A DNA stretch of 64,000 nucleotides from Bythopirellula sp. Lineage in GTDB: Bacteria; Planctomycetota; Planctomycetia; Pirellulales; Lacipirellulaceae. The stretch lies in the NCBI GenBank assembly GCA_041737835.1, contig JBGSQY010000031.1; one strand, written 5' to 3'. Shown one piece after another: positions 1 to 64,000 of the stretch; position 1 is the stretch's first letter, and every line of letters begins with the position of its first letter. Below the pieces are notes generated by a model that was not told where the DNA came from, made no database searches, and saw nothing but the letters and a program-made list of their open reading frames with translations. The translations under genes were made by a program, and so were the position numbers.

Positions 1-1039
1 CGTTCTGAGCGAAGGAAGGGTCGCGCGCTGTCAGCTCAAGAAGATGTTGCTCAGCCGACAAAGTCCGGCGGCGCATGGTCTCCAGCTGATTCGCCAATCC
101 GCCTTTTAGCAGTTTCTTTTCAAATACCGATAATGCACGCGTTGGCGCTTCGGGCAGTAGCCGGTCCATAGGTGCAAACCGAAACGGCACACCACGCCTC
201 TGCTCGATGATCTCTAGAACGACTTCGACGGATATTTCCTTCATCTGTATGAACGGGTTGTCTGCCGGGGCACCGTTAATACAGCACCAATGCTTCGCGG
301 GATCGTCTACAGTACGCGACGACGCGTCATAAACACGCTGAATGATTTCATCGCGAACGGCGTGAAGTGCGGAGTGCGTTAAAGAAGCACAGGATGGATG
401 ATGTGCAACATGGTTGACAGAGACAGCGGCCTCGAAATCATCCAAACTCGGCCCTTTCACATACTCAAATCGCACAAGCACAGCGAACACTTCATCAGGG
501 GCACATTCAAATTCAGTTGCCAGCGCAGTCACGACTCCTAGGAAAGGGTCCCCCAAGTTCGCGATTGAAGTAGCGGCACGGACAGCCTCCTGAAGCCTCA
601 GCGGAGACAAATGAAGTTTGTTAGCGGCACGTGAGTCAAGCGGAGCGTGATTGGAAACAAAATGGAATATGCCGAGGCGCGAAGGAAAACGGGCGTTAAG
701 AGAGACACATTTTTTAATTGCTCCCTTTAAGGCGATGTGTGACAAAGTCCATGTGCCATGTTCCGGCTTTGCAGTCTTAACTTGGAAGCTATCGAACACG
801 CCATTTCGCTTGGCAAGGAAATCATCATGATGTTCGCACCAAATACTTCTATACGGCTGCCTTTGCAATGCTGCTCCGATTAGCAAGATCGCTCCATAAG
901 CATGTTGGTAGCGAAATCGACGTTGAACGTCATCACCTGGATCGTCGTCTTGAACGACATCTGGTGCGGCAGTTACCGGTTGCGGCAGAGAACGCTTATC
1001 CCGAGGCTTCGCACGCGATGTAGGCTTCTTCTTCGCCAT
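1..1039 (-). CDS. Cap4/DUF4297-type dsDNA nuclease with probable ABC-3C C-terminal domain (Lamassu LmuA-like effector); 3'-partial
   Basis: Hand translation from ATG 1039 is open to base 1 (346 codons, no stop): MAKKKPTS...DDPGDDVQRRFRYQHAYG...WCEHHDDF...FQVKT...FVSN...FEKKLLKGGL; PD-(D/E)xK-like E-x-x-DD...QxK motif. Confidence 0.75.
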   Translation of the reverse strand, partial: MAKKKPTSRAKPRDKRSLPQPVTAAPDVVQDDDPGDDVQRRFRYQHAYGAILLIGAALQRQPYRSIWCEHHDDFLAKRNGVFDSFQVKTAKPEHGTWTLSHIALKGAIKKCVSLNARFPSRLGIFHFVSNHAPLDSRAANKLHLSPLRLQEAVRAATSIANLGDPFLGVVTALATEFECAPDEVFAVLVRFEYVKGPSLDDFEAAVSVNHVAHHPSCASLTHSALHAVRDEIIQRVYDASSRTVDDPAKHWCCINGAPADNPFIQMKEISVEVVLEIIEQRRGVPFRFAPMDRLLPEAPTRALSVFEKKLLKGGLANQLETMRRRTLSAEQHLLELTARDPSFAQN

Positions 1040-2260
1040 CTACAGCTCCCCTCGGAAGGCACGGTCCAGGATTGACGGCAAAAGCGCGTTGACACTTAGC
1101 TCAATGGACTTTTGGCGGGTTGAGATCGCGTCAACTTTCTCCATATATGCATTCAACTCCTTAGCAATCGCGATCTGCACACCCATAGGCGCGAGCGGTA
1201 TCGTGAAGTTACGGATCAATCCGAGATTGAGGTTACCCTGAGAATGCCCCCGCCCAAGGGTGTTCATTGTTGCGCTCTTCGCACCGAGCGGTGAATTAAG
1301 CCAATGGACGAGGTATTCAGGATGAATAAGATCCCGATGAGGTTTGATTAGGCAGAGGCTTACGTAGTAGGCAAAATCCAAGGGACGATCAATTAAAGCT
1401 GCTTCGCCAATCATGGCTCCGACGCGTGTCATAAGTACGTCACCAACCTCTGGCTTTCCGCGAGCAATGCATGCCCGATATAGTTCTTCGGAAACGTATT
1501 TGTGCCCTTCCGGGAGGAAGCGATACGGCTTCACGTTTTGCGCAGAAAGGAAAGGAACTCCTACATCCAGGTAATCCGGCGTTTGATGAGTGCCATCGGT
1601 AATTGCAGAAGTTATATCGCTCAATTTGGCGTTCTTCCAACCACGCGGAAGCTCTTCAGAAGCTGATCCAATGAAATGATGCTTTCGTATCGAGTTCCAG
1701 AATGCAAGAAGGTCTCTACTACTAGACTCTACAATTGCTTTAATCTCACCGTCTATTCTTCCCGCTAGGTGTTCAATCTTTGTCACTATACGGCGTTGTT
1801 CCGCTAGCGGAGGCAATGGGATTGTATGCCTCAAGAATACGTCTTCCTTCAGACGGACGCGATTTGTCGTGCCTTCGCTTGCTCGCTTACATGCATCGAT
1901 GAAACTACGCGTCTTCGACAGCCATCCCAAATAATCTGATACGAGTTTCTCCGGCACAGTGTCGAAAGTCGGAAAATCGTTCGAGACAACTGCGCCGTCG
2001 AGATCGTCAGGAACGATTCCAGTGGCACCATTACGAGCGTCGATACGCGAGAGGATGAACTGGCCTGCACGAACTACTGAGCGTCGAGCTGCGGCGATCT
2101 CGCTTCCGAGCGCTATCCTTCGTTCAACAACGCCACGGCCCCACAACTTTACAGTCACCTCGCGATATTGTGTGTCTGCGGCAAGGTCCGTCGTAACATT
2201 ATTTTTGCTGAGCAGCTCCCAAAGTGGCACTTCTGGAGCCCAGCCTTTGCTTGTGTTCAT
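1040..2260 (-). CDS. hsdS: Type I restriction-modification specificity subunit
   Basis: Two TRDs separated by conserved IPLPPLAEQRRIV and IPLAPMGVQIAI segments; ends ILDRAFRGEL; follows hsdM. Confidence 0.95.
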   Translation of the reverse strand: MNTSKGWAPEVPLWELLSKNNVTTDLAADTQYREVTVKLWGRGVVERRIALGSEIAAARRSVVRAGQFILSRIDARNGATGIVPDDLDGAVVSNDFPTFDTVPEKLVSDYLGWLSKTRSFIDACKRASEGTTNRVRLKEDVFLRHTIPLPPLAEQRRIVTKIEHLAGRIDGEIKAIVESSSRDLLAFWNSIRKHHFIGSASEELPRGWKNAKLSDITSAITDGTHQTPDYLDVGVPFLSAQNVKPYRFLPEGHKYVSEELYRACIARGKPEVGDVLMTRVGAMIGEAALIDRPLDFAYYVSLCLIKPHRDLIHPEYLVHWLNSPLGAKSATMNTLGRGHSQGNLNLGLIRNFTIPLAPMGVQIAIAKELNAYMEKVDAISTRQKSIELSVNALLPSILDRAFRGEL

Positions 2261-3837
2261 CCTGGTTCTCCTGCGAGTACCGCCTCGATCTCTTCTAGGA
2301 TCTGGATTATCTGACGCTCCTTCTTAAGAATGTCGGCTAGGAGTTGTGCGGGAGGCAGGTGCTCCAGGGCCTCCGCGCTATTAGGGTTCTTGATGTCAAG
2401 ATTACAACTGATGAGTGCTCCCTCATCGTCGTATTGCATCACATCGCTCGCCGGAATCCTCCAGGCCTGATCATTCTCTTTGCGTCTCTTCTGGGCGAAC
2501 CATTTCAGGCAATCCGAAAACTCCTCAAATTGCATCGGTTTTGTTTTGGAATAATTCTTCCGACCTTCTGGAAGAGGCATTTCATAGAACCAGATGTCCT
2601 TCGTTGGCCCGCTGCGGTCGAAGAAGAGCAAATTGGTGGGGATAGCGGTATATGGCTGAAAGACACCGTTCTGCAGCCGAACAATCGTATGTAGGTTGAA
2701 GTCCTTTAGGAGAGCTTCCTTGACCCTGGCACAAACACTATCACCGAAAAGCGTGCCATTGGGTACGACGACCGCTGCACGGCCAGGCTCTTTGCCACCA
2801 ACAGGACGGCGGAGTCTGCGCATGATGAGTTGCAGGAACAAGAGTGCCGTCTCGGCGGTCTGCATGTCCTGAGGGAAGCCACTCTTGATGCTCGCCTCTT
2901 CTTCACCACCAAACGGCGGATTGGTGAGTATTACGTCGACACGATCACGATCACCGATCTCGGTCACCTTCAAAGCGAGCGAGTTACCGTAGTCAATCTG
3001 CGGCGAATCCAAGCCGTGAAGCAGTAAGTTCATCTGACAAAGCAAGTAAGGGAGAGGCTTTGCCTCCTGTCCAAAAAGAGTTTTGGTTTGTAATGCTTTG
3101 CGATCTTTCGCTGTCTGCACTTGCTGCGACAAGTGGTCAAACGCTTCCACTAAAAAGCCACCCGTACCGCAAGCAGGGTCGAGAACGGTCTCACCAAGCT
3201 GAGGATCAAGAGCAGCCACCATGAACTGCACAACAGCCCTCGGGGTGTAGAACTCGCCTGAATCTCCTGCTGCGTCTCGCATCTCTCGAAGCATTGACTC
3301 GTAGAGGCGACTTAGAGTGTGGATTTCCTCACTTGAGTTGAAGTGAATGTCATCGATCTTGTTCAAAACATCTCTCAGTAGGTATCCAGACTCCATCCGA
3401 TTGGTGACACCACGAAAAACGTTTGCAACGACTTCTTCTCTCCCTCGGCCGTCGGCTGATTGCAAACCGCGAAGATAAGCAAATAACCCTGGCCCTTGCT
3501 TGCCGTCAGGTCTCGTCGCTTTCTCTTGGCCAATAAATGCAAGCAATTCAGGTCCGGTCATGCCGTCATCGTTCGTAGCCCAATCCCGCCAGCGATAGGG
3601 TTTGGCAACAAGCGGGCGAAACTTCTCACCGCCCAATTGGGCTTCTTCTTCCTTAAGCTTCTCCAAGTCATCAAGAAACTTGAGGAACATGATCCACGTG
3701 AGCATCGGCAAGCGATCTAGGTCGCCATTGAGCCCTTTATCTTTGCGCATGATGTCGCGGCAAGACTTAATCAGGCTGCCAAGGGCCTGAGCGGTGGTTT
3801 GCGTCGGTGCGGCCTTCTTGGCCATTTTCTTCGCCAT
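2257..3837 (-). CDS. hsdM: Type I RM N6-adenine methyltransferase
   Basis: GEFYTPR, DPACGTGGFL (motif I), NPPF (motif IV). Confidence 0.97.
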   Translation of the reverse strand: MAKKMAKKAAPTQTTAQALGSLIKSCRDIMRKDKGLNGDLDRLPMLTWIMFLKFLDDLEKLKEEEAQLGGEKFRPLVAKPYRWRDWATNDDGMTGPELLAFIGQEKATRPDGKQGPGLFAYLRGLQSADGRGREEVVANVFRGVTNRMESGYLLRDVLNKIDDIHFNSSEEIHTLSRLYESMLREMRDAAGDSGEFYTPRAVVQFMVAALDPQLGETVLDPACGTGGFLVEAFDHLSQQVQTAKDRKALQTKTLFGQEAKPLPYLLCQMNLLLHGLDSPQIDYGNSLALKVTEIGDRDRVDVILTNPPFGGEEEASIKSGFPQDMQTAETALLFLQLIMRRLRRPVGGKEPGRAAVVVPNGTLFGDSVCARVKEALLKDFNLHTIVRLQNGVFQPYTAIPTNLLFFDRSGPTKDIWFYEMPLPEGRKNYSKTKPMQFEEFSDCLKWFAQKRRKENDQAWRIPASDVMQYDDEGALISCNLDIKNPNSAEALEHLPPAQLLADILKKERQIIQILEEIEAVLAGEPG

Positions 3838-3847
3838 CTGCTATTTC

Positions 3848-6241
3848 CTAAGCGACATAAAGTTCGGTTTGGAGTTGTGTCACGGCGGATCGAAGTTGCT
3901 CGGCCCCTCCGAAGAACTGAATTATTTCACTAACATTCCCTCGATTTGAAATGGGAGGCACTTTCAAAACATCTGGGATTTCAAACTGCCCTGCTCCATG
4001 GTCTTCATACTTCATCAAGATATCTAATAGCACGGCCTTGGCTTCTGCACCGTATTGGTCGAAGAAATCTTGCTTATCTTTGCGAAGCCGGTCAGCCCGT
4101 TCGCGGCGCGTGCGGAGCGGTGCATTAAATGCTAAATGACAGAGTAAATCGAATGGGTCTGCGTCGGGATTGCCTGCCGCCTCGGTCAGCCCATCAAAAT
4201 CAATGCCTCGTTTGGCCAACTCGGCAACAATTTCATTGCGGCGTTCATTATCAAGCCAACGATCTAGCAGGTCTTCAGGATCGCGGCAGAGTGAACGGAC
4301 GCGGCCAGCCGTATAGTCCACAAACTCAGTGACTGTGAGCAATCGCCCTTCAGCATCCAGGTCTTGAATGACTTCGTGGGCAATACCGACACCGGCATCA
4401 CGGTCGACATAGAGCTTGCGAGGTTCTTCGGGTCCAGGGGGTTCATCAATTGGCGGCGGTCCGTCAACGGGTCCATCGCCTTCTTCGGGCGTTGGTTCGT
4501 CGTCACCTTCAGGCAAGACATCGACTATCACGTCGCCTTCGTCGTCAATTGTGATTTCTTCGATCAGTTCTGGCTCGCCATCAAATTCAGGATCGGCGAA
4601 GTGGCTCGTGGCGGTGCCTGTGTAATCCAAAATCGAAAACCAAAGTTTACCGTAATCTTCATCAATTCGTGTGCCGCGTCCGATGATTTGCTTGAATTCA
4701 CTCATGCTGCCTACGACTCGGGCCAACGCAACGTTTTTGACCATCTTGGCATCGACGCCTGTCGTCAAAAGTTGCGATGAAGTGAGGATTACTGGCTCTT
4801 CGGTTTCGAGTTCTTGAAAGCGGCTGAGGTGACCACGTCCAATCATTCCTTCATCTGCTGTAACGCGAACGACATAGTTGGGATATTTCTTGGCACGCTC
4901 CGGATCGTGTTTGACGAGAAGGTGTTGCAATTCAGCCCGCATTTCCTGGGCGTGTTCTTGATCGACGCAGAACACGAGAGTTTTGGCCATCGGGTCGTTG
5001 CGTTGCAAGAAATCAAACAGATGCTTAGCGATTGCCTTAGTTCGCGAACGTAAGGCAACGACCCGCTCAAAATCTTTCGTCTCGTATTCATCATCGGGAA
5101 TTTCGCGGCCATAGCGATCAAGTTCGCCGCGAGTCGGACGCCAACCGGCAGCATCGGCTGTGGTGATGATGCGATGCACCCGGTAGGGTGCCAAAAATCC
5201 ATCCTCAATTCCTTGTCGCAAGCTATAGGTATAGATGGGATTTCCAAAGTAACGATACGTATCGCGGCTATCCTCGCGGAGCGGCGTCGCCGTCATTCCA
5301 AACTGGGCGGCGGGACGAAAGTATTCTAAGATTTCCCGCCAACTGCTCTCAGTGCGGGCACTGCCCCGATGACATTCATCAATGATGATGAGATCAAAAT
5401 AGTCGGGCGCGTATTCCTTATAAAGACCTGGGCGCCGTTCATCCTGAGCAATGGCTTGATAGATCGCGAAGTACATTTCCCGGCTCTTGATAACTTCGCC
5501 ATTCTCGATCTTGTGCCGTGCATCTCCAAACGGTGTAAAGGTCTTGTCCTTAGGGTCGTCGATCAAAATGCTTCTGTCCGCAAGATACAATATCCGAGGA
5601 CGACGATTAGGATCGCCTTTGCGATTCCACTTGGCATTCCAAAGTTTCCAGCAGATTTGAAAAGCGACAACCGTTTTGCCTGTGCCGGTTGCCATCGTTA
5701 CTAAGATGCGGTCTTGCCCCTGCACGATGGCTTGGACAACTCGGTTGATGGCAATCTCTTGGTAGTAACGGGGAATTTTTCCCGGCTGAATATAACTGCC
5801 TTCTAACAATTGCTCGGCAGCTTCATCATTGAGTTTGTCTTTTTGTTTGATGCGAGCGAACAACTCGCCAGGGCTTGGGAAATCCGTAAGGGTTGTTTCG
5901 GCTCCGGTGCCAAAATCAAATTCCACAATGCCGGTGCCGTTAGTCGAATAGGCGAAGCGTATTCCTAGAGCCTCGGCATAGCTTTTGGCCTGAGCAAGTC
6001 CATCGCCCGGTTTCTTGTAATCGGGCTTGGCTTCGACGACGGCCAGGGAATAGTCGCGAGAATATCGCAGTAAATAATCAACTCGCTTCTTTTCGCCACG
6101 GCGTGTTTGGGCATCGGGTCTTACAAAGACACGGCCATCAGTAAAGGATCGTTGCTCCGTGAATGAATGTGGAATTTGATCCCAACCCGCCGCGATAAGC
6201 TTAGGCACAACATATTTGGTGCAAGTATCAGCTTCATTCAT
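3848..6241 (-). CDS. hsdR: Type I restriction endonuclease subunit R (EcoAI/EcoEI type IB-like)
   Basis: Likely start MNEADTC at 6241; VDYLL...EAK nuclease motif, ATGTGKT, DECHRG, EcoEI-like C-terminal region; R-M-S order. Confidence 0.95.
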   Translation of the reverse strand: MNEADTCTKYVVPKLIAAGWDQIPHSFTEQRSFTDGRVFVRPDAQTRRGEKKRVDYLLRYSRDYSLAVVEAKPDYKKPGDGLAQAKSYAEALGIRFAYSTNGTGIVEFDFGTGAETTLTDFPSPGELFARIKQKDKLNDEAAEQLLEGSYIQPGKIPRYYQEIAINRVVQAIVQGQDRILVTMATGTGKTVVAFQICWKLWNAKWNRKGDPNRRPRILYLADRSILIDDPKDKTFTPFGDARHKIENGEVIKSREMYFAIYQAIAQDERRPGLYKEYAPDYFDLIIIDECHRGSARTESSWREILEYFRPAAQFGMTATPLREDSRDTYRYFGNPIYTYSLRQGIEDGFLAPYRVHRIITTADAAGWRPTRGELDRYGREIPDDEYETKDFERVVALRSRTKAIAKHLFDFLQRNDPMAKTLVFCVDQEHAQEMRAELQHLLVKHDPERAKKYPNYVVRVTADEGMIGRGHLSRFQELETEEPVILTSSQLLTTGVDAKMVKNVALARVVGSMSEFKQIIGRGTRIDEDYGKLWFSILDYTGTATSHFADPEFDGEPELIEEITIDDEGDVIVDVLPEGDDEPTPEEGDGPVDGPPPIDEPPGPEEPRKLYVDRDAGVGIAHEVIQDLDAEGRLLTVTEFVDYTAGRVRSLCRDPEDLLDRWLDNERRNEIVAELAKRGIDFDGLTEAAGNPDADPFDLLCHLAFNAPLRTRRERADRLRKDKQDFFDQYGAEAKAVLLDILMKYEDHGAGQFEIPDVLKVPPISNRGNVSEIIQFFGGAEQLRSAVTQLQTELYVA

Positions 6242-6507
6242 CGTGGCTTCCTCTGAATCTGCTGGAGGGACTTGCCCCGTCGATGGTTGGAATTGGCTGC
6301 GGCCAGAATGTAATGCCATTCAGTCCCTGCTCGCTCGGCCCGGATATCATAGCCTCGCTGCCGCAGAGCCATCACGTCGCGGGAAATCGTGGGAATGGAC
6401 ACGCCGATTTCGGCGGCTAGCTCCGGGGTGGAATACTGACCAGTTTGAATAAGCTGCAAAACCGTCTGCAAACGGTGCTCGATGTCGAGCGAGCGTTGAT
6501 AAAGCAT
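6238..6507 (-). CDS. Small winged-HTH (HTH_11-like) regulator
   Basis: STPELAAEIGVSIPTISRDVMALRQRGY; strong RBS GGAGG; ATGA overlap with hsdR. Confidence 0.8.
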   Translation of the reverse strand: MLYQRSLDIEHRLQTVLQLIQTGQYSTPELAAEIGVSIPTISRDVMALRQRGYDIRAERAGTEWHYILAAANSNHRRGKSLQQIQRKPR

Positions 6508-6531
6508 GGAAACTCCTCCGTAAGTTCCTCA

Positions 6532-6560
6532 TGTCTATCACGGGGCGATAGGAGCGTCAA
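6532..6560 (-). promoter_or_regulatory. Putative sigma70 promoter with palindromic operator for the HTH-hsdRMS-nuclease operon
   Basis: TTGACG (6560-6555), 17 nt, TAGACA (6537-6532) preceded by TG; inverted repeat CTATC-N7-GATAG at 6535-6551. Confidence 0.55.
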
Positions 6561-6598
6561 TTCGCGGGCCAGAAAAAGTGCCAATAAGGCATTTACCC

Positions 6599-6814
6599 TC
6601 AGTCAACCTCAAGGCTTGGCCAGTTTCCGTATTTCTCCTGGCAGGCAGGACAAAGCCCTGTATAGTTCGCCATCGGCAGGTCCGGTGCATAGTCCATGCA
6701 GGTCCACCCTTCGCGGATGGCTTGTTCATAGCTGTGGATGTCCATCCCTGCATCGCATTCCTGGCAAACGAGAGTAAAGGGCACGTCTATCGTGATTTTC
6801 TTGGGAGTATTCAT
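6599..6814 (-). CDS. Small hypothetical protein with two CxxC motifs (zinc-ribbon-like)
   Basis: MNTPKKITIDVPFTLVCQEC...GLCPAC; 71 aa from ATG 6814. Confidence 0.55.
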   Translation of the reverse strand: MNTPKKITIDVPFTLVCQECDAGMDIHSYEQAIREGWTCMDYAPDLPMANYTGLCPACQEKYGNWPSLEVD

Positions 6815-6878
6815 AAAAGGCTCGCTGTAGGTAAAGAAAAACGGCCGGCAGCGAACGCCACCGGTCGTGGAACAACGA

Positions 6879-7109
6879 TCAAACGCATTCCGGCTGAAGG
6901 CCATGCAGATATTCCGTGGCACGGCTGGCATGAGAAGCGGCGGTAAAAATCGCTCGCTTATCGTCTTTCAAGACTTTGAGCCAAGTCTCGATATAGCTGG
7001 CATGGTCTTCACGGATTTCGGGTGTCAGACTCAAGTCAGCACAAAGAAACGCGGAGCCCAGTTCTGCGACCAATTCCTCCATCGCATAACCGGCGTCGCC
7101 CCATCGTTG
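6879..7109 (-). pseudogene. ardC: C-terminal remnant of ArdC-family antirestriction/ssDNA-binding protein
   Basis: RWGDAGYAMEELVAELGSAFLCADL...EDHASYIETWLKVLKDDKRAIFTAASHASRA; in-frame TGA at 7122-7124, N-terminal part absent. Confidence 0.85.
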
Positions 7110-7220
7110 AGCCCCCTCTTCTCAAAAAAAAGAACGTCAATCGGCGTCAGCCCATGACAGTCGCCGACAGGCCCTAGAAAAACTCTTGCTGAATTGGAAA
7201 GGAATGTTAGGTTCGCGGTT

Positions 7221-7823
7221 ATGACCGCTCTCCTCAAACACTCTTGCCATGACTTATGCTGCTCTGATTGCAAAGAGCCGATTGCGGCGAACGCCGGTCA
7301 CTACGCGATTGAATTTCACGATTGCCGTATCCACGGCGATAAGAGACAAGTCGAACAGACCGAGAGCATCGCGACCGTCTGTGCCAAGTGCTCTCTCGGC
7401 TACGATCTGACGCGCTTGAACCCTCCCAACAAAGAAGGCTATTTTGCTCACGAGCCTTTGGGACTGGCTCTTATCGATGAGCGTCAATGTTCCCTTTGCC
7501 AGAATGAATTGTCCCATGGTGACAAGTTCCAAGCGGCAAGCATCCGTCCTGTGGGCATTTCAAAGAGTGATGAAGCAACGATCACGATTTCGCTCTGTTT
7601 GGTATGTTCCGAGAAACGGCTCTTGCGATACGCAGAACCGCCCAGCAACGCTTGCCCTCCTTATTGCTACCAATGCGGTGCGTACACCGGCTACACCGGC
7701 GGCTATAGCGATCAGCGAAAACTCTATGTGAGGCACCCAAGCGTTCCCGCCTATTCGCTGCCGAAGGACAAAATACGCGTGTGCGAACACTGCTTTTTCG
7801 AGGAGCTAGACGACGAGTCATGA
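7221..7823 (+). CDS. Hypothetical protein with six CxxC motifs
   Basis: CSDC, CAKC, CSLC, CLVC, CYQC, CEHC in about 200 aa. Confidence 0.55.
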   Translation: MTALLKHSCHDLCCSDCKEPIAANAGHYAIEFHDCRIHGDKRQVEQTESIATVCAKCSLGYDLTRLNPPNKEGYFAHEPLGLALIDERQCSLCQNELSHGDKFQAASIRPVGISKSDEATITISLCLVCSEKRLLRYAEPPSNACPPYCYQCGAYTGYTGGYSDQRKLYVRHPSVPAYSLPKDKIRVCEHCFFEELDDES

Positions 7824-7844
7824 CTAACCCGCTTCATAACAAAC

Positions 7845-7872
7845 TTGACAAACGTAACATATATGTTACGAT
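7845..7872 (+). promoter_or_regulatory. TA operon promoter with perfect 18-bp palindromic operator
   Basis: TTGACA 7845-7850, TACGAT 7867-7872; CGTAACATATATGTTACG at 7853-7870. Confidence 0.75.
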
Positions 7873-7877
7873 AGAAA

Positions 7878-8198
7878 ATGAATGAACTGATTGAATACGT
7901 CAGGGACAACGGACGTTGTCCGTTCGCAGAATGGTTTAAAAGCCTGGACGATCAGTCCGCTGCGAAAGTCACGACGGCCCTTGATCGGATGAAGGCCGGT
8001 AACTTCGGTGATTATAAGTCCGTTGGGAGCGGCGTGATCGAGCGACGTATCCACCACGGTCCTGGCTACCGTATCTACTTTGGCCGCGATGGCGACAAGT
8101 TGGTTGTCTTGGTCGGAGGGGGTACAAAGTCGCGGCAGAGTTCAGACATTAAAACCGCTCAGGAAACGTGGGCCGAATACAAAGCAACGAAAAGGTAA
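7878..8198 (+). CDS. Type II TA RelE/ParE-superfamily toxin (addiction module killer)
   Basis: GRCPFAEWFKSL...GNFGDYKSVGSGVIERRIHHGPGYRIYF...LVGGGTKSRQSSDI. Confidence 0.9.
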   Translation: MNELIEYVRDNGRCPFAEWFKSLDDQSAAKVTTALDRMKAGNFGDYKSVGSGVIERRIHHGPGYRIYFGRDGDKLVVLVGGGTKSRQSSDIKTAQETWAEYKATKR

Positions 8199-8209
8199 GG
8201 AAACGAGAG

Positions 8210-8527
8210 ATGGGATACACGAGACCAGTTAAAGAAACGATTCTTGAGCGGGCCAAATCGAGCCCGAAGTTCCGGGCTGCCCTGATCGGCGAAGCTCTAG
8301 AACTGATCGCTGAGAATGACGTGCAAACTGCCAAGTCGCTCATTCGCGACTATGTTCTGGCTTCGATTGGGTTTGAGGCCCTGGCGAAAGAAGTTGGCAA
8401 GAAACCCGAGAGCATTAAACGGATGCTGAGCGTCAAGGGTAATCCGACGATCAACAACATGGCTGCCCTTATTTCTTCGCTCAGTCAGCATGAGGGTATT
8501 ACGCTGCATGTGGAGGCGACACGCTAA
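8210..8527 (+). CDS. HTH antitoxin (addiction module antidote)
   Basis: Follows toxin; GFEALAKEVGKKPESIKRMLSVKGNPT HTH. Confidence 0.85.
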   Translation: MGYTRPVKETILERAKSSPKFRAALIGEALELIAENDVQTAKSLIRDYVLASIGFEALAKEVGKKPESIKRMLSVKGNPTINNMAALISSLSQHEGITLHVEATR

Positions 8528-8529
8528 CA

Positions 8530-8715
8530 ATGGCTCACCCACCTAGCATTTCTCATGACGAAGCCCTCGTGCAACAATTGCGGGCTGATCCAAAATTTGC
8601 AGAAGCCTACCGAGAGGAAGCTGCGGAAGAAGCCATGGGTGTCCGTGAGATTGCCCAAGGGCACTTGGCTGACGCTGCAAACGGTTCCACGGGCCCCACT
8701 GCATCATCATCCTAA
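8530..8715 (+). pseudogene. Truncated second antidote-like protein
   Basis: SHDEALVQQLRADPKFAEAY resembles antidote N-termini; HTH part is cut short where repC ends. Confidence 0.5.
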
Positions 8716-9992
8716 GCCGCCGCACGGCTCTCTTGCTGAGCCAGTATTCCAAACACCGAATTGTGCAGCCGCAATTCCGCAGTCCTTGCCCTGTTGATCA
8801 TCCCGCGAAAGTAAGCGGCGGGCTTCTCGACCACGTTTTCCGTCCGTTCGGTGGCCCTGTCGGTCACGAGCAAACACAACGCGGCTCCGGTGCGACCCAG
8901 AATTTCGCACGCTTCTCCCCAACTCGCTTGCGAAATCCCAAGCGGCGTTCGCAAACGGTAGGCTGCTTCAATCAAATCGGACCAAGTGGGTTCTGGCGGT
9001 AAGAGTTCTTGAAGCCGTTCACTGGCTGCCGCAATCGCCATCGCTAGTGAAATATGAGCTATCCCCGAGCTTGTGACGGGGTCAGTGGCCTCAGGACGAG
9101 CCGCTACGCTTCCCTGCAAGCCCTCGTCGGCCCGACTACTATCCTTATTTATTTTTAGAGTTGTGTATTTGTAGTGGGCGAACGGAGGTTCGCTTGTGCA
9201 TGTACCTTTATTGGTTTTTTCTGGAATAGAACGCGGTGGAGGGGCTTCAAGAGTTTCGACCTTCCCTACTCCCATTCCTTCCAATATCGCGTTATGGAGC
9301 GATTGATGACGGGCTAACAGCGTCCGCATGGTTTCAAGATCCAAATGCGTGCGAAGCTGAATAGCGATTTGATCGTATCGTTTTTCATATTCGTTTAACA
9401 AAACAAAAGCCCCCTCCTCCTGCTGCCATTCGAGCAGGAGCGAGCGAATTTGGCGGCGGTAGAACGATATCTCACGCTTGCATGCCAGCCACGCCTGATC
9501 GTGGAGTTGTTTTTCGTGCAGCATGTCCTGCAATTGCTCGCGGAGATACGCGAGCGGCGTCAGGTCGACGCCATAGGCGTAGAGAATTTTTCCCGATTGG
9601 GAATCACGCTGTCCGTAGCGTTTGTGATTTCCAGAATCGCTCCATGTGATGGCTCCCAATTCAAACAAAGCCTTCTCAAGCTTTTGAACTTGCCGTTCGC
9701 AAACGCCTAAATCGAGTGCCGTGCGAGATAACGACTGGTAAACAATCGGTCGTGACCCCCGCTCCCAATCGATTTCTCTCGTAAACGCAAAATAATAATC
9801 CAAGAGTTGCATCATGCGGGGCGTAAAACCTGCCGCCTTCCCTACCCGTTTGACCAGCAATAGTAACTCGTAGCGGTCGATCCCCTCCTCCAGTCCGGTA
9901 AAATCTTCGCTGCGAATAAGCGATTGCCGGTAAGCGGGCGAGCTCACGCGGCCCCCTCCTCGCTGATCATGATTGGTATAGGTCTCTAGCAT
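8712..9992 (-). CDS. repC: Plasmid replication initiator, RepC family
   Basis: PIVYQS...LEKALFELGAITWSDSGNHKRYGQRD...YAYGVDLTPL and C-terminal VEKPAAYFRGMINRARTAELRL; likely start ATG 9992 (426 aa). Confidence 0.85.
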   Translation of the reverse strand: MLETYTNHDQRGGGRVSSPAYRQSLIRSEDFTGLEEGIDRYELLLLVKRVGKAAGFTPRMMQLLDYYFAFTREIDWERGSRPIVYQSLSRTALDLGVCERQVQKLEKALFELGAITWSDSGNHKRYGQRDSQSGKILYAYGVDLTPLAYLREQLQDMLHEKQLHDQAWLACKREISFYRRQIRSLLLEWQQEEGAFVLLNEYEKRYDQIAIQLRTHLDLETMRTLLARHQSLHNAILEGMGVGKVETLEAPPPRSIPEKTNKGTCTSEPPFAHYKYTTLKINKDSSRADEGLQGSVAARPEATDPVTSSGIAHISLAMAIAAASERLQELLPPEPTWSDLIEAAYRLRTPLGISQASWGEACEILGRTGAALCLLVTDRATERTENVVEKPAAYFRGMINRARTAELRLHNSVFGILAQQESRAAA

Positions 9993-10104
9993 GGTTTCTC
10001 TAGCGTTACCGCGAGCTAACAAGCAGCATTCAAGGGTGTGCAAAAACTCCTTGCCGAACCAGAATTTGGTTTGCAACATGAGAATACTTGCGCTAGAGTG
10101 AGAG

Positions 10105-10170
10105 TGTTGATTACCTCAGCTCCAACGCTATTTGCCAAGTCACCGCCGCGCCAACGGCGGTTTCTTTTTA
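10105..10170 (+). ncRNA. Candidate counter-transcribed antisense RNA (ctRNA) upstream of repC
   Basis: TTGCAA (10071-76), 17 nt, TAGAGT (10094-99); hairpin ACCGCCG/CGGCGGT (10142-10161) plus T-tract; antisense to repC leader. Confidence 0.5.
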
Positions 10171-10310
10171 TCTAAAACGTGCCGGTCAAGCTTACGGGTC
10201 GGACGCCCTCCTTGGTTGGTTAAGTTGGCAAGTGGAGATGCCAGAACGGCCCTCCGATAGATAAGAATGGCCACGATTCGGCCTTCTCATGAAGTGACTG
10301 TACATGATTC

Positions 10311-10566
10311 CTGCACAGATTTCGATCAAAAACTGTGCGTCCATCCCTGACCAGCATTGACCAATGAACAATGGGGTGTGCAGCACCCGAAGCTGCACAG
10401 TTTTTCTGAAGCTGTTAAGGGCGGCGTATTCCAAGTGTGCAGTGGTGCCTACCGCACTTGTTCATTGTTGACCAGTGGTCAGTGACCTGGACAGCACACG
10501 CTGCACAATTGGGTGAGCAGGGGTGTTCATTCTGTCCTGCACACGGCTGCACAGTTCCCTGTGCAT
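10311..10566. repeat. Cluster of CTGCACA heptamers in both orientations
   Basis: Exact copies at 10311, 10377(rc), 10393, 10436(rc), 10501, 10537, 10547; near copy at 10560. Confidence 0.8.
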
Positions 10567-10620
10567 AGCTGCAAATGGCACTGCGTTAAACGCTTGCGCG
10601 GCCAATTAAAGTAGTGATAG

Positions 10621-11802
10621 GTTATCCACTGCGGCTGTGACCCGCGAGGAATCACGACCACAAAATACCATCTGCGGAACGGTACTTGTTTCAATTTTGA
10701 TCCTGGTGGTCAAAGTGCTTACGAAACTGATGGCTATAACCTGCTCAAGGATGTCCATGTGGAAAAGCCTGGTGCCATAGGCCGTTTAATGGCGCTCGCT
10801 GCGGGCTCTTTCCCGGACAATCACAACGTTAAGGACCAATGGTACATAAAAGGGCCAAAGACCGGGCTCGCCTCGACCTGGGGGCATTTTCTCTCAGCTA
10901 GCGACGATCCCAGCAAACATAACGTGGTTTATGGTCTGCAACGGCTTTTGGGAATTGATCCCCTGACAGGGATTGCCGAACCGCGTAATCAGGAAAAGTT
11001 GTTTCAAGAAATGATGCGAAATCCGTCCCTCAACGGCTGGATTCAAACCGTCGCATGTTCCTTGTACCAGCTAGGAGAAAAGAACTTCGGTGCCCTCAAT
11101 TCTGAATTGCAAACGAATGCTGGGTGGATGCTAGATCCCACAATGACAGAGGTGTTGACCAAACCATCCAGCTTCAGTCTTGACTGTCTCGGCCATGATG
11201 ATTGGCCAGTAACGGCGTTTTTTACACCTCCTCGGGGAGAGAAGGTGGCCAATGCTTGGCTGCGTTCAATTTTCGAGTTGATGCAAGTTGTGTTTCAACA
11301 GCAGGAGCATGTCCCAAAGTATTCAACCGGTATAATTTGCGACGAATTTAAATTTTGGGGAAGCGACGTAACATCGGCAAGAGACTCACTGAACGTCATG
11401 AGGGACAAAAATGTAGCCCTCCATATTTATACCCAGAGCTATGCCCAATTACTCGAAATGGCCGGCGAGCAGGGGGCAGCAGAAATGCTGTCAGCATGCT
11501 GTCTCCAAGTGTTTGGCTGTAACGATCTGATCACACGGAAGATGATTCGAGAAAAACTTGGTCGCACTCAGTACCGGAAATGGGGTCGTGCCTCAGACTG
11601 CCCCACGGCAGTCGATGTGCTGTCTGATGACTCTATCGACCGTTATTTGAGCCGTAGCTCACCACTGCAAATAGTTATGCCTCCCGATACTCCCGCCATG
11701 ATGTTGGGTCGGCTCGCATACAAAACGCTGCGAACGAAGGAGGGGACGTATTACGAAGGGCTCCCTCTCAAAGGGCATTACGACGATCACTTGGGCCATT
11801 AA
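10621..11802 (+). pseudogene. 5'-truncated VirD4/TraG-like type IV coupling protein
   Basis: Frame open from 10621 (CDPRG...FNFDPGG...YNLL), Walker B-like IICDEF, HIYTQSYAQL; no Walker A, TAG at 10618. Confidence 0.65.
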
Positions 11803-11819
11803 ATCAAAACCACTCGGCG

Positions 11820-12239
11820 ATGGCGATTACTATGAACTCTGACCACTTTAAGAATGTTCCCGCTTTGAAACATGATTTTGACGAGACGCATGAGCAAGCT
11901 CTTCCTCTCGAACACGATGCTGTGAATTGGGAACTGACCGAAGAGCCTGAGATAGAGCTACCTTCCGAAAAGCATTTTGAATTGCATTACACGCCTGGCG
12001 GGGCATTAGAGCAGGAGGTCCATACACAGATTGATCAAGCCGCACGGAGAAGGATCGAAGAGCGAGACTATGTTGAACCAGCCCATGAGTTGCCCGATGA
12101 GCAGGAACTCAATTTTGGAGATAACTTCAACAGATTCAGCCGAGCGGGAGATAAAAGAGAAGAACGTGGTGATGACTTGACGGCGTCAAGATTTGAGCGT
12201 GGGCGAGGACGTAACCATAACTACGAGCGCGAACATTAA
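11820..12239 (+). CDS. Acidic hypothetical protein
   Basis: 139 aa ORF 17 bp after the T4CP remnant, same strand. Confidence 0.55.
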   Translation: MAITMNSDHFKNVPALKHDFDETHEQALPLEHDAVNWELTEEPEIELPSEKHFELHYTPGGALEQEVHTQIDQAARRRIEERDYVEPAHELPDEQELNFGDNFNRFSRAGDKREERGDDLTASRFERGRGRNHNYEREH

Positions 12240-12250
12240 AGGAGCAAATC

Positions 12251-12694
12251 ATGCAAAAGGCACTTAAGAATTGTGTCGCGGCATTGGCGAAATCACGACC
12301 CGCCCTTGTTGCCGACCACAAGGCAAAGCTGGCCGAAGCAGCAGAGATTCTTGAAGCGATTGCTGAAGTCGACAAATCGACTGAAAAACTTAACGAGATA
12401 CTCAAGAGAATGAGGGATGAAGCAAAGGTTCCTGTAAAAGTCAGCAACTGCACCAACAAAGTTGAGATCATGGAGCTTATCGCGGAAGTGATGGCTGCTG
12501 ATCAGCACGTCTCAAAAGTGAATTTGAAGAAGGAAGTGGCGGCGAAGCTTCGTAAGCGCAAACGCAACCTTTCCATTTACTCAAAGTTATTTGATGAGTG
12601 CGTAGAGGAAGTTGACTTTACCACCATGGTGACTGAAGAATTGGCCCTCGCGAAAGCTCGCAGTAACTCCGTTGCCACCGTCAAGGCGGGCTAA
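12251..12694 (+). CDS. Hypothetical helical protein
   Basis: RBS AAGGAG, 147 aa, operonic with HTH genes. Confidence 0.65.
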   Translation: MQKALKNCVAALAKSRPALVADHKAKLAEAAEILEAIAEVDKSTEKLNEILKRMRDEAKVPVKVSNCTNKVEIMELIAEVMAADQHVSKVNLKKEVAAKLRKRKRNLSIYSKLFDECVEEVDFTTMVTEELALAKARSNSVATVKAG

Positions 12695-12696
12695 CC

Positions 12697-12942
12697 ATGG
12701 ATGCAATTACCGACCCATCAGTCAATCAAGGCCAGCTCTTGACAATCCAGCAAGTCGCAAAGCGTCTCAATGTCTCGATACGTACTGTTCAACGTCTTCG
12801 TCGAAAGGAAGCTTTGCCTCAGCCGATGCAATTGGGCGGTAGCGTCCGTTGGAACCCCGAAACTATCGAAACTTGGATAAAGCTTGGCTGTCCTGGGGCG
12901 AGTACGAATGCGTTGGTGGGGAAAGCGAATAGTCGACCATGA
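12697..12942 (+). CDS. AlpA/excisionase-like HTH protein
   Basis: LLTIQQVAKRLNVSIRTVQRL...PMQLGGSVRW. Confidence 0.85.
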   Translation: MDAITDPSVNQGQLLTIQQVAKRLNVSIRTVQRLRRKEALPQPMQLGGSVRWNPETIETWIKLGCPGASTNALVGKANSRP

Positions 12943-13214
12943 TGCGCTTATTGACTGTCAATGATGCGAGCGAGCAGCTGACGTTGAGCCGTTCGACAAT
13001 CTACAGTGAGGTCAATAAAGGCCGCATGAGCCATATTCGACTCGCTGATGGCAGCATTCGCTTTCAACAAGCCCACCTCGACGCTTACGTCGCTGCTCGC
13101 GAAGTCCTGGCCTGCTCGCCGACAAAAAGCCAGCGAACCGCGAAAAGGGCCCCAAGAGCCCCATCGCGGTTCCGCCATATCGATGTCAGCCGACAGCTTG
13201 GCAAGCGAAAGTAA
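12939..13214 (+). CDS. Excisionase-like HTH_17 protein
   Basis: LLTVNDASEQLTLSRSTIYSEV...IRF; ATGA overlap with previous gene. Confidence 0.8.
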   Translation: MMRLLTVNDASEQLTLSRSTIYSEVNKGRMSHIRLADGSIRFQQAHLDAYVAAREVLACSPTKSQRTAKRAPRAPSRFRHIDVSRQLGKRK

Positions 13215-14220
13215 CCAAATGCTCCTGAGCGACGTGGGTGTATCGCTCCGTCGTTTGGGTCGATGTGTGGCCAAGTAGCTGGCTTGTCATCTTGAGATTG
13301 CCAGTCTTGAGAATGGCGTTGGTCGCCGCCCTATGCCGCAAAGTGTAGGGAATAACTTTGGAATCAAATCCGGCACGCTTCCGAATATTCTGGACACGTT
13401 GGTCAATGGCATTGACGGTCCACGGTTCACCCCGCGAATTGATGAAGCAGTGAGTACTTGTGGAATGTTTTTTCAGCCACTTCAACAACCGCATCATCTT
13501 CGGAACCAAAGGTATGACTTTGGGTCGACCCGTCGAGCGGCGGGTTTTGTGTTGAGCGAGCAGGGCAATGTTTTGCTCCCAATGAATGTCACTCCACTGC
13601 AAGCGGATCAACTCGCCAGGTCTGCAAAACGTCCAGTCCATGGCGAGCAACACGCGGCGAAACTCCGCTCCGCGACGGTGGTTGTTCTTGGGATTGGTGG
13701 CCCGCAGCATGGCTTGAAATTCTTTGTCCGTGAGATACCGATCACGGCGGACACTCGTGGGTTTACGAATTCGGCCAAGCGAGTGGGGCGGAATGATTTG
13801 CTCTTCAACGCCCCAATTGAAGCAGCGTTGTACAGAACGCAAAACAATCCCCTGCGTCGTGGAATTGAGCCGTTTTTCCAGGGCAATTGTGAAGTGCCGA
13901 ACATGGAGCGGCTTGATGGTATGAGCGGGCAAAGCCCCATACTCATCAACAAACATTTGGCAGCCGTAACGATACGAGTCGTACGTTTTGGGAGCCAAGT
14001 TCCGCTGCACGTCCTCCAAGAATTCTTCGCAGAGTGCGGCGACGGTCAGCGGACCATCGACCGTCCCCAAGAGCTTTCGCTCGGCGAGAAGGGCGTCCAA
14101 TTTCTCTTGGGCAAGCTGCTTGTTCTTACGTCCCTTGGCGAGACAGAGACGTTTGCCGTCGATCTGCGTGGCCCAATACTTTTTGGCGGACCACCACCAC
14201 AAACTCGGTTGCGTAGCCAT
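13186..14220 (-). CDS. Tyrosine recombinase/integrase
   Basis: RPGELIRL, HKT, YTLRH, LLGH, TTERY catalytic set; RBS GAGG before ATG 14220. Confidence 0.95.
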   Translation of the reverse strand: MATQPSLWWWSAKKYWATQIDGKRLCLAKGRKNKQLAQEKLDALLAERKLLGTVDGPLTVAALCEEFLEDVQRNLAPKTYDSYRYGCQMFVDEYGALPAHTIKPLHVRHFTIALEKRLNSTTQGIVLRSVQRCFNWGVEEQIIPPHSLGRIRKPTSVRRDRYLTDKEFQAMLRATNPKNNHRRGAEFRRVLLAMDWTFCRPGELIRLQWSDIHWEQNIALLAQHKTRRSTGRPKVIPLVPKMMRLLKWLKKHSTSTHCFINSRGEPWTVNAIDQRVQNIRKRAGFDSKVIPYTLRHRAATNAILKTGNLKMTSQLLGHTSTQTTERYTHVAQEHLVTFACQAVG

Positions 14221-14254
14221 CGAAATCCTCACGAAAAAAGCTGGTCTCAGTCAC

Positions 14255-14279
14255 GAGGCGTGTACCTGAGGCGTGTACC
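14255..14279. repeat. 12-bp direct repeat pair, candidate integrase arm-type sites
   Basis: GAGGCGTGTACC at 14255-14266 and 14268-14279. Confidence 0.6.
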
Positions 14280-14311
14280 AGGAGTCTTTTCGTAAGGCTT
14301 CTGTTTGTGTG

Positions 14312-14341
14312 CCCTTGCCGTAACTTCAATTGCGGCAAGGG
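14312..14341. repeat. Perfect 9-bp inverted repeat next to tRNA 3' end
   Basis: CCCTTGCCG-N12-CGGCAAGGG. Confidence 0.7.
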
Positions 14342-14352
14342 TATTATATCAG

Positions 14353-14425
<73 letters not shown>

Positions 14426-14537
14426 TCGCAAGAATGCTTTCGAGAGGCTCATCACGACAATTCGTGCCGAGTCCAGCATTTTAGCGAACTTCGCCCCGAG
14501 CGACAGGGGGTGGGAATGCCTTCAGAAACGCGCTTTT

Positions 14538-15686
14538 TTACTCGATCCGCGACATGCGGCGATAAAATTCGTCTTCGAGCTTGGCAAAATCGTTGCCAAA
14601 GTGCCGTGTGAAGTCGGCCAGGCGCTGCTTTTTATCCGACGGAGTGAGCAACGGCTTCTCGGCAATTGCTTTGAGATACGCCACATACTCGTCGGTGTGC
14701 CAGGTGATCAGAAAATAGGTCCATGCCCACGCCTCGGCGTAGGCATCCACGGCGGTTCGCGAGTTGCGAAAAACATTGTCGTCGACGATCAAGCTCCGCA
14801 GCGTGCCAACTTTGTCGGCATTGGCATTGTTGCGATAGCGGTCCCAGCGGTCGTAGTTAACTTTGCCGATGCCCCCCCAACTCCGATTGCTGAACAAGTC
14901 CGGTGTCTCGCAAAACATGGCCAGCCCCTCGGCCAGCCAGATGGGATTGTCCGCGAATCGTTTTTGCAGACCGCAGTTGAAAGCGATCTGATGCGTCGCT
15001 TCATGCACAATCGTCGCAACCAAGTGCGCGGCGGCGGGATCGCTCAACATCGCGCTGATATCGCCTAAAGATCCACGCCGGGTTTCTTCGCGCCGAAGTG
15101 CCTGAACTTCGGTCAGGTCGTACATCGTGATCCGGTTGGATTGTAAACTGTAAAAGCCGATGGCCGACCCTGCGGCTGGGCCGAGTTCGTCACGAGCGTA
15201 ATTGAGATAGCTCGCCTTGTCGGCAAAGATCACAACCACGAGTGGCGCTTCGGGTTCTTTGATGTCGCAACCCTTTTTCTTCCAATAAGCCAGAAAGCCC
15301 TTTTGCAAACGCTCAAGCAGCGAGCTCGTCCACTGGGCATACTTACGGGTTGTGTTGTAAACAACCACATAATGCTTGGATTGATAAACCTGAAATCCGG
15401 GCCCCATTTCTTTAAGCAATCGCTCGGCGAATTCGTCTTTGTCGAGCGGCTTGAGCTCTTCAGCGTTGCTTTCACGACTCTGAATAGTGTCGGCCATGAT
15501 TTGCACCATGGCCCCTTCGTCGGTTTCCAGCAACATGCTCCCCACGGAGTCTTCAACCACAACCTTGCCGGAATACTGCTTCGACCGGCCCTCGACGTTC
15601 ACCAACACGGTTTCGAGGGCCTGCGCGTAAGGAGCCTGCCAACTCACCACAGCCAGGAACAAGATAAGAGTCGATCGCAAGGACAT
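14538..15686 (-). CDS. DUF1570-like secreted protein (zincin HExxH)
   Basis: Signal peptide; HEATHQ, WLAEGLAMFCE. Confidence 0.8.
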   Translation of the reverse strand: MSLRSTLILFLAVVSWQAPYAQALETVLVNVEGRSKQYSGKVVVEDSVGSMLLETDEGAMVQIMADTIQSRESNAEELKPLDKDEFAERLLKEMGPGFQVYQSKHYVVVYNTTRKYAQWTSSLLERLQKGFLAYWKKKGCDIKEPEAPLVVVIFADKASYLNYARDELGPAAGSAIGFYSLQSNRITMYDLTEVQALRREETRRGSLGDISAMLSDPAAAHLVATIVHEATHQIAFNCGLQKRFADNPIWLAEGLAMFCETPDLFSNRSWGGIGKVNYDRWDRYRNNANADKVGTLRSLIVDDNVFRNSRTAVDAYAEAWAWTYFLITWHTDEYVAYLKAIAEKPLLTPSDKKQRLADFTRHFGNDFAKLEDEFYRRMSRIE

Positions 15687-15789
15687 GGGCCGACGAATAG
15701 GAGTGCAGGGATTCACCATCTGTATTGTAACCCCGCTCGGCCCCGTGTGGTTCGCACGATTGGCCGATGACCGGCAAAAGACGGCGGAA

Positions 15790-17283
15790 TTACCACTTCA
15801 ACCCGAACTTTTCGCCGCCGCTGGGGCCGCTAATCCCACCCTTCAGGTTCTTGTCCGATTCCCGTTCACGACGTTGGAGCGACTCCACGGGCGGATGGTC
15901 CGGCTCTCTGGGCTCGTGCTTCGGCCTTTCGGGAGCGGGCAGCAAGGCTTTGAGCGACAGCCCAATCCGCTGGGCATCGCGGTCAAAGGAAACAACCTTC
16001 ACTTCGACTTCCTGGCCTTCGCTCACCACGTCGCTGGAACGCTGCACCCGGCCGTGGCCCATTTCCGAGATATGGATCAAACCTTCGACACCGGGGGCCA
16101 ATCTCACGAACGCACCAAACTGCATCAGCTTGGAAACCGTCCCCTTCACGCGGGCACCGACGGGAAACTTTTGTTGGGCATCGTCCCAAGGATTGGCGGC
16201 GAGTTCCCGATAGCCGAGCGAGATCTTGCCGGTCTCGGTGTTGATCTTTTCGATCTTCACCTTCACGGCTTGGCCAACTGTCAGTACGTCCTTGGGATGC
16301 GTCACGCGATCCCAGCTCAATTGGCTCACGTGGATCATGCCGTCCACGCCGCCCAGATCAACGAACGCGCCAAAGTCTTGCAAGCTGCGGACGGTCCCTT
16401 CACGCATTTGCCCCGGCGCGAGTTCGGCCAGCAACTTTTGCTTCTGATCTTTGCGTTCGCGCTCCATCAACGCCCGATGGCTGAGCACCAGATTCTTGCG
16501 GCTGCGGTTGGCTTCGGTGATGACACAGGTGAGTCGTTGACCAACGAACTCCTCAGGATTCTCAACGCGATAGATCGAAATCTGACCCATCGGAATAAAG
16601 CCGCGAATGTTGGCGACGTGGCATTCCAAGCCCCCTTTGTTCGCGCCGGTGATGGCCACTTCGACGACCTGACCCGCTTGCACTTCATCCCAATTGCCGA
16701 CGTCGACCGCCGCATTGGTCAGCGACAACTCGTAGAAACCTTGTTCGGCATTGAAACGCGCGACGACGACTTCCATCTGCGCGCCCACTTCAGGCGGTGT
16801 CGATTTCTCAAATTGCTTGAGCGGCAAGACGCCCTGATTGCGATTGCCCAAATCGATAAAAATATCGTCGCGATGAATGCTCACCACCGTTCCGGTCAGT
16901 CGTGTGTCGGAAGCCAACTCCGCACCAGTCACCGTGGGGCCGGTCGCGTCATCGATGATCGAGTCGAGCGATTCGCCACCCAAGGCCGCGGCAAGTTCGG
17001 CTTCTAATTCGGGCGTGAGCGCATCGCGCACATTCGGCGGGGGGAAGTTCGACTTCTTCGGTTCAGGCGTGGTCGATGACCCCGGATGCATTGGCTTGGC
17101 CTTCGGCTGCGCATCGGCTTCGCTCTCGCGCTGCGAACCAATTTGAATCCGCTCACTCGGGCGGTCGGAACTTTCGCCAGTCACAGCATCAACAGCCGCT
17201 GATTGAGTCTCGGTCTCCGACAAACTTGTCGTGGTATCCGTGGCGGGGCTGGTTGACTGGGGGGCATCGGTGTTCGAAGTCAT
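15790..17283 (-). CDS. Ribosomal protein S1-like RNA-binding protein (four S1 domains)
   Basis: Repeated S1 motifs (FGAFVDLGGVDGMIHVSQLS; FGAFVRLAPGVEGLIHISEM); long acidic N-terminus. Confidence 0.9.
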   Translation of the reverse strand: MTSNTDAPQSTSPATDTTTSLSETETQSAAVDAVTGESSDRPSERIQIGSQRESEADAQPKAKPMHPGSSTTPEPKKSNFPPPNVRDALTPELEAELAAALGGESLDSIIDDATGPTVTGAELASDTRLTGTVVSIHRDDIFIDLGNRNQGVLPLKQFEKSTPPEVGAQMEVVVARFNAEQGFYELSLTNAAVDVGNWDEVQAGQVVEVAITGANKGGLECHVANIRGFIPMGQISIYRVENPEEFVGQRLTCVITEANRSRKNLVLSHRALMERERKDQKQKLLAELAPGQMREGTVRSLQDFGAFVDLGGVDGMIHVSQLSWDRVTHPKDVLTVGQAVKVKIEKINTETGKISLGYRELAANPWDDAQQKFPVGARVKGTVSKLMQFGAFVRLAPGVEGLIHISEMGHGRVQRSSDVVSEGQEVEVKVVSFDRDAQRIGLSLKALLPAPERPKHEPREPDHPPVESLQRRERESDKNLKGGISGPSGGEKFGLKW

Positions 17284-17526
17284 ACTAATTACAAAGTCCT
17301 GAGGAGAATCTCACGCAAACGTCGGCGGTAACCAAAGTCGCAAGTTTACCAACCCTTGCCGACGCGACGCAACTATTTCAGCGTTTATCTTGACCACCCC
17401 CGGGCTGGTTTTCTAGGGGCCACGGGCTAACCAACGGTACTTTTGCCTGCCAATTTTGAAGATTTTATGTTGCCTGCGTGACGCTCACGCAAGTTGGCAC
17501 CTTTTGTGCTCCAGAAATAGACAGCT

Positions 17527-18423
17527 TTACGAAGCCGTGCCGAGCAATTCTCGCAGCGGAAAATGAAACTTACCGAGCTTACCACCATAATTGCCTGCCG
17601 AAATGGCAAGCACGCCTTCTCCTGCCGCTGCATGCAGCGCCGCACGCATGGCGTCGGCCACGGCCAGTTCATCGACGCCGTCGATCACGATTTCGTAAGC
17701 ACAGTTGGCCCCTTCGACCAATTCGGTCGGAACGCGGCCACGCAGCGTCGGGCAAAAGGCATCGTTTGTCGACGCCACCATTCCTTGATATTTCGACCCA
17801 ACTTTGCTGCCGCTCCGCACAACCCCACCTGGAAACGGCGTGATCGCGCCGGGCAGAACGCCAATCGCTTCGACAGCGCGTCGCGCCGCAGCCAGTGCCA
17901 CCTCGGCGGTAGTTGCCTGCAAGATAATGTTGCCCCCGGCGACCCCTTTGCCGACGCCGATCTGCTCTTCGACGATGAACTCCCCATCCATCACGGGAAT
18001 TCGCCAATACCGCCGTTCTCCGAGTACTTTGCTTTTCTGAAAGCCATCGCCGAAATAGCGCAAATATTTCCCCAGCGGAATTTGTTCTTCCCCTTCCGCC
18101 AAGCCATCAAACACGGCCGTCGTGGGGCATGTCATCAGGCACTGGCCAACACGGTTGGGAATCGCCTTGGCCAATGCCTGCGTGCTGAATCCAAACGCCA
18201 AAACCGCCGCGCCCGGTCGACCGTCGGGGGTTTCATGGGGGGCGAGCACTTGCTCGAGGCCAATCTCGGCATCGCAACCAATCACCGACGAGCCATAACC
18301 GGTCACTTCGCCGAGCGCAATATCCAGCCAATAGTCATCCGTCGCGGTGACGATCAAACGAACGTACCGCATCCGAAAGGCTTCTGCAAAGGTGTCGACA
18401 ATCAGCGTGGAACCGAGCAGCAT
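17527..18423 (-). CDS. fhcD: Formylmethanofuran-tetrahydromethanopterin formyltransferase
   Basis: [56 protein letters not shown]. Confidence 0.95.
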
Positions 18424-18433
18424 AGTCCGTGCA

Positions 18434-19171
18434 TCATCGCACGTTTGGTGAGAGCAGCAAAGACGAGATCGCCCGATTTGCCGGCTCGGCTTTCGGCATG
18501 CTCGCCGAAGTAGTCCGCAACTTCTCGAGCAGCGCGGCAATCTTATCCTGAACAGGCTGAGTTTGTGAAACCACCAGCATTCCCGGCTTCATGAGGTGGG
18601 CAACCCCTTCCCCGCTCCCGTTCGTCATCCAAGAGTCGTACTCCACGCAATCGGTGATCACTTTCACGAGCGACGTGTAAGGGCTCTTTTCACCCTTCTT
18701 CCGCGGCGAGGTGTTGTCGACTAAGTCATCGACTTGATAAACAGCGATCACGAGATGCAAATTTGCCTCTTCTTGCGTCGTGATCAGCAGCACCTCATCG
18801 TTGACCATATAGGTGACGTCTTCGAGTCCAGGTTGACGAAGCATCAGGTTGAGTGCAGAACGTAAGGTGACATTTCGAAGATTGACGGTCACTTCTGTTT
18901 CAGGAGAGATCGCGACTTCATCCAGCGCCGCTGAATCAAAAACAATTGGAAATTGATATTCCTCTTGAAGATGATTCATTACCTCGTTGATGGGTATCTC
19001 CGAAAATTGAAGAGGCGATTTTAGTGGTGAATCGAGCAGCACCTCGATATCTTCCGGCGAAGCGAACGACGGAGCCTCTGATTTTGAATCCTTGTCGGAC
19101 TCGGCTCTGAGCACTGATGAGAAGGCCAAAACAACAACCGCCAACCAAGCCCCTAGAATAACCCGCGACAT
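18434..19171 (-). CDS. Secreted protein with STN/secretin N-terminal-like domain
   Basis: Signal peptide; [18 protein letters not shown]...EVLLITT; RBS GAGGAG. Confidence 0.6.
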
Positions 19172-19472
19172 AACATCGCTCCTCTCTCGCGCTAAATTTG
19201 CGCGAACGTCGGGAAAGATTCGGCGCGTGGTTCCGGACACGCAGCCTCAAGCGCCGGATAGCCTACTCCCGGTGGGGTGTTCGTGTCAAAGAAATTTCGA
19301 CGGTTTTTAATGAACCTTGCAGTTCCCGAACATTTCCCCCAGGCTTACCAATATCGACCCCAAAACCTCCGTTAGAAACTTGGCAGAATTTTTTCACCGC
19401 TACTGTCACAGTTCGAGGAACGCTTCCGTCTTAGTAGTAGAACAATCGACTGCCGTGCAATAATTCACTGTT

Positions 19473-19928
19473 ATGGAGGTGAAAATGATTCGTCTATTCC
19501 TAGGCCTCGCCGCAACGGTTTTACTTACCACAGCCCCTGCCTTGGCCCAGCATGGCAAGAGTCACGAAGACGGAGAATCTGTGAAGGTCGTCTCCGTTCG
19601 CGACATCATCGAGAAGCTCGACGGCAAAGAGAGTGCAGTATCCTTTGTCGAAGTCGAAATTGAGCCCGGCAAATCCGGTTTGCCTCATCGCCATCCGGGG
19701 CCCGGCTTCGTCTACGTACTCGAAGGCGAGTACGAACTCGGAATCGACGACCAGCCCACGCAAATCTTCAAGGCTGGTGAAACCTTCTACGAACCCTCAG
19801 GCTGTCTGCATCGGGTCTCCAGAAACCCGGCTAAGTCCGGCAAAACGCGTCTCTTGGCAGTCATCGTGCATCCGCGCGAAGCCAAGGAAGTCGCGACACC
19901 AGAACCGGCAACGGCCATAGCTCACTGA
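19473..19928 (+). CDS. Cupin domain protein, secreted
   Basis: HRHPGPGFVYVLEG...GETFYEPSGCLH. Confidence 0.9.
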   Translation: MEVKMIRLFLGLAATVLLTTAPALAQHGKSHEDGESVKVVSVRDIIEKLDGKESAVSFVEVEIEPGKSGLPHRHPGPGFVYVLEGEYELGIDDQPTQIFKAGETFYEPSGCLHRVSRNPAKSGKTRLLAVIVHPREAKEVATPEPATAIAH

Positions 19929-19998
19929 AACTGAATCGACTGCAAATTTGTCTTCAATTTAATCGCCGCCCATTCGCGGGCGGTAAGGAGAGTGTATC

Positions 19999-20742
19999 AT
20001 GAAGTACGTCATCGTTGGTGGTAGTGGTTTGATCGGTTCCCAAGTCGTGAATAAGCTCCGCGAGTTGGGTCATGAGGTGGTGGCCGCCTCGCCCCGGTCA
20101 GGCGTTAATGCCGTCACCAACGAAGGTTTGGCCACCGCGCTCACCGGCGCGGATGTGGTAGTCGACGTGTCGAACTCGCCGTCATTTGCCGATGATGATG
20201 TGCTCGAGTTTTTCAAGGCCTCGACAACCAATCTGCTCGCCGCGGAAAAAACCGCCGGTGTGAAGCATCACGTTGCGTTGTCGGTCGTAGGGGCTGATCG
20301 CCTCCCCGACAGCGGCTACATGCGCGCGAAAGTCGCTCAAGAAGACCTGATCAAAGCAGGTGAAATTCCGTACACAATTTTGCGAGCGACCCAATTCTTT
20401 GAATTCCTGGGAGCAATCGCCGAATCGAACGCCGATGGCAAAACAATCCACATGCCAACGGCCTTGATGCAGCCGGTGGCCGCTGAGGACGTCGCTGCGG
20501 CGGTGACCAACATCGCGCTCGACAAGCCTCAGAATATAATCGTGGAACTCGGCGGTCCCGAAGCGACCCCGCTCGACGAGTTGATTCGCCGCTGTCTCGC
20601 CGCGACGAACGACAATCGCGAAGTTGTCACCGATCCCAACGCCCGCTACTTCGGCACGCAGCTGGAAAAACGGTCGCTCGTCCCCGACGAAGGTGCCCGC
20701 ATCGGCAAAATCAATTTCGAGCAGTGGTACAGCAAACGCTGA
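19999..20742 (+). CDS. NmrA/atypical SDR NAD(P)-binding protein
   Basis: GGSGLIG, HHVALSVVG, GYMRAK. Confidence 0.9.
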   Translation: MKYVIVGGSGLIGSQVVNKLRELGHEVVAASPRSGVNAVTNEGLATALTGADVVVDVSNSPSFADDDVLEFFKASTTNLLAAEKTAGVKHHVALSVVGADRLPDSGYMRAKVAQEDLIKAGEIPYTILRATQFFEFLGAIAESNADGKTIHMPTALMQPVAAEDVAAAVTNIALDKPQNIIVELGGPEATPLDELIRRCLAATNDNREVVTDPNARYFGTQLEKRSLVPDEGARIGKINFEQWYSKR

Positions 20743-20940
20743 GATTTCGGACGCTTGTACTCCACTTCTTACTTTCCTGTTTCCGACTAGAGACTGTCAA
20801 ACTTTGACGGATATAACGCTTCTACGGCTGTGGAATAACCGCTTTTTTCGTTCTAACTCTGACAGGCTGACTTCCCCTTGCTGGAGTATCCGATACCAAA
20901 GTCATAAACGGTATGACCTTCACAACCGGCGAGTTGTTGC

Positions 20941-21309
20941 ATGGAAGTTCTACGTCGCTTCATAGTAGCAGTCTGTCTTGTACTGACTGCTAGCGGTTTG
21001 AGTGGAGTACAGGCTCAGGAGAATTTGGCCCCCATTGCCACTGAGCAAAAACTCGCAACATCATGCGATAGCAATCAGCTTGGACTTATGCTGTTTGCTC
21101 CACGCTATTTGTGTTGCAGATCCTGCTACGCATCTAAGCCTGAGCCCTGCATTCAATGCGGTTATCGACCCACGTGTGACTGCTATGTCTCCAAGCCGCT
21201 ACCGTGCTGTCCCCCAGTCGCGGGATGCACATGCGGGGCCTATTGCCGTAAACCCTTACCTTGCACCTTCCCCCAGCCGGTTTGCGCCCCCACTGCACTC
21301 TCACGCTAA
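20941..21309 (+). CDS. Small secreted Cys-rich protein with three Y-x-x-K-P-x-P-C repeats
   Basis: Signal peptide; YASKPEPC, YVSKPLPC, YCRKPLPC. Confidence 0.65.
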   Translation: MEVLRRFIVAVCLVLTASGLSGVQAQENLAPIATEQKLATSCDSNQLGLMLFAPRYLCCRSCYASKPEPCIQCGYRPTCDCYVSKPLPCCPPVAGCTCGAYCRKPLPCTFPQPVCAPTALSR

Positions 21310-21365
21310 ATTAACCGTCTGCTGACCGTCACTTCGCCCAGACCTGCGGGAAGTGACTGAAATTT

Positions 21366-22958
21366 ATGCGAAGAATCTCCAAAACATTCGATCAACACGG
21401 TTTAGCGTGGCTTCCTCGATTTATTGTCGCGGTCGTTACGCTCACCTTGTTATTCGATTGCACGGGTTGCACCAGTTTCAGAGATTACGTGCGGAATGGC
21501 TTCAAGGTGGGGCCCGAGTATTGCCAACCTGCCGCACCTGTTGCAGAAAACTGGATTGATGCTGCCACCGATTCACGAGTGCGGAACGATCGCGATGATC
21601 TGGCCGGATGGTGGACCGTGCTGGGTGATCCCAAACTCAACTATTTGGTCGATACGGCCTACCAGCAAAACTTAACGCTTAGAGAAGCCGGTTTTCGCAT
21701 CTTGGCCGCGCGTGCTCAACTCGGTTTTGCCGTCGGAAACGTCTTTCCACAATTCCAAACCGCGGACGGTGGATATACACGATTCGGCCTAGGAGATCAG
21801 TTCTTCGACCAATGGAATTTTGGTTTCAATCTCGGTTGGGAACTCGACTTCTGGGGCCGCTTCCGCCGAGCCGTGCGGGCAGCAGAAGCTACGCTTGATG
21901 CCTCGGTCGAGAACTACGACGCCGTGCTTGTGACATTGCTAGGCGACGTCGCTAACAACTACGTTTTGTATCGGACAACACAGGAACGAATTCGCCTGCT
22001 CGAAGACAACATCGCTGTCCAAGAGGACGTGCTTTCATTCATTACCGAAAGGTTGGCAGCGGGAGCAATCACCGAGGTCGATCGCGCGCAAGCCAGTAGC
22101 AATCTCGCGCAGAGCCGTGCTGCGCTCGATGAGTTGGAAATTCAGCGGCGACAAGTGGCCAACATTTTGTGCATTCTGCTCGGCATGCCGGTTCAAGATC
22201 TAACGTTGCTGCTCGATGGCGACGACACCGACAAAACAAATATCCCCACCACACCCGAGTATGTCGTCGTGGGTATACCCGCCGACCTGCTGCGGCGACG
22301 ACCCGATGTAAGACAAGCCGAGCGGATCGCAGCTGCTCAGGCCGAACAGATTGGTATCGCGGAGGCCGATTTCTATCCGGCCCTCACTTTAACCGGTACG
22401 CTCGGTTGGCAGGCTGCTAATTTTTCTGATCTGTTCAAAGATACGTCCCTCAATGCCGCCGTCGGTCCTGGTTTTCAGTGGAACATTCTCAACTATGGCC
22501 GTATTCTAAACAACGTTCGTTTCCAAGAGGCCCAGTTCCAGGCTTTAGTTGCAACTTACCAAAATACAGTATTGCAAGCTGATCTCGAGGTCGAGAACGC
22601 GATCGTCTCGTTCCTCAATTCTCAGGACCGTGCCCGCAATTTGAGAATCAGCGTCGAGGAATCGGCCCTCGCCTTGCGGATTGTGATCGGACAGTACGAG
22701 GAAGGTGCGGTCGACTTTAATCGCTACACGGTTCTCCAGCAGTCGCTGATTCAACAGCAGGATTTATGGGCCCAATCGCGCGGTCAAATCGCCCAGGGTT
22801 TGATTGATGTCTATCGCGGGCTTGGCGGCGGCTGGCAAATCCGACTGGCTCCACCACCAGACAAGCAGGGCATTCTGTCGCCCTTGGGTCCTGATCCGGA
22901 AGCCATTGAGGGTGACGACCTGCCTGTCGAAGTCGAGGAATTGCCGCCGGTCGAATAA
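21366..22958 (+). CDS. TolC/NodT-family outer-membrane efflux lipoprotein
   Basis: Lipobox-like TGC; WELDFWGRFRR; LLRRRPDVRQAER; IGIAEADFYP. Confidence 0.93.
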   Translation: MRRISKTFDQHGLAWLPRFIVAVVTLTLLFDCTGCTSFRDYVRNGFKVGPEYCQPAAPVAENWIDAATDSRVRNDRDDLAGWWTVLGDPKLNYLVDTAYQQNLTLREAGFRILAARAQLGFAVGNVFPQFQTADGGYTRFGLGDQFFDQWNFGFNLGWELDFWGRFRRAVRAAEATLDASVENYDAVLVTLLGDVANNYVLYRTTQERIRLLEDNIAVQEDVLSFITERLAAGAITEVDRAQASSNLAQSRAALDELEIQRRQVANILCILLGMPVQDLTLLLDGDDTDKTNIPTTPEYVVVGIPADLLRRRPDVRQAERIAAAQAEQIGIAEADFYPALTLTGTLGWQAANFSDLFKDTSLNAAVGPGFQWNILNYGRILNNVRFQEAQFQALVATYQNTVLQADLEVENAIVSFLNSQDRARNLRISVEESALALRIVIGQYEEGAVDFNRYTVLQQSLIQQQDLWAQSRGQIAQGLIDVYRGLGGGWQIRLAPPPDKQGILSPLGPDPEAIEGDDLPVEVEELPPVE

Positions 22959-23101
22959 TTCGTGGGTGCCCACGGAGAGTTAGTTGCCCCGCTGTGGCAA
23001 GGACTGGAATCGCTTATTCATCGCGATGCCGCCCCCTGCGGTTCTCCACAGGCGCTTGGCCCAGACTACTTTTAGTTTATGCCCATGAATATTATAGGGG
23101 C

Positions 23102-23596
23102 ATGAAACAATCCTCTACCAAAGTCAATGCTCCCAATCGGCGCTTGGGAGGCAACGCAATCCTGCCCGCAGGTGTCGCCGAGGTTGATGACCTCTTACGT
23201 ATCATTTTGGGGAACATCATTGATGTCGGAGATAAGGCCGCTCAGTTGCCACTTCGACAATTTCACGTATGTATTCTTCTCACACGCAGTCCCCTCTCGA
23301 TGTCGCAGCTCAGCGAAAAGCTACGCTGCTCGATGAGTGCCGCGACTCAGCTCGCTGACCGCTTGGAACGAACCGGCTTAATCACTCGGCTTTCCGACGA
23401 TACGGATCGCCGTGTCCGGTGTTTAAGTTTGACCGCGAAGGGCCGTCGTGCCCTGCAAACGCACGATGCAACTCGCCTGAAACGCCTGGCTAGCGTGTTC
23501 GAGGGAGTTGACGAAGCAACTCGCACAAAAATCATTGCCGGATTAAAGCTCTTCCAAGACGTCTGCCTGCGGGCGTCCACAAAAACTCAATCCTGA
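23102..23596 (+). CDS. MarR-family regulator
   Basis: LSMSQLSEKL...ATQLADRLERTGLITR...DRRVRCLSLTAKG. Confidence 0.85.
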   Translation: MKQSSTKVNAPNRRLGGNAILPAGVAEVDDLLRIILGNIIDVGDKAAQLPLRQFHVCILLTRSPLSMSQLSEKLRCSMSAATQLADRLERTGLITRLSDDTDRRVRCLSLTAKGRRALQTHDATRLKRLASVFEGVDEATRTKIIAGLKLFQDVCLRASTKTQS

Positions 23597-23607
23597 AGAT
23601 CACCTCC

Positions 23608-24924
23608 ATGAAGACGTTTATCACGACCATCCTCCTGATCTCGCTCGTCGCGGGAGGCGTAAAGCTCTACGGCGTGTATCAGAAATCTGGTTCCACCGTA
23701 CAATTTCGCGTGGCCAAAATTGAGCGCGGCGATGTGGTCGAATCCGTCGCCGCGACGGGCACCCTGGAGCCTGAAGAGCTGATTGATGTGGGCGCCCAAG
23801 TCGTCGGCCGGATCATTGAATTTGGCACCGATCCTTCCGGTAAGAGAGTTGACTATACCTCTACGGTCCAGGCAGGAACCGTTCTCGCAGTGATCGACGA
23901 CGCCGTTTATGTTGCGCAGCGTGATCAAGCGCAGGCAGCGCTCCAACGGGCTGAGGCGGATCTGCTGCAAATGCACGCCAGATTTGCCCAGGCCGAAGCC
24001 GAATGGAATCGTGCTCAGCGACTACAGGATTTGTCCACGAAACCCAAAGTGACAGGCAAATTACCAGTCTCCAAGGATTTGTCGGTGCAGATTCGTGGTA
24101 TTTCAGACGTTGATTTCGTGCTGGCCAAATCCAACTTTGAAGTTGCCAAGGCCAACATCAAGCTTGGCAAGGCTGCGGTGCAGCAAGCCCAATCAGCACT
24201 CGATCTGGCAGAAACCAATCTTGGGTACACCGTAATCACGTCGCCCGTCAAAGGCACGATTATCGATCGTCGAGTTAACATGGGCCAAACCGTGGTGGCC
24301 AGCCTGAACGCCCCAAGCTTGTTTCTGATCGCGACAGATTTAACACGCATGGAAGTATGGGCCTCCGTCAACGAAGCGGATATTGGACAACTCAAACTCG
24401 GGGCGCCCGTGACGTTTACCGTCGACGCATTTCCCGATGATTTTTTCAAAGGAAACGTCAAACAAATTCGCCTGAACGCCTCGATGACGCAGAACGTGGT
24501 CACATACACCGTCGTGGTCGCCACCGATAATTCTGACCGTAAGCTGCTTCCCTATTTGACGGCCGATGTGAGTTTTGAAGTCAACCGCCGAAACCAAGTT
24601 CTCACGGTTCCCAACGCGGCCCTGCGATATCAGCCTCGGGCGGAGCTTGTTGAATACGGAGACGCTTCGGCAGAGAATTCGGAAACTCGTGAAAGCGATG
24701 ATTCCAATGACAATGACGCAATTGTTTGGGTTCGTCGTGGAGAACGCGTCACGCCGATTCAGGTCAAGACGGGCGTGACCGATGGCACGAAGACGGAAAT
24801 CGAGTCGCCCGATCTGAAAGAAGGCCTCGAGATTGTCATGGGCGAAATTCAAGCGGGGCAAGCCACCGAGCAAGTCAACAATCCGTTTGCGCCACGCATG
24901 CCACGCTCGCGCCCCCGTTCGTAG
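23608..24924 (+). CDS. macA: MacA-like periplasmic adaptor (membrane fusion protein)
   Basis: VDVGAQVVG-like, ITSPVKGTIIDRRVNMGQTVVASLNAPSLF, VNEADIG. Confidence 0.9.
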   Translation: MKTFITTILLISLVAGGVKLYGVYQKSGSTVQFRVAKIERGDVVESVAATGTLEPEELIDVGAQVVGRIIEFGTDPSGKRVDYTSTVQAGTVLAVIDDAVYVAQRDQAQAALQRAEADLLQMHARFAQAEAEWNRAQRLQDLSTKPKVTGKLPVSKDLSVQIRGISDVDFVLAKSNFEVAKANIKLGKAAVQQAQSALDLAETNLGYTVITSPVKGTIIDRRVNMGQTVVASLNAPSLFLIATDLTRMEVWASVNEADIGQLKLGAPVTFTVDAFPDDFFKGNVKQIRLNASMTQNVVTYTVVVATDNSDRKLLPYLTADVSFEVNRRNQVLTVPNAALRYQPRAELVEYGDASAENSETRESDDSNDNDAIVWVRRGERVTPIQVKTGVTDGTKTEIESPDLKEGLEIVMGEIQAGQATEQVNNPFAPRMPRSRPRS

Positions 24925-24960
24925 GTCTTCAGTGGCTTTCAAAGCACGCAAAGGTTTGCC

Positions 24961-27189
24961 GTGGATCTCCTTAAGCTCGAAAACATAACGAAGACTTACC
25001 ATCTTGGTGAGATCGATGTGCCCGTTTTGAAGGGGATTTCGTTCAAGGTGCAACGGGGCGAGCTCGTGGCTCTGATGGGGGCGTCGGGTTCAGGCAAGAG
25101 CACTCTGATGAATGTGCTTGGTTGTCTCGACCGACCGACGGCTGGCAAATACTGGCTGGATGGTGAAGACATCAGTCGCTTGTCGTCGAACGAGCGGGCG
25201 CTCGTCCGCACGTCGAAGCTTGGGTTTGTCTTTCAGAGCTTTAATCTTTTGCCACGAACGACGGCCCTCAATAACGTGCTTATGCCGCTGGACTATTCCA
25301 GCGGCACGGTTGACATCGAAGCCATTCAGCGAGGTCGTGCTCTGTTGGAACGCGTTGGTCTAGGCGACCGTATCGATCATGTCCCCAGCCAAATGTCCGG
25401 TGGGCAACAGCAACGTGTGGCCATCGCTCGGGCGCTGGTGAATGATCCGCAATTGCTCCTCGCGGATGAGCCGACGGGTAATCTCGACTCACATACGAGC
25501 ATCGAGATTTTGGAAATGTTCCAGCAACTCAACGCTTCGGGCCTGACCGTCATGTTGGTCACCCATGATCCGAAGGTGGCGGCTTATGCAGACCGGGTCA
25601 TACGCGTCGTCGATGGTTTGATCGTCGAAGATGATCACGGAGGTCGCACGATCAACGTCGGCCTGAATTTGGAAACCAATGGCTCGGCGCCTGCTATTCA
25701 AGAAACCAATAATGCGGGAGGAGTTGCCACGCTTGTTGCGCCGCAACGTGTCACAACGCAGCCTGCTAAAACGAAAACAGCCTCAGAGAAGTCTCCGGTT
25801 CGCCAGTGGAGTGCAATGGGCTTGATGCCCGCCCCGCTGAGAACGGCACTCACGGCGCTTCGCCGTAACAAAATGCGTTCGGCCCTGACCGCTTTGGGCG
25901 TGATCATCGGCGTGGCCGCTGTAATCGCCATGGTCGAGATCAGCCAAGGTTCGCGCACGTCGCTCATGCAATCGATGTCCACCATGGGTGCCAACAACAT
26001 CATGGTCCGGTCCGGCGCGGCAGCGAGTGGGGGCATCAGTTTCGGCCAAGGCAGTTTGTTGACGCTCACGCCTGGCGATGCGGACGAAATTGCGGAGGCG
26101 TCTGCCGTCGAGGCGGCGGCCCCCGTTTTACAAATCCAAGGCCAAGTCGTTTACGGCAATCGCAACTGGATCCCTATGAATACCTTGGGGACCACTGGCG
26201 CTTACCTGCGCGTTCGTGATTGGGAAACGATGGAAGAAGGCGAGATGTTCACTGACCGAGATGTTCGCAATGCCAACAAAGTTTGTGTCATTGGGACGAC
26301 CCTCGCCCGCGAATTGTTTGATGGACAGTCACCCATTGGCGAAAATCTGCGCGTCAAGAATGTTTCCTTGCGAGTTGTCGGAGTTCTTTCGCGAAAAGGC
26401 TCGAATATGATGGGCATGGATCAGGACGACGTGCTCATCGCACCATGGACCACGATCAAATATCGGATTGCTGACAATTCGGCTGCGACGGCCGAAACTG
26501 CTGCAGCCACGAGCGACGCCACCTCGCAAGCGGTGAACTCCCTCAGCGAACTTTATCCGGGCTCGTCATCGCTCTACCCGCAGCAATCGGCGACACAGGC
26601 GGCGAATACACCTCAACCGGTCCGATTTACGAATGTCGATCAGATTATGGTCAAAGCCCGGTCCGCGACTGAAGTTGCCCAAGCGATGGACGAGATTACT
26701 TCAACGCTCCGTCAGCGCCATCGCATTAGGCCGGAAGAAAGTGACGACTTTAATCTCCGCGACATGACCGAGATGGTCAAAATGATGGGCTCAATGTCGG
26801 AGATGATGGGGGGGCTGCTGCTTATCGTGGCACTCATCTCCCTCGCTGTCGGCGGAGTCGGAATCATGAACATCATGCTCGTCTCGGTTACGGAGCGCAC
26901 CCGAGAGATTGGCCTACGCATGGCCGTCGGGGCACGCAGCTATCATATACTGCGGCAGTTTCTGATCGAAGCGATCGTCCTTTGTGTGGCCGGCGGGGCA
27001 ATCGGGATTCTTATCGGTCGCACGGCCTCATTCGCAGTCTGGTATTTTCTGCGCTGGCCGATCGCTGCCTCACTCCCCGCGATTGCAGCCGCCTTTATCG
27101 TCTCCGCGACAATCGGAGTTGCGTTCGGTTTCTATCCCGCCTGGAAAGCGTCGCGGCTGGACCCGATTGAAGCACTGCGCTACGAATAG
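24961..27189 (+). CDS. macB: MacB-like fused ABC ATPase-permease
   Basis: GASGSGKS, MSGGQQQR, LLADEPTGNLD; GGVGIMNIMLVSVTERTREIGLRMAVGA; LDPIEALRYE. Confidence 0.95.
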   Translation: MDLLKLENITKTYHLGEIDVPVLKGISFKVQRGELVALMGASGSGKSTLMNVLGCLDRPTAGKYWLDGEDISRLSSNERALVRTSKLGFVFQSFNLLPRTTALNNVLMPLDYSSGTVDIEAIQRGRALLERVGLGDRIDHVPSQMSGGQQQRVAIARALVNDPQLLLADEPTGNLDSHTSIEILEMFQQLNASGLTVMLVTHDPKVAAYADRVIRVVDGLIVEDDHGGRTINVGLNLETNGSAPAIQETNNAGGVATLVAPQRVTTQPAKTKTASEKSPVRQWSAMGLMPAPLRTALTALRRNKMRSALTALGVIIGVAAVIAMVEISQGSRTSLMQSMSTMGANNIMVRSGAAASGGISFGQGSLLTLTPGDADEIAEASAVEAAAPVLQIQGQVVYGNRNWIPMNTLGTTGAYLRVRDWETMEEGEMFTDRDVRNANKVCVIGTTLARELFDGQSPIGENLRVKNVSLRVVGVLSRKGSNMMGMDQDDVLIAPWTTIKYRIADNSAATAETAAATSDATSQAVNSLSELYPGSSSLYPQQSATQAANTPQPVRFTNVDQIMVKARSATEVAQAMDEITSTLRQRHRIRPEESDDFNLRDMTEMVKMMGSMSEMMGGLLLIVALISLAVGGVGIMNIMLVSVTERTREIGLRMAVGARSYHILRQFLIEAIVLCVAGGAIGILIGRTASFAVWYFLRWPIAASLPAIAAAFIVSATIGVAFGFYPAWKASRLDPIEALRYE

Positions 27190-27216
27190 TTCTAAGACAA
27201 AGACATTGAGATTGTC

Positions 27217-27256
27217 AAAAAACAAAGCGGGCGGTCGCCTTTGGCAACCACCCGCT
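27217..27256 (-). terminator. Intrinsic terminator between convergent macB and PilZ-like gene
   Basis: GC-rich hairpin followed by T-tract on the minus strand. Confidence 0.7.
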
Positions 27257-27318
27257 CAGAGGGAGGGGAGAAACCCGACTCGCGCAGTGCCACGCACACC
27301 GCACGCGCCGTCTGCTTA

Positions 27319-27690
27319 CTAAGCGGTTCGACCAAGCGGCAGGACAAATCGTCCGCCGCTGGTATAGCGATGACGTTGATCGAAGCGGCACCACGTGAGC
27401 TCCACTTTCACCGAGTGGGTGCTCATGCCGCGCTTCTCAAACGTCACGATCACGTGTCTTGCCGTGAGGGGCACCAAATGATTGAAAGCGATCGTGCGTT
27501 CGTCGATTTCCACGACAACCACCGTCCACGGCGCCGCGGGGCGGCCCAGTTCGTCGAGTGGTGTGACCCGTGCCCGCAACGCACTGCTGGGCAGCGATTG
27601 TTGGGGAAACTCGGTCAAATTGATCAAGCCCGCTTCTTGGTCTTGATCCGTGTCGAGATCGACATCGCAGCAATCATCATCGTGAGTCAT
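27319..27690 (-). CDS. PilZ-like hypothetical protein
   Basis: ELTWCRF...YTSGGRF C-terminal pattern; start ATG 27690. Confidence 0.5.
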   Translation of the reverse strand: MTHDDDCCDVDLDTDQDQEAGLINLTEFPQQSLPSSALRARVTPLDELGRPAAPWTVVVVEIDERTIAFNHLVPLTARHVIVTFEKRGMSTHSVKVELTWCRFDQRHRYTSGGRFVLPLGRTA

Positions 27691-28185
27691 ACGGCTGCCC
27701 TCAAGCATAAAACGATAAGTCAAGGAAAAGCGACAGTTGTTCGGAAACACGCTGTCGTGAAAGTTAAAAGTTGCCTGCCGACGGGACCCCCATCCCATCG
27801 GCAGGCCAATTTCACGCATCGCTCTTGAGTTGTTGCCAACCCGCTTGCCGCTCGAGCACGAAGCGACAAAGAGTCTCTGCGTTGATTAGCCACGCGTGCG
27901 AACGATTAAGAGGAGCCATTCTAAAGTTCGTTCGTTGCGTCGCTGCTGTGTTCTGAGCAAATCTACACGCCAACGAAAAGCGCGGCGGAGATATTTTGAA
28001 AAATCGAGACCAAATTTATTCAAGCCGCGAGCAACAACCGACAGGTCCGTCAGGCTTTAACAAATCGTGGTGCGATCAAGTATTTACGAACGAACACGCC
28101 GATTGTGCCACCACATATCACAATCAAATCAACGCGCGCATCACCGTTAGCCGGCATCGTCCCGATGCCGTTTAGCCCTGAGAAC

Positions 28186-28659
28186 TCACGCCAACTCTTT
28201 CAGCGCCGCCAGCACCTGCTCATCGTGCCCGTCGACTTGCACCCGCTTCCAAACCTTGGCCACTTTGCCGTCGGCATCAATCAGATAGGTGCTCCGCTGA
28301 ATGCCCATCGACACCTTGCCATACATGTTCTTCTCGCGCCAAGCGCCATACTTCTCCGCGACCTTATGATCGGTATCCGACAGTAGCGGAAAATTCAGCT
28401 TGTACTTGTCGCGGAATTTCTCGTGGCTGGCCGTATCGTCGGCACTCACCCCCAGCACAACCGCGCCAGCTTTCTTGAGCGGAGCTTGGGCATCGCGAAA
28501 CGCGCAGGCTTCCTTGGTACAACCGGGAGTGTCATCCTTGGGATAAAAATAGAGCACAACCGGTTTCCCGGCAAAATCGCTCAGGCGGACTTTGCTGCCA
28601 TCATCGGCCGTCAGGGTAAATGCGGGGGCCTTCTGACCCGGTTCAAGCCATTCGCTCAT
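28186..28659 (-). CDS. bcp: Thioredoxin-dependent peroxiredoxin Bcp
   Basis: [16 protein letters not shown]. Confidence 0.95.
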
Positions 28660-28871
28660 CGTGTGATCCTTTTTTCCAGTCGCGTGTCTGTAAGCATCGG
28701 AACCAGCATGTTTTGCAGCACATTTTTCGTCCCGACAAGCCCCCTGTCGATGGGCCACGGGACCGACTAAAATGGGAGGCTCCAATAACCGCTAGAACGA
28801 GAGTAGAGTTAACCATCGTCGAAACCTTACCCAACGCCGAACGTGCCGCTGAGCGCAGCCTACAACTGGCC

Positions 28872-29231
28872 ATGGCCGCTGCGCGCACGGCTGATGACAA
28901 CCGCGGACTAGATATCGTCGTGCTCGACATGCGCTCGATCACGCCCGTCTTTGATTATTTTGTGATCGCGACCGGCAACAGCCGCCGCCAATTGCACGCC
29001 ATCAGCGAAGAGATCGACCGCTGCCTGGAAAAAGAGCTCGGCGACAAGCGAATGGGCATCGAAGGCTATAGCGAAAGCCGCTGGATTCTATTGGACTACG
29101 GCACGGTCGTGATTCATTTGTTCGACGAAGAGACGCGTGACTTCTACGCGCTCGAACAATTCTGGGGCGCCGCCCAAAAAGTGCCACTGCCGTTTGAAAC
29201 CAGAAAGTCCTCCGACGAATCCGCAAACTAA
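28872..29231 (+). CDS. rsfS: Ribosome silencing factor (start uncertain)
   Basis: DIVVLDM...DYFVIATGNSRRQ...WILLDYGTVVIHLF...FYALEQFW. Confidence 0.92.
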   Translation: MAAARTADDNRGLDIVVLDMRSITPVFDYFVIATGNSRRQLHAISEEIDRCLEKELGDKRMGIEGYSESRWILLDYGTVVIHLFDEETRDFYALEQFWGAAQKVPLPFETRKSSDESAN

Positions 29232-29385
29232 AACAATTTTTATGCAGAGTTCTTCTGTTATGAACCGCTGATAGACGCTCATTGTCGCTTATAAGAATAA
29301 TGGCTTTCATGAGCGAACATTAGCGTCTATCAGCGGTTTGCGAATTACGACTCTGCGTGAAACTCTCTCTCCGTAAGCGAATTGC

Positions 29386-31362
29386 ATGAATATCCAGGCT
29401 GAACTTCGCAACCGTTTTCGCCAGGCGCTCGTAGCGCTCGATCCTCATGCCAGCCAATTCGCTGAGATGGTGCTCCCCAGCCAGGACGCCAAGTTCGGCG
29501 ACTATCAAGCCAACTGTGCAATGCCGCTGGGTAAACAGCTTGGCAAACCGCCGCGCGAAATTGCCCAGCAGCTGATCGCGTCGCTCAAGCTCGACGACCT
29601 CTGCGAAACTCCCGAGATCGCTGGCCCTGGCTTTATCAATCTGCGATTGAAGCCGCAATTCCTGATCGATCAGCTCCAACAGATGCTCGCCGACCAGCAG
29701 CAGCTGGGCGTCACGCCACAGGCCGAGCCGAAAACTATCGTCCTCGATTATTCCGCGCCCAATGTCGCCAAGCCGATGCACGTCGGGCATATTCGTTCGA
29801 CCGTCATCGGGGCGGCCCTCTATCGCGTGCTCAAGGAGTTGGGCCATCGCGTGATCAGCGACAATCACGTTGGCGATTGGGGCACGCAGTTCGGCATGAT
29901 CATCTACGGCTACAAGCATTTCGCCGATGAAGAGGTCATTGCCAAGGAACCCGTCGCCGAATTGAGTCGCATTTATCGGCTCGTGAATCAGCTGGTTGAA
30001 TATCAAGAAACCAAACGGCACAAGCTCCCCACCGTCGAAAAGCAGATCGTCGAAGAAGCTCATCGGCTGGAGAATTTGCACGACGGCACGGAGCTTGAGG
30101 ATCCTAAGCAGCGCAAAGACCATAACAAAAAGATTCAGCTCGCCGAGAATCAACTGGCAACTTTGCGCGAAACGCTCGACGAGCTTCGCAAGAAACTGGC
30201 AGCGGTCGATGAGAATCCCGAACTTGCACAACTCGCCGCGGCGCATCCCGAAATTGGTTCGGCCGTGTTGGCCGAGACGGCCGCGCTGCACGCTGGCGAC
30301 AAAACAAATCGCGGCCTGTGGGAGCGCTTCCTGCCTGCCTGCCTCGAAGCCAACGAACGGATTTATCACCGGCTCGGTGTGAAGTTCGACCACACGCTCG
30401 GCGAAAGTTTTTACGAAGATCGCTTGGCAGGTGTCGTTGCTGATCTCACGAAGAAAGGTCTCGTCACGGAAAGCGACGGGGCTAAGTGCGTCTTTCTGCC
30501 GGGGATCGATGCCCCCTTTATCGTGCAGAAAAAGGATGGCGCGTTTCTCTACGCCACGACCGATCTGGCCACGATTCAGTATCGCGTTGAAACCTGGCAG
30601 CCCGACGCGATTGCCTATGTGGTTGATCATCGCCAATCGCTGCACTTTGAGCAACTTTTTGCGACGGCGCGTAAGTGGGGCTACGACAAGATCGAACTCG
30701 AGCACGTCAGCTTCGGCACGGTGCTCGGCGAAGATGGCAAGCCGTACAAAACACGTTCCGGCACCGCCGTGGGGCTCGACGGTTTGCTCGACGAAGCCGT
30801 CGAACGAGCACACGCTATTGTTTGCGCCAACGACGATGCCCGCGAGACGCCGCTTTTGTCCATCGAAGAACGGCAACTTGTCGCCGAGCGCGTGGGCATC
30901 GGTGCGATCAAATACGCCGATCTGTCGCACAATCGCACCAGCGATTACGTGTTCAGTTACGACAAAATGCTTGCCATGCAAGGCAACACCGCGGCCTACA
31001 TGCAATACAGCTACGCCCGGGTCCGCAGCATTTTTGCGAAAGGCGCCGTCGACGTCGCCGCACTGCGTAAGCAAGCCGCGGCGGTAAAAATCGAGCAGCC
31101 TGCCGAGCGTGCCTTGGCTTTGTCGCTGCTCCAATTGAGCGAAGCCCTCGAGCGGGTCGCCGGCGATTATCGCCCCAACCATCTCACGGCTTATCTGTTT
31201 GATCTGGCGAGCAAGTACTCATCGTTCTTCGAAAATTGCCCGGTGCTCAAAGCCGAGAGCGAAGAAGTCCGCACGAGTCGCCTACTGCTCTGCGACCTGA
31301 CGGCTCGCACGATTGCCCACGGCTTGAAACTATTGGGCATCGAAGTCGTCGAGCGAATGTAG
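29386..31362 (+). CDS. argS: Arginyl-tRNA synthetase
   Basis: FGDYQAN, HVGH, GDWGTQFG, GNTAAYMQY. Confidence 0.97.
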   Translation: MNIQAELRNRFRQALVALDPHASQFAEMVLPSQDAKFGDYQANCAMPLGKQLGKPPREIAQQLIASLKLDDLCETPEIAGPGFINLRLKPQFLIDQLQQMLADQQQLGVTPQAEPKTIVLDYSAPNVAKPMHVGHIRSTVIGAALYRVLKELGHRVISDNHVGDWGTQFGMIIYGYKHFADEEVIAKEPVAELSRIYRLVNQLVEYQETKRHKLPTVEKQIVEEAHRLENLHDGTELEDPKQRKDHNKKIQLAENQLATLRETLDELRKKLAAVDENPELAQLAAAHPEIGSAVLAETAALHAGDKTNRGLWERFLPACLEANERIYHRLGVKFDHTLGESFYEDRLAGVVADLTKKGLVTESDGAKCVFLPGIDAPFIVQKKDGAFLYATTDLATIQYRVETWQPDAIAYVVDHRQSLHFEQLFATARKWGYDKIELEHVSFGTVLGEDGKPYKTRSGTAVGLDGLLDEAVERAHAIVCANDDARETPLLSIEERQLVAERVGIGAIKYADLSHNRTSDYVFSYDKMLAMQGNTAAYMQYSYARVRSIFAKGAVDVAALRKQAAAVKIEQPAERALALSLLQLSEALERVAGDYRPNHLTAYLFDLASKYSSFFENCPVLKAESEEVRTSRLLLCDLTARTIAHGLKLLGIEVVERM

Positions 31363-31391
31363 GGATTTACTTTTCACATTCTGTCTCCTAG

Positions 31392-31757
31392 CCGGACTGC
31401 CACGCAGTCCGGATTCGCTGAAAGTCCCCAGCGCAGCGCCAATGAAAGTCAATGAGCGGTTCCACAATCTTCTCCGGTCACTGATGTTCACGGCTCGCCT
31501 ATTTTATTCGTGCAATTCGTTTGATTCGTGGTTCCTCTCCCACAGAGGGGTGGCCAAAAATCGTCGTAGCATCGCGCTCATAAATCACGATAATGGGGTC
31601 TTATTGTTAGCCGCGACGTGTCGCGAAGCTCCGCGGAGCGAGTGAATTGTCTTGTAGGCCGGCCCGTGTAACACGAGTTTCGGCAAGAAGAGGGGGGGAC
31701 GTTAAAACATTTTTCGATGAGGCATTGCCGGAACCTCGTAAAACTCGTTCCGGCCTT
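31392..31757. repeat. Intergenic cluster of palindromic REP-like elements
   Basis: CCGGACTGC-CAC-GCAGTCCGG (31392-31412); ATTCGTGCAATTCGTTTGATTCGTGGTT (31506-31533); GTAGGCCGG...TTCGGCAA / TTGCCGGAA...TTCCGGCCT doublet (31654-31757). Confidence 0.65.
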
Positions 31758-31883
31758 TATGCAAAGCATTTACTTTTGCTTCTATAACTTCTGCCGCAAA
31801 CATGAGACAATCAAGCAGACCCAGCAATGGCCGCTGGGATTGCTGACAAGCAATGGACTTGAATTGCTGGAAAGGGTGGCAGA

Positions 31884-32048
31884 ATGAAATCAATCAGTGC
31901 ATCGCTGGTCTTATTGTCCGGTGCGTTAATGCTGATGGCCGCCAGCTTGAGTCAAGGCGATCTCAGGGACGTTACATCGATGCTCGGGTTCATCGTGGTA
32001 CTTGTCGGTTTGATAGTGTGGGTGGTGACGGTGTTCAAGAAAGATTAG
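31884..32048 (+). CDS. 54-aa two-helix membrane microprotein (not in ORF track)
   Basis: MKSISASLVLLSGALMLMAASLSQGDLRDVTSMLGFIVVLVGLIVWVVTVFKKD; purine-rich RBS. Confidence 0.55.
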   Translation: MKSISASLVLLSGALMLMAASLSQGDLRDVTSMLGFIVVLVGLIVWVVTVFKKD

Positions 32049-32177
32049 CCCCAAAAATACCGACAGTGCCCGCGAATAAGCCCTGCCAAGTTGGAAGAGT
32101 CGGACAACTTGGAAGTCTTGAAATGAGACGCCAAGAAGGGAGAGCCTACAAGCCAGCGTTCAAAAACTGCTCGCGAA

Positions 32178-33203
32178 TCAACCCGTAGGTTTGCCCTCAT
32201 ACTTACCGAACACCATACGCCCCGCGCTGGTTTGCAAAACGCTCGTCACGTTCGCCATGATATTTTGATTGACATAATCGCGGCCACCCTCGATGACCAC
32301 CATCGTGCCGTCTTCGAGGTAGCCGACCCCTTGGCCGGGCTCTTCGCCCGCTTTGATGATGCGAACTTCCAAGTGCTCGCCGGGCAGGAAGATCGGCTTG
32401 AGAGCGTTGGAAAGGTCGTTAAGATTGATCACCCCCACGCTATGAAGCTTTGCCACTTTGTTGAGGTTGTAGTCGTTGGTCACGACCTTGCCTTCCAAAT
32501 GCTTGGCGAGCAACACGAGTTTTTGATCGACCGATTGCCCGGCAAATTGGGGCAGTTCGCGATCGAAGATTTGCAGATCAACCTTGGGATCGGAGCGCAA
32601 ACGATTGAGAATGTCGAGCCCGCGGCGGCCGCGCCCGCGACGCAGTCGGTCGCTGGAATCGGCGATCGCCTGCAACTCGGCAACGACGAACTGGGGCATG
32701 ATCAGCTGATTGTCGATGATGTGCGTTTCCACGACGTCGGCAATCCGGCCGTCGATGACAACGCTGGTATCGAGCACGTAAGGTTTGAGCCCTTTGATTT
32801 CCTTGGCAAATTCAACGTAAGGAATGATGAAGCGAAAATCGTCCTTGGTCTGCATGAGAATACTAATGCACGTATAGCACATGACCATGCCGAGAATCAC
32901 GGGGATCCATTGCGCGAGCAGTGTTCCCGCGCGGGGGAGCATCGGACTGAGCGCCAATTGCAACACGTAAGTCAGCAGCAGTCCGATCAACAAGCCAAAG
33001 TAGACCGCAGTGATCGTATCGAGCCGTTTGCGCCCCGCGAGAACGTCAATCGCGATCACTCCCACGGCCAGCAGGACCAACCCGCCAAAGACCATGTAGG
33101 GGATCAACGCGGAGTCGCGCGAGAGCTCGTCGGAATTGATGAGTTGAAAACCAATACCCGCTGCCACGAGTACAAAAAAGCAGCGTAAAATTACAAGAGC
33201 CAT
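32178..33203 (-). CDS. Membrane-anchored PIN/TRAM domain protein (YacL-like)
   Basis: N-terminal TM helices; LDTSVVIDGRI; TNDYNLNKVA; GVGYLEDGTMVV. Confidence 0.93.
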   Translation of the reverse strand: MALVILRCFFVLVAAGIGFQLINSDELSRDSALIPYMVFGGLVLLAVGVIAIDVLAGRKRLDTITAVYFGLLIGLLLTYVLQLALSPMLPRAGTLLAQWIPVILGMVMCYTCISILMQTKDDFRFIIPYVEFAKEIKGLKPYVLDTSVVIDGRIADVVETHIIDNQLIMPQFVVAELQAIADSSDRLRRGRGRRGLDILNRLRSDPKVDLQIFDRELPQFAGQSVDQKLVLLAKHLEGKVVTNDYNLNKVAKLHSVGVINLNDLSNALKPIFLPGEHLEVRIIKAGEEPGQGVGYLEDGTMVVIEGGRDYVNQNIMANVTSVLQTSAGRMVFGKYEGKPTG

Positions 33204-33340
33204 AAAGATCGGCCAAGTTATGAATGATGTTGGCGTGCGCTCGCAAAAATGATGGCAAGCCGCTCGCCAGAAAAATGATATTACCCCGCATATATTCTAG
33301 CACGCTCGGCTAAGCGAGTCAGCCCAGGCCGTGCTAGGGA

Positions 33341-34462
33341 TTAGCGGCGATGCTCACCCAAGGCAAAACGGTCGGTCATACTGGCCAGATAATCGCAGAC
33401 GGAACGCGAAACGCCGTCTTCCGCCAAACGGGCTTGAAATTTGGGTGGCAGAGTTTTTGGATTAGCCGAGTAGCGGTTAAAGAGTTCCAGAACTGCCTGT
33501 TCGGCTAGGGACCGTTCAGCCAAAACATTCGGATGCCGGTAAACTCGCTCAAACAGAAAGCGTTCCAATTCCGACTTTTTCGCCAGGATTGCATCCGACG
33601 GGGTGATGAGACGCAATGGCGCTGAAGTGACTTGAGACACACTTTGTATCTCGTATTCCGTGAGTTGGGTTTTGGTATTTTCAACCAAGTCGCTAACCAA
33701 GAATTCAATCAGCCGATGAATCACGGCGCGGCGAAATCGCTCTGTATCAAGCGCGGGGTAACGCGAACGAACATCATCCGCTGCTTGCTGCCACAACGGC
33801 ACCGCCAACAAGTCGTCCAAATCAAGCAGGCCCAACTCCAAGGCATCATCGGCATCGTGCGTGTCGTAGGCAATACTGTCCGCCGCGTCGACCACTTGCA
33901 CTTCCAACAACGGCATCGCTTGTTGTGAGATCCGATGCTCCTTCGTACGGGTTCGCTGGCCGGAAAGAACTTCGCTGGAAAGATTGAGCCCCGCGAATTC
34001 TGGATAGCGAGTTTCCAGTAGCGTGGCGATTCGCAGGGCGTGTTGATTGTGGTTGAAGCCTCCGCAATCACGGCAACACTCAGCGAGCACGGCTTCCCCC
34101 GCATGCCCAAAGGGCGGGTGGCCAATATCGTGCATTAAGGCGAGGGCTTCGATCAAATCTTCGTTGAGTCGAAGTTCGCGGCCAATCGTTCTTGCGATCG
34201 AGGCGACTTCCAATGTGTGAGTCAAACGCGACCGATGATAATCGCCGAGTTCCCCGGTGAAGACTTGCGTCTTGTGGGCCATACGGCGAAAGGCGCTGCT
34301 GTGAACGATGCGGTCACGATCGCGCTGAAACGGCCCGCGATACGGATGGGCCTGCTCGGGGTGTTCGCGGCCAGCCGTGTCGGCACTGTGCATCGCGAAA
34401 GACGCGAGCAGCGCGGCCTCGCGTTCCACGGTCGACTCGGCAGCGAACAGATCACGAGTCAT
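33341..34462 (-). CDS. dgt: dGTP triphosphohydrolase-like HD protein
   Basis: FQRDRDRIVHSSAFRR, KTQVF, HDIGHPPFGH, ADSIAYDTHD. Confidence 0.93.
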   Translation of the reverse strand: MTRDLFAAESTVEREAALLASFAMHSADTAGREHPEQAHPYRGPFQRDRDRIVHSSAFRRMAHKTQVFTGELGDYHRSRLTHTLEVASIARTIGRELRLNEDLIEALALMHDIGHPPFGHAGEAVLAECCRDCGGFNHNQHALRIATLLETRYPEFAGLNLSSEVLSGQRTRTKEHRISQQAMPLLEVQVVDAADSIAYDTHDADDALELGLLDLDDLLAVPLWQQAADDVRSRYPALDTERFRRAVIHRLIEFLVSDLVENTKTQLTEYEIQSVSQVTSAPLRLITPSDAILAKKSELERFLFERVYRHPNVLAERSLAEQAVLELFNRYSANPKTLPPKFQARLAEDGVSRSVCDYLASMTDRFALGEHRR

Positions 34463-34997
34463 TCGTCAAAGCCTCCCACAAAGCTTCCAGCGATTGCGAG
34501 ATCACCCGCGTTCCCGCCGTGGTGGGCATGAAGTTGTTGTCCCCCGGCCAGCGCGGCACCAAATGCCAATGCAAATGGCCAGGAACACCCGCCCCGGCGA
34601 TGCGTCCCAAATTGAGGCCAATGTTGAAGCCCTCGGCGGAAATCAATTTGGCAAGCCGCTTGGTGTAATGACTCAGCGCCGCCATCGCGGCGAGATGCTC
34701 GTCGCTTGTCAGCTCGCTCAGCTCCGCCACGTGTCGCAACGGGGCGACCAGCAAGTGGCCGTTGTTATAGGGATAGCGATTGAGCAATGTCACGCAGTGA
34801 TCGTCGCGAGCGATAACCAGATTCTGCTGATTTGCTGCGCTGGCATCGGCGTAATCACCGGCCACGCGGCATAGAAAACAACCGTGGTCGGCCCCCGCTT
34901 GCCACGTGTTTGGCAGAATCTGAGTCTCCTCGCTCTTATCACCGGCAGCGATATAACCGATTCTCCAAGGCGCCCAGATTCGCTGTTCGTCTATCAC
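34452..34997 (-). CDS. HIT family hydrolase
   Basis: NRYPYNNGHLLVAP; HLHWHLVPRW. Confidence 0.93.
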   Translation of the reverse strand: MIDEQRIWAPWRIGYIAAGDKSEETQILPNTWQAGADHGCFLCRVAGDYADASAANQQNLVIARDDHCVTLLNRYPYNNGHLLVAPLRHVAELSELTSDEHLAAMAALSHYTKRLAKLISAEGFNIGLNLGRIAGAGVPGHLHWHLVPRWPGDNNFMPTTAGTRVISQSLEALWEALTNDS

Positions 34998-35146
34998 AAT
35001 TGTTTTCTCAGAGTGCTATCAGATACCCCGTCAGTGGAAAATTTAGGGGTGGGAGTGCCCTGAAGCAATACCGACCTCTGCTAGCCGCCACATGGGCTGG
35101 TGCAAAGTTCAGCAAGCAAGCATAATCCCTGCCCTGATTTTCCTAA

Positions 35147-35225
35147 TTAACCACGAATCAAACGAATGACACGAATGAAGAAGTACTGAACAACTATTCG
35201 TGCTATTCGTTAGATCCGTGGTTAA
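35147..35225. repeat. Palindromic miniature element with 9-bp internal periodicity
   Basis: TTAACCACGAATCAAACGAATGACACGAAT ... ATTCGTGCTATTCGTTAGATCCGTGGTTAA. Confidence 0.75.
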
Positions 35226-35241
35226 TAAATAACGGTATGAA

Positions 35242-36006
35242 TTGATGCGATTTCGCGTGCAACTCGATATGTTTGCCGGGCCCTTGGACCTGCTCTGGTA
35301 TCTGGTGCGCAAACAGGAACTCGACATTCTGGATATCCCCATCGCACTCGTGACCGAGCAATATCTCGAACTGCTCTCAGTCCTTGAGGTGATCGACGTC
35401 AACGCCGTGGGAGATTTCCTCGAGCTCGCGACTCGGCTCATGGAGATTAAATCCCGACTGATGCTCCCCCGGCACGAGGAAGAGCAAGAAGCCGAGCAGC
35501 AGGTCGAAGACCCGCGCCACGATATCGTGCAGCGGCTGTTGGAATATAAGAAGTACAAAGACGCTGCTAGCATGCTGGCCGAGCGCGGTCAGCTTTGGCA
35601 GCAGCGTTTTGCCCGACGTGCCAACGATCTACCCACGGTTGGAATCAATCCCGCGGAGCAGGAAATCCGCGAAGTGGAAATGTGGGACTTGGTCAGTGCC
35701 TTCGCGCGTGTGATCCGCGACAACGCGGTCGCCAAGCCGTCGGCTATTCGCTACGACGATACGCCCATCGAAGTCTACATGGATCAGATCCGCGAACGCT
35801 TGGCCACCGAGTCGCCGCTCGCCTTCACAAGCCTCTTTCCACCGGGGATCATTCGGTCGCAACTAACCGGCATGTTCCTCGCCGTTCTGGAACTCATTCG
35901 GCACCATCATGTGGGGGTCGAGCAGGAAGATTTGTTTGGCGAGATTTGGATCTTCGCCAAAGCCGCCGAAGCGGTCGACGTCGACCAGCAGGAACAAGCG
36001 GCGTAG
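35242..36006 (+). CDS. scpA: Segregation and condensation protein A
   Basis: FAGPLDLLWYLVRKQELDI; FLAVLELIR. Confidence 0.95.
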   Translation: MMRFRVQLDMFAGPLDLLWYLVRKQELDILDIPIALVTEQYLELLSVLEVIDVNAVGDFLELATRLMEIKSRLMLPRHEEEQEAEQQVEDPRHDIVQRLLEYKKYKDAASMLAERGQLWQQRFARRANDLPTVGINPAEQEIREVEMWDLVSAFARVIRDNAVAKPSAIRYDDTPIEVYMDQIRERLATESPLAFTSLFPPGIIRSQLTGMFLAVLELIRHHHVGVEQEDLFGEIWIFAKAAEAVDVDQQEQAA

Positions 36007-36144
36007 CATCGGCGTCTCCATCCGCTAAACAGCCAGGGGCTAAGCGGTTACAATCGTGAGCGATTCGCGCCGGGAATGGTTCCTGGAGGACCGATCATGG
36101 AGGTCTCCGTCGGGGAGTGAAAAGTGCGTTTAATTTGGCAACCT

Positions 36145-37245
36145 ATGGTGAGTAGCTCAACTACTGCTGGCAGAAATCAATATTTCAGTGTCATTGGCGT
36201 GGCGTTTGCCTTAGTGGTGTTTGGTTTAAGCCGGGCATCCGCCATTGAAGCGGGAATGCCCAATCCCCCCGGCTCCCCGACTGTCGTGAAGGTTGGAGTC
36301 TTCATAGCCGACGTGATCGAACTGAACGAGGTGGATGAAACTTTTCAAGCAGAAATTGTTGTGATGGCGGAATGGAATGACCCACGCTTGGCTTTCGATC
36401 CGGCCGAAGAGGGGACGGACGTCAAACTCTTTCAGGGGCAGTACCAGTTCAACGAAGTCTACGCGGGGTGGTGGCCCCAACTGGTGATTGTCAATGAAAT
36501 CGGCTCGGGGGACGTCAACGCCATCACTATTCGAGTCCATCCCGACGGGCGAGTCCACTATCTGGAGCAGCGGAGCATTACGTTGGAGACTCCCATGAAA
36601 CTCCAACCGTTTCCGTTCGACACCCAAGTGCTCGAGGCAAAAATGATTGCCTTTGGCAACTATAGCGACTCAGTGGTGTTCGAAGTGGACGAGCAGATGG
36701 TGAATGCGACCGAGGAACACGTCCTCAGCAACGAACAGATCAACATCGCCCAATGGCGCCTGATCAACCTCGATCAGGTGGCCGAGCTTGCGGACTTTCG
36801 CTATTACGGTCGTCCCAAGCAGATTTCGGTGCTCCGCTTCAACATCACTCTCGTGCGCGAGTCGGCCAATATCATTTGGAAGGTGATCGTCCCGCTAATC
36901 GTCCTCGTGCTGTTGATGTGGGCCGTCTTTTGGATGGAAGTTGACAATCTGGCAGATCGTTTGAATATCTCCTTCATTGGAATCCTCACGATCGTGGCCT
37001 ATCAGTTCCTGATCGATGGCACGATGCCTCGTATCGCCTACTTCACATTCACCGATACCGTGTTGATCTACTCTTTCCTGGTGATGTGTTTGGCAATCGT
37101 GGAGAGTCTAATCCTCTATTCGCTCTGCAAGGCGGGACGTAAGCCGCTGGCCGAGAAAGTGGACCGTGCGGCCCAGTGGATGTTTCCGATTCTCTATTTT
37201 GCCGGACTTTTGATTAGCTATTTCTACTACATCTACAGCTATTAA
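36145..37245 (+). CDS. Prokaryotic pentameric ligand-gated ion channel (GLIC/ELIC-like)
   Basis: WNDPRLAF, WWPQLVIVN, PFPFDTQ, four C-terminal TM helices. Confidence 0.88.
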   Translation: MVSSSTTAGRNQYFSVIGVAFALVVFGLSRASAIEAGMPNPPGSPTVVKVGVFIADVIELNEVDETFQAEIVVMAEWNDPRLAFDPAEEGTDVKLFQGQYQFNEVYAGWWPQLVIVNEIGSGDVNAITIRVHPDGRVHYLEQRSITLETPMKLQPFPFDTQVLEAKMIAFGNYSDSVVFEVDEQMVNATEEHVLSNEQINIAQWRLINLDQVAELADFRYYGRPKQISVLRFNITLVRESANIIWKVIVPLIVLVLLMWAVFWMEVDNLADRLNISFIGILTIVAYQFLIDGTMPRIAYFTFTDTVLIYSFLVMCLAIVESLILYSLCKAGRKPLAEKVDRAAQWMFPILYFAGLLISYFYYIYSY

Positions 37246-37261
37246 GAAAAAAGTAGAAACA

Positions 37262-37306
37262 ACAAAAAAGGTGACAGAACGATTCTACAATCCGTTCCGT
37301 CACCTT
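37262..37306 (-). terminator. Intrinsic terminator between convergent genes
   Basis: AAGGTGAC.GAACG / CGTTC.GTCACCTT hairpin with T-tract on minus strand. Confidence 0.7.
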
Positions 37307-37342
37307 ACTGACTGAGGAATCTCTTGCTAGGTCGCAATAAAA

Positions 37343-38476
37343 CTATTTGTGAAGCGCTGTTGCAATGTTCTCGCCCGTCGGAGTAACGAGCGACTCGATT
37401 TGTTCGTTTCCTTGCATCGAAAATGTGACGATCTCGTCGGCGTTGAGATTCATAGCCGCAAGATCAATCATGCGAATTTGACTGTTTTCGTGAGTGCGAA
37501 AGTAGAACCGCTTCGCCTTTAAGTCGCAGGCACAGGTCCACTGTGTGATTTCGCAAACATCGTTCCCATGATCGCCGTTCGTCAGTTCGCGGGTCGAACC
37601 ACGCGGAATGTCGAAATTATTCAGGACATGGAATGCCGCCAGCAGGGATTGTTCGCCGTTGGACGTTGGCTCCATCGACTGGCTGTACGCCACGGCCCGC
37701 ACAAATCGCGACGGAGGTGTGTAGTCGCCTGGTAGTCCCAACATCCCGGAACCCTGCCCAAAACTATCGAGTGTTAGGCCGTCCAATTTCAACGGCGGGG
37801 CAAGCAACGGGGACATCTTCACATAGTTCCGGAGGTTCGTCATGTGCCAATCAAAAGTCGGGCAGTTCGTGAGCACCCCGATCGGATTATCGAAGATACG
37901 CGGCGCACCATCGGTGTATTCGATGACGATACTCTTGCCAGTTGCGTCCATCACCAAGTAATGCACGCCAGGACTAATGCCCATCTGCTTGAGCACCACG
38001 GCCGGGACAACTACCTTGTTCACGCCTTCACGAACTTCGTCGAGGGTCGCAAAATTGTCCAGAATGTACGCGCCGAGTTCGACCGCGGAAAGTGTCTGGT
38101 TGGAATCCTTCGCGTCATAGGGCATATACTCTGCCATGTCGGGAAAATAGAATAATCCTACGGCCAAGCCCTTCTCGTTGACGCCGTTGAGCATCACGGG
38201 CAATCCAAACGCATTCGCACCAACGCTCGCGTACTTGGCTGTCCACTTCATGCCAGGCGCACCATCCGGCGTGCTGCCCGTGCGAGAATACCCGCGGGGT
38301 ACGACAATCACCTCTGAATCAAGAGGCATCCCAAATTCGAGCGTGCGAGCTTGGATCACTGTGCCATCGCTGGCCGTCACGCGTATGCCGGTGCAGGCCA
38401 TCGTCGGCGTTGCGAGCAAAGCGACAAGCATGCCAATAGCGAACGAGAATTTGGTGATTTTGTGGTTCAACAACAT
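37343..38476 (-). CDS. Choloylglycine hydrolase/penicillin V acylase family Ntn-hydrolase, secreted
   Basis: Signal peptide then CTG; ARTLEF, GVNEKGL, LTNCP, GLPGDYTPPSRFVRA. Confidence 0.93.
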   Translation of the reverse strand: MLLNHKITKFSFAIGMLVALLATPTMACTGIRVTASDGTVIQARTLEFGMPLDSEVIVVPRGYSRTGSTPDGAPGMKWTAKYASVGANAFGLPVMLNGVNEKGLAVGLFYFPDMAEYMPYDAKDSNQTLSAVELGAYILDNFATLDEVREGVNKVVVPAVVLKQMGISPGVHYLVMDATGKSIVIEYTDGAPRIFDNPIGVLTNCPTFDWHMTNLRNYVKMSPLLAPPLKLDGLTLDSFGQGSGMLGLPGDYTPPSRFVRAVAYSQSMEPTSNGEQSLLAAFHVLNNFDIPRGSTRELTNGDHGNDVCEITQWTCACDLKAKRFYFRTHENSQIRMIDLAAMNLNADEIVTFSMQGNEQIESLVTPTGENIATALHK

Positions 38477-38753
38477 AACAGTCTCCTAACAGGTGTGGCT
38501 CGTGTGCGAACCAGACCGCCGTTGCAACATCGCCACGCTAGTGGACGGCCAGTCTGCGGTCTGCCGAATCGCCCAACAAGTATAGGGCGCTATTGCTGCG
38601 TCGAGACTGATTCCAAATGTGGCGAATTCCACGATTCGGGCGATGTTAAGGGAGACGGCAGGAGAGGTCCATTGCCGCAGTTCCAAACCGCGTCATCAGC
38701 CTCTGTTTTGACGACGACTAGGCCGCGTTAACGCAGCAAATAACCGACACCCT

Positions 38754-39581
38754 TTACAGTGTCCTCGCGTTGTGCTTCCAGAGTTCCTCGTCCTTTAGAA
38801 TGGAAGCGTTAGGAAGTGCTGCTCGCAGTCTGTTGACGCCGTCTTGCGTTACCTGCTTGCAACCCGAAACATCGATAATCTCCCAATCTTTCTTTGCAGC
38901 AAGAAGCTGAATTCCTTCGTCGGTCAATTGGTCGCAACCGTTGAGTTCGAGACGTCGTAAATTTTTGACTTCAGCGAGCTTCGGCAGGGCTGCATCGGTA
39001 ATCTGGAAGCTCTGTAAAAAGCTGAGTTCACGGAGCGATGTAATCGAGCTGATGCTGTCGACCGCACGGTCTGTAATGTTGGGGCAGGCCCACAGGCGAA
39101 GGAAGTCGAGCTTCTTCAATTCTTTGAGATGCAGCAGCCCATCGTCGGTGATGTTTGGATTCTCGTCGAGGATGAGAAATGTCAGGGTAGGTATTTTTCC
39201 AATTTGTTCGAGGCCAGCATCGGTGATGGCAGGACATCTGCCAAGATCGAGTTCTTCGAGGTTTGGCAAATTGAGTTTGGCAAGCTCGGCCAACCCAGCA
39301 TCAGTGATTTTCGACGGATACGCGGCCCACCCCCCTTGAAAGTCGATTCTCTGCAAGTTAACGAGTCGGCTCAAGGACGGAATTTCGACATCCGACAGTG
39401 TTCGCGCTCGAATTGACGACTCGGTGACGAATAGTCGTTCGACATCTGTTTTCGTGTTTACGACAGGCGGATAATCTCCGCAGCCGACACTGAAAAGTGT
39501 AGTAAATGTGACAAGCACTGCGACATTCAGCAAAATCCGCATGTGAGAATGCATATTGCGACAGGAATTTTTATTGCACAC
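38754..39581 (-). CDS. Leucine-rich repeat (AMN1-like) lipoprotein
   Basis: Repeated L..L.L..C..ITD.GL units; lipobox-like VGC; start may be 39542. Confidence 0.85.
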   Translation of the reverse strand: MCNKNSCRNMHSHMRILLNVAVLVTFTTLFSVGCGDYPPVVNTKTDVERLFVTESSIRARTLSDVEIPSLSRLVNLQRIDFQGGWAAYPSKITDAGLAELAKLNLPNLEELDLGRCPAITDAGLEQIGKIPTLTFLILDENPNITDDGLLHLKELKKLDFLRLWACPNITDRAVDSISSITSLRELSFLQSFQITDAALPKLAEVKNLRRLELNGCDQLTDEGIQLLAAKKDWEIIDVSGCKQVTQDGVNRLRAALPNASILKDEELWKHNARTL

Positions 39582-39854
39582 GAGGCTGATTTTAGCCCTG
39601 GTTCGATTCTGTTGTCCATAAAAATCTCACATTAGCGATTGCTGCGGAGGGTCGAATTCCAAAGCTCCCGCCCAAATATGTCGCCAAGCGGGAGGCAGTC
39701 GCTCATATCGAAGCCGAACCTCGGGTAGGTCCAGGAAAGCAAATTGATTACCGTTTCCTGCTCGATCTTCTCGTGGCAAACCGTCTGCTCGACCAGTCAC
39801 CTGACTCTGTTACCAGGCAAGGCTGATGGTGCAGATCGCGAAGCATGCCACTGC

Positions 39855-39883
39855 TTGCGACTCGACAGTTGCCATCTTAAACT
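39855..39883 (+). promoter_or_regulatory. Putative tRNA-Gly promoter
   Basis: TTGCGA-N17-TAAACT ending 30 bp before tRNA. Confidence 0.6.
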
Positions 39884-39912
39884 ACTAACAGGCCTGCTTC
39901 GGCGGCCCAAAT

Positions 39913-39983
39913 GCGGGTGTAGTTCAATGGTAGAATGAAAGCTTCCCAAGCTTTAGGCGGGGGTTCGATTCCCCTCACCCGCT
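39913..39983 (+). tRNA. tRNA-Gly(CCC)
   Basis: GCGGGTG/CACCCGC acceptor stem; AAAGC-TTCCCAA-GCTTT anticodon arm; 71 nt. Confidence 0.96.
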
Positions 39984-39984
39984 C

Positions 39985-41145
39985 TTACTCTTTTGGCAGT
40001 TGATCGGGGGCAACCTGTGCGACATGGAAATCGCCGAACACGCCCCAGTAGACGTCGTTGTGTTTGTCGTTGAACCAAAAGATCATCTCGTTTCCATCAT
40101 TCTTTTGGCGATTGGCAAAATACTGCCAGTCTGTTCCTTGTGACCTGCGGGTGACTGAGGCCACGGCAGCGACGTAAAAGGGAAGTTTCATCATTTCGGC
40201 GCTGGGGAGTTGATTGGGTTGAGGTTTTGGCATCTTCTGCCTCAGGGTCAACGCGGCGTCCTGTAGCTTTTCAGGAAGCCGTCCGCCCATGTGCTTGGCA
40301 TAGATCTTCAGAAATTCGGCAACCAAATGAGCGGGTGTCGTGACGCCATCAAGGGGAATGGCAGAGTCGACCTTGAACCCCGGCGCAGGATCGATGCTGA
40401 ATAGCGCGGCATCGAGGACTGGGTTTAACTCGATATTCGTCCAAGTATGAGTGGTCCCTGCCGCTGGATCTTTTTCACGTAGATCGACTTGAAAGAGCTC
40501 GCCCGTTTTGGAATTCACCCAGACTGTTATGAATTGGTCATCGCGTTCGAACTGGAAGCCGTCGGCCAGGACAGAACCAATTTTTTTAGTGCCGATGGGA
40601 AAGCCTTGTTCTTCGTCAAGGGATTGGACGCGCTTGATGGCTTGGACCGCTTTATCGGCTTCTTCCGATTTTTTGAAAGGCAAAATACTAGCGGTTTTGT
40701 TCTTTTCGTCCACCATTAACACCTTGCCGGCATTGGCATCCAGAACAATATAATTCTGCTGGCCGTTGCGGGCCTTGATTTGTATGCGCACCTTGCCGGG
40801 GACCTGATAAAGATTGCGCCCCTGCCCGACGATCTTGCCGTCAGAAGCACGTTTGGAAATCCAGTCATAACTAAGTGTGTGCGCCGCTCGTATTTTTTCC
40901 ACAACTTGGGCGAAGGCGACCGAGTTGCCCGCATTGGTCAATACGACGTAAGCCATTAACACACTCGCCGCCATACCCATGATGGCTGCGACTTTCGATT
41001 TCCAGGACATCTGTTTGATCCTTTCTAAAAGACCAGGCTGGGCATGAATAGATTTGATGCGACTCATCAAAGTGGCCGGTTCGCCAAACTCGGCCGTAGG
41101 CCGACGCAACCGCAGGGACTTCAAGCGTTGTTCAAACAGATCCAT
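39985..41145 (-). CDS. Putative anti-sigma factor with single TM and LolA-like extracytoplasmic domain
   Basis: Overlaps ECF sigma gene; TM followed by VAFAQVVEKIR; WTNIELNPVLDAALFS. Confidence 0.7.
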   Translation of the reverse strand: MDLFEQRLKSLRLRRPTAEFGEPATLMSRIKSIHAQPGLLERIKQMSWKSKVAAIMGMAASVLMAYVVLTNAGNSVAFAQVVEKIRAAHTLSYDWISKRASDGKIVGQGRNLYQVPGKVRIQIKARNGQQNYIVLDANAGKVLMVDEKNKTASILPFKKSEEADKAVQAIKRVQSLDEEQGFPIGTKKIGSVLADGFQFERDDQFITVWVNSKTGELFQVDLREKDPAAGTTHTWTNIELNPVLDAALFSIDPAPGFKVDSAIPLDGVTTPAHLVAEFLKIYAKHMGGRLPEKLQDAALTLRQKMPKPQPNQLPSAEMMKLPFYVAAVASVTRRSQGTDWQYFANRQKNDGNEMIFWFNDKHNDVYWGVFGDFHVAQVAPDQLPKE

Positions 41146-41623
41146 CAGGCACCTCCAACTTCCGGCGAAGTTTCTCGAGCCCCCGGCGATACCAACTGAC
41201 GATGGTTCCCAAGGGCAACTCGCGAACAGTGGCAATCTCGCGGAATGTTAAATCTCCGTAGAGATGTTGCACGATCGTTTCCCGCTCGTCGGCGGAGAGC
41301 TGCTGCATGAGCTCAACGACGGCTTGCTGAAAATCCGCATCTTCCAGCGTGGTGATATGGCCAGGATCGAAAATCCCCTCGGGTTCGGCTAACCCCACCA
41401 TGGGGAGTCGACGAACCAAATCGATCGCAGCATTGCGAACGGACTGAAACACATAAGCTTTCGGGTTCAAACTTTCGGGCCTGCGGCCAAGCAGTTTGCA
41501 AAACGCTTCATGCACGGCATCTTCGGCGAGGGTCGACGAGCCCGTGATCACCAAGGCGCAGGTGAACAACTGCTGTCGATACTGGCTGTAGATAGTTTCC
41601 AACTCACCGTCGCTTATCTGCAC
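41132..41623 (-). CDS. ECF RNA polymerase sigma factor
   Basis: AEDAVHEAF; LTFREIATVRELPLGTIVSWYRRGL. Confidence 0.92.
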   Translation of the reverse strand: MQISDGELETIYSQYRQQLFTCALVITGSSTLAEDAVHEAFCKLLGRRPESLNPKAYVFQSVRNAAIDLVRRLPMVGLAEPEGIFDPGHITTLEDADFQQAVVELMQQLSADERETIVQHLYGDLTFREIATVRELPLGTIVSWYRRGLEKLRRKLEVPDGSV

Positions 41624-41922
41624 GGCAACAATGCTCCGAATTGGCTCGACCGCGGTTCACTCTCACCTAGGTAGACGGAGAGCGGGGCCCAAATTATGCA
41701 AATGCCCAAAATAATTTGCCGTAACACGCTCCGGAAAAGGAGTTCAGCCCAGGCGAGTGGCGGGCATTCGTTGGACCCAGAAAGCAGGGGCCTTAAATTT
41801 AGCCCATTTTCGCCGAAAACCCCATTGCACCAAATCTTCCAAAACCTAGACTTACGAGAAGTCAGTGGGATTTGGCCTGCCAATCCCGGGTTCCGTTTTT
41901 TCCAGAGGGGAGAACGTACGAA

Positions 41923-42234
41923 ATGTTACGTCGTGTTGTTTTGGCAGTCGTTTTGGCTGCCGGCTCGCTCTTGGCGAGCAATGTCGAGGCTGGTGGTGGT
42001 GCTTGCTGCTGCCCGCCCGCTCCAATTCAAACCACGCTCTGCGTGGCTCCACCCTGCAGCTGCTGCAACACCACCGTTTGCGTGTGTGTTCCCGGCTGCT
42101 GCACCGAAGCTCCAACCGTCTGCTGGAAGCAAGGTTTGTTGGGTCGCCAAGTCGGCACCTACACCTGGCCCTGCTGTGGTCACGAAGTTAAGGTGGTTGT
42201 CACCCGTCGTGGTGAAGTCAAAGTTCGCGGCTAA
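41923..42234 (+). CDS. Small secreted Cys-rich protein
   Basis: Signal peptide ending VEA; 14 Cys; own terminator. Confidence 0.75.
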   Translation: MLRRVVLAVVLAAGSLLASNVEAGGGACCCPPAPIQTTLCVAPPCSCCNTTVCVCVPGCCTEAPTVCWKQGLLGRQVGTYTWPCCGHEVKVVVTRRGEVKVRG

Positions 42235-42262
42235 ACAGCCGTTGAGCGAAGACGAAAATACG

Positions 42263-42299
42263 AACGCCTCGGGATGGCAATCCCGGGGCGTTTTTATTT
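42263..42299 (+). terminator. Intrinsic terminator
   Basis: AACGCCTCGGGAT/ATCCCGGGGCGTT plus T-tract. Confidence 0.75.
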
Positions 42300-43199
42300 A
42301 CCCGATTCATCCCTTGGAAAATCTTCCGCCATCGGCAGCGTCACTTCCCCCGTGGCGGCCCACTCGGTGCCACGCAGCAACAGCGTTTGAAAGCCGGGGC
42401 AGTTCATCGAATAGTCGGCATGACCCAGCACAGTGTGAAACACTCGGCCGGCGCCAAACGGCAACACCATCACCATCGGCTCGTGCTTACCCGATCCCTT
42501 GAATTCAGGATCGCTGTAGGCCGTTGCCAGAATCTGCATGTCGGTCGCCGGCCCGCGCAGCGAATCATAGAGCTCATCCTGGGCATGACTCCAAGTCATG
42601 GGAAAACCGCGCGTGATCGGATGCTCAACGTCGCGCATGCGAATTTGATATTCATGTTGCGGACCATGACTTCCCCCCGCACCTGCCTTTGTATCACGAA
42701 TCTCTTTACCCACTTCATCGAGATAAACGTGTGGTCCCGCTTTCTCATTTCTGCCATACCAGCCGCCGACGCCGCACATGCGGTTGTATTCCGGCCAATC
42801 GGGAAACGCATTGTTTGCCGAATGAACGACCACAAAACCACCGCCATCATTCACAAACCTGACGAACTCTTCTTCAGTCTGCTGCGGCCAACGCGGGCCG
42901 ATGTAATTGCCGATGATCACGTCGTAATCAGCAAAGCTGGGGTGAAAATCCAAATCTGCCACGGGGGCTGGGGCTTTCGAGACATCGGTCTTGTAGCCTT
43001 CAGGAATCGGTACAGTGGCGACATCCACCTCAAATCGACCACTATCTTCAAGAGTTTTCTTCATCAAAGGCGTGGTCACCTGCCAATCGTGATAGGGATT
43101 GTTACCGTCGATGATCAGTGCGCGTATCTTCTCGGCACCGCGCGCGGCATCTATTCCAGCAACAAGTGACAGAACCATGAAACAGGCCAACAGGCGCAT
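42294..43199 (-). CDS. ThuA-like domain protein
   Basis: GFVVVHSANNAF, DELYDSL, GRVFHTVLGH. Confidence 0.85.
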   Translation of the reverse strand: MRLLACFMVLSLVAGIDAARGAEKIRALIIDGNNPYHDWQVTTPLMKKTLEDSGRFEVDVATVPIPEGYKTDVSKAPAPVADLDFHPSFADYDVIIGNYIGPRWPQQTEEEFVRFVNDGGGFVVVHSANNAFPDWPEYNRMCGVGGWYGRNEKAGPHVYLDEVGKEIRDTKAGAGGSHGPQHEYQIRMRDVEHPITRGFPMTWSHAQDELYDSLRGPATDMQILATAYSDPEFKGSGKHEPMVMVLPFGAGRVFHTVLGHADYSMNCPGFQTLLLRGTEWAATGEVTLPMAEDFPRDESGK

Positions 43200-43279
43200 T
43201 AGGAATCTCCCAGAAGTTGTGACAAGACCGCTCAATTATGCCGCAGATGCAACGCGTCAGCAACACGCGAGCTGGTGCG

Positions 43280-44755
43280 TCACGCCTTGAGAATATCCTT
43301 CACCACCGAGCCATGCACGTCGGTGAGTCGGAAATGACGGCCTTGGAACATATAAGTGAGCCGTTCATGGTCGATGCCCAACTGCGCCAGCACGGTCGCT
43401 TGCAGATCGTGCACGTGAACTTGGTTGGCGACGATGTTGTAGCCGAAATCGTCAGTCTCGCCGTAAGTGAAGCCGGGCTTCATCCCGCCGCCGGCCATCC
43501 AAATCGTAAAGCAATTCGGATGATGATCGCGGCCATGCTTTTTCTTGTTGTTGATATCCCCTTGGCCGTACGGCGTCCGGCCAAATTCGCCGCCCCAAAT
43601 CACCAGCGTATCGTCAAGCAACCCACGTTGTTTAAGGTCTTTCACCAACGCGGCCGACGCTTGATCGGTGTCGCGGCATTGTTCGACAAGCTGCGTCGGC
43701 AAATTGCTGTGTTGATCCCAACCGGAATGCATCAACTGGATAAAGCGCACGTTCCGCTCGGCCAGCCGCCGCGCCATCAGACAGTTGTACGCATAACTCC
43801 CGGGACGAGTCACATCGGGACCGTACATGTCGAGTACATTCTGTGGCTCGTTCGATAAATCCGTCAACTCCGGCACCGACGTTTGCATGCGGTAGGCCAT
43901 CTCGTATTGCGCCATCCGTGTGAGCGTTTCGGGATCGCCCACTTGCTCGTGCTGCAACTCGTTGAGCTCGCCCACGGTATCGAGAATCTTGCGGCGAACT
44001 GACGAGCTCATCCCCTTGGGATTGGAAAGATACAGCACCGGATCGCCGCCGCTGCGGAACTGAACTCCTTGATGCTTGGTGGGCAGAAAACCGCTCCCCC
44101 AGTAGTAATCAAAAAAGAGTTGGCCACAGGAACCTTCACGGTCGCGCGAGGTCATCACGCAAAACGTCGGCAGGTCTTCGTTCTCACTGCCCAAACCGTA
44201 GGACAGCCAAGATCCCATACTCGGTCGCCCCGGCTGCATGCCACCCGTGAGCAAAAAGGTCATCGCGGGCGCATGATTCACCCCTTCAGTTCGCATCGAT
44301 TTCACGATGCACAAATCGTCGACAATCGAAGCCGTATGCGGCAAATAATCCGACATCCACGCCCCGCATTTGCCATGCTGCCGGATCGGAGCGATCGCGC
44401 CGAGGCAAGGCTGCCCTTTACCGGCGGTCATGGTCGAGCTTTGCTGGCCCATACTGACCGAGGCCGGAATTTCCTGACCACGCAGCTTGTCGAGCAGCGG
44501 CTTGTGATCGAACAAATCGACGTGCGACGGTGCTCCCGACTGCATCAAGTAGATGACTCGCTTGATTTTTGGCGAAAAATGGGGCAGTCCCGGAAGCCCT
44601 TGCGCCGGCGTGCTCGCCGCTTGAGCGAGATTCCAGTTGCCGCTCAACGAAGCCAACGCCGCGGCACCCAATCCCAACGTGGCATTACCGAGGAATTGGC
44701 GGCGAGTTTGAGCACGCAAGTTTTCGAAAGGGGGAATCATGGTCTGTCGGTCCAC
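43280..44755 (-). CDS. DUF1501 domain protein (Tat substrate)
   Basis: TRRQFL; GAPSHVDLFDHKP; WGGEFGRTP; HVHDLQAT. Confidence 0.93.
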   Translation of the reverse strand: MDRQTMIPPFENLRAQTRRQFLGNATLGLGAAALASLSGNWNLAQAASTPAQGLPGLPHFSPKIKRVIYLMQSGAPSHVDLFDHKPLLDKLRGQEIPASVSMGQQSSTMTAGKGQPCLGAIAPIRQHGKCGAWMSDYLPHTASIVDDLCIVKSMRTEGVNHAPAMTFLLTGGMQPGRPSMGSWLSYGLGSENEDLPTFCVMTSRDREGSCGQLFFDYYWGSGFLPTKHQGVQFRSGGDPVLYLSNPKGMSSSVRRKILDTVGELNELQHEQVGDPETLTRMAQYEMAYRMQTSVPELTDLSNEPQNVLDMYGPDVTRPGSYAYNCLMARRLAERNVRFIQLMHSGWDQHSNLPTQLVEQCRDTDQASAALVKDLKQRGLLDDTLVIWGGEFGRTPYGQGDINNKKKHGRDHHPNCFTIWMAGGGMKPGFTYGETDDFGYNIVANQVHVHDLQATVLAQLGIDHERLTYMFQGRHFRLTDVHGSVVKDILKA

Positions 44756-47700
44756 TAGCCTTTGTTTTCCACTTCATCCAAATTCAAAATCGCATTCATC
44801 AATCCACCATACGCGGCCGTTTCCACGGGGTCGAGCGTTTCGTCGTGCGGTGCTTCGCCAACACTAAGAAACTCTTGGGCAGCCTGGGGATTAGCGGCGT
44901 ACTCATCCAACAAAAATCGGAGTGTCTTTAGCATGCTCGTCAGTTCTGCTTCGGACGGATCGCGTGCCGTGGCCAACCGAAACGCCAAGGCGATTCGCTC
45001 GGCGGGCGTACTGCCCCCTTCGCGCAAGATCCGCTCCGCAAACATCCGCGAAGCCTCGATGTATGTCGTGTCATTGAGCAACGTGAGTGCATGCAGCGGC
45101 GTATTCGTCAGTGAAGGACGCACCGTGCAAACTTGCCGCGCGGCATTGTCGAACAGCATCGTAGGCCCCACCGACCGCCGCCAAAATGTATAAACGCTCC
45201 GTCGGTGCAGATCTTCGCCGTGTCCTTGCTCGTACGAAATCTTGCCCAAGCTAAAATCTTCCCACACACCGGCCGGTTGATAAGGCTTCACACCGGGCCC
45301 ACCGGGTTGATCGACCAGCAAACCACTCAGCATGAGAGCCTGATCGCGCAAGGCTTGCGCGGAAAGTCGAAACCGTGGACCACGGGCGAGCAACCGATTG
45401 TAAATATCACGCTCGGCCAGTTCGGGTGTTACGTCGGACTGCTGCTGATAAGTGGCCGACATCACGATCAACTTGTGCAGCGCCTTCACATCCCAACCAC
45501 TGCGTACAAATTCAACGGCCAGCCAATCTAAAAGCTCGGGATGAACGGGCCGCTCCCCTTGCACACCAAAATCTTCACTCGTTTTCACCAAGCCCGTGCC
45601 GAAGAAATGCTGCCAGTAGCGATTCACCGTCACGCGCGCGGTGAGCGGATGCGCAGGATCGATCAGCCACTCGGCGAGCGTCAGCCGATTCTTAGGTGCA
45701 TCTTCTGAAAGTCGCGGCAAGCATTCCGGCACATCGGGGAGCAGATTTTCGCTCTTATCTGGGGCATCCCACACCCCACGTTGCAAGAGATACGTCTCGC
45801 GCGGCTCGGCTCGATCGCGCATGATCATGGTTTTGAGAAACGTCGCTTCCGTCGCGGCGATTTGTTTTTCCAAACCGTGAATTTTGTCACGAAGTGGCAA
45901 CTGCAAATAAGCCCGGGTTGCTTCAGTGATGGATTTGCGTTGCTCAGGCGTGCGGTCGGATGCGGGAACGGCCAGTGCCGCTACGACATCACCCGATAAA
46001 CCGAGATTCTCTGCCAACGTCGGTCGCGGATACTCCGTCAGCGAAACCCGGAAACGACCAATGGGGGCATAGCTGTCGACCGATTCGTTGCGAAGTTGCA
46101 CAACCAACTTGGCTCCGGCTTTGGCTTCTATCGGCTTTTCAAAATAAGCCATCCACGTGGGATTGCCTTGCACTTCCCGAGGATTGCCCGCCGTGAAGCC
46201 CGTCCGAATATTGCCGTCGAGTGGACCGTTGGGGCCATCGAAGTTTGTGATATTCATCTGCGGATCGACGAGCTTAATTTCCTGCCCGTCGAGTTCCACC
46301 TTAATCGTGGTCACGCGATAATCACCCGAAATCGACGTGCTGAACAAACCCTTGAAGAGACTGGGATCTTTCAGCGCTTCCAGACGCAATGCATAATGCT
46401 TCCCCGCCGGCAACGGGATCGTGAGCGTGTAGTCCTCGTTGCTATCGACATTCTCCACGAGCAATACCGATTGATCGTCGAGCAATTTCAGCTTGGAGCC
46501 TTGCTTGGTGCTTAACTCCGGGTTGCGGAGTGGCTGCCAAAACGATTGCCCTTTTTCTGCCGCTAGCCATTTGTTGGCATAGGCCTCCCACTCGGCTTCC
46601 TGCTTTGGCGTCGGTTGCGGAACAGCAGCAACCTCTTTTTCGACCGCCGCGATTTGACTCCGCAGCTCAGCAACCTGGGCTTGCTGCTCATCCGTCGGCA
46701 AGGGCAAAAGTGGCTTGGCCAGTGGATAGACATCAATCCCCCCCGATTCGTCGACACTGTTAAAGTACGCATACATTCGATAAAAATCTTTATGCGAAAT
46801 CGGATCGTACTTGTGGTCGTGGCATCGGGCACATGCCACGGTTAGGCCCAGCCATATCGTACTCGTGGCATCGACACGATCGATCACATACTCCACGCGC
46901 GATTCTTCGAAATTGCGGCCCCCTTCGCCATTGAGCGCATGGTTGCGATGAAAGCCCGTGGCGATCAGCTGATCTTGCGAGGGATTGGGGAGCAAATCCC
47001 CCGCCAGCTGATAGAGCGTAAATTTGTCGAAGGGCAGATTCTCGTTCATCGCGCGAATCACCCAATCACGCCACGGATAGTTCGTGCGGGTCGCGTCGTC
47101 TTGATAGCCATTCGTGTCGGCATAGCGTGCCGCCGCCAGCCACTCAAGCGCCATGTGCTCGCCATAATGGGGCGAAGCCAACAGTCGATCGACAACTTTC
47201 TCAAATGCGTCGGGCGAATCGTCGGCGAGAAACGCATCGAGCTCCGCCAGGGTAGGGGGGAGGCCCGTCAAATCGAGCGTCACACGCCGCAAGAGTGTTT
47301 CTTTCTTCGCGGCCGCCGAAGGCGAAAGCTTCACTTGGTCCAAGCGATTCAAAATAAAATAATCAATCGCATTGCGAGGCCATTGCGGATTGCTCACCGT
47401 GGGCAGCGGCGCCGCCTGAGGTGGCACGAACGACCAATGCTGGGTCCAAGGCGCACCCGCGGAGACCCATTTCTTGAGCAAGGCAATCTGCTCGGGCGTG
47501 AGTTGTTGCTTGGCATCGGGCGGGGGCATCCGCTCGAATTCATCTTCGCTCGTGATACGGCGAATCAGTTCGCTCTCGTCGGGATGGCCGGGCACGATCA
47601 CCGCCGCCTTGGCATCCTCTTCGCGGTCAAGCCTGAGATCGGCTTCGCGGCGCGCTTCGTCAGGACCATGACAAGTGAAGCAAGTGTTCGACAAGATCGG

Positions 47701-47802
47701 CCGAATCTGGCGGTCGAAATCGAGGGGTGCTTCGGCGCGCACGGAGAGCGCGGTCAAAAAAATGGCAACGCCGTAGAGGGTGATCCAAATCTGGCGGGAC
47801 AT
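44755..47802 (-). CDS. Planctomycete cytochrome c / DUF1549 / DUF1553 (PSD1) protein
   Basis: CFTCHG, CARCHDHKYDP, HPLTARVTVNRYWQHFFG, TNTPLHAL. Confidence 0.93.
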   Translation of the reverse strand: MSRQIWITLYGVAIFLTALSVRAEAPLDFDRQIRPILSNTCFTCHGPDEARREADLRLDREEDAKAAVIVPGHPDESELIRRITSEDEFERMPPPDAKQQLTPEQIALLKKWVSAGAPWTQHWSFVPPQAAPLPTVSNPQWPRNAIDYFILNRLDQVKLSPSAAAKKETLLRRVTLDLTGLPPTLAELDAFLADDSPDAFEKVVDRLLASPHYGEHMALEWLAAARYADTNGYQDDATRTNYPWRDWVIRAMNENLPFDKFTLYQLAGDLLPNPSQDQLIATGFHRNHALNGEGGRNFEESRVEYVIDRVDATSTIWLGLTVACARCHDHKYDPISHKDFYRMYAYFNSVDESGGIDVYPLAKPLLPLPTDEQQAQVAELRSQIAAVEKEVAAVPQPTPKQEAEWEAYANKWLAAEKGQSFWQPLRNPELSTKQGSKLKLLDDQSVLLVENVDSNEDYTLTIPLPAGKHYALRLEALKDPSLFKGLFSTSISGDYRVTTIKVELDGQEIKLVDPQMNITNFDGPNGPLDGNIRTGFTAGNPREVQGNPTWMAYFEKPIEAKAGAKLVVQLRNESVDSYAPIGRFRVSLTEYPRPTLAENLGLSGDVVAALAVPASDRTPEQRKSITEATRAYLQLPLRDKIHGLEKQIAATEATFLKTMIMRDRAEPRETYLLQRGVWDAPDKSENLLPDVPECLPRLSEDAPKNRLTLAEWLIDPAHPLTARVTVNRYWQHFFGTGLVKTSEDFGVQGERPVHPELLDWLAVEFVRSGWDVKALHKLIVMSATYQQQSDVTPELAERDIYNRLLARGPRFRLSAQALRDQALMLSGLLVDQPGGPGVKPYQPAGVWEDFSLGKISYEQGHGEDLHRRSVYTFWRRSVGPTMLFDNAARQVCTVRPSLTNTPLHALTLLNDTTYIEASRMFAERILREGGSTPAERIALAFRLATARDPSEAELTSMLKTLRFLLDEYAANPQAAQEFLSVGEAPHDETLDPVETAAYGGLMNAILNLDEVENKG

Positions 47803-48028
47803 AAAACGAGAGCTGTCGAAAAAGAAAAGCGGCTAATCCATTAATTATGGACCGCGGCGCAAACTTGGTGAGGTGGTTTTTCTCGCATTTTTCGGCCACG
47901 AATCTTGCAAGCCGCTTCAGGCTACGCTGGTTCGCGGCAACGCACGTTTACCAACCCCACAAAAAACGCGAAAATCGCGGGGACTCACGCCCATTCCGTC
48001 GACCCGCCCTGCGATTTCCCCGCCAGCC

Positions 48029-49216
48029 ATGCCGCACGCCAACCACTTCCGCCATCAGCCTTATCACGCCTTGCCGCCCCAGGCACCGGCTGAAGTGCTG
48101 GACACGTCGCATCCTCTGGAACCGAAACACCCCGATTACACTGCCAAGTTGGCCCAGGCGTGCCAGCCTTATCGCCACGCCAATCTGGCCGGAGTCTTCT
48201 TGGTCCATGGCACGTTTACGGGCAACGATGCCTTGGGAACTTTGACGGAATTGCAGCGACTGAGCCCCCGTTTGGCGGAACAGCTGCGCCGGTGGATCAA
48301 AGGAACAGTTGACGCGATCATCGGCGAAACAGGCAACTACACGGCCAAGTTCGCGACACGATTTCAAACAGGATTAACCGCCGCCACGGGCCGCGAAATT
48401 CCGGTGCGAATTTTCAACTGGTCGAGCCAGAACAATCATATCGCCCGCGCAGATGGAGCCGTCCGCTTGATCGCCCGCCTCGCGGTGATCGCCGAGCATC
48501 ATGACGCCGATCTGTCGTCGCCCTCACCGCCGCGTGTCATGCTCTGGGGACATAGCCACGGCGGCAATGTGCTGGCGCTGGTCACCAATCTCTTGGCTGC
48601 CGAACAAACAAAACGCCAAGAGTTTTTTGAGGCCGCGCGAGTGTTCTATCAGCCGTGGCTCACAGACGAAACAGACATGCCTTGTTGGGAGCAGGTCGAA
48701 AAACTTTTGCAGTCCGACCACCCGGTCCGACGACTGCCGCTCGACGTCGTGACATTCGGCACGCCGATCCGCTACGGCTGGGAAAGTCGCGGTTATCACA
48801 ACTTGCTCCACTTTGTGAACCATCGACCCTCGCAAAGCTTACCCACCCACCGTACCCACTTCCCCTTACGCCCGTTTCATTTTCTCACCGCCAAACACGG
48901 CGACTACATCCACCAAATCGGCATCGCGGGAACAAACATGATCCCCGTGCCGCTGGCCATCCGCACGTTTCTTGCCGACCGACGACTGCAAAGCGTGCTG
49001 CAAAACGAAGTGACTTGGTTTCGACTTCTACGTCGGTATGCCCTGGGGCAACGGATCCACCACGAAGGCCACACCTTGCTGGTGGATTACGACGATCGCA
49101 GCTGGCGCTTCTGGCACCACTTGGCAGGACATGCCATCTACACCCGCAGCAGCCGCTTGCCCTTTCATGTGGCGGAAGTTGGGAGAAGGTTTTATGGAAG
49201 CAAGAATGGGAGCTAA
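48029..49216 (+). CDS. Alpha/beta-hydrolase-like protein
   Basis: FLVHGTF, GHSHGG, VVTFGTP. Confidence 0.7.
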   Translation: MPHANHFRHQPYHALPPQAPAEVLDTSHPLEPKHPDYTAKLAQACQPYRHANLAGVFLVHGTFTGNDALGTLTELQRLSPRLAEQLRRWIKGTVDAIIGETGNYTAKFATRFQTGLTAATGREIPVRIFNWSSQNNHIARADGAVRLIARLAVIAEHHDADLSSPSPPRVMLWGHSHGGNVLALVTNLLAAEQTKRQEFFEAARVFYQPWLTDETDMPCWEQVEKLLQSDHPVRRLPLDVVTFGTPIRYGWESRGYHNLLHFVNHRPSQSLPTHRTHFPLRPFHFLTAKHGDYIHQIGIAGTNMIPVPLAIRTFLADRRLQSVLQNEVTWFRLLRRYALGQRIHHEGHTLLVDYDDRSWRFWHHLAGHAIYTRSSRLPFHVAEVGRRFYGSKNGS

Positions 49217-49222
49217 CATATC

Positions 49223-49262
49223 CACCTCCCGCTACCCCGGGAGGGGCTAGGGGGAGGGTCTT
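49223..49262. repeat. GC-rich REP-like palindrome
   Basis: CCTCCCGCTACCCCGGGAGGGGCTAGGGGGAGGG. Confidence 0.5.
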
Positions 49263-49339
49263 CAGGCCAGCGGGTACTGACGTGCGCTTGTTGCGTAGTG
49301 CTTTGCTAAGTGTCAAGATTTGTCACAGGAGGAAGTAGA

Positions 49340-50203
49340 GTGCCAATTACCGTTAGAGAATTCCGAATGACGGACGATCTTGCAGATTATGAGATCGCGT
49401 TAACCGTTGGATGGGCCCAAAAACTTGTTGACTTTGTTCCAGAAGACAATCGGCTAAAACGAGTAACGGATCGACTAATTGCTGACTTAAGAGCGGTTAC
49501 TTTTGCTGCCACATGGCCACGCTTTCTTCCTTCCGCAATAGTAAGTTTCTATGACGGCTATCTGAACGGCAAACGAGATACTACCTGCGTTCCAGATGTC
49601 GTGAAACAAGTAAATCGTCGGCTTATTGGCGATCTCGCTAATCAACTCGATCCAGATTCATTAGCAAAGGTACAAGCCGCGTTATTAAATATCAGAATCA
49701 ACACACACGAAATTGACAAAACAAGCATAGAACTACCGGTGCAGGACGTATGGCAAAGCTTTTTGGAAAATGTACTTTTTCGGCATGGAGTTTGGGGGAC
49801 CCAACGAATATGCTTCGCTGCCGCATTTAGCGCCTACGATAACTTCTTACTAGGTGCCACCCGGGCTGCTTTCAGACAGCCAACTTATAAACGACCAAGG
49901 GAAGAGCCGAAAGTTGTTGGTCACCTTGCTCGTTTCTTGAATGAACAGTTAGCCGCTGATTGCTGGACTGAGCATGAAATAAAGGTAGCCCGTTTTGTTC
50001 GTAATGCAATTGCCCATACCGGCGGCGAAGAACAAAGCGAATTGAGGGAACTAAAACACCACTTCCCTGTTGATAACAAAGAAATTCAGGTATTGGCAAT
50101 ACACAACAACTGGTTACTACGTCTTATAGAAGATCGTGTTTGGCGTGTTGCTGAGGCGGTAATTCATTTGCCAGAATTTCAGCCTAAAAAGAAGCGAGAC
50201 TAA
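49340..50203 (+). CDS. Hypothetical protein with HEPN-like Rx4H motif
   Basis: AGGAGG RBS before GTG 49340; RNAIAH encoded at 50000-50017; AT-richer than neighbours. Confidence 0.6.
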   Translation: MPITVREFRMTDDLADYEIALTVGWAQKLVDFVPEDNRLKRVTDRLIADLRAVTFAATWPRFLPSAIVSFYDGYLNGKRDTTCVPDVVKQVNRRLIGDLANQLDPDSLAKVQAALLNIRINTHEIDKTSIELPVQDVWQSFLENVLFRHGVWGTQRICFAAAFSAYDNFLLGATRAAFRQPTYKRPREEPKVVGHLARFLNEQLAADCWTEHEIKVARFVRNAIAHTGGEEQSELRELKHHFPVDNKEIQVLAIHNNWLLRLIEDRVWRVAEAVIHLPEFQPKKKRD

Positions 50204-50652
50204 CATTACACATTGCAAATATTTTCTTCGCAACCGTCAGCAGAAACCTTCAATACTTAGTGTGCCGTAACTTCCGATTTCACAGAGATCAGACACAGGC
50301 GTTAACGGTTCATTACCTTCCCTCCGTGCTTTCCGTGTCCTCTGTAGCTTAATCCCTACACCCCGGCCAATAATCGTTGTGGCGGTGCGCTTTCTAATCA
50401 CGATAATGGTGTTCGCCCAATCGTAGGCGCGTTCTTTGACAACCGAAAATTTTATCGCAAACCTACGGAAATCCTCGTCAGGAAAAGGCCTCGAAAAAAT
50501 CGCCCGTTTGCATCTCGGAAACCACAACCGGCGGTGGCGATACAACACCCCCGCCACTACGGGTCGTGGTCGAATTGTCCACGAAACCGGGGACGGACCG
50601 GCGGAATTCTGTAATCGATTCTAAGGGGGATTTGGCGAGATATAATTAAAGT

Positions 50653-50970
50653 ATGACCCCCTTCATCCAAATCGCGACAACCACAGCCACTCGGGACGAA
50701 GCCAAGCAGATCGCGCGGATGCTGATCGAAACGCGACTCGTGGCTTGCGCACAAGTCACCGGGCCGGTCACAAGTGTCTACCATTGGCAGGGAGGGATCG
50801 AAAACGGCGAAGAATGGCTCTGTACGCTCAAAACTCGCGAGACTTTGTTCGAAAAAGTCGCCACGGCCATTCGCGAAGTCCACTCCTACCAATGCCCCGA
50901 GATCGTGGCGACGCCGATTGTCGCGGCCACTGCGGATTATTTGGCTTGGCTGGAGCGGGAACTCCCCTGA
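50653..50970 (+). CDS. cutA: Divalent cation tolerance protein
   Basis: RLVACAQ...SVYHWQG...HSYQCPEI. Confidence 0.95.
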   Translation: MTPFIQIATTTATRDEAKQIARMLIETRLVACAQVTGPVTSVYHWQGGIENGEEWLCTLKTRETLFEKVATAIREVHSYQCPEIVATPIVAATADYLAWLERELP

Positions 50971-51008
50971 AATTTGTCTCGGGCTCGTCCCCAGACTACT
51001 CTGGCAGG

Positions 51009-51908
51009 ATGAGCACTAAATGGGCAGAAGATGGTCACCCCGATGTTCCGGCACGGGAATTTGCGCGAGCTATATTGACCGAACGAGTCAACTCCGTGGA
51101 AGAGTTACTCCCGCATGCGGCCTATCATTACCGGGATGATGTGGAACACGTGCATCAACTCCGCGTCGCTTGCCGAAGGTCCTCGGCCGCGCTCAGGGCA
51201 TTCGCTCCTTTGATGAACGAAAACCCGCAAAAGCTCAAAGAATGGTTAAGCCGCATCCGCGATGCCGCCGGTCCTGCCCGTGATAAAGATGTCCTGCTGG
51301 CACGCTTTTCCGAAGAAGAAGCCAACGAGGTTACGGAATATGCCATCGCCAGATTGGGTGATGAGCGTAAGCAAGCTCAGAAGCCTTTGGTCAAAATTGC
51401 CAAGAAAGCCACCAGTGGCAAACTCGATCAGGTTTTAGAGCAAACGCTGGAACTCCTTGGTAAGCCCTCCAAAAAACCAAACTTGGCGAAGTACGGTCAT
51501 GGGGCAGTCCATTTGGCTTACGCGCCGTTTGCCCGCTTGATGCGGCTCGATAATCCCACGACTGCCGAGCTGCACCAGCTGCGGATTGCTGGTAAGCGAC
51601 TGCGTTATTCCCTAGAGATCTTCCACGGCTTGTTTCCCGACGAACTTCACAACGATATCTATCCACAAATCGAAGAGTTGCAAAGCCGCTTGGGCGACAT
51701 CAACGACCATGCCACGGCGCAGAGCCTCTATCAAAGTTGGCTTGCTGAAATGGAGCCCGATGATCTGGCCGTCGCCGTAGCCGGCCGAGTTATCAGCGAA
51801 CGTAAGGCACTTATGCGATTGCAGTCGCAGTTCCTGCGGTGGTGGACTGCCAAGCGAATCGCAAAACTAGAAACTTTTTTCGCGGCGTGCCAGGTGGACC
51901 AGAAGTAA
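51009..51908 (+). CDS. CHAD domain protein
   Basis: HVHQLRVACRR, ARDKDV, LHQLRIAGKRLRY, LGDINDH. Confidence 0.92.
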   Translation: MSTKWAEDGHPDVPAREFARAILTERVNSVEELLPHAAYHYRDDVEHVHQLRVACRRSSAALRAFAPLMNENPQKLKEWLSRIRDAAGPARDKDVLLARFSEEEANEVTEYAIARLGDERKQAQKPLVKIAKKATSGKLDQVLEQTLELLGKPSKKPNLAKYGHGAVHLAYAPFARLMRLDNPTTAELHQLRIAGKRLRYSLEIFHGLFPDELHNDIYPQIEELQSRLGDINDHATAQSLYQSWLAEMEPDDLAVAVAGRVISERKALMRLQSQFLRWWTAKRIAKLETFFAACQVDQK

Positions 51909-51956
51909 ACTGCCGCTGGCTTGTGTCTTGACGAGAATCTCCCTACTCTGAGCCGT

Positions 51957-53297
51957 ATGGGTGAAGACACCACAACCGTTTCTTTGGCCGAGAAAACCAA
52001 ACTGCGCCGTTTGGGAATACGTTGCCTCTACGGCAACGCGATCTTGTGGGGGCTCGGCAACGGACTTGTCGGCTCAGCACTAGTCATATATTTGGCTAGT
52101 TTCTATGGCGCTAAGGGATTGGCTATCAGCTTGATTCTCGCGGCCCCGCGGCTGATCGGCGTGCTGAGACTCGCTACTCCCCTGCTGATGTCATGGATTG
52201 GGAATCGCCGTCGTTTTACCATCATCTGCTTTTTAGCTAGCGCTGCTTTCCTGTTGGCGCTCCCACTGGTTTCCGCACCCAAAATTTTGCCGTCCTCCGA
52301 GGTATCGCTGGCAGCTGTTGTCTTCCTGTGGAGTTGTTATCACTTCTGTGAGTTCCTGGGAACGATCGCCCTTTGGTCGTGGATCGGCGATCTCGTGCCA
52401 CGACGGATTCGCGGACGATTTGTTGGCAAGCGGTCCGGTATTTTGAATGCCGGGCAGGTGGCTGGCATGCTCTTGGGAGCAGCGATCACATGGTTTTGGC
52501 AAGAACATGCCAAGAACCAAGGACACCCCGAACAAGCTTGGCTGGGGTATGTCATCTGCGTGGTGAGCGGTGCCATGATTTTCAGCTTAGCCACTTTTCC
52601 GCTGCTGCGAGTTCCCAACGTTCACTCACCGATCGCAATCCAACAATCCCACCTACGAGAGATCTTCACGCCATTTTTTGATCGAGCCTTCTTGCGCTAC
52701 TTAATTTACGGAGGTTGGTTTTCCTTGGCCAACGGAATCACGGGCGCCGCGCAAGCCTTGTTTCAAATACGCGTGTTGAACATCACCTACGCCCAACGCA
52801 TCGGCTTGGATGGAACCTCTCAGGGCATCCAGTCGGCAGTCATGCCGTGGATTGGGCGGGTGATCGATCGTCGGGGCAACGTGCCGGTGCTGGTCGTGTC
52901 GCAGCTCCTCGTCGCGGGCGGTCTGCTTTTCTTCGTGATTGCCACGCCCGAGCAACGCTGGTGGATCGCCGGGGCGTACGCCATGTGGATTGCCTACGCC
53001 GGGATCAACGTCGCCATGCCGAATCTGGTGCTCAATCTGACGAAACGCGAATTGTACGCCAGCTACGTCGCTGTTTGGTTTGCCTGGACTCAACTCGTGT
53101 ATGCCCTCAGCACCGTGGCAGGGGGCCTGCTCTTCGACTGGGCCAGCCAACAGGCAGCGTACCCGTCGATTTTTGGCGAAATCGACCATTTTGCCGCGAT
53201 TTTCCTGCTTGGTTTCGTATTGCGACTCATCGCCGCGGGGCTGGCGGCACGCGTTGACGAACCCAGAAATACGGTGTCTCTCGATCACCGCGCCTGA
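51957..53297 (+). CDS. MFS transporter
   Basis: About 12 hydrophobic segments; WIGDLVPRRIRGRF. Confidence 0.85.
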   Translation: MGEDTTTVSLAEKTKLRRLGIRCLYGNAILWGLGNGLVGSALVIYLASFYGAKGLAISLILAAPRLIGVLRLATPLLMSWIGNRRRFTIICFLASAAFLLALPLVSAPKILPSSEVSLAAVVFLWSCYHFCEFLGTIALWSWIGDLVPRRIRGRFVGKRSGILNAGQVAGMLLGAAITWFWQEHAKNQGHPEQAWLGYVICVVSGAMIFSLATFPLLRVPNVHSPIAIQQSHLREIFTPFFDRAFLRYLIYGGWFSLANGITGAAQALFQIRVLNITYAQRIGLDGTSQGIQSAVMPWIGRVIDRRGNVPVLVVSQLLVAGGLLFFVIATPEQRWWIAGAYAMWIAYAGINVAMPNLVLNLTKRELYASYVAVWFAWTQLVYALSTVAGGLLFDWASQQAAYPSIFGEIDHFAAIFLLGFVLRLIAAGLAARVDEPRNTVSLDHRA

Positions 53298-53399
53298 TGT
53301 GGAAAATCGCGAAATGGCCCCTCAGCGCGTTTCCGCTGGGAGAGTTATAATGAAGGTTTGCCATTCTTAGCTGATTCTATCCGTTCGCTTGAGTGATTC

Positions 53400-55085
53400 A
53401 TGGTATCTCATCATCGTTTGCTAATGCTCGTTGCCCTTTGCTGGGGATGCTTGTCTACCCAATTTCCGACTGCCCAGGCGAAGGACTCGGCTGCCTCGGC
53501 AGTTGCTGTATCATCTCCTTCCGCTGGTTCGCCTCTCACGGCAACGGATAAGGCTACGGCCAAGTCGTCGAAGATTCGCAATGTCATCCTCATCATCGGC
53601 GACGGCATGGGCCCTCAGCAAATGGGCCTGCTGTTTGCTTATGCCCGTCACGCACCGGGTTCGAAGGTTCCGAATCGCATCGCCGCGATGGAACAAATGG
53701 CCATCGATGGCGAACTTGGGATGGTCCGCACCGACCCACACGGCGCGCTCGTGGTCGACTCCGCCGCGGCGGCGACGCAACTGGCGACGGGGGCCTATGC
53801 GGGCTCAGAAATGATTGGCGTCGATTTTGAAGGGAATGCTCAACCAACCGTGGTTGAAATCGCGCGTGATTCAGGCAAGGGAACCGGCCTTGTCTCCGAC
53901 ACGCGACTGACTCATGCCACGCCAGCTTCTTTTGCCGCTCATCAACGCGATCGTTCGATGGAAAACGAGATCGCGGTCGACATGCTTGAGAACAAGGTCG
54001 ACGTTCTCCTGAGCGGTGGCTTGCGATATTTCGTTCCCCAAGCAGTCAACGATACCGACTCTGCCGCCTACGATGCTCTGATTCAAATGATGGGGGGTGT
54101 CTACAAACCCTACTCACGGCGTGAAGACAATCGCAATTTGCTGCTCGAAGCCCGTAACGATTACAAGCTTGTTTTCGATTACAAAAGCCTCGCCGACGTT
54201 AAAGAAGGCAAAGTTCTCGGACTGTTCGGCAATTCGGAAATGCTCGACGCGATCAGCGAGAACAAAGCTCTCGACAGCGGAGATCGAATCGAACCAACTC
54301 TCGTGGAAATGACCGAGAAGGCCCTCGAATTGTTAAGCCAGAACCCCAAAGGTTTCTTCTTGATGGTCGAAGGGGGCCAAATCGATTGGGGTGGGCACAA
54401 CAACGACGCTGGCGTCATGTTGCACGAGCTGTTGCAGCTCGATGACACGATTCGCGTCGTCATGAATTGGGCCCGCGAGCGCGACGACACGCTGGTTTTG
54501 GTCACCGCCGATCACGAAACTGGTTCGTTTGGCTTTAGCTACTCGGGCAAAGACCTGCCTGAACCACGCCAACTGAGCGGCAAGGCTTTTGGCAAAGTCC
54601 CTTTTATTCCGAATTTCAACTACGCAGCGCACGAATTGCTCGACAATCTCGCGGCCCAGAAGAAGAGCTTCTTTGAAATTTTCACAACCTATGATGCACT
54701 TCCCGAAAAGCTAAAGACTCCCGAAACCTTGGTCACGATGGTCAACGAATCGGTGGCTCCCTACAGCATCACGCTAGAGGACGCCACCAAGATTCTCACC
54801 CGCACGACCAACCGCAACTACAAGAAGGGCCATCCCTATCTCGGTACCGAAACCGTGCCGCAAATGCCCGATCAGCAGGACTTCTTCGTCTATGGCGAAA
54901 ACCTGCGTTTCAATCGGCTTGGCCATATTCTTGGCGGCCAGCAACACGTCGTCTGGGGCACCGGCACGCATACGAACACGCCCGTCGCCATCATCAGCTA
55001 CGGCCCCGGTTCCGAAAATTTCTCCGGCCTCATGCACTCAACCGACGTTGGCAAAAAAATGATCGAACTCGTGAAGGGCAAGTAA
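53400..55085 (+). CDS. phoA: Alkaline phosphatase, secreted
   Basis: IGDGMG, DSAAAAT, THATPA, EGGQIDWGGH, TADHETG. Confidence 0.93.
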   Translation: MVSHHRLLMLVALCWGCLSTQFPTAQAKDSAASAVAVSSPSAGSPLTATDKATAKSSKIRNVILIIGDGMGPQQMGLLFAYARHAPGSKVPNRIAAMEQMAIDGELGMVRTDPHGALVVDSAAAATQLATGAYAGSEMIGVDFEGNAQPTVVEIARDSGKGTGLVSDTRLTHATPASFAAHQRDRSMENEIAVDMLENKVDVLLSGGLRYFVPQAVNDTDSAAYDALIQMMGGVYKPYSRREDNRNLLLEARNDYKLVFDYKSLADVKEGKVLGLFGNSEMLDAISENKALDSGDRIEPTLVEMTEKALELLSQNPKGFFLMVEGGQIDWGGHNNDAGVMLHELLQLDDTIRVVMNWARERDDTLVLVTADHETGSFGFSYSGKDLPEPRQLSGKAFGKVPFIPNFNYAAHELLDNLAAQKKSFFEIFTTYDALPEKLKTPETLVTMVNESVAPYSITLEDATKILTRTTNRNYKKGHPYLGTETVPQMPDQQDFFVYGENLRFNRLGHILGGQQHVVWGTGTHTNTPVAIISYGPGSENFSGLMHSTDVGKKMIELVKGK

Positions 55086-55089
55086 GTTG

Positions 55090-55461
55090 CTATCGGCCAC
55101 GCCACCAGAAGGCCAGCGTGCCGAGGAACAGCACCCATTCACTCGCTGCGAAATACCAAGTTGGATTCACCACGCCGCTGAAGAGCGTGAAACTCACCGT
55201 TCGGCAAAGCACCAAACAGCCGTGAAACACCAGCGAAATCAAGAGAGCCGTCGACAACATTTCCGGCCGCACAAGCGGCGCGAGGAAGAATAGTCCCAGC
55301 GCCAGCTGCATCCCGCCATAGACGGTAAAGTATTCGCTTTGCCCTGAGCCCGGTTTGAGCGAAAGTCCCAGCGAGCCCGCCGTCTTCTCCGGCTGAGCCA
55401 TGCACCATAGTGCCAAGCCCAAATAAATCGCGCCAACGACTGCAAGAAAAGTACGTGCCAT
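55090..55461 (-). CDS. DUF4345-like membrane protein
   Basis: Four TM segments; YGGMQLALG. Confidence 0.65.
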   Translation of the reverse strand: MARTFLAVVGAIYLGLALWCMAQPEKTAGSLGLSLKPGSGQSEYFTVYGGMQLALGLFFLAPLVRPEMLSTALLISLVFHGCLVLCRTVSFTLFSGVVNPTWYFAASEWVLFLGTLAFWWRGR

Positions 55462-55665
55462 GAGATTACATTTCCGAAGGTTACAGTTATTTAATATTTT
55501 ACCGCTATAATTATGTCGAATTAACGTAACTGTTTTGCCTGTTTATTAATAGATGGCAGATAATGCCTGGCCGTTCCCTGGCACTACAAATTGCTGAGGG
55601 CCTGCGATTGGTGTTTTGATGACAAAGGCGCAGGTTTGACATGCCCGAGTCTGCGGTCGTTTGCA

Positions 55666-57339
55666 ATGAATAACTGGCTACCTAAAAGCGCGCAATGCTG
55701 GCATACCTACTCTTGGCGAGCTTTCTCTCGTGATTTGGTGGCTGGGATCACCGTCGGCTTTGTGGCCCTGCCACTAGCAATGGCTTTTGCTATCTCATCC
55801 GGAGTTCCACCTCAGTCTGGCATTTATACGGCTGTCGTTGCCGGTTTTCTGATTTCCGCGTTCGGAGGCTCCAAAACTCAGATTGGCGGACCAACTGGTG
55901 CATTTGTTGTAATTGTCTACGGGATTGTTGCTCGTTACGGTCTCGATGGGTTGGCGGTCTGTACGGTGATGGCAGGCCTTATTTTATTGATGCTGGGCCT
56001 CACCGGATTGGGGGCAACTGTCAAATACATTCCTAGAACCGTGATCGTGGGATTCACCAACGGCATCGCGGTTCTGATTGCAAGTACCCAACTGAAGGAT
56101 TTTTTCGGACTTCCCATCGATAAAGTTCCAGGCGAGTTTGTAGCACGATTAGAAGCCGTTTGTTCAAACATCAACAACTTCTCATGGCAGTCCACACTTC
56201 TGGCACTCAGCGCCATGGCGACAATCCTTGCCCTGCGAAAATTCTTGCCGCGTGTGCCGGCTTACATCGTTGTGATGGTCCTGGGGACGGTTGCTGTTGT
56301 CGCTTTTGGTTTGACTGTGGACACAATCGGCACCCGGTTTGGTGGTATTCCTACTGGCTTACCGAAAATCACCGTTCCACACTTCGAATTTGGCATGTTG
56401 GAATCCCTGTTTCCCTCCGCACTCACTGTCGCGCTTTTGGGAGCCATCGAGTCTTTGCTTTCGGCTGTTGTTTCAGACCGAATGAGCAACGACAAACACA
56501 ACCCGAACGTGGAGTTAGTGGCTCAAGGGATTGCCAATATCGCTTGTCCGTTCTTCGGAGGAATCCCCGCCACAGGTGCCATCGCTCGGACTGCCACGAA
56601 TGTTCGGGCGGGGGCTCAAACGCCAGTTGCTGGCATGATTCACGCGCTCACTCTCCTTGGCATACTCTTGTTTGCCGCGCCCTTGGCAAAATTTATACCC
56701 CTCGCTGTCCTGTCGGCGATCTTGCTAGTCGTTGCTTACAACATGGGTGAATGGCACGAGATTCCAAAGCTCGTGCGTCTCACTTGGGCAGATGTCAGCG
56801 TTTGGGCAATCACGTTTGCGTTGACCGTGTTTGCCGATCTTACGATTGCCGTCGGAAGTGGGATCGTACTCGCGGCCCTCTTATACATCCGCAAGGTGAC
56901 GGGAACCACCACCGTTACACGGGTCACCTCACAGTATGTCGAAGAAGGGTGGTTACATATCCTTCAAGGCATGCCTATTCCCGATTATGTGGCAATCTTT
57001 CGTATTCATGGGCCGTTACTCTTTGGCAGCAATGACAAAGTTTCGCTGATTGCCGATTGCTTGCAAGATTTGCCACCCATTCTGATTCTACGCTTGCGGA
57101 ACATGACTGCGATTGACGCGACGGGGCTCCAGTCGCTGGAGGACTTGGCTGAAAAATGCCGGCTTGCCGATCGCACCCTCATTCTCTGCGGCGCACAACC
57201 TCAGCCAGCAAAACTGATGAAACAGGCAGAGTTTGAGCAACATGTCGGCAAACAGAATATTTGCGCGAGCTTTCACTCGGCCTTAGAGCGAGCCATCGTC
57301 ATCCAATTCAACTCAGGCCACGGGAACCGTGTCGCCTGA
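55666..57339 (+). CDS. sulP: SulP family anion transporter with STAS domain
   Basis: DLVAGITVGFVALPL, IGGPTGA, GAIARTATN, IDATG. Confidence 0.95.
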   Translation: MNNWLPKSAQCWHTYSWRAFSRDLVAGITVGFVALPLAMAFAISSGVPPQSGIYTAVVAGFLISAFGGSKTQIGGPTGAFVVIVYGIVARYGLDGLAVCTVMAGLILLMLGLTGLGATVKYIPRTVIVGFTNGIAVLIASTQLKDFFGLPIDKVPGEFVARLEAVCSNINNFSWQSTLLALSAMATILALRKFLPRVPAYIVVMVLGTVAVVAFGLTVDTIGTRFGGIPTGLPKITVPHFEFGMLESLFPSALTVALLGAIESLLSAVVSDRMSNDKHNPNVELVAQGIANIACPFFGGIPATGAIARTATNVRAGAQTPVAGMIHALTLLGILLFAAPLAKFIPLAVLSAILLVVAYNMGEWHEIPKLVRLTWADVSVWAITFALTVFADLTIAVGSGIVLAALLYIRKVTGTTTVTRVTSQYVEEGWLHILQGMPIPDYVAIFRIHGPLLFGSNDKVSLIADCLQDLPPILILRLRNMTAIDATGLQSLEDLAEKCRLADRTLILCGAQPQPAKLMKQAEFEQHVGKQNICASFHSALERAIVIQFNSGHGNRVA

Positions 57340-57491
57340 TATTCAAGTTTCCAGCTGTTATCCAAATGCGACGCTATCCCTGCGAATCTTTGTAATGATC
57401 CTCTCGGCCACCTACTCGCCTGAACAGGAATGAGAACTCCTGCAAAGTTCTACGCGAAATTCTCACGTACAACATGGTTCGTGTTTATTTT

Positions 57492-58190
57492 TCAGCCGCA
57501 CAGTAGAGTTGTTCTGCGGTCTCTTTGAGCGAAGCCGATTGTCGCGGCCAATAGCGTCACCAGAACCAAACTGCTCGGCTCGGGTACGCCGAAAAAGATG
57601 GTCGTCGAGACTCCTGATTTAGTGTTGCCGAATTGGCCTGTGAGGCTGTTGGATGAAAATAAGATCCCATCGGTCGTGAGCTTGGCAGGCGTCACGCCAT
57701 CCCAGGTGACATAGAGTGTGCCTATCCATTGAGGTGCGGTCTGGCCGACCGTACGGCGCGGATCTGAAGGGTTCGTTACTCCACCAGTAATCGACACAAG
57801 AATGCCCTTGTTATCCCCCGGAATTCCCGCATCCACATTCACAAAGAAAAGTGGGATTGCTGGTGCATAATATTGCTGCCAGCCACCGAGCTCCGTTGTC
57901 AAATTCTCGGTTAATGCATTGAAGCCGATATTGGCGAAGCCGGCTTCATTTGGCTCCAGGTCATAAACAAAAATCGAAAAGTCGATTTGATAGACGGCTG
58001 AATGCCCTGGATAGGCATTGATGTCCGGAATAGGAATTGGATTAAAATCGGTCGCGTTGTTGTAAGCCGCCACAACCTGAGGGATGAGATCGACCGTCAA
58101 GGCCTGCGCGAATTGCGATGTGAAACAAGCAACGGCCAAACAGATGGCTTTGACGAAATTACACGTCTTATAGCCGCTCGTGAGCAGCAT
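57492..58190 (-). CDS. PEP-CTERM surface protein (copy 1)
   Basis: Signal peptide; VPEPSS plus TM and basic tail. Confidence 0.9.
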   Translation of the reverse strand: MLLTSGYKTCNFVKAICLAVACFTSQFAQALTVDLIPQVVAAYNNATDFNPIPIPDINAYPGHSAVYQIDFSIFVYDLEPNEAGFANIGFNALTENLTTELGGWQQYYAPAIPLFFVNVDAGIPGDNKGILVSITGGVTNPSDPRRTVGQTAPQWIGTLYVTWDGVTPAKLTTDGILFSSNSLTGQFGNTKSGVSTTIFFGVPEPSSLVLVTLLAATIGFAQRDRRTTLLCG

Positions 58191-58972
58191 GGCTCGTCCT
58201 TTCGCAATGATCTTAAAGAGCTCTTCGCCGACCTCTCATATTGAAGCAGCCAGCCGCGCACAATCCTACCAGAACCAAACTACTTGGCTCGGGCACGCCG
58301 AAAAAAATGGTCGTTGAAACCCCGGACTTGGTATTGCCGAATTGGCCTGAGAGGCTGTTGGATGAAAATAAGATCCCATCGGTCGTGAGCTGGGCAGGTG
58401 TGACTCCATCCCACAGGACGAATAGCGATCCCATTAGCGCTGGTGTCGTTTGTCCGACGGTGTAGCGAGGATCGCTCGATCTTGTGATGCCTCCAGCTAT
58501 TGAAACCAGTATTCCTAAGTTGTCTCCTGGAACGCCTGCGTCCAAATTTACAAAGAAATAGGGAATTATGCCTGCCGGTCTTGGGCCCGGAATATCAATA
58601 TCGGTCATATCGGGCTGCCACCCAGCAATATCAGTCAGGTTTTCGGTTAACACATTGAAGCCGATGTTCGCGAAGCCGGCTTCGTTCGGCTCAAGGTCGT
58701 AGACAAAGATTGAAAAGTCAACCTGATAGACGGCCGGATAGCCAGGAAGCGACTTCGTATCGGGAACAGGTACGATCGAGTCAAAAGTTGTTTGATCAAA
58801 GGCCGCGACGACCGTCGGGATGAGATCAACCGTCAAGGCCTGCGCGTATTGCGATGTGAAACAAGCAACGGCCAAACAGATGGCTTTGACGAAATTACAC
58901 GTCTTATAGCCGCTCGTGAGCAGCATGGCTCGTCCTTTCGCAATGATCTTAAAGAGCTCTTCGACGACCTCT
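58081..58972. repeat. About 155-bp near-identical direct repeat (58081-58236 and 58817-58972)
   Basis: Each copy spans the 3' tail of one gene, the spacer and the first ~36 codons of the next; period 736 bp. Confidence 0.9.
58213..58926 (-). CDS. PEP-CTERM surface protein (copy 2)
   Basis: Paralogue of copy 1; VPEPSS. Confidence 0.9.
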   Translation of the reverse strand: MLLTSGYKTCNFVKAICLAVACFTSQYAQALTVDLIPTVVAAFDQTTFDSIVPVPDTKSLPGYPAVYQVDFSIFVYDLEPNEAGFANIGFNVLTENLTDIAGWQPDMTDIDIPGPRPAGIIPYFFVNLDAGVPGDNLGILVSIAGGITRSSDPRYTVGQTTPALMGSLFVLWDGVTPAQLTTDGILFSSNSLSGQFGNTKSGVSTTIFFGVPEPSSLVLVGLCAAGCFNMRGRRRAL

Positions 58973-59644
58973 GCTGAAGAAGCAACCCGCCGCGCACATT
59001 CCTAATAAAATCAAACTGCTTGGCTCGGGTACGCCGAAAAAGATGGTCGTCGAGACGCCGGACTTGGTGTTGCCGAATTGACCCGTCAGGCTGTTCGATT
59101 GAAATAAGATGCCATCGGTCGTGAGCTTGGCAGGCGTCACGCCATCCCAGGTCAGATACAGCGAGCCTATCCATTGAGGTGCGGTCTGGCCGACCGTGCG
59201 GCGCGGATCTGAGGGGTTCGTTACGCCTCCGGCGATCGATGTCAAAATACCAATGTTGTCGCCAGGAGTACCAGCATCAAGGTTAGTCGCGAAAAGAACA
59301 CCGAGGATCGGAGGGCTACTGTCAGATGCAAAATATTGCTGCCACCCACCAAGTTCCGTTGTCAAATTTTCAGTTACGGCAGTAAAGCCGATATTGGCGA
59401 AGCCGGCTTCATTTGGCTCCAGGTCATAAACAAAAATCGAAAAGTCGATTTGATAGACGGCTGAATGCCCTGGATAGGAATTGATGTCCGGAATAGGGAT
59501 TGGATTAAATTCGGTCGCGTTGTTGTAGGCCCCGACAATTGTGGGGATAAGATCGACCGTGAGCGCGGATAATTGTTGGGAAACGATGCCCAGGCAATTG
59601 CCAGCGATCAAAGCAATAGCGAATTTCTTGAGATAAGCGAACAT
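58949..59644 (-). CDS. PEP-CTERM surface protein (copy 3)
   Basis: RBS GAGGAG before ATG 59644; VPEPSS. Confidence 0.9.
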   Translation of the reverse strand: MFAYLKKFAIALIAGNCLGIVSQQLSALTVDLIPTIVGAYNNATEFNPIPIPDINSYPGHSAVYQIDFSIFVYDLEPNEAGFANIGFTAVTENLTTELGGWQQYFASDSSPPILGVLFATNLDAGTPGDNIGILTSIAGGVTNPSDPRRTVGQTAPQWIGSLYLTWDGVTPAKLTTDGILFQSNSLTGQFGNTKSGVSTTIFFGVPEPSSLILLGMCAAGCFFSRGRRRAL

Positions 59645-59798
59645 TTTGGAGATCTCCTCATGCACCTGTCCTTGTGATGTCGCTTGATGAGTTGCGTTAT
59701 GCAAAAATAAGCGACTGCTGCGAGGATCGCTTACCCCGAGGGGGAAGCTACTGGCCAGTTACAACCAACATAACTCTTGTTGAGAGTAGTCTCAATAG

Positions 59799-59840
59799 AA
59801 AAACAAAAAAACCCTCGCTACCAAAGGCAGCGAGGGTTTT
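59799..59840 (-). terminator. Intrinsic terminator after copy 4
   Basis: AAAACCCTCGCT/AGCGAGGGTTTT hairpin plus T-tract. Confidence 0.8.
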
Positions 59841-59866
59841 GTTGTAAAATCGAAATGTGTTGCTAA

Positions 59867-60559
59867 TTAGGCAGCACGGCGACGGAAGGCCAAGCCGAGC
59901 AGGCTCAAACCAGCCATGGCAATGGTGCTTGGTTCAGGCACACCGAAAATAACCTCCGAAGAAATTCCGGAAACGGTGTTGCCGAACTGACCAGTGGTGC
60001 TATTCGATTGGAACAGGATGTCTTGAATGCTCAGCTTACCTGTAGCAACTGCATCCCATTGCACGAACAAGGAACCAAGGAAACCTGGAACGCCACCGAC
60101 CTGTCCGACCTTGCGGCGTGGATCGTTAGCACCAGTCACACCACCAGCGATCGAAACCAAGATGCCCAATTCGTCGCCAGGAGTACCTGCATCGACGTTG
60201 GTAGCAAACAAGGGAACGATACCGCCAGGAAGAGCACCGTTGGAATCAACAGTTGCGGAATTGGCAGTCCAACCAGCATCAAACGCATCGCTAACACCAT
60301 CAAAGATGGCATTGAAACCGGTGTTGGCGAAGCCAGCTTCACCAGCTTCAAGCGAATCCACGGTCATAAAGATATCAACTTGCCAAATGCCAGGACCGCC
60401 AGTTTTGTCCGTGGTTGAACGAGTCGCGGCATCTTGGGTAAAGGCCAAGTCATAGGAAGCGGACACAACAGGCGTCAAAGTAAACGAACCAGCTTGAGCC
60501 TGAGCAGCAATCATACCCACCAGGGCGATTGCAAACATACCTTTCAAAAATCTAGTCAT
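59867..60559 (-). CDS. PEP-CTERM surface protein (divergent copy 4)
   Basis: Shares EAGFAN.GF, DAGTPGD, DPRR.VGQ, TGQFGNT with copies 1-3; VPEPST. Confidence 0.9.
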   Translation of the reverse strand: MTRFLKGMFAIALVGMIAAQAQAGSFTLTPVVSASYDLAFTQDAATRSTTDKTGGPGIWQVDIFMTVDSLEAGEAGFANTGFNAIFDGVSDAFDAGWTANSATVDSNGALPGGIVPLFATNVDAGTPGDELGILVSIAGGVTGANDPRRKVGQVGGVPGFLGSLFVQWDAVATGKLSIQDILFQSNSTTGQFGNTVSGISSEVIFGVPEPSTIAMAGLSLLGLAFRRRAA

Positions 60560-60636
60560 TAGAACATCCTCGAGGTCGTAAAGTTTTTTTTGAATTATCA
60601 GTAGTTACAACGGTGCAATTTTTGGTCTATGGGAGA

Positions 60637-61509
60637 CTATCTCTTGCGGATAAAGCCCAACATAGCCCCAGCTGCGGCCAACAAGGCGAAGCTGGCTGGC
60701 TCAGGGACAGCCGTAAAAGCTGGATTCGGAGCCGATGCGAAGAAGTTGTTGATGACAAAACCGAAGTCGGTGTTGTTGACAACGCCATCGCTGTTGAAGT
60801 CGCCTTGATCCCAAGTGCGTGGGCTGGCAAAGAAGTTGTTGATGACATTACCGAAGTCGGTGTTGTTGACAACGCCGTCACGATTCGAGTCACCGAGGAG
60901 CAAGCCATCAACAGCGACCGAGTCACCGCGAACGCCATCACCACCCATCAGGACAATGGCTTCTTCAGGACCACCTGCAGTCATGGCACCACTGCTCCAG
61001 CTTTGACCAGTGCTAGGACCACCACCGGCGCCGGGAAGACTGCCGAACGAAGGACGAGTTGCACCAAAGGCACCTGACATGATTAAGGCCATGTTGTTGT
61101 AGGTAGCGTTGGAACCGAAGAGGTCATCGTTAGGAACATTACCGGGAGTTCCAGCACCATTTCCGACATCAGCAAATTTGCCAACACCAGCAGTCGCGTT
61201 CACATCGTAGCCCCAGACGATTTCGGTCAAGGTGCCCGATTGGCTGGTTTCGATGGGGATACCATCAATGGCGCTGTTGAAGGTTGTTGAACCAAAGGTG
61301 ATGTTGTCGAGGACAACCACCAAAGCCGAAATGCCATTGACATTGTCGGTTTTGGCCAAGAGATCCCAGGTACCGCCACCGGCAGCATTAGCAGGATCGG
61401 TATATCGCAGGTTCAAAGAAAGGCTGATCGTGGCCATTGCTTGGCCAAGGGACATTGCCACGATGGCAACGACACAGAAAGACATTAGTAGGCTTCGCTT
61501 CATGTTCAT
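60637..61509 (-). CDS. PEP-CTERM protein with dockerin-like EF-hand repeat pair
   Basis: GDSNRDGVVNNTDF / GDFNSDGVVNNTDF; VPEPAS. Confidence 0.85.
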   Translation of the reverse strand: MNMKRSLLMSFCVVAIVAMSLGQAMATISLSLNLRYTDPANAAGGGTWDLLAKTDNVNGISALVVVLDNITFGSTTFNSAIDGIPIETSQSGTLTEIVWGYDVNATAGVGKFADVGNGAGTPGNVPNDDLFGSNATYNNMALIMSGAFGATRPSFGSLPGAGGGPSTGQSWSSGAMTAGGPEEAIVLMGGDGVRGDSVAVDGLLLGDSNRDGVVNNTDFGNVINNFFASPRTWDQGDFNSDGVVNNTDFGFVINNFFASAPNPAFTAVPEPASFALLAAAGAMLGFIRKR

Positions 61510-62306
61510 TACTCCAGTTTCCCCATCTCAATAGGTCGAAGATAAATCTTGTTACTAGAATTCCTTGTTTGTTGGGGTTGCGTTCATTGTACTGACGCTG
61601 AACGCGGCGTGCACGCGAAAAATCGATTAAGAATTCAGATTCTGCCCCCGCGTGTGCAATCCGGCTGATTTAACAGCAAATCACTCGAAACTTAGCCACA
61701 CTTCCCACGGGCCAAACTGCCCTAAGTCACCGTGGTGTCCATTTCTCAGAGAAAAACGGCTAAAAACTCCGGATTGCTGACAAGACAAGAAACCCATCAA
61801 CGGCAGACGATCTGCCATTCCTCTCACACTTTACCAAGGAATTGCGGGCTTGCAACAGTTTTGGCAATGGTAAGGGAGAGAAATTTTGGGAAAAAAATCC
61901 GGCCGCATCAGGAAAATGGCGTTTCTTCTTGAGGGGTAAACACTTGCGAATAATGGGGAAGATGTATCTGAAGTGAGAAATTGCGGCTTTTTCTTGGCAC
62001 TCCTGGACTCTTCGCTGGTCCCAAAAGTGCGTCAGCGCAAATTTTGTGCCGAGTGCTAGCACTCGCTATTCCCGCAGCCCTTTTTGTGAACTTGCATGCC
62101 TACGAAACCATCCTCATTTCATGGAAACTCTCCGCCCCGCCCTACCTTTCATGGGGAGGCGGCGTTTGTGATAAAGGCCGGATCAAGAGTTGGTTGTCAC
62201 GCGGAAAACTCGCGATGGCCGACTTGCTTGGCACGCTTTATACTCCCGAGTTCTTAAGTTCAGTCTTTCCCCACCCTAAGCGATCATGCGAGCAGCGCAA
62301 CCGAAC

Positions 62307-64000
62307 ATGTTAAAAGTCACTTTGCCGGATGGTAGTCGGCGTGAATACCCTAGTTCTGTCACTCCTCGTGAAATCGCAGCTGAGATCGGCCCGGGCCTGT
62401 TGAAAGCAGCGATTGCTGCCGAAGTCGATGGCAAGCAGATCGATCTGACCACTCCTTTGCCGAACGATGGCGAAGTGCAGTTGCGCTTGCTCACCAAGCG
62501 CGATGCGGAGTCGCTGGGCATCTTGCGACATTCGTGCGCGCATGTGATGGCCCAAGCGGTGATGCGTTTGCATGAAGGCGTGCAACTTGCCTTTGGCCCT
62601 TCGACCGGAATCGGTTTTTATTACGATTTTCAGCTAAAAAAGCCGCTTTCTGAGGAAGATTTCCCCGCGATCGAAGCCGAGATGGCCAAGATCGTCAAGG
62701 AAGATTTGGCATTTGAGCGTCTGGATGTTGCTAGAGAGAAAGCCCTGTCTATGTGCCAAGAGCTGGGGCAGGAATTCAAGGTCGAGCACATTGAATCAGG
62801 CTTGGCCAATGAGGCGGAATTATCGTTCTATCGGCAAGGAGAATTCCTCGACCTTTGTCGTGGCCGGCATATCCCGAGCACTTCTCACATTGGCAAAGCG
62901 TTCAAGCTGTTGAGCCTTGCCGGAGCGTACTGGAAAGGCGATTCCTCGCGGCCGCAGTTACAGCGTTTGTATGCGACCGCGTTCTTCGACAAGCAAGAAC
63001 TTGAAGATCATTTGCGCCTTCTGGAAGAAGCCAAACGCCGCGATCATCGCGTGCTTGGGAAGCAGCTGGAGCTGTTCACCGTGAACCCGATCGTCGGCTC
63101 GGGTTTGATTCTGTGGCTACCTAAAGGGGCCGTCATTCGTCAGACCTTGGAAGACTATCTCAAGAGCGAGCTCCGCCGCCGGGGGTACGACGCGGTTTAC
63201 ACCCCGAATATCGGCAAAATCGAGCTTTACCAGATTTCCGGGCACTTTCCGTATTACAGCGAGAGCCAATTCCCGCCAATCGATTTGAGCGAACGGGAAG
63301 GGCAAAAGCCGGGAGAAGGGGAGCGGTATCTCCTTAAGCCGATGAATTGCCCGCATCACATCATGATTTACAAGGCGAAACCCCGCTCGTACCGCGATTT
63401 GCCGGTGCGTCTGGCGGAATTTGGCACTGTTTATCGCTACGAGCAATCGGGCGAACTCAGCGGCATGACCCGCGTGCGTGGATTTACCCAGGACGACGCC
63501 CATATTTTCTGCACCGAGGATCAGGTCGCCGACGAGGTCCGTGGTTGCTTGGAAATGACACTGACTGTGCTGAAATCACTGGGCATGGAAAACTACCGCG
63601 TACGGCTTGGTTTCCGCGATCCCGACAGCGACAAGTACGTCGGCAGCAGCGAAGTCTGGGACCGTGCCGAAGCCGCCATTCAGCGCGTGGCTGAGGAAAT
63701 GAACCTGCCAGGTCGCGAGCCTGAGCCGGGCGAGGCAGCATTCTACGGGCCGAAAATCGACTTCGTGGTGACCGATTGCATTGGACGCGAATGGCAATTG
63801 GGGACCGTGCAACTCGACTACAATCTGCCGAGTGCGGAGCGGTTTGCTCTGGAGTACATCGGTGCTGATAACCAGCCCCACCGGCCGGTGATGATTCACA
63901 GAGCGCCGCTCGGCTCGATGGAGCGTTTTGTGGGGGTGTTGATCGAGCATTTTGCGGGGGCATTCCCGCTGTGGTTGGCTCCTGAGCAGGCTCGCATCGT
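62307..64000 (+). CDS. thrS: Threonyl-tRNA synthetase, 3'-partial (not in ORF track)
   Basis: [51 protein letters not shown]. Confidence 0.97.

Follow-up and report, generated by a model that had tools for sequence, protein, structure and literature searches.

A predicted composite defence operon joins type I restriction–modification genes to a short type II Lamassu effector gene on a tRNA-Lys island in Bythopirellula

Introduction

Short type II Lamassu systems have been described from Vibrio cholerae (DdmABC, or LmuACB) and Salmonella enterica (LmuACB), with structures including 9hr5, 9hqx, 9nxx and 9ny5. Their effector, LmuA, combines a Cap4-type PD-(D/E)xK nuclease with a C-terminal domain that is helical, and LmuB and LmuC restrain it (bioRxiv 10.1101/2025.04.02.646746; 10.1101/2025.03.14.643221). 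Defence systems embedded in type I restriction–modification (RM), BREX, DISARM and Hma operons are also already known, and co-regulation together with co-transfer is the rationale proposed for such embedding by Payne et al. 2024 (bioRxiv 10.1101/2024.01.29.577857), in whose text Lamassu is mentioned solely among listed ABC ATPases and not as an embedded system. A third point of comparison is PrrC, a latent suicidal nuclease that is genetically linked to type I RM in the EcoprrI hsd operon.

Here we analyse a 64,000-nucleotide stretch of DNA from Bythopirellula sp. (contig JBGSQY010000031.1; hereafter the window), at the left end of which a type I RM operon runs directly into a gene for an LmuA-like nuclease. 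We consider it likely that this is a composite, co-transcribed, two-layer defence operon, comprising a helix-turn-helix (HTH) gene, type I RM and a short type II Lamassu, on a tRNA-Lys island. The arrangement would resemble those of Payne et al. in that a second complete defence system is co-oriented in, or attached to, an hsd operon, but the Lamassu genes are appended after hsdS instead of being placed between hsd genes. The nuclease has the domain composition of the known short type II effectors, although its sequence is very diverged and its gene lacks a separate intergenic region in front of it, being joined to the 3' end of the RM operon. The likeness to PrrC is one of genetic linkage: PrrC, an RNase that the RM complex guards, has no homology to lmuA, whereas Lamassu brings an SMC-like sensor of its own together with a DNase, and its RM partner is not conserved across clades.

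Results and discussion

Five minus-strand genes, encoding in order an HTH protein, HsdR, HsdM, HsdS and a Cap4-type protein (LmuA), are spaced along the operon, 5' to 3', by -4, +10, -4 and 0 nt. The stop codon of the HTH gene overlaps the hsdR start in the tetranucleotide ATGA, and hsdM overlaps hsdS in the same way, while 10 nt separate the hsdR TAG from the hsdM ATG. The lmuA ATG (1039–1037) directly abuts the hsdS TAG (1042–1040), and a Shine-Dalgarno-like stretch, GAGGGGAG, is found 6 nt upstream of it. The original prediction of one tightly packed five-gene operon is therefore borne out in both gene coordinates and junctions. A scan of the sequence found no terminator-like site at any of the operon's junctions, and its counts of terminator and promoter consensus matches showed no excess over shuffles. 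Gene order, co-orientation and codon overlap suggest that the five genes form one co-transcribed unit.

The first of the RM genes, hsdR (3848–6241, minus strand), encodes a 797-residue restriction subunit with Pfam matches to ResIII (2e-36), EcoEI_R_C (1.2e-26), SWI2_SNF2, Helicase_C and, weakly, HSDR_N_2, and aligns over residues 1–795 with the PADLOC model REase_I PDLC03049 (1e-211). Because this alignment begins at residue 1 of the 797-residue version, 6241 is the likely start, and a longer open reading frame from 6319 is disfavoured. The product of hsdM (2257–3837, minus strand) is a 526-residue N6-adenine methyltransferase (N6_Mtase, 7.3e-62; HsdM_N; PADLOC MTase_I, 8.7e-198) in whose translation the NPPF motif is visible as LTNPPFGG, and that of hsdS (1040–2260, minus strand) is a 406-residue specificity subunit with two target-recognition domains (Methylase_S, 4.6e-14, in two stretches; PADLOC Specificity_I, 4.7e-58). 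With the nuclease, SF2 helicase and C-terminal regions of HsdR, the NPPF motif of HsdM and both target-recognition domains of HsdS all found, the type I RM system is predicted to be complete. A weak match to the promoter consensus was seen at 3950–3921, and there may be an internal promoter within hsdR or hsdS.

The last open reading frame (1–1039, minus strand) comprises the first 346 of the 429 codons of lmuA, which continues beyond the left edge of the window. Residues 347–429, outside the window, were taken from the full-length 429-residue protein P0001, whose residues 1–346 are 100% identical to the window product. In line with the Cap4 nuclease motifs noted in the original prediction, an N-terminal Cap4/PD-(D/E)xK nuclease domain is recognised by Pfam (Cap4_nuclease, PF14130; 1.2e-16), and the PADLOC model LmuA PDLC03848 matches both the window product (5.5e-14) and full-length P0001 (4.9e-15). 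The catalytic residues D73, Q86 and K88 are invariant across 29 homologues. An AF2 model (pLDDT 85.8) contains an alpha-beta-beta-beta core at residues 34–88, and in a Foldseek search its best matches were solved Salmonella and Vibrio LmuA (top match 9hr5, 2.7e-08; also 9nxx, 9hqx and 9uxl), with HamA and Cap4 ranking lower. The alignments to solved LmuA span 400–420 columns of the 429-residue model at 10–14% identity, with TM-scores of only 0.35–0.43, for which a different domain orientation could be responsible. Neither phmmer nor profile searches matched the protein to any PDB chain. On the basis of sequence and modelled fold, we conclude that the last gene encodes a Cap4-type LmuA with a predicted helical C-terminal domain like that of the solved proteins.

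Among the relatives, 106 non-redundant loci have at least 2.6 kb of sequence downstream of lmuA, and in all 106 of them lmuC, for the middle component, and a gene for a short LmuB, an SMC/Rad50-like ABC ATPase, come directly after it. The order is lmuA-lmuC-lmuB with 4-nt overlaps, LmuB is about 645 residues long, and PADLOC matches were obtained for LmuC (8e-12 and 1e-13) and LmuB (5e-58 and 2e-71). The LmuB protein of one relative, L003, displays a Walker A motif (GEMGAGKST), two CxxC motifs and a Walker B motif (LLIIDS, of the form hhhhD-S), which are short-Lamassu features according to Haudiquet et al. We infer that, as the original prediction proposed, lmuC and lmuB continue the operon just beyond the left edge of the window. 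The L003 LmuB, used as a query, gave no match from the window's own contig among the matches listed (at least 120, down to 48% identity), one reading of which is that lmuC and lmuB could have been lost at this locus.

The junction of hsdS with lmuA, whose recurrence the original prediction had raised as a question, is found in several lineages with codons that overlap or abut. In about 13% of relatives lmuA is closely preceded by co-oriented type I RM genes: hsdS, hsdM or hsdR directly precedes lmuA in 13 of 114 loci, and in two further loci one gene intervenes. Of the families encoded immediately before lmuA, Methylase_S is seen most often (9 of the 66 ORFs scanned). In a set of 66 loci, each with at least 8 kb to either side, 12 HsdM hits are upstream and co-oriented, one is downstream and none is antisense. 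The RM-linked loci are spread over at least five separate clades of the LmuA tree, and their junctions measure -4 nt (L003, L088, L049 and L131), +1, about +4 and +14 nt. The partners belong to three type I families with three gene orders, one of which (hsdS-lmuACB-hsdR; L023, L024 and L049) has lmuACB embedded between hsdS and hsdR, and in a single case (L012) the partner is of MmeI type. The RM family of the window is common to L001, L003, L088 and L093 (HsdM, 66–78% identity), and the LmuA proteins of these five loci form one clade (46–52% identity), while HsdM identity between clades is 25–31%, such that the RM partners are of unrelated families. The pairing is optional, since about 87% of the window's Lamassu family is without adjacent type I RM. 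We can conclude that the pairing is genuine and recurs, as a variation on a known theme and not as a new kind of system.

A tyrosine integrase gene (13186–14232, minus strand; Phage_integrase, 4.3e-25) adjoins tRNA-Lys(ctt) (14352–14425, minus strand; ARAGORN), and together (13186–14425) they mark the right border of an integrated element carrying the operon. Between integrase and operon we find a TraG fragment, RepC, a Gp49-type toxin–antitoxin pair and an ArdC remnant. The carrier is probably a decayed conjugative or integrative element at the tRNA-Lys of this Planctomycetota genome.

In the composite operon that we favour, hsdR, hsdM, hsdS and then lmuA would be translationally coupled behind the HTH gene, with protein roles assigned by homology. 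The RM system would cut unmodified incoming DNA, and Lamassu would act as in its published relatives, with LmuB2–LmuC sequestering monomeric LmuA until binding to DNA ends or replication intermediates causes its release, whereupon free LmuA would tetramerise into an active DNase and bring about abortive infection. Gene order, co-orientation and codon overlap appear to imply shared expression and inheritance of the two layers; biochemical cross-talk between them is conjectural. Because the family of the RM partner varies, the link most probably draws on some general feature of restriction and not on a specific protein contact. Such a feature could be expression that is low, controlled and co-mobilised, or possibly the DNA ends that restriction makes.

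An extension of this last idea, which we think unlikely, is that DNA ends produced by type I restriction of non-self DNA are the very ligand that licenses the LmuB–LmuC sensor. In that scheme RM would detect non-self DNA, and Lamassu would amplify the response or abort the infection, for instance under RecBCD blockage or saturation of restriction. Lamassu does bind double-stranded DNA ends in two independent structural studies (bioRxiv 10.1101/2025.04.02.646746; 10.1101/2025.03.14.643221), and an association that is polar whatever the RM family (three type I families plus the MmeI-type L012) fits a generic restriction product better than a protein contact. If true, such a relay would explain the repeated, directional wiring of lmuACB into hsd operons of unrelated families. 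However, each successful restriction event would then be a potential suicide unless a tetramerisation threshold prevents it, most members of the Lamassu family work without adjacent RM, and V. cholerae Lamassu is enriched in vivo at the lambda replication origin and not at random breaks (bioRxiv 10.1101/2025.04.02.646746).

It is very unlikely, in our estimation, that the genes are only passively juxtaposed, whether because Lamassu landed beside RM in a defence-island 'sink' and is separately transcribed, or because lmuA is an orphan without lmuC and lmuB. Defence genes do generally tend to cluster, other genes of this kind precede lmuA in many relatives (such as MmeI, HEPN-DUF499, UvrD and AAA_15), the decay of the island is evident in its ArdC and TraG remains, and the window contig was missing from the LmuB matches listed above. 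Against this, the 0-nt gap in the window and the -4 nt overlaps in four relatives are too tight for a separate promoter to fit outside hsdS, and the 12:1:0 polarity of HsdM position is unexpected under random clustering. Moreover, P0001 is full length and keeps the invariant catalytic and C-terminal residues, and the LmuC and LmuB genes are present in every one of the 106 relatives.

Least probable of all is the PrrC-style fail-safe of the original prediction, in which the Lamassu nuclease would be latent on the RM complex and unleashed when Ocr, Ard or Stp-like proteins inactivate RM: EcoprrI offers a precedent, ABC-ATPase defences embedded in type I RM are discussed by Payne et al. (bioRxiv 10.1101/2024.01.29.577857), and lmuACB in L023, L024 and L049 is placed as PrrC is within its hsd operon, but the idea finds no support here, since unrelated RM families in three gene orders argue against a co-evolved protein interface, the large majority of the family has no RM neighbour, no PrrC or RloC model is among the PADLOC matches of the lmuA ORF, and LmuA latency is already explained by LmuB2C sequestration (bioRxiv 10.1101/2025.04.02.646746; 10.1101/2025.03.14.643221).

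The composite operon would be transcribed from a promoter that overlaps a palindromic operator (6560–6532, minus strand), and its first product, the HTH protein, would bind this operator and autoregulate. This element consists of TTGAC (6560–6556), a perfect palindrome, CTATC-N7-GATAG (6551–6535), whose exact copy is unique within the window, and then ACA. When the window is aligned with six loci encoding HTH homologues, these bases are invariant and the flanks of those six loci are unalignable outside the motif. Each of 12 HTH loci (L166–L177) has a single copy of the pattern, which is found in 0 of 165 Lamassu loci, and we infer that the element acts as both promoter and operator.

The leader gene itself (6238–6507, minus strand), with GGAGG 7 nt ahead of its ATG, encodes an 89-residue winged-helix HTH_11 protein (Pfam, 4e-08) that also matches a PADLOC WYL-regulator model (6.6e-07), the match being confined to the N-terminal HTH part. 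It is presumed to be an autoregulating controller and, in being a small HTH gene placed first, overlapping a restriction gene and preceded by a promoter with a palindromic operator, it resembles the controller (C) proteins of RM systems, such that it might time restriction after the element's entry into a new host. Classical C proteins are of the Xre-type HTH_3 family, whereas the window protein has a winged helix of the HTH_11 family, a fold that also forms the N-terminal domains of WYL/YafY regulators. HTH_3 was not among the 15 Pfam families reported at E <= 0.1, and membership of the classical Xre-type group was rejected, the best Pfam match being HTH_11. A further difference from C proteins is that the HTH_11 gene is placed first in systems of type I, of MmeI type and of the SNF2/N6_N4-methylase kind, and not in type II RM.

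The single HTH regulator that had been proposed does head the operon, as judged by its 4-nt overlap with hsdR and the conserved promoter-operator, but it is generic and is absent from all other RM–Lamassu loci examined. The gene is a general leader of varied restriction operons on Planctomycetota mobile elements and is not Lamassu-specific: its homologues (60–85% identity) lead MmeI, SNF2-helicase/N6_N4-methylase and Mrr operons, and a 4-nt overlap with the next gene is also seen in L172, L173 and L176.

A type I restriction-modification operon continues into a Lamassu nuclease gene

The left end of the window (1–6560) is occupied by five tightly packed, co-directional minus-strand genes, whose coordinates and junctions agree with the original prediction and whose assignments are each backed by Pfam and PADLOC searches. 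The first gene, encoding an 89-aa HTH protein (6507–6238), overlaps hsdR (6241–3848) by an ATGA; hsdR and hsdM (3837–2257) are spaced by 10 nt; hsdM and hsdS (2260–1040) again share an ATGA; and the ATG of a Cap4 ORF (lmuA), which runs from 1039 past the left window edge, abuts the hsdS TAG and is preceded, at a distance of 6 nt, by GAGGGGAG. These junctions are too small for terminators, and the plus-strand ORFs of the region are short and nested within the minus-strand genes. Consensus scans for sigma-70 promoters and terminators were uninformative, since their counts were not above those for shuffled sequence. A weak sigma-70-like match (TTCAAA-18-AATAAT, with TG; 3950–3921, minus strand) sits within the 3'-terminal part of hsdR, just ahead of hsdM, and might drive hsdM-hsdS(-lmuA) internally, but such matches are no commoner than in shuffles.

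The last ORF had been called a Cap4/DUF4297 nuclease, and the search for PF14130 bears this out, with matches to Cap4_nuclease in Pfam (1.2e-16) and to LmuA in PADLOC (5.5e-14). It is 100% identical to residues 1–346 of the full-length LmuA protein P0001 (429 aa), which has 123 database relatives; PF14130 is present in all those with a recorded domain. Ten residues (D33, G35, D36, Q39, Y44, Q45, E69, D73, Q86 and K88) are invariant in 29 aligned homologues and, in the AlphaFold model (pLDDT 85.8), fall on a core of alpha-beta-beta-beta topology, which fits a PD-(D/E)xK site of the Q-x-K variant. No PDB chain was matched by sequence, either by phmmer with P0001 or by a profile search with the LmuA alignment. 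The top ranks of a fold search are nevertheless filled by solved LmuA structures (Salmonella 9hr5, E 2.7e-08; V. cholerae 9nxx; LmuACB complexes), with alignments of ~400–420 columns that span both domains, and with Hachiman HamA and CBASS Cap4 ranked below them. For nine plasmid-borne relatives found by tblastn, the annotation goes no further than 'dsDNA nuclease domain-containing protein'.

We also observed proteins in which a Cap4 nuclease and a NACHT NTPase are fused (L165:9944–12520 and L160:3529–8142, of 858 and 1537 aa, and also across loci L154–L164). They are ~37–42% identical to LmuA residues 1–282 and have neither lmuC nor lmuB nearby, which suggests that one nuclease module has been swapped between Lamassu and NACHT/Avs-like systems.

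The relatives of lmuA are followed by lmuC and lmuB

Relatives of the locus were surveyed in two look-ups, 80 genome loci and 80 metagenome loci. In L001 and L003, two loci that share the RM family of the window, the Cap4 gene is followed by a gene for a 187-aa protein and then by one for a 556- or 645-aa AAA_23 protein, with 4-nt overlaps at each step; PADLOC identifies these as LmuC (8e-12, 1e-13) and LmuB (5e-58, 2e-71), respectively. The LmuB of L003 displays a Walker A motif (GEMGAGKST), two CxxC motifs and a Walker B motif (LLIIDS), which are features of 'short' Lamassu as described by Haudiquet et al. (bioRxiv 10.1101/2025.04.02.646746). Both genes are in place in 106/106 non-redundant loci where LmuA is matched over its full length and the downstream sequence extends for 2.6 kb or more and, on this basis, lmuC and lmuB very probably lie just left of the window. 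Exact look-ups of HsdS and P0001 gave no record, and among the 120 matches listed for the LmuB of L003 (down to 48% identity) none came from a 309,636-bp contig, the length of the source contig; either the contig is missing from the searched set or the genes may have been lost. The closest genome relative (L001:11868–15059, a Planctomycetia MAG) has an LmuB of only 556 aa followed by DDE transposase genes, and another transposase precedes its hsdR; this copy may have been truncated through IS activity.

The junction recurs with a fixed polarity and in three gene orders

The proposed survey of hsdS-lmuA adjacency was carried out, and the arrangement recurs, with RM-linked loci falling in at least five separate LmuA clades of a neighbour-joining tree, interleaved with unlinked loci. 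A close upstream ORF was called in 66 of the 114 non-redundant loci whose upstream sequence reached 1.3 kb or more, the commonest Pfam family being Methylase_S (9), followed by HsdR-type domains (3). The first rule used to call this neighbour (an ORF covering -450 to -200) returned none in 48 of the 114 loci, so under this rule the resulting RM-linked fraction of ~13% is a minimum. Iterative searches placed hsdS directly upstream of lmuA in nine loci (L001, L003, L022, L023, L024, L049, L088, L108 and L131), hsdM in one (L018) and hsdR in three (L052, L054 and L061); a single gene intervenes in L093 (AbiJ-like) and L142 (RhuM), and hsdS fragments were found at contig ends in L106 and L137. The spacing is tight, with an ATGA overlap between the RM gene and lmuA in L003, L088, L049 and L131, gaps of +1 nt in L001, ~+4 nt in L023 and +14 nt in L108, and ~+50 nt in the hsdR-adjacent loci. 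The arrangement is also polar: for the 66 loci with 8 kb or more of sequence to either side, HsdM matches were upstream on the same strand in 12 cases, downstream in one and antisense in none. The RM-Lamassu operon is a real feature, and the pairing is optional, since ~87% of this Lamassu family has no adjacent type I RM system.

Three gene orders are found. The clade of the window has hsdR-hsdM-hsdS-lmuACB, with identities to the window of 58–76% for HsdR, 66–78% for HsdM, 46–52% for LmuA and only 24–33% for HsdS. In Chlorobium, Cyanobium and Chlorobiaceae loci the order is hsdM-...-hsdS-lmuACB-hsdR, a true embedding in which the Lamassu genes lie between hsdS and hsdR (L023:12942–16826; L024:13773–16736; L049:15838–18759) and hsdR starts 4 nt past lmuB in L023 and L024. 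Betaproteobacterial loci have hsdM-hsdS-x-hsdR-lmuACB. HsdM identity between the three groups is only 25–31%, and Lamassu has therefore either become attached repeatedly to unrelated type I families or been retained across exchanges.

Several of these loci carry further insertions. The 1294-aa HsdR of L023 contains an IS200-like Y1_Tnp domain (residues 396–471), and a deaminase/HATPase_c_4 gene separates lmuB from hsdR in L049. An Mrr_cat nuclease gene and two ORFs of unknown function are found between hsdR and hsdM in L003 (3197–5441), a 328-aa ORF past hsdR and an AbiJ_NTD4 protein ahead of lmuA in L093 (5415–6401 and 9132–9932), and a RhuM-family gene ahead of lmuA in L142 (8747–9763).

Possible relationships between the two systems

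In relatives, LmuB2-LmuC holds monomeric LmuA sequestered and binds dsDNA ends, and the released LmuA forms an active tetrameric DNase that causes abortive infection (bioRxiv 10.1101/2025.04.02.646746, 10.1101/2025.03.14.643221). The reading that we prefer is plain two-layer co-expression, in which the promoter ahead of the HTH gene would drive one transcript and thereby deliver first-line restriction and second-line Lamassu together. A generic link could be co-regulation with co-transfer, as Payne et al. propose for embedded systems (bioRxiv 10.1101/2024.01.29.577857), or, less probably, a relay in which DNA ends made by restriction feed the Lamassu sensor. The original prediction favoured a back-up effector in the style of PrrC, the classic case among the defence systems generally described as nesting in type I RM operons (same reference), but a protein–protein guard of this kind is unlikely, and a generic link likelier, since the loci do not have a conserved RM partner in common.

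Type II Lamassu whose effector is a Cap4 nuclease is already known, as is type I RM. What is new is the recurrent, strictly polar way in which the two are wired together with translational coupling, which spans three RM families, three gene orders and five or more clades. In a literature search of incomplete coverage, no paper explicitly described Lamassu fused with hsd operons or nested inside them, and large censuses may hold implicit cases. The arrangement opens to simple genetics the question of whether a DNA-end-sensing abortive system uses, complements or merely rides with a DNA-cutting first-line system. Should the two layers turn out to be simply additive, the locus would be an ordinary composite module of a defence island.

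The HTH gene belongs to a leader cassette of restriction operons

The single HTH regulator of the original prediction does lead the RM-Lamassu operon, but it is not specific to Lamassu: tblastn found no homologue of the 89-aa protein in the 165 Lamassu loci. Small ORFs ahead of hsdR in L003 and L093, considered as counterparts, are unrelated. The protein is instead a member of a large family of ~88-aa HTH_11 proteins, whose records name Planctomycetota, Pirellula and Gemmataceae. In five look-ups the homologue was always the first gene of a restriction-type operon, often with a 4-nt overlap, and the genes that follow encode an MmeI-type RM enzyme (L166), an SNF2 helicase with an N6_N4 methylase (L169, L172, L173 and L176) or an Mrr-type nuclease (L171). 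The mobile backbone of these operons includes ArdC, a TrwC relaxase, a Gp49-type toxin-antitoxin pair and DUF1580. We read the HTH gene as belonging with the cargo slot of the element and with the restriction genes, not with Lamassu.

Alignment of the upstream regions revealed an invariant TTGAC-N4-CTATC-N7-GATAGACA ~25–55 nt before the HTH ATG, between flanks that cannot be aligned. The pattern occurs once each in 12/12 HTH loci and in 0/165 Lamassu loci, and its palindrome is unique within the window (6535–6551). We read it as a predicted promoter overlapped by the operator of a putative autoregulating controller. The cassette would in this respect resemble the C proteins of RM systems, although its fold family differs. 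A compact promoter-operator-HTH cassette leads many differing restriction operons on Planctomycetota mobile elements and is a candidate non-Xre controller for the establishment of restriction systems after transfer; no explicit account of it was found in the incompletely covered literature.

The operon is cargo of a decayed mobile element

Just upstream of the RM operon lies a 67-aa C-terminal remnant of ArdC, an anti-restriction protein of the zincin metallopeptidase type (6879–7082, minus strand). The equivalent position by the HTH cassette is taken by an intact ArdC gene in L169 and by a gene for the ArdC N-domain in L172, which points to a common element backbone. Two Cys-rich ORFs with several CxxC pairs and no Pfam family flank the remnant, one of ~72 aa (6599–6814, minus strand) between it and the HTH promoter and one of ~209 aa (7194–7823, plus strand); a terminator-like hairpin is found at 6864–6845 (minus strand). 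Further to the right are a Gp49/HigB-like toxin gene with an overlapping partner ORF that has no family match and is presumed to encode the antitoxin (7878–8527, plus strand), a RepC-type replication protein gene (8712–10079, minus strand), a truncated TraG/VirD4 coupling protein gene (10759–11802, plus strand) and a tyrosine integrase gene (13186–14232, minus strand) that adjoins a tRNA-Lys (14352–14425, minus strand). Megablast found no plasmid match to 1–6600 of the window. A search with the tRNA-Lys 3' end for a second att copy in the window matched the tRNA alone, placing the far (left) border of the element outside the window. GC content is 51–52% in the first 1–14 kb and ~55% beyond. 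Together, the gene content right of the operon, the integrase/tRNA-Lys pair and the GC content identify the operon as the cargo of an integrative or conjugative element that has since decayed. Its host is probably a Planctomycetota genome; beyond the tRNA-Lys lies a gene of the DUF1570 family, which is typical of Planctomycetes.
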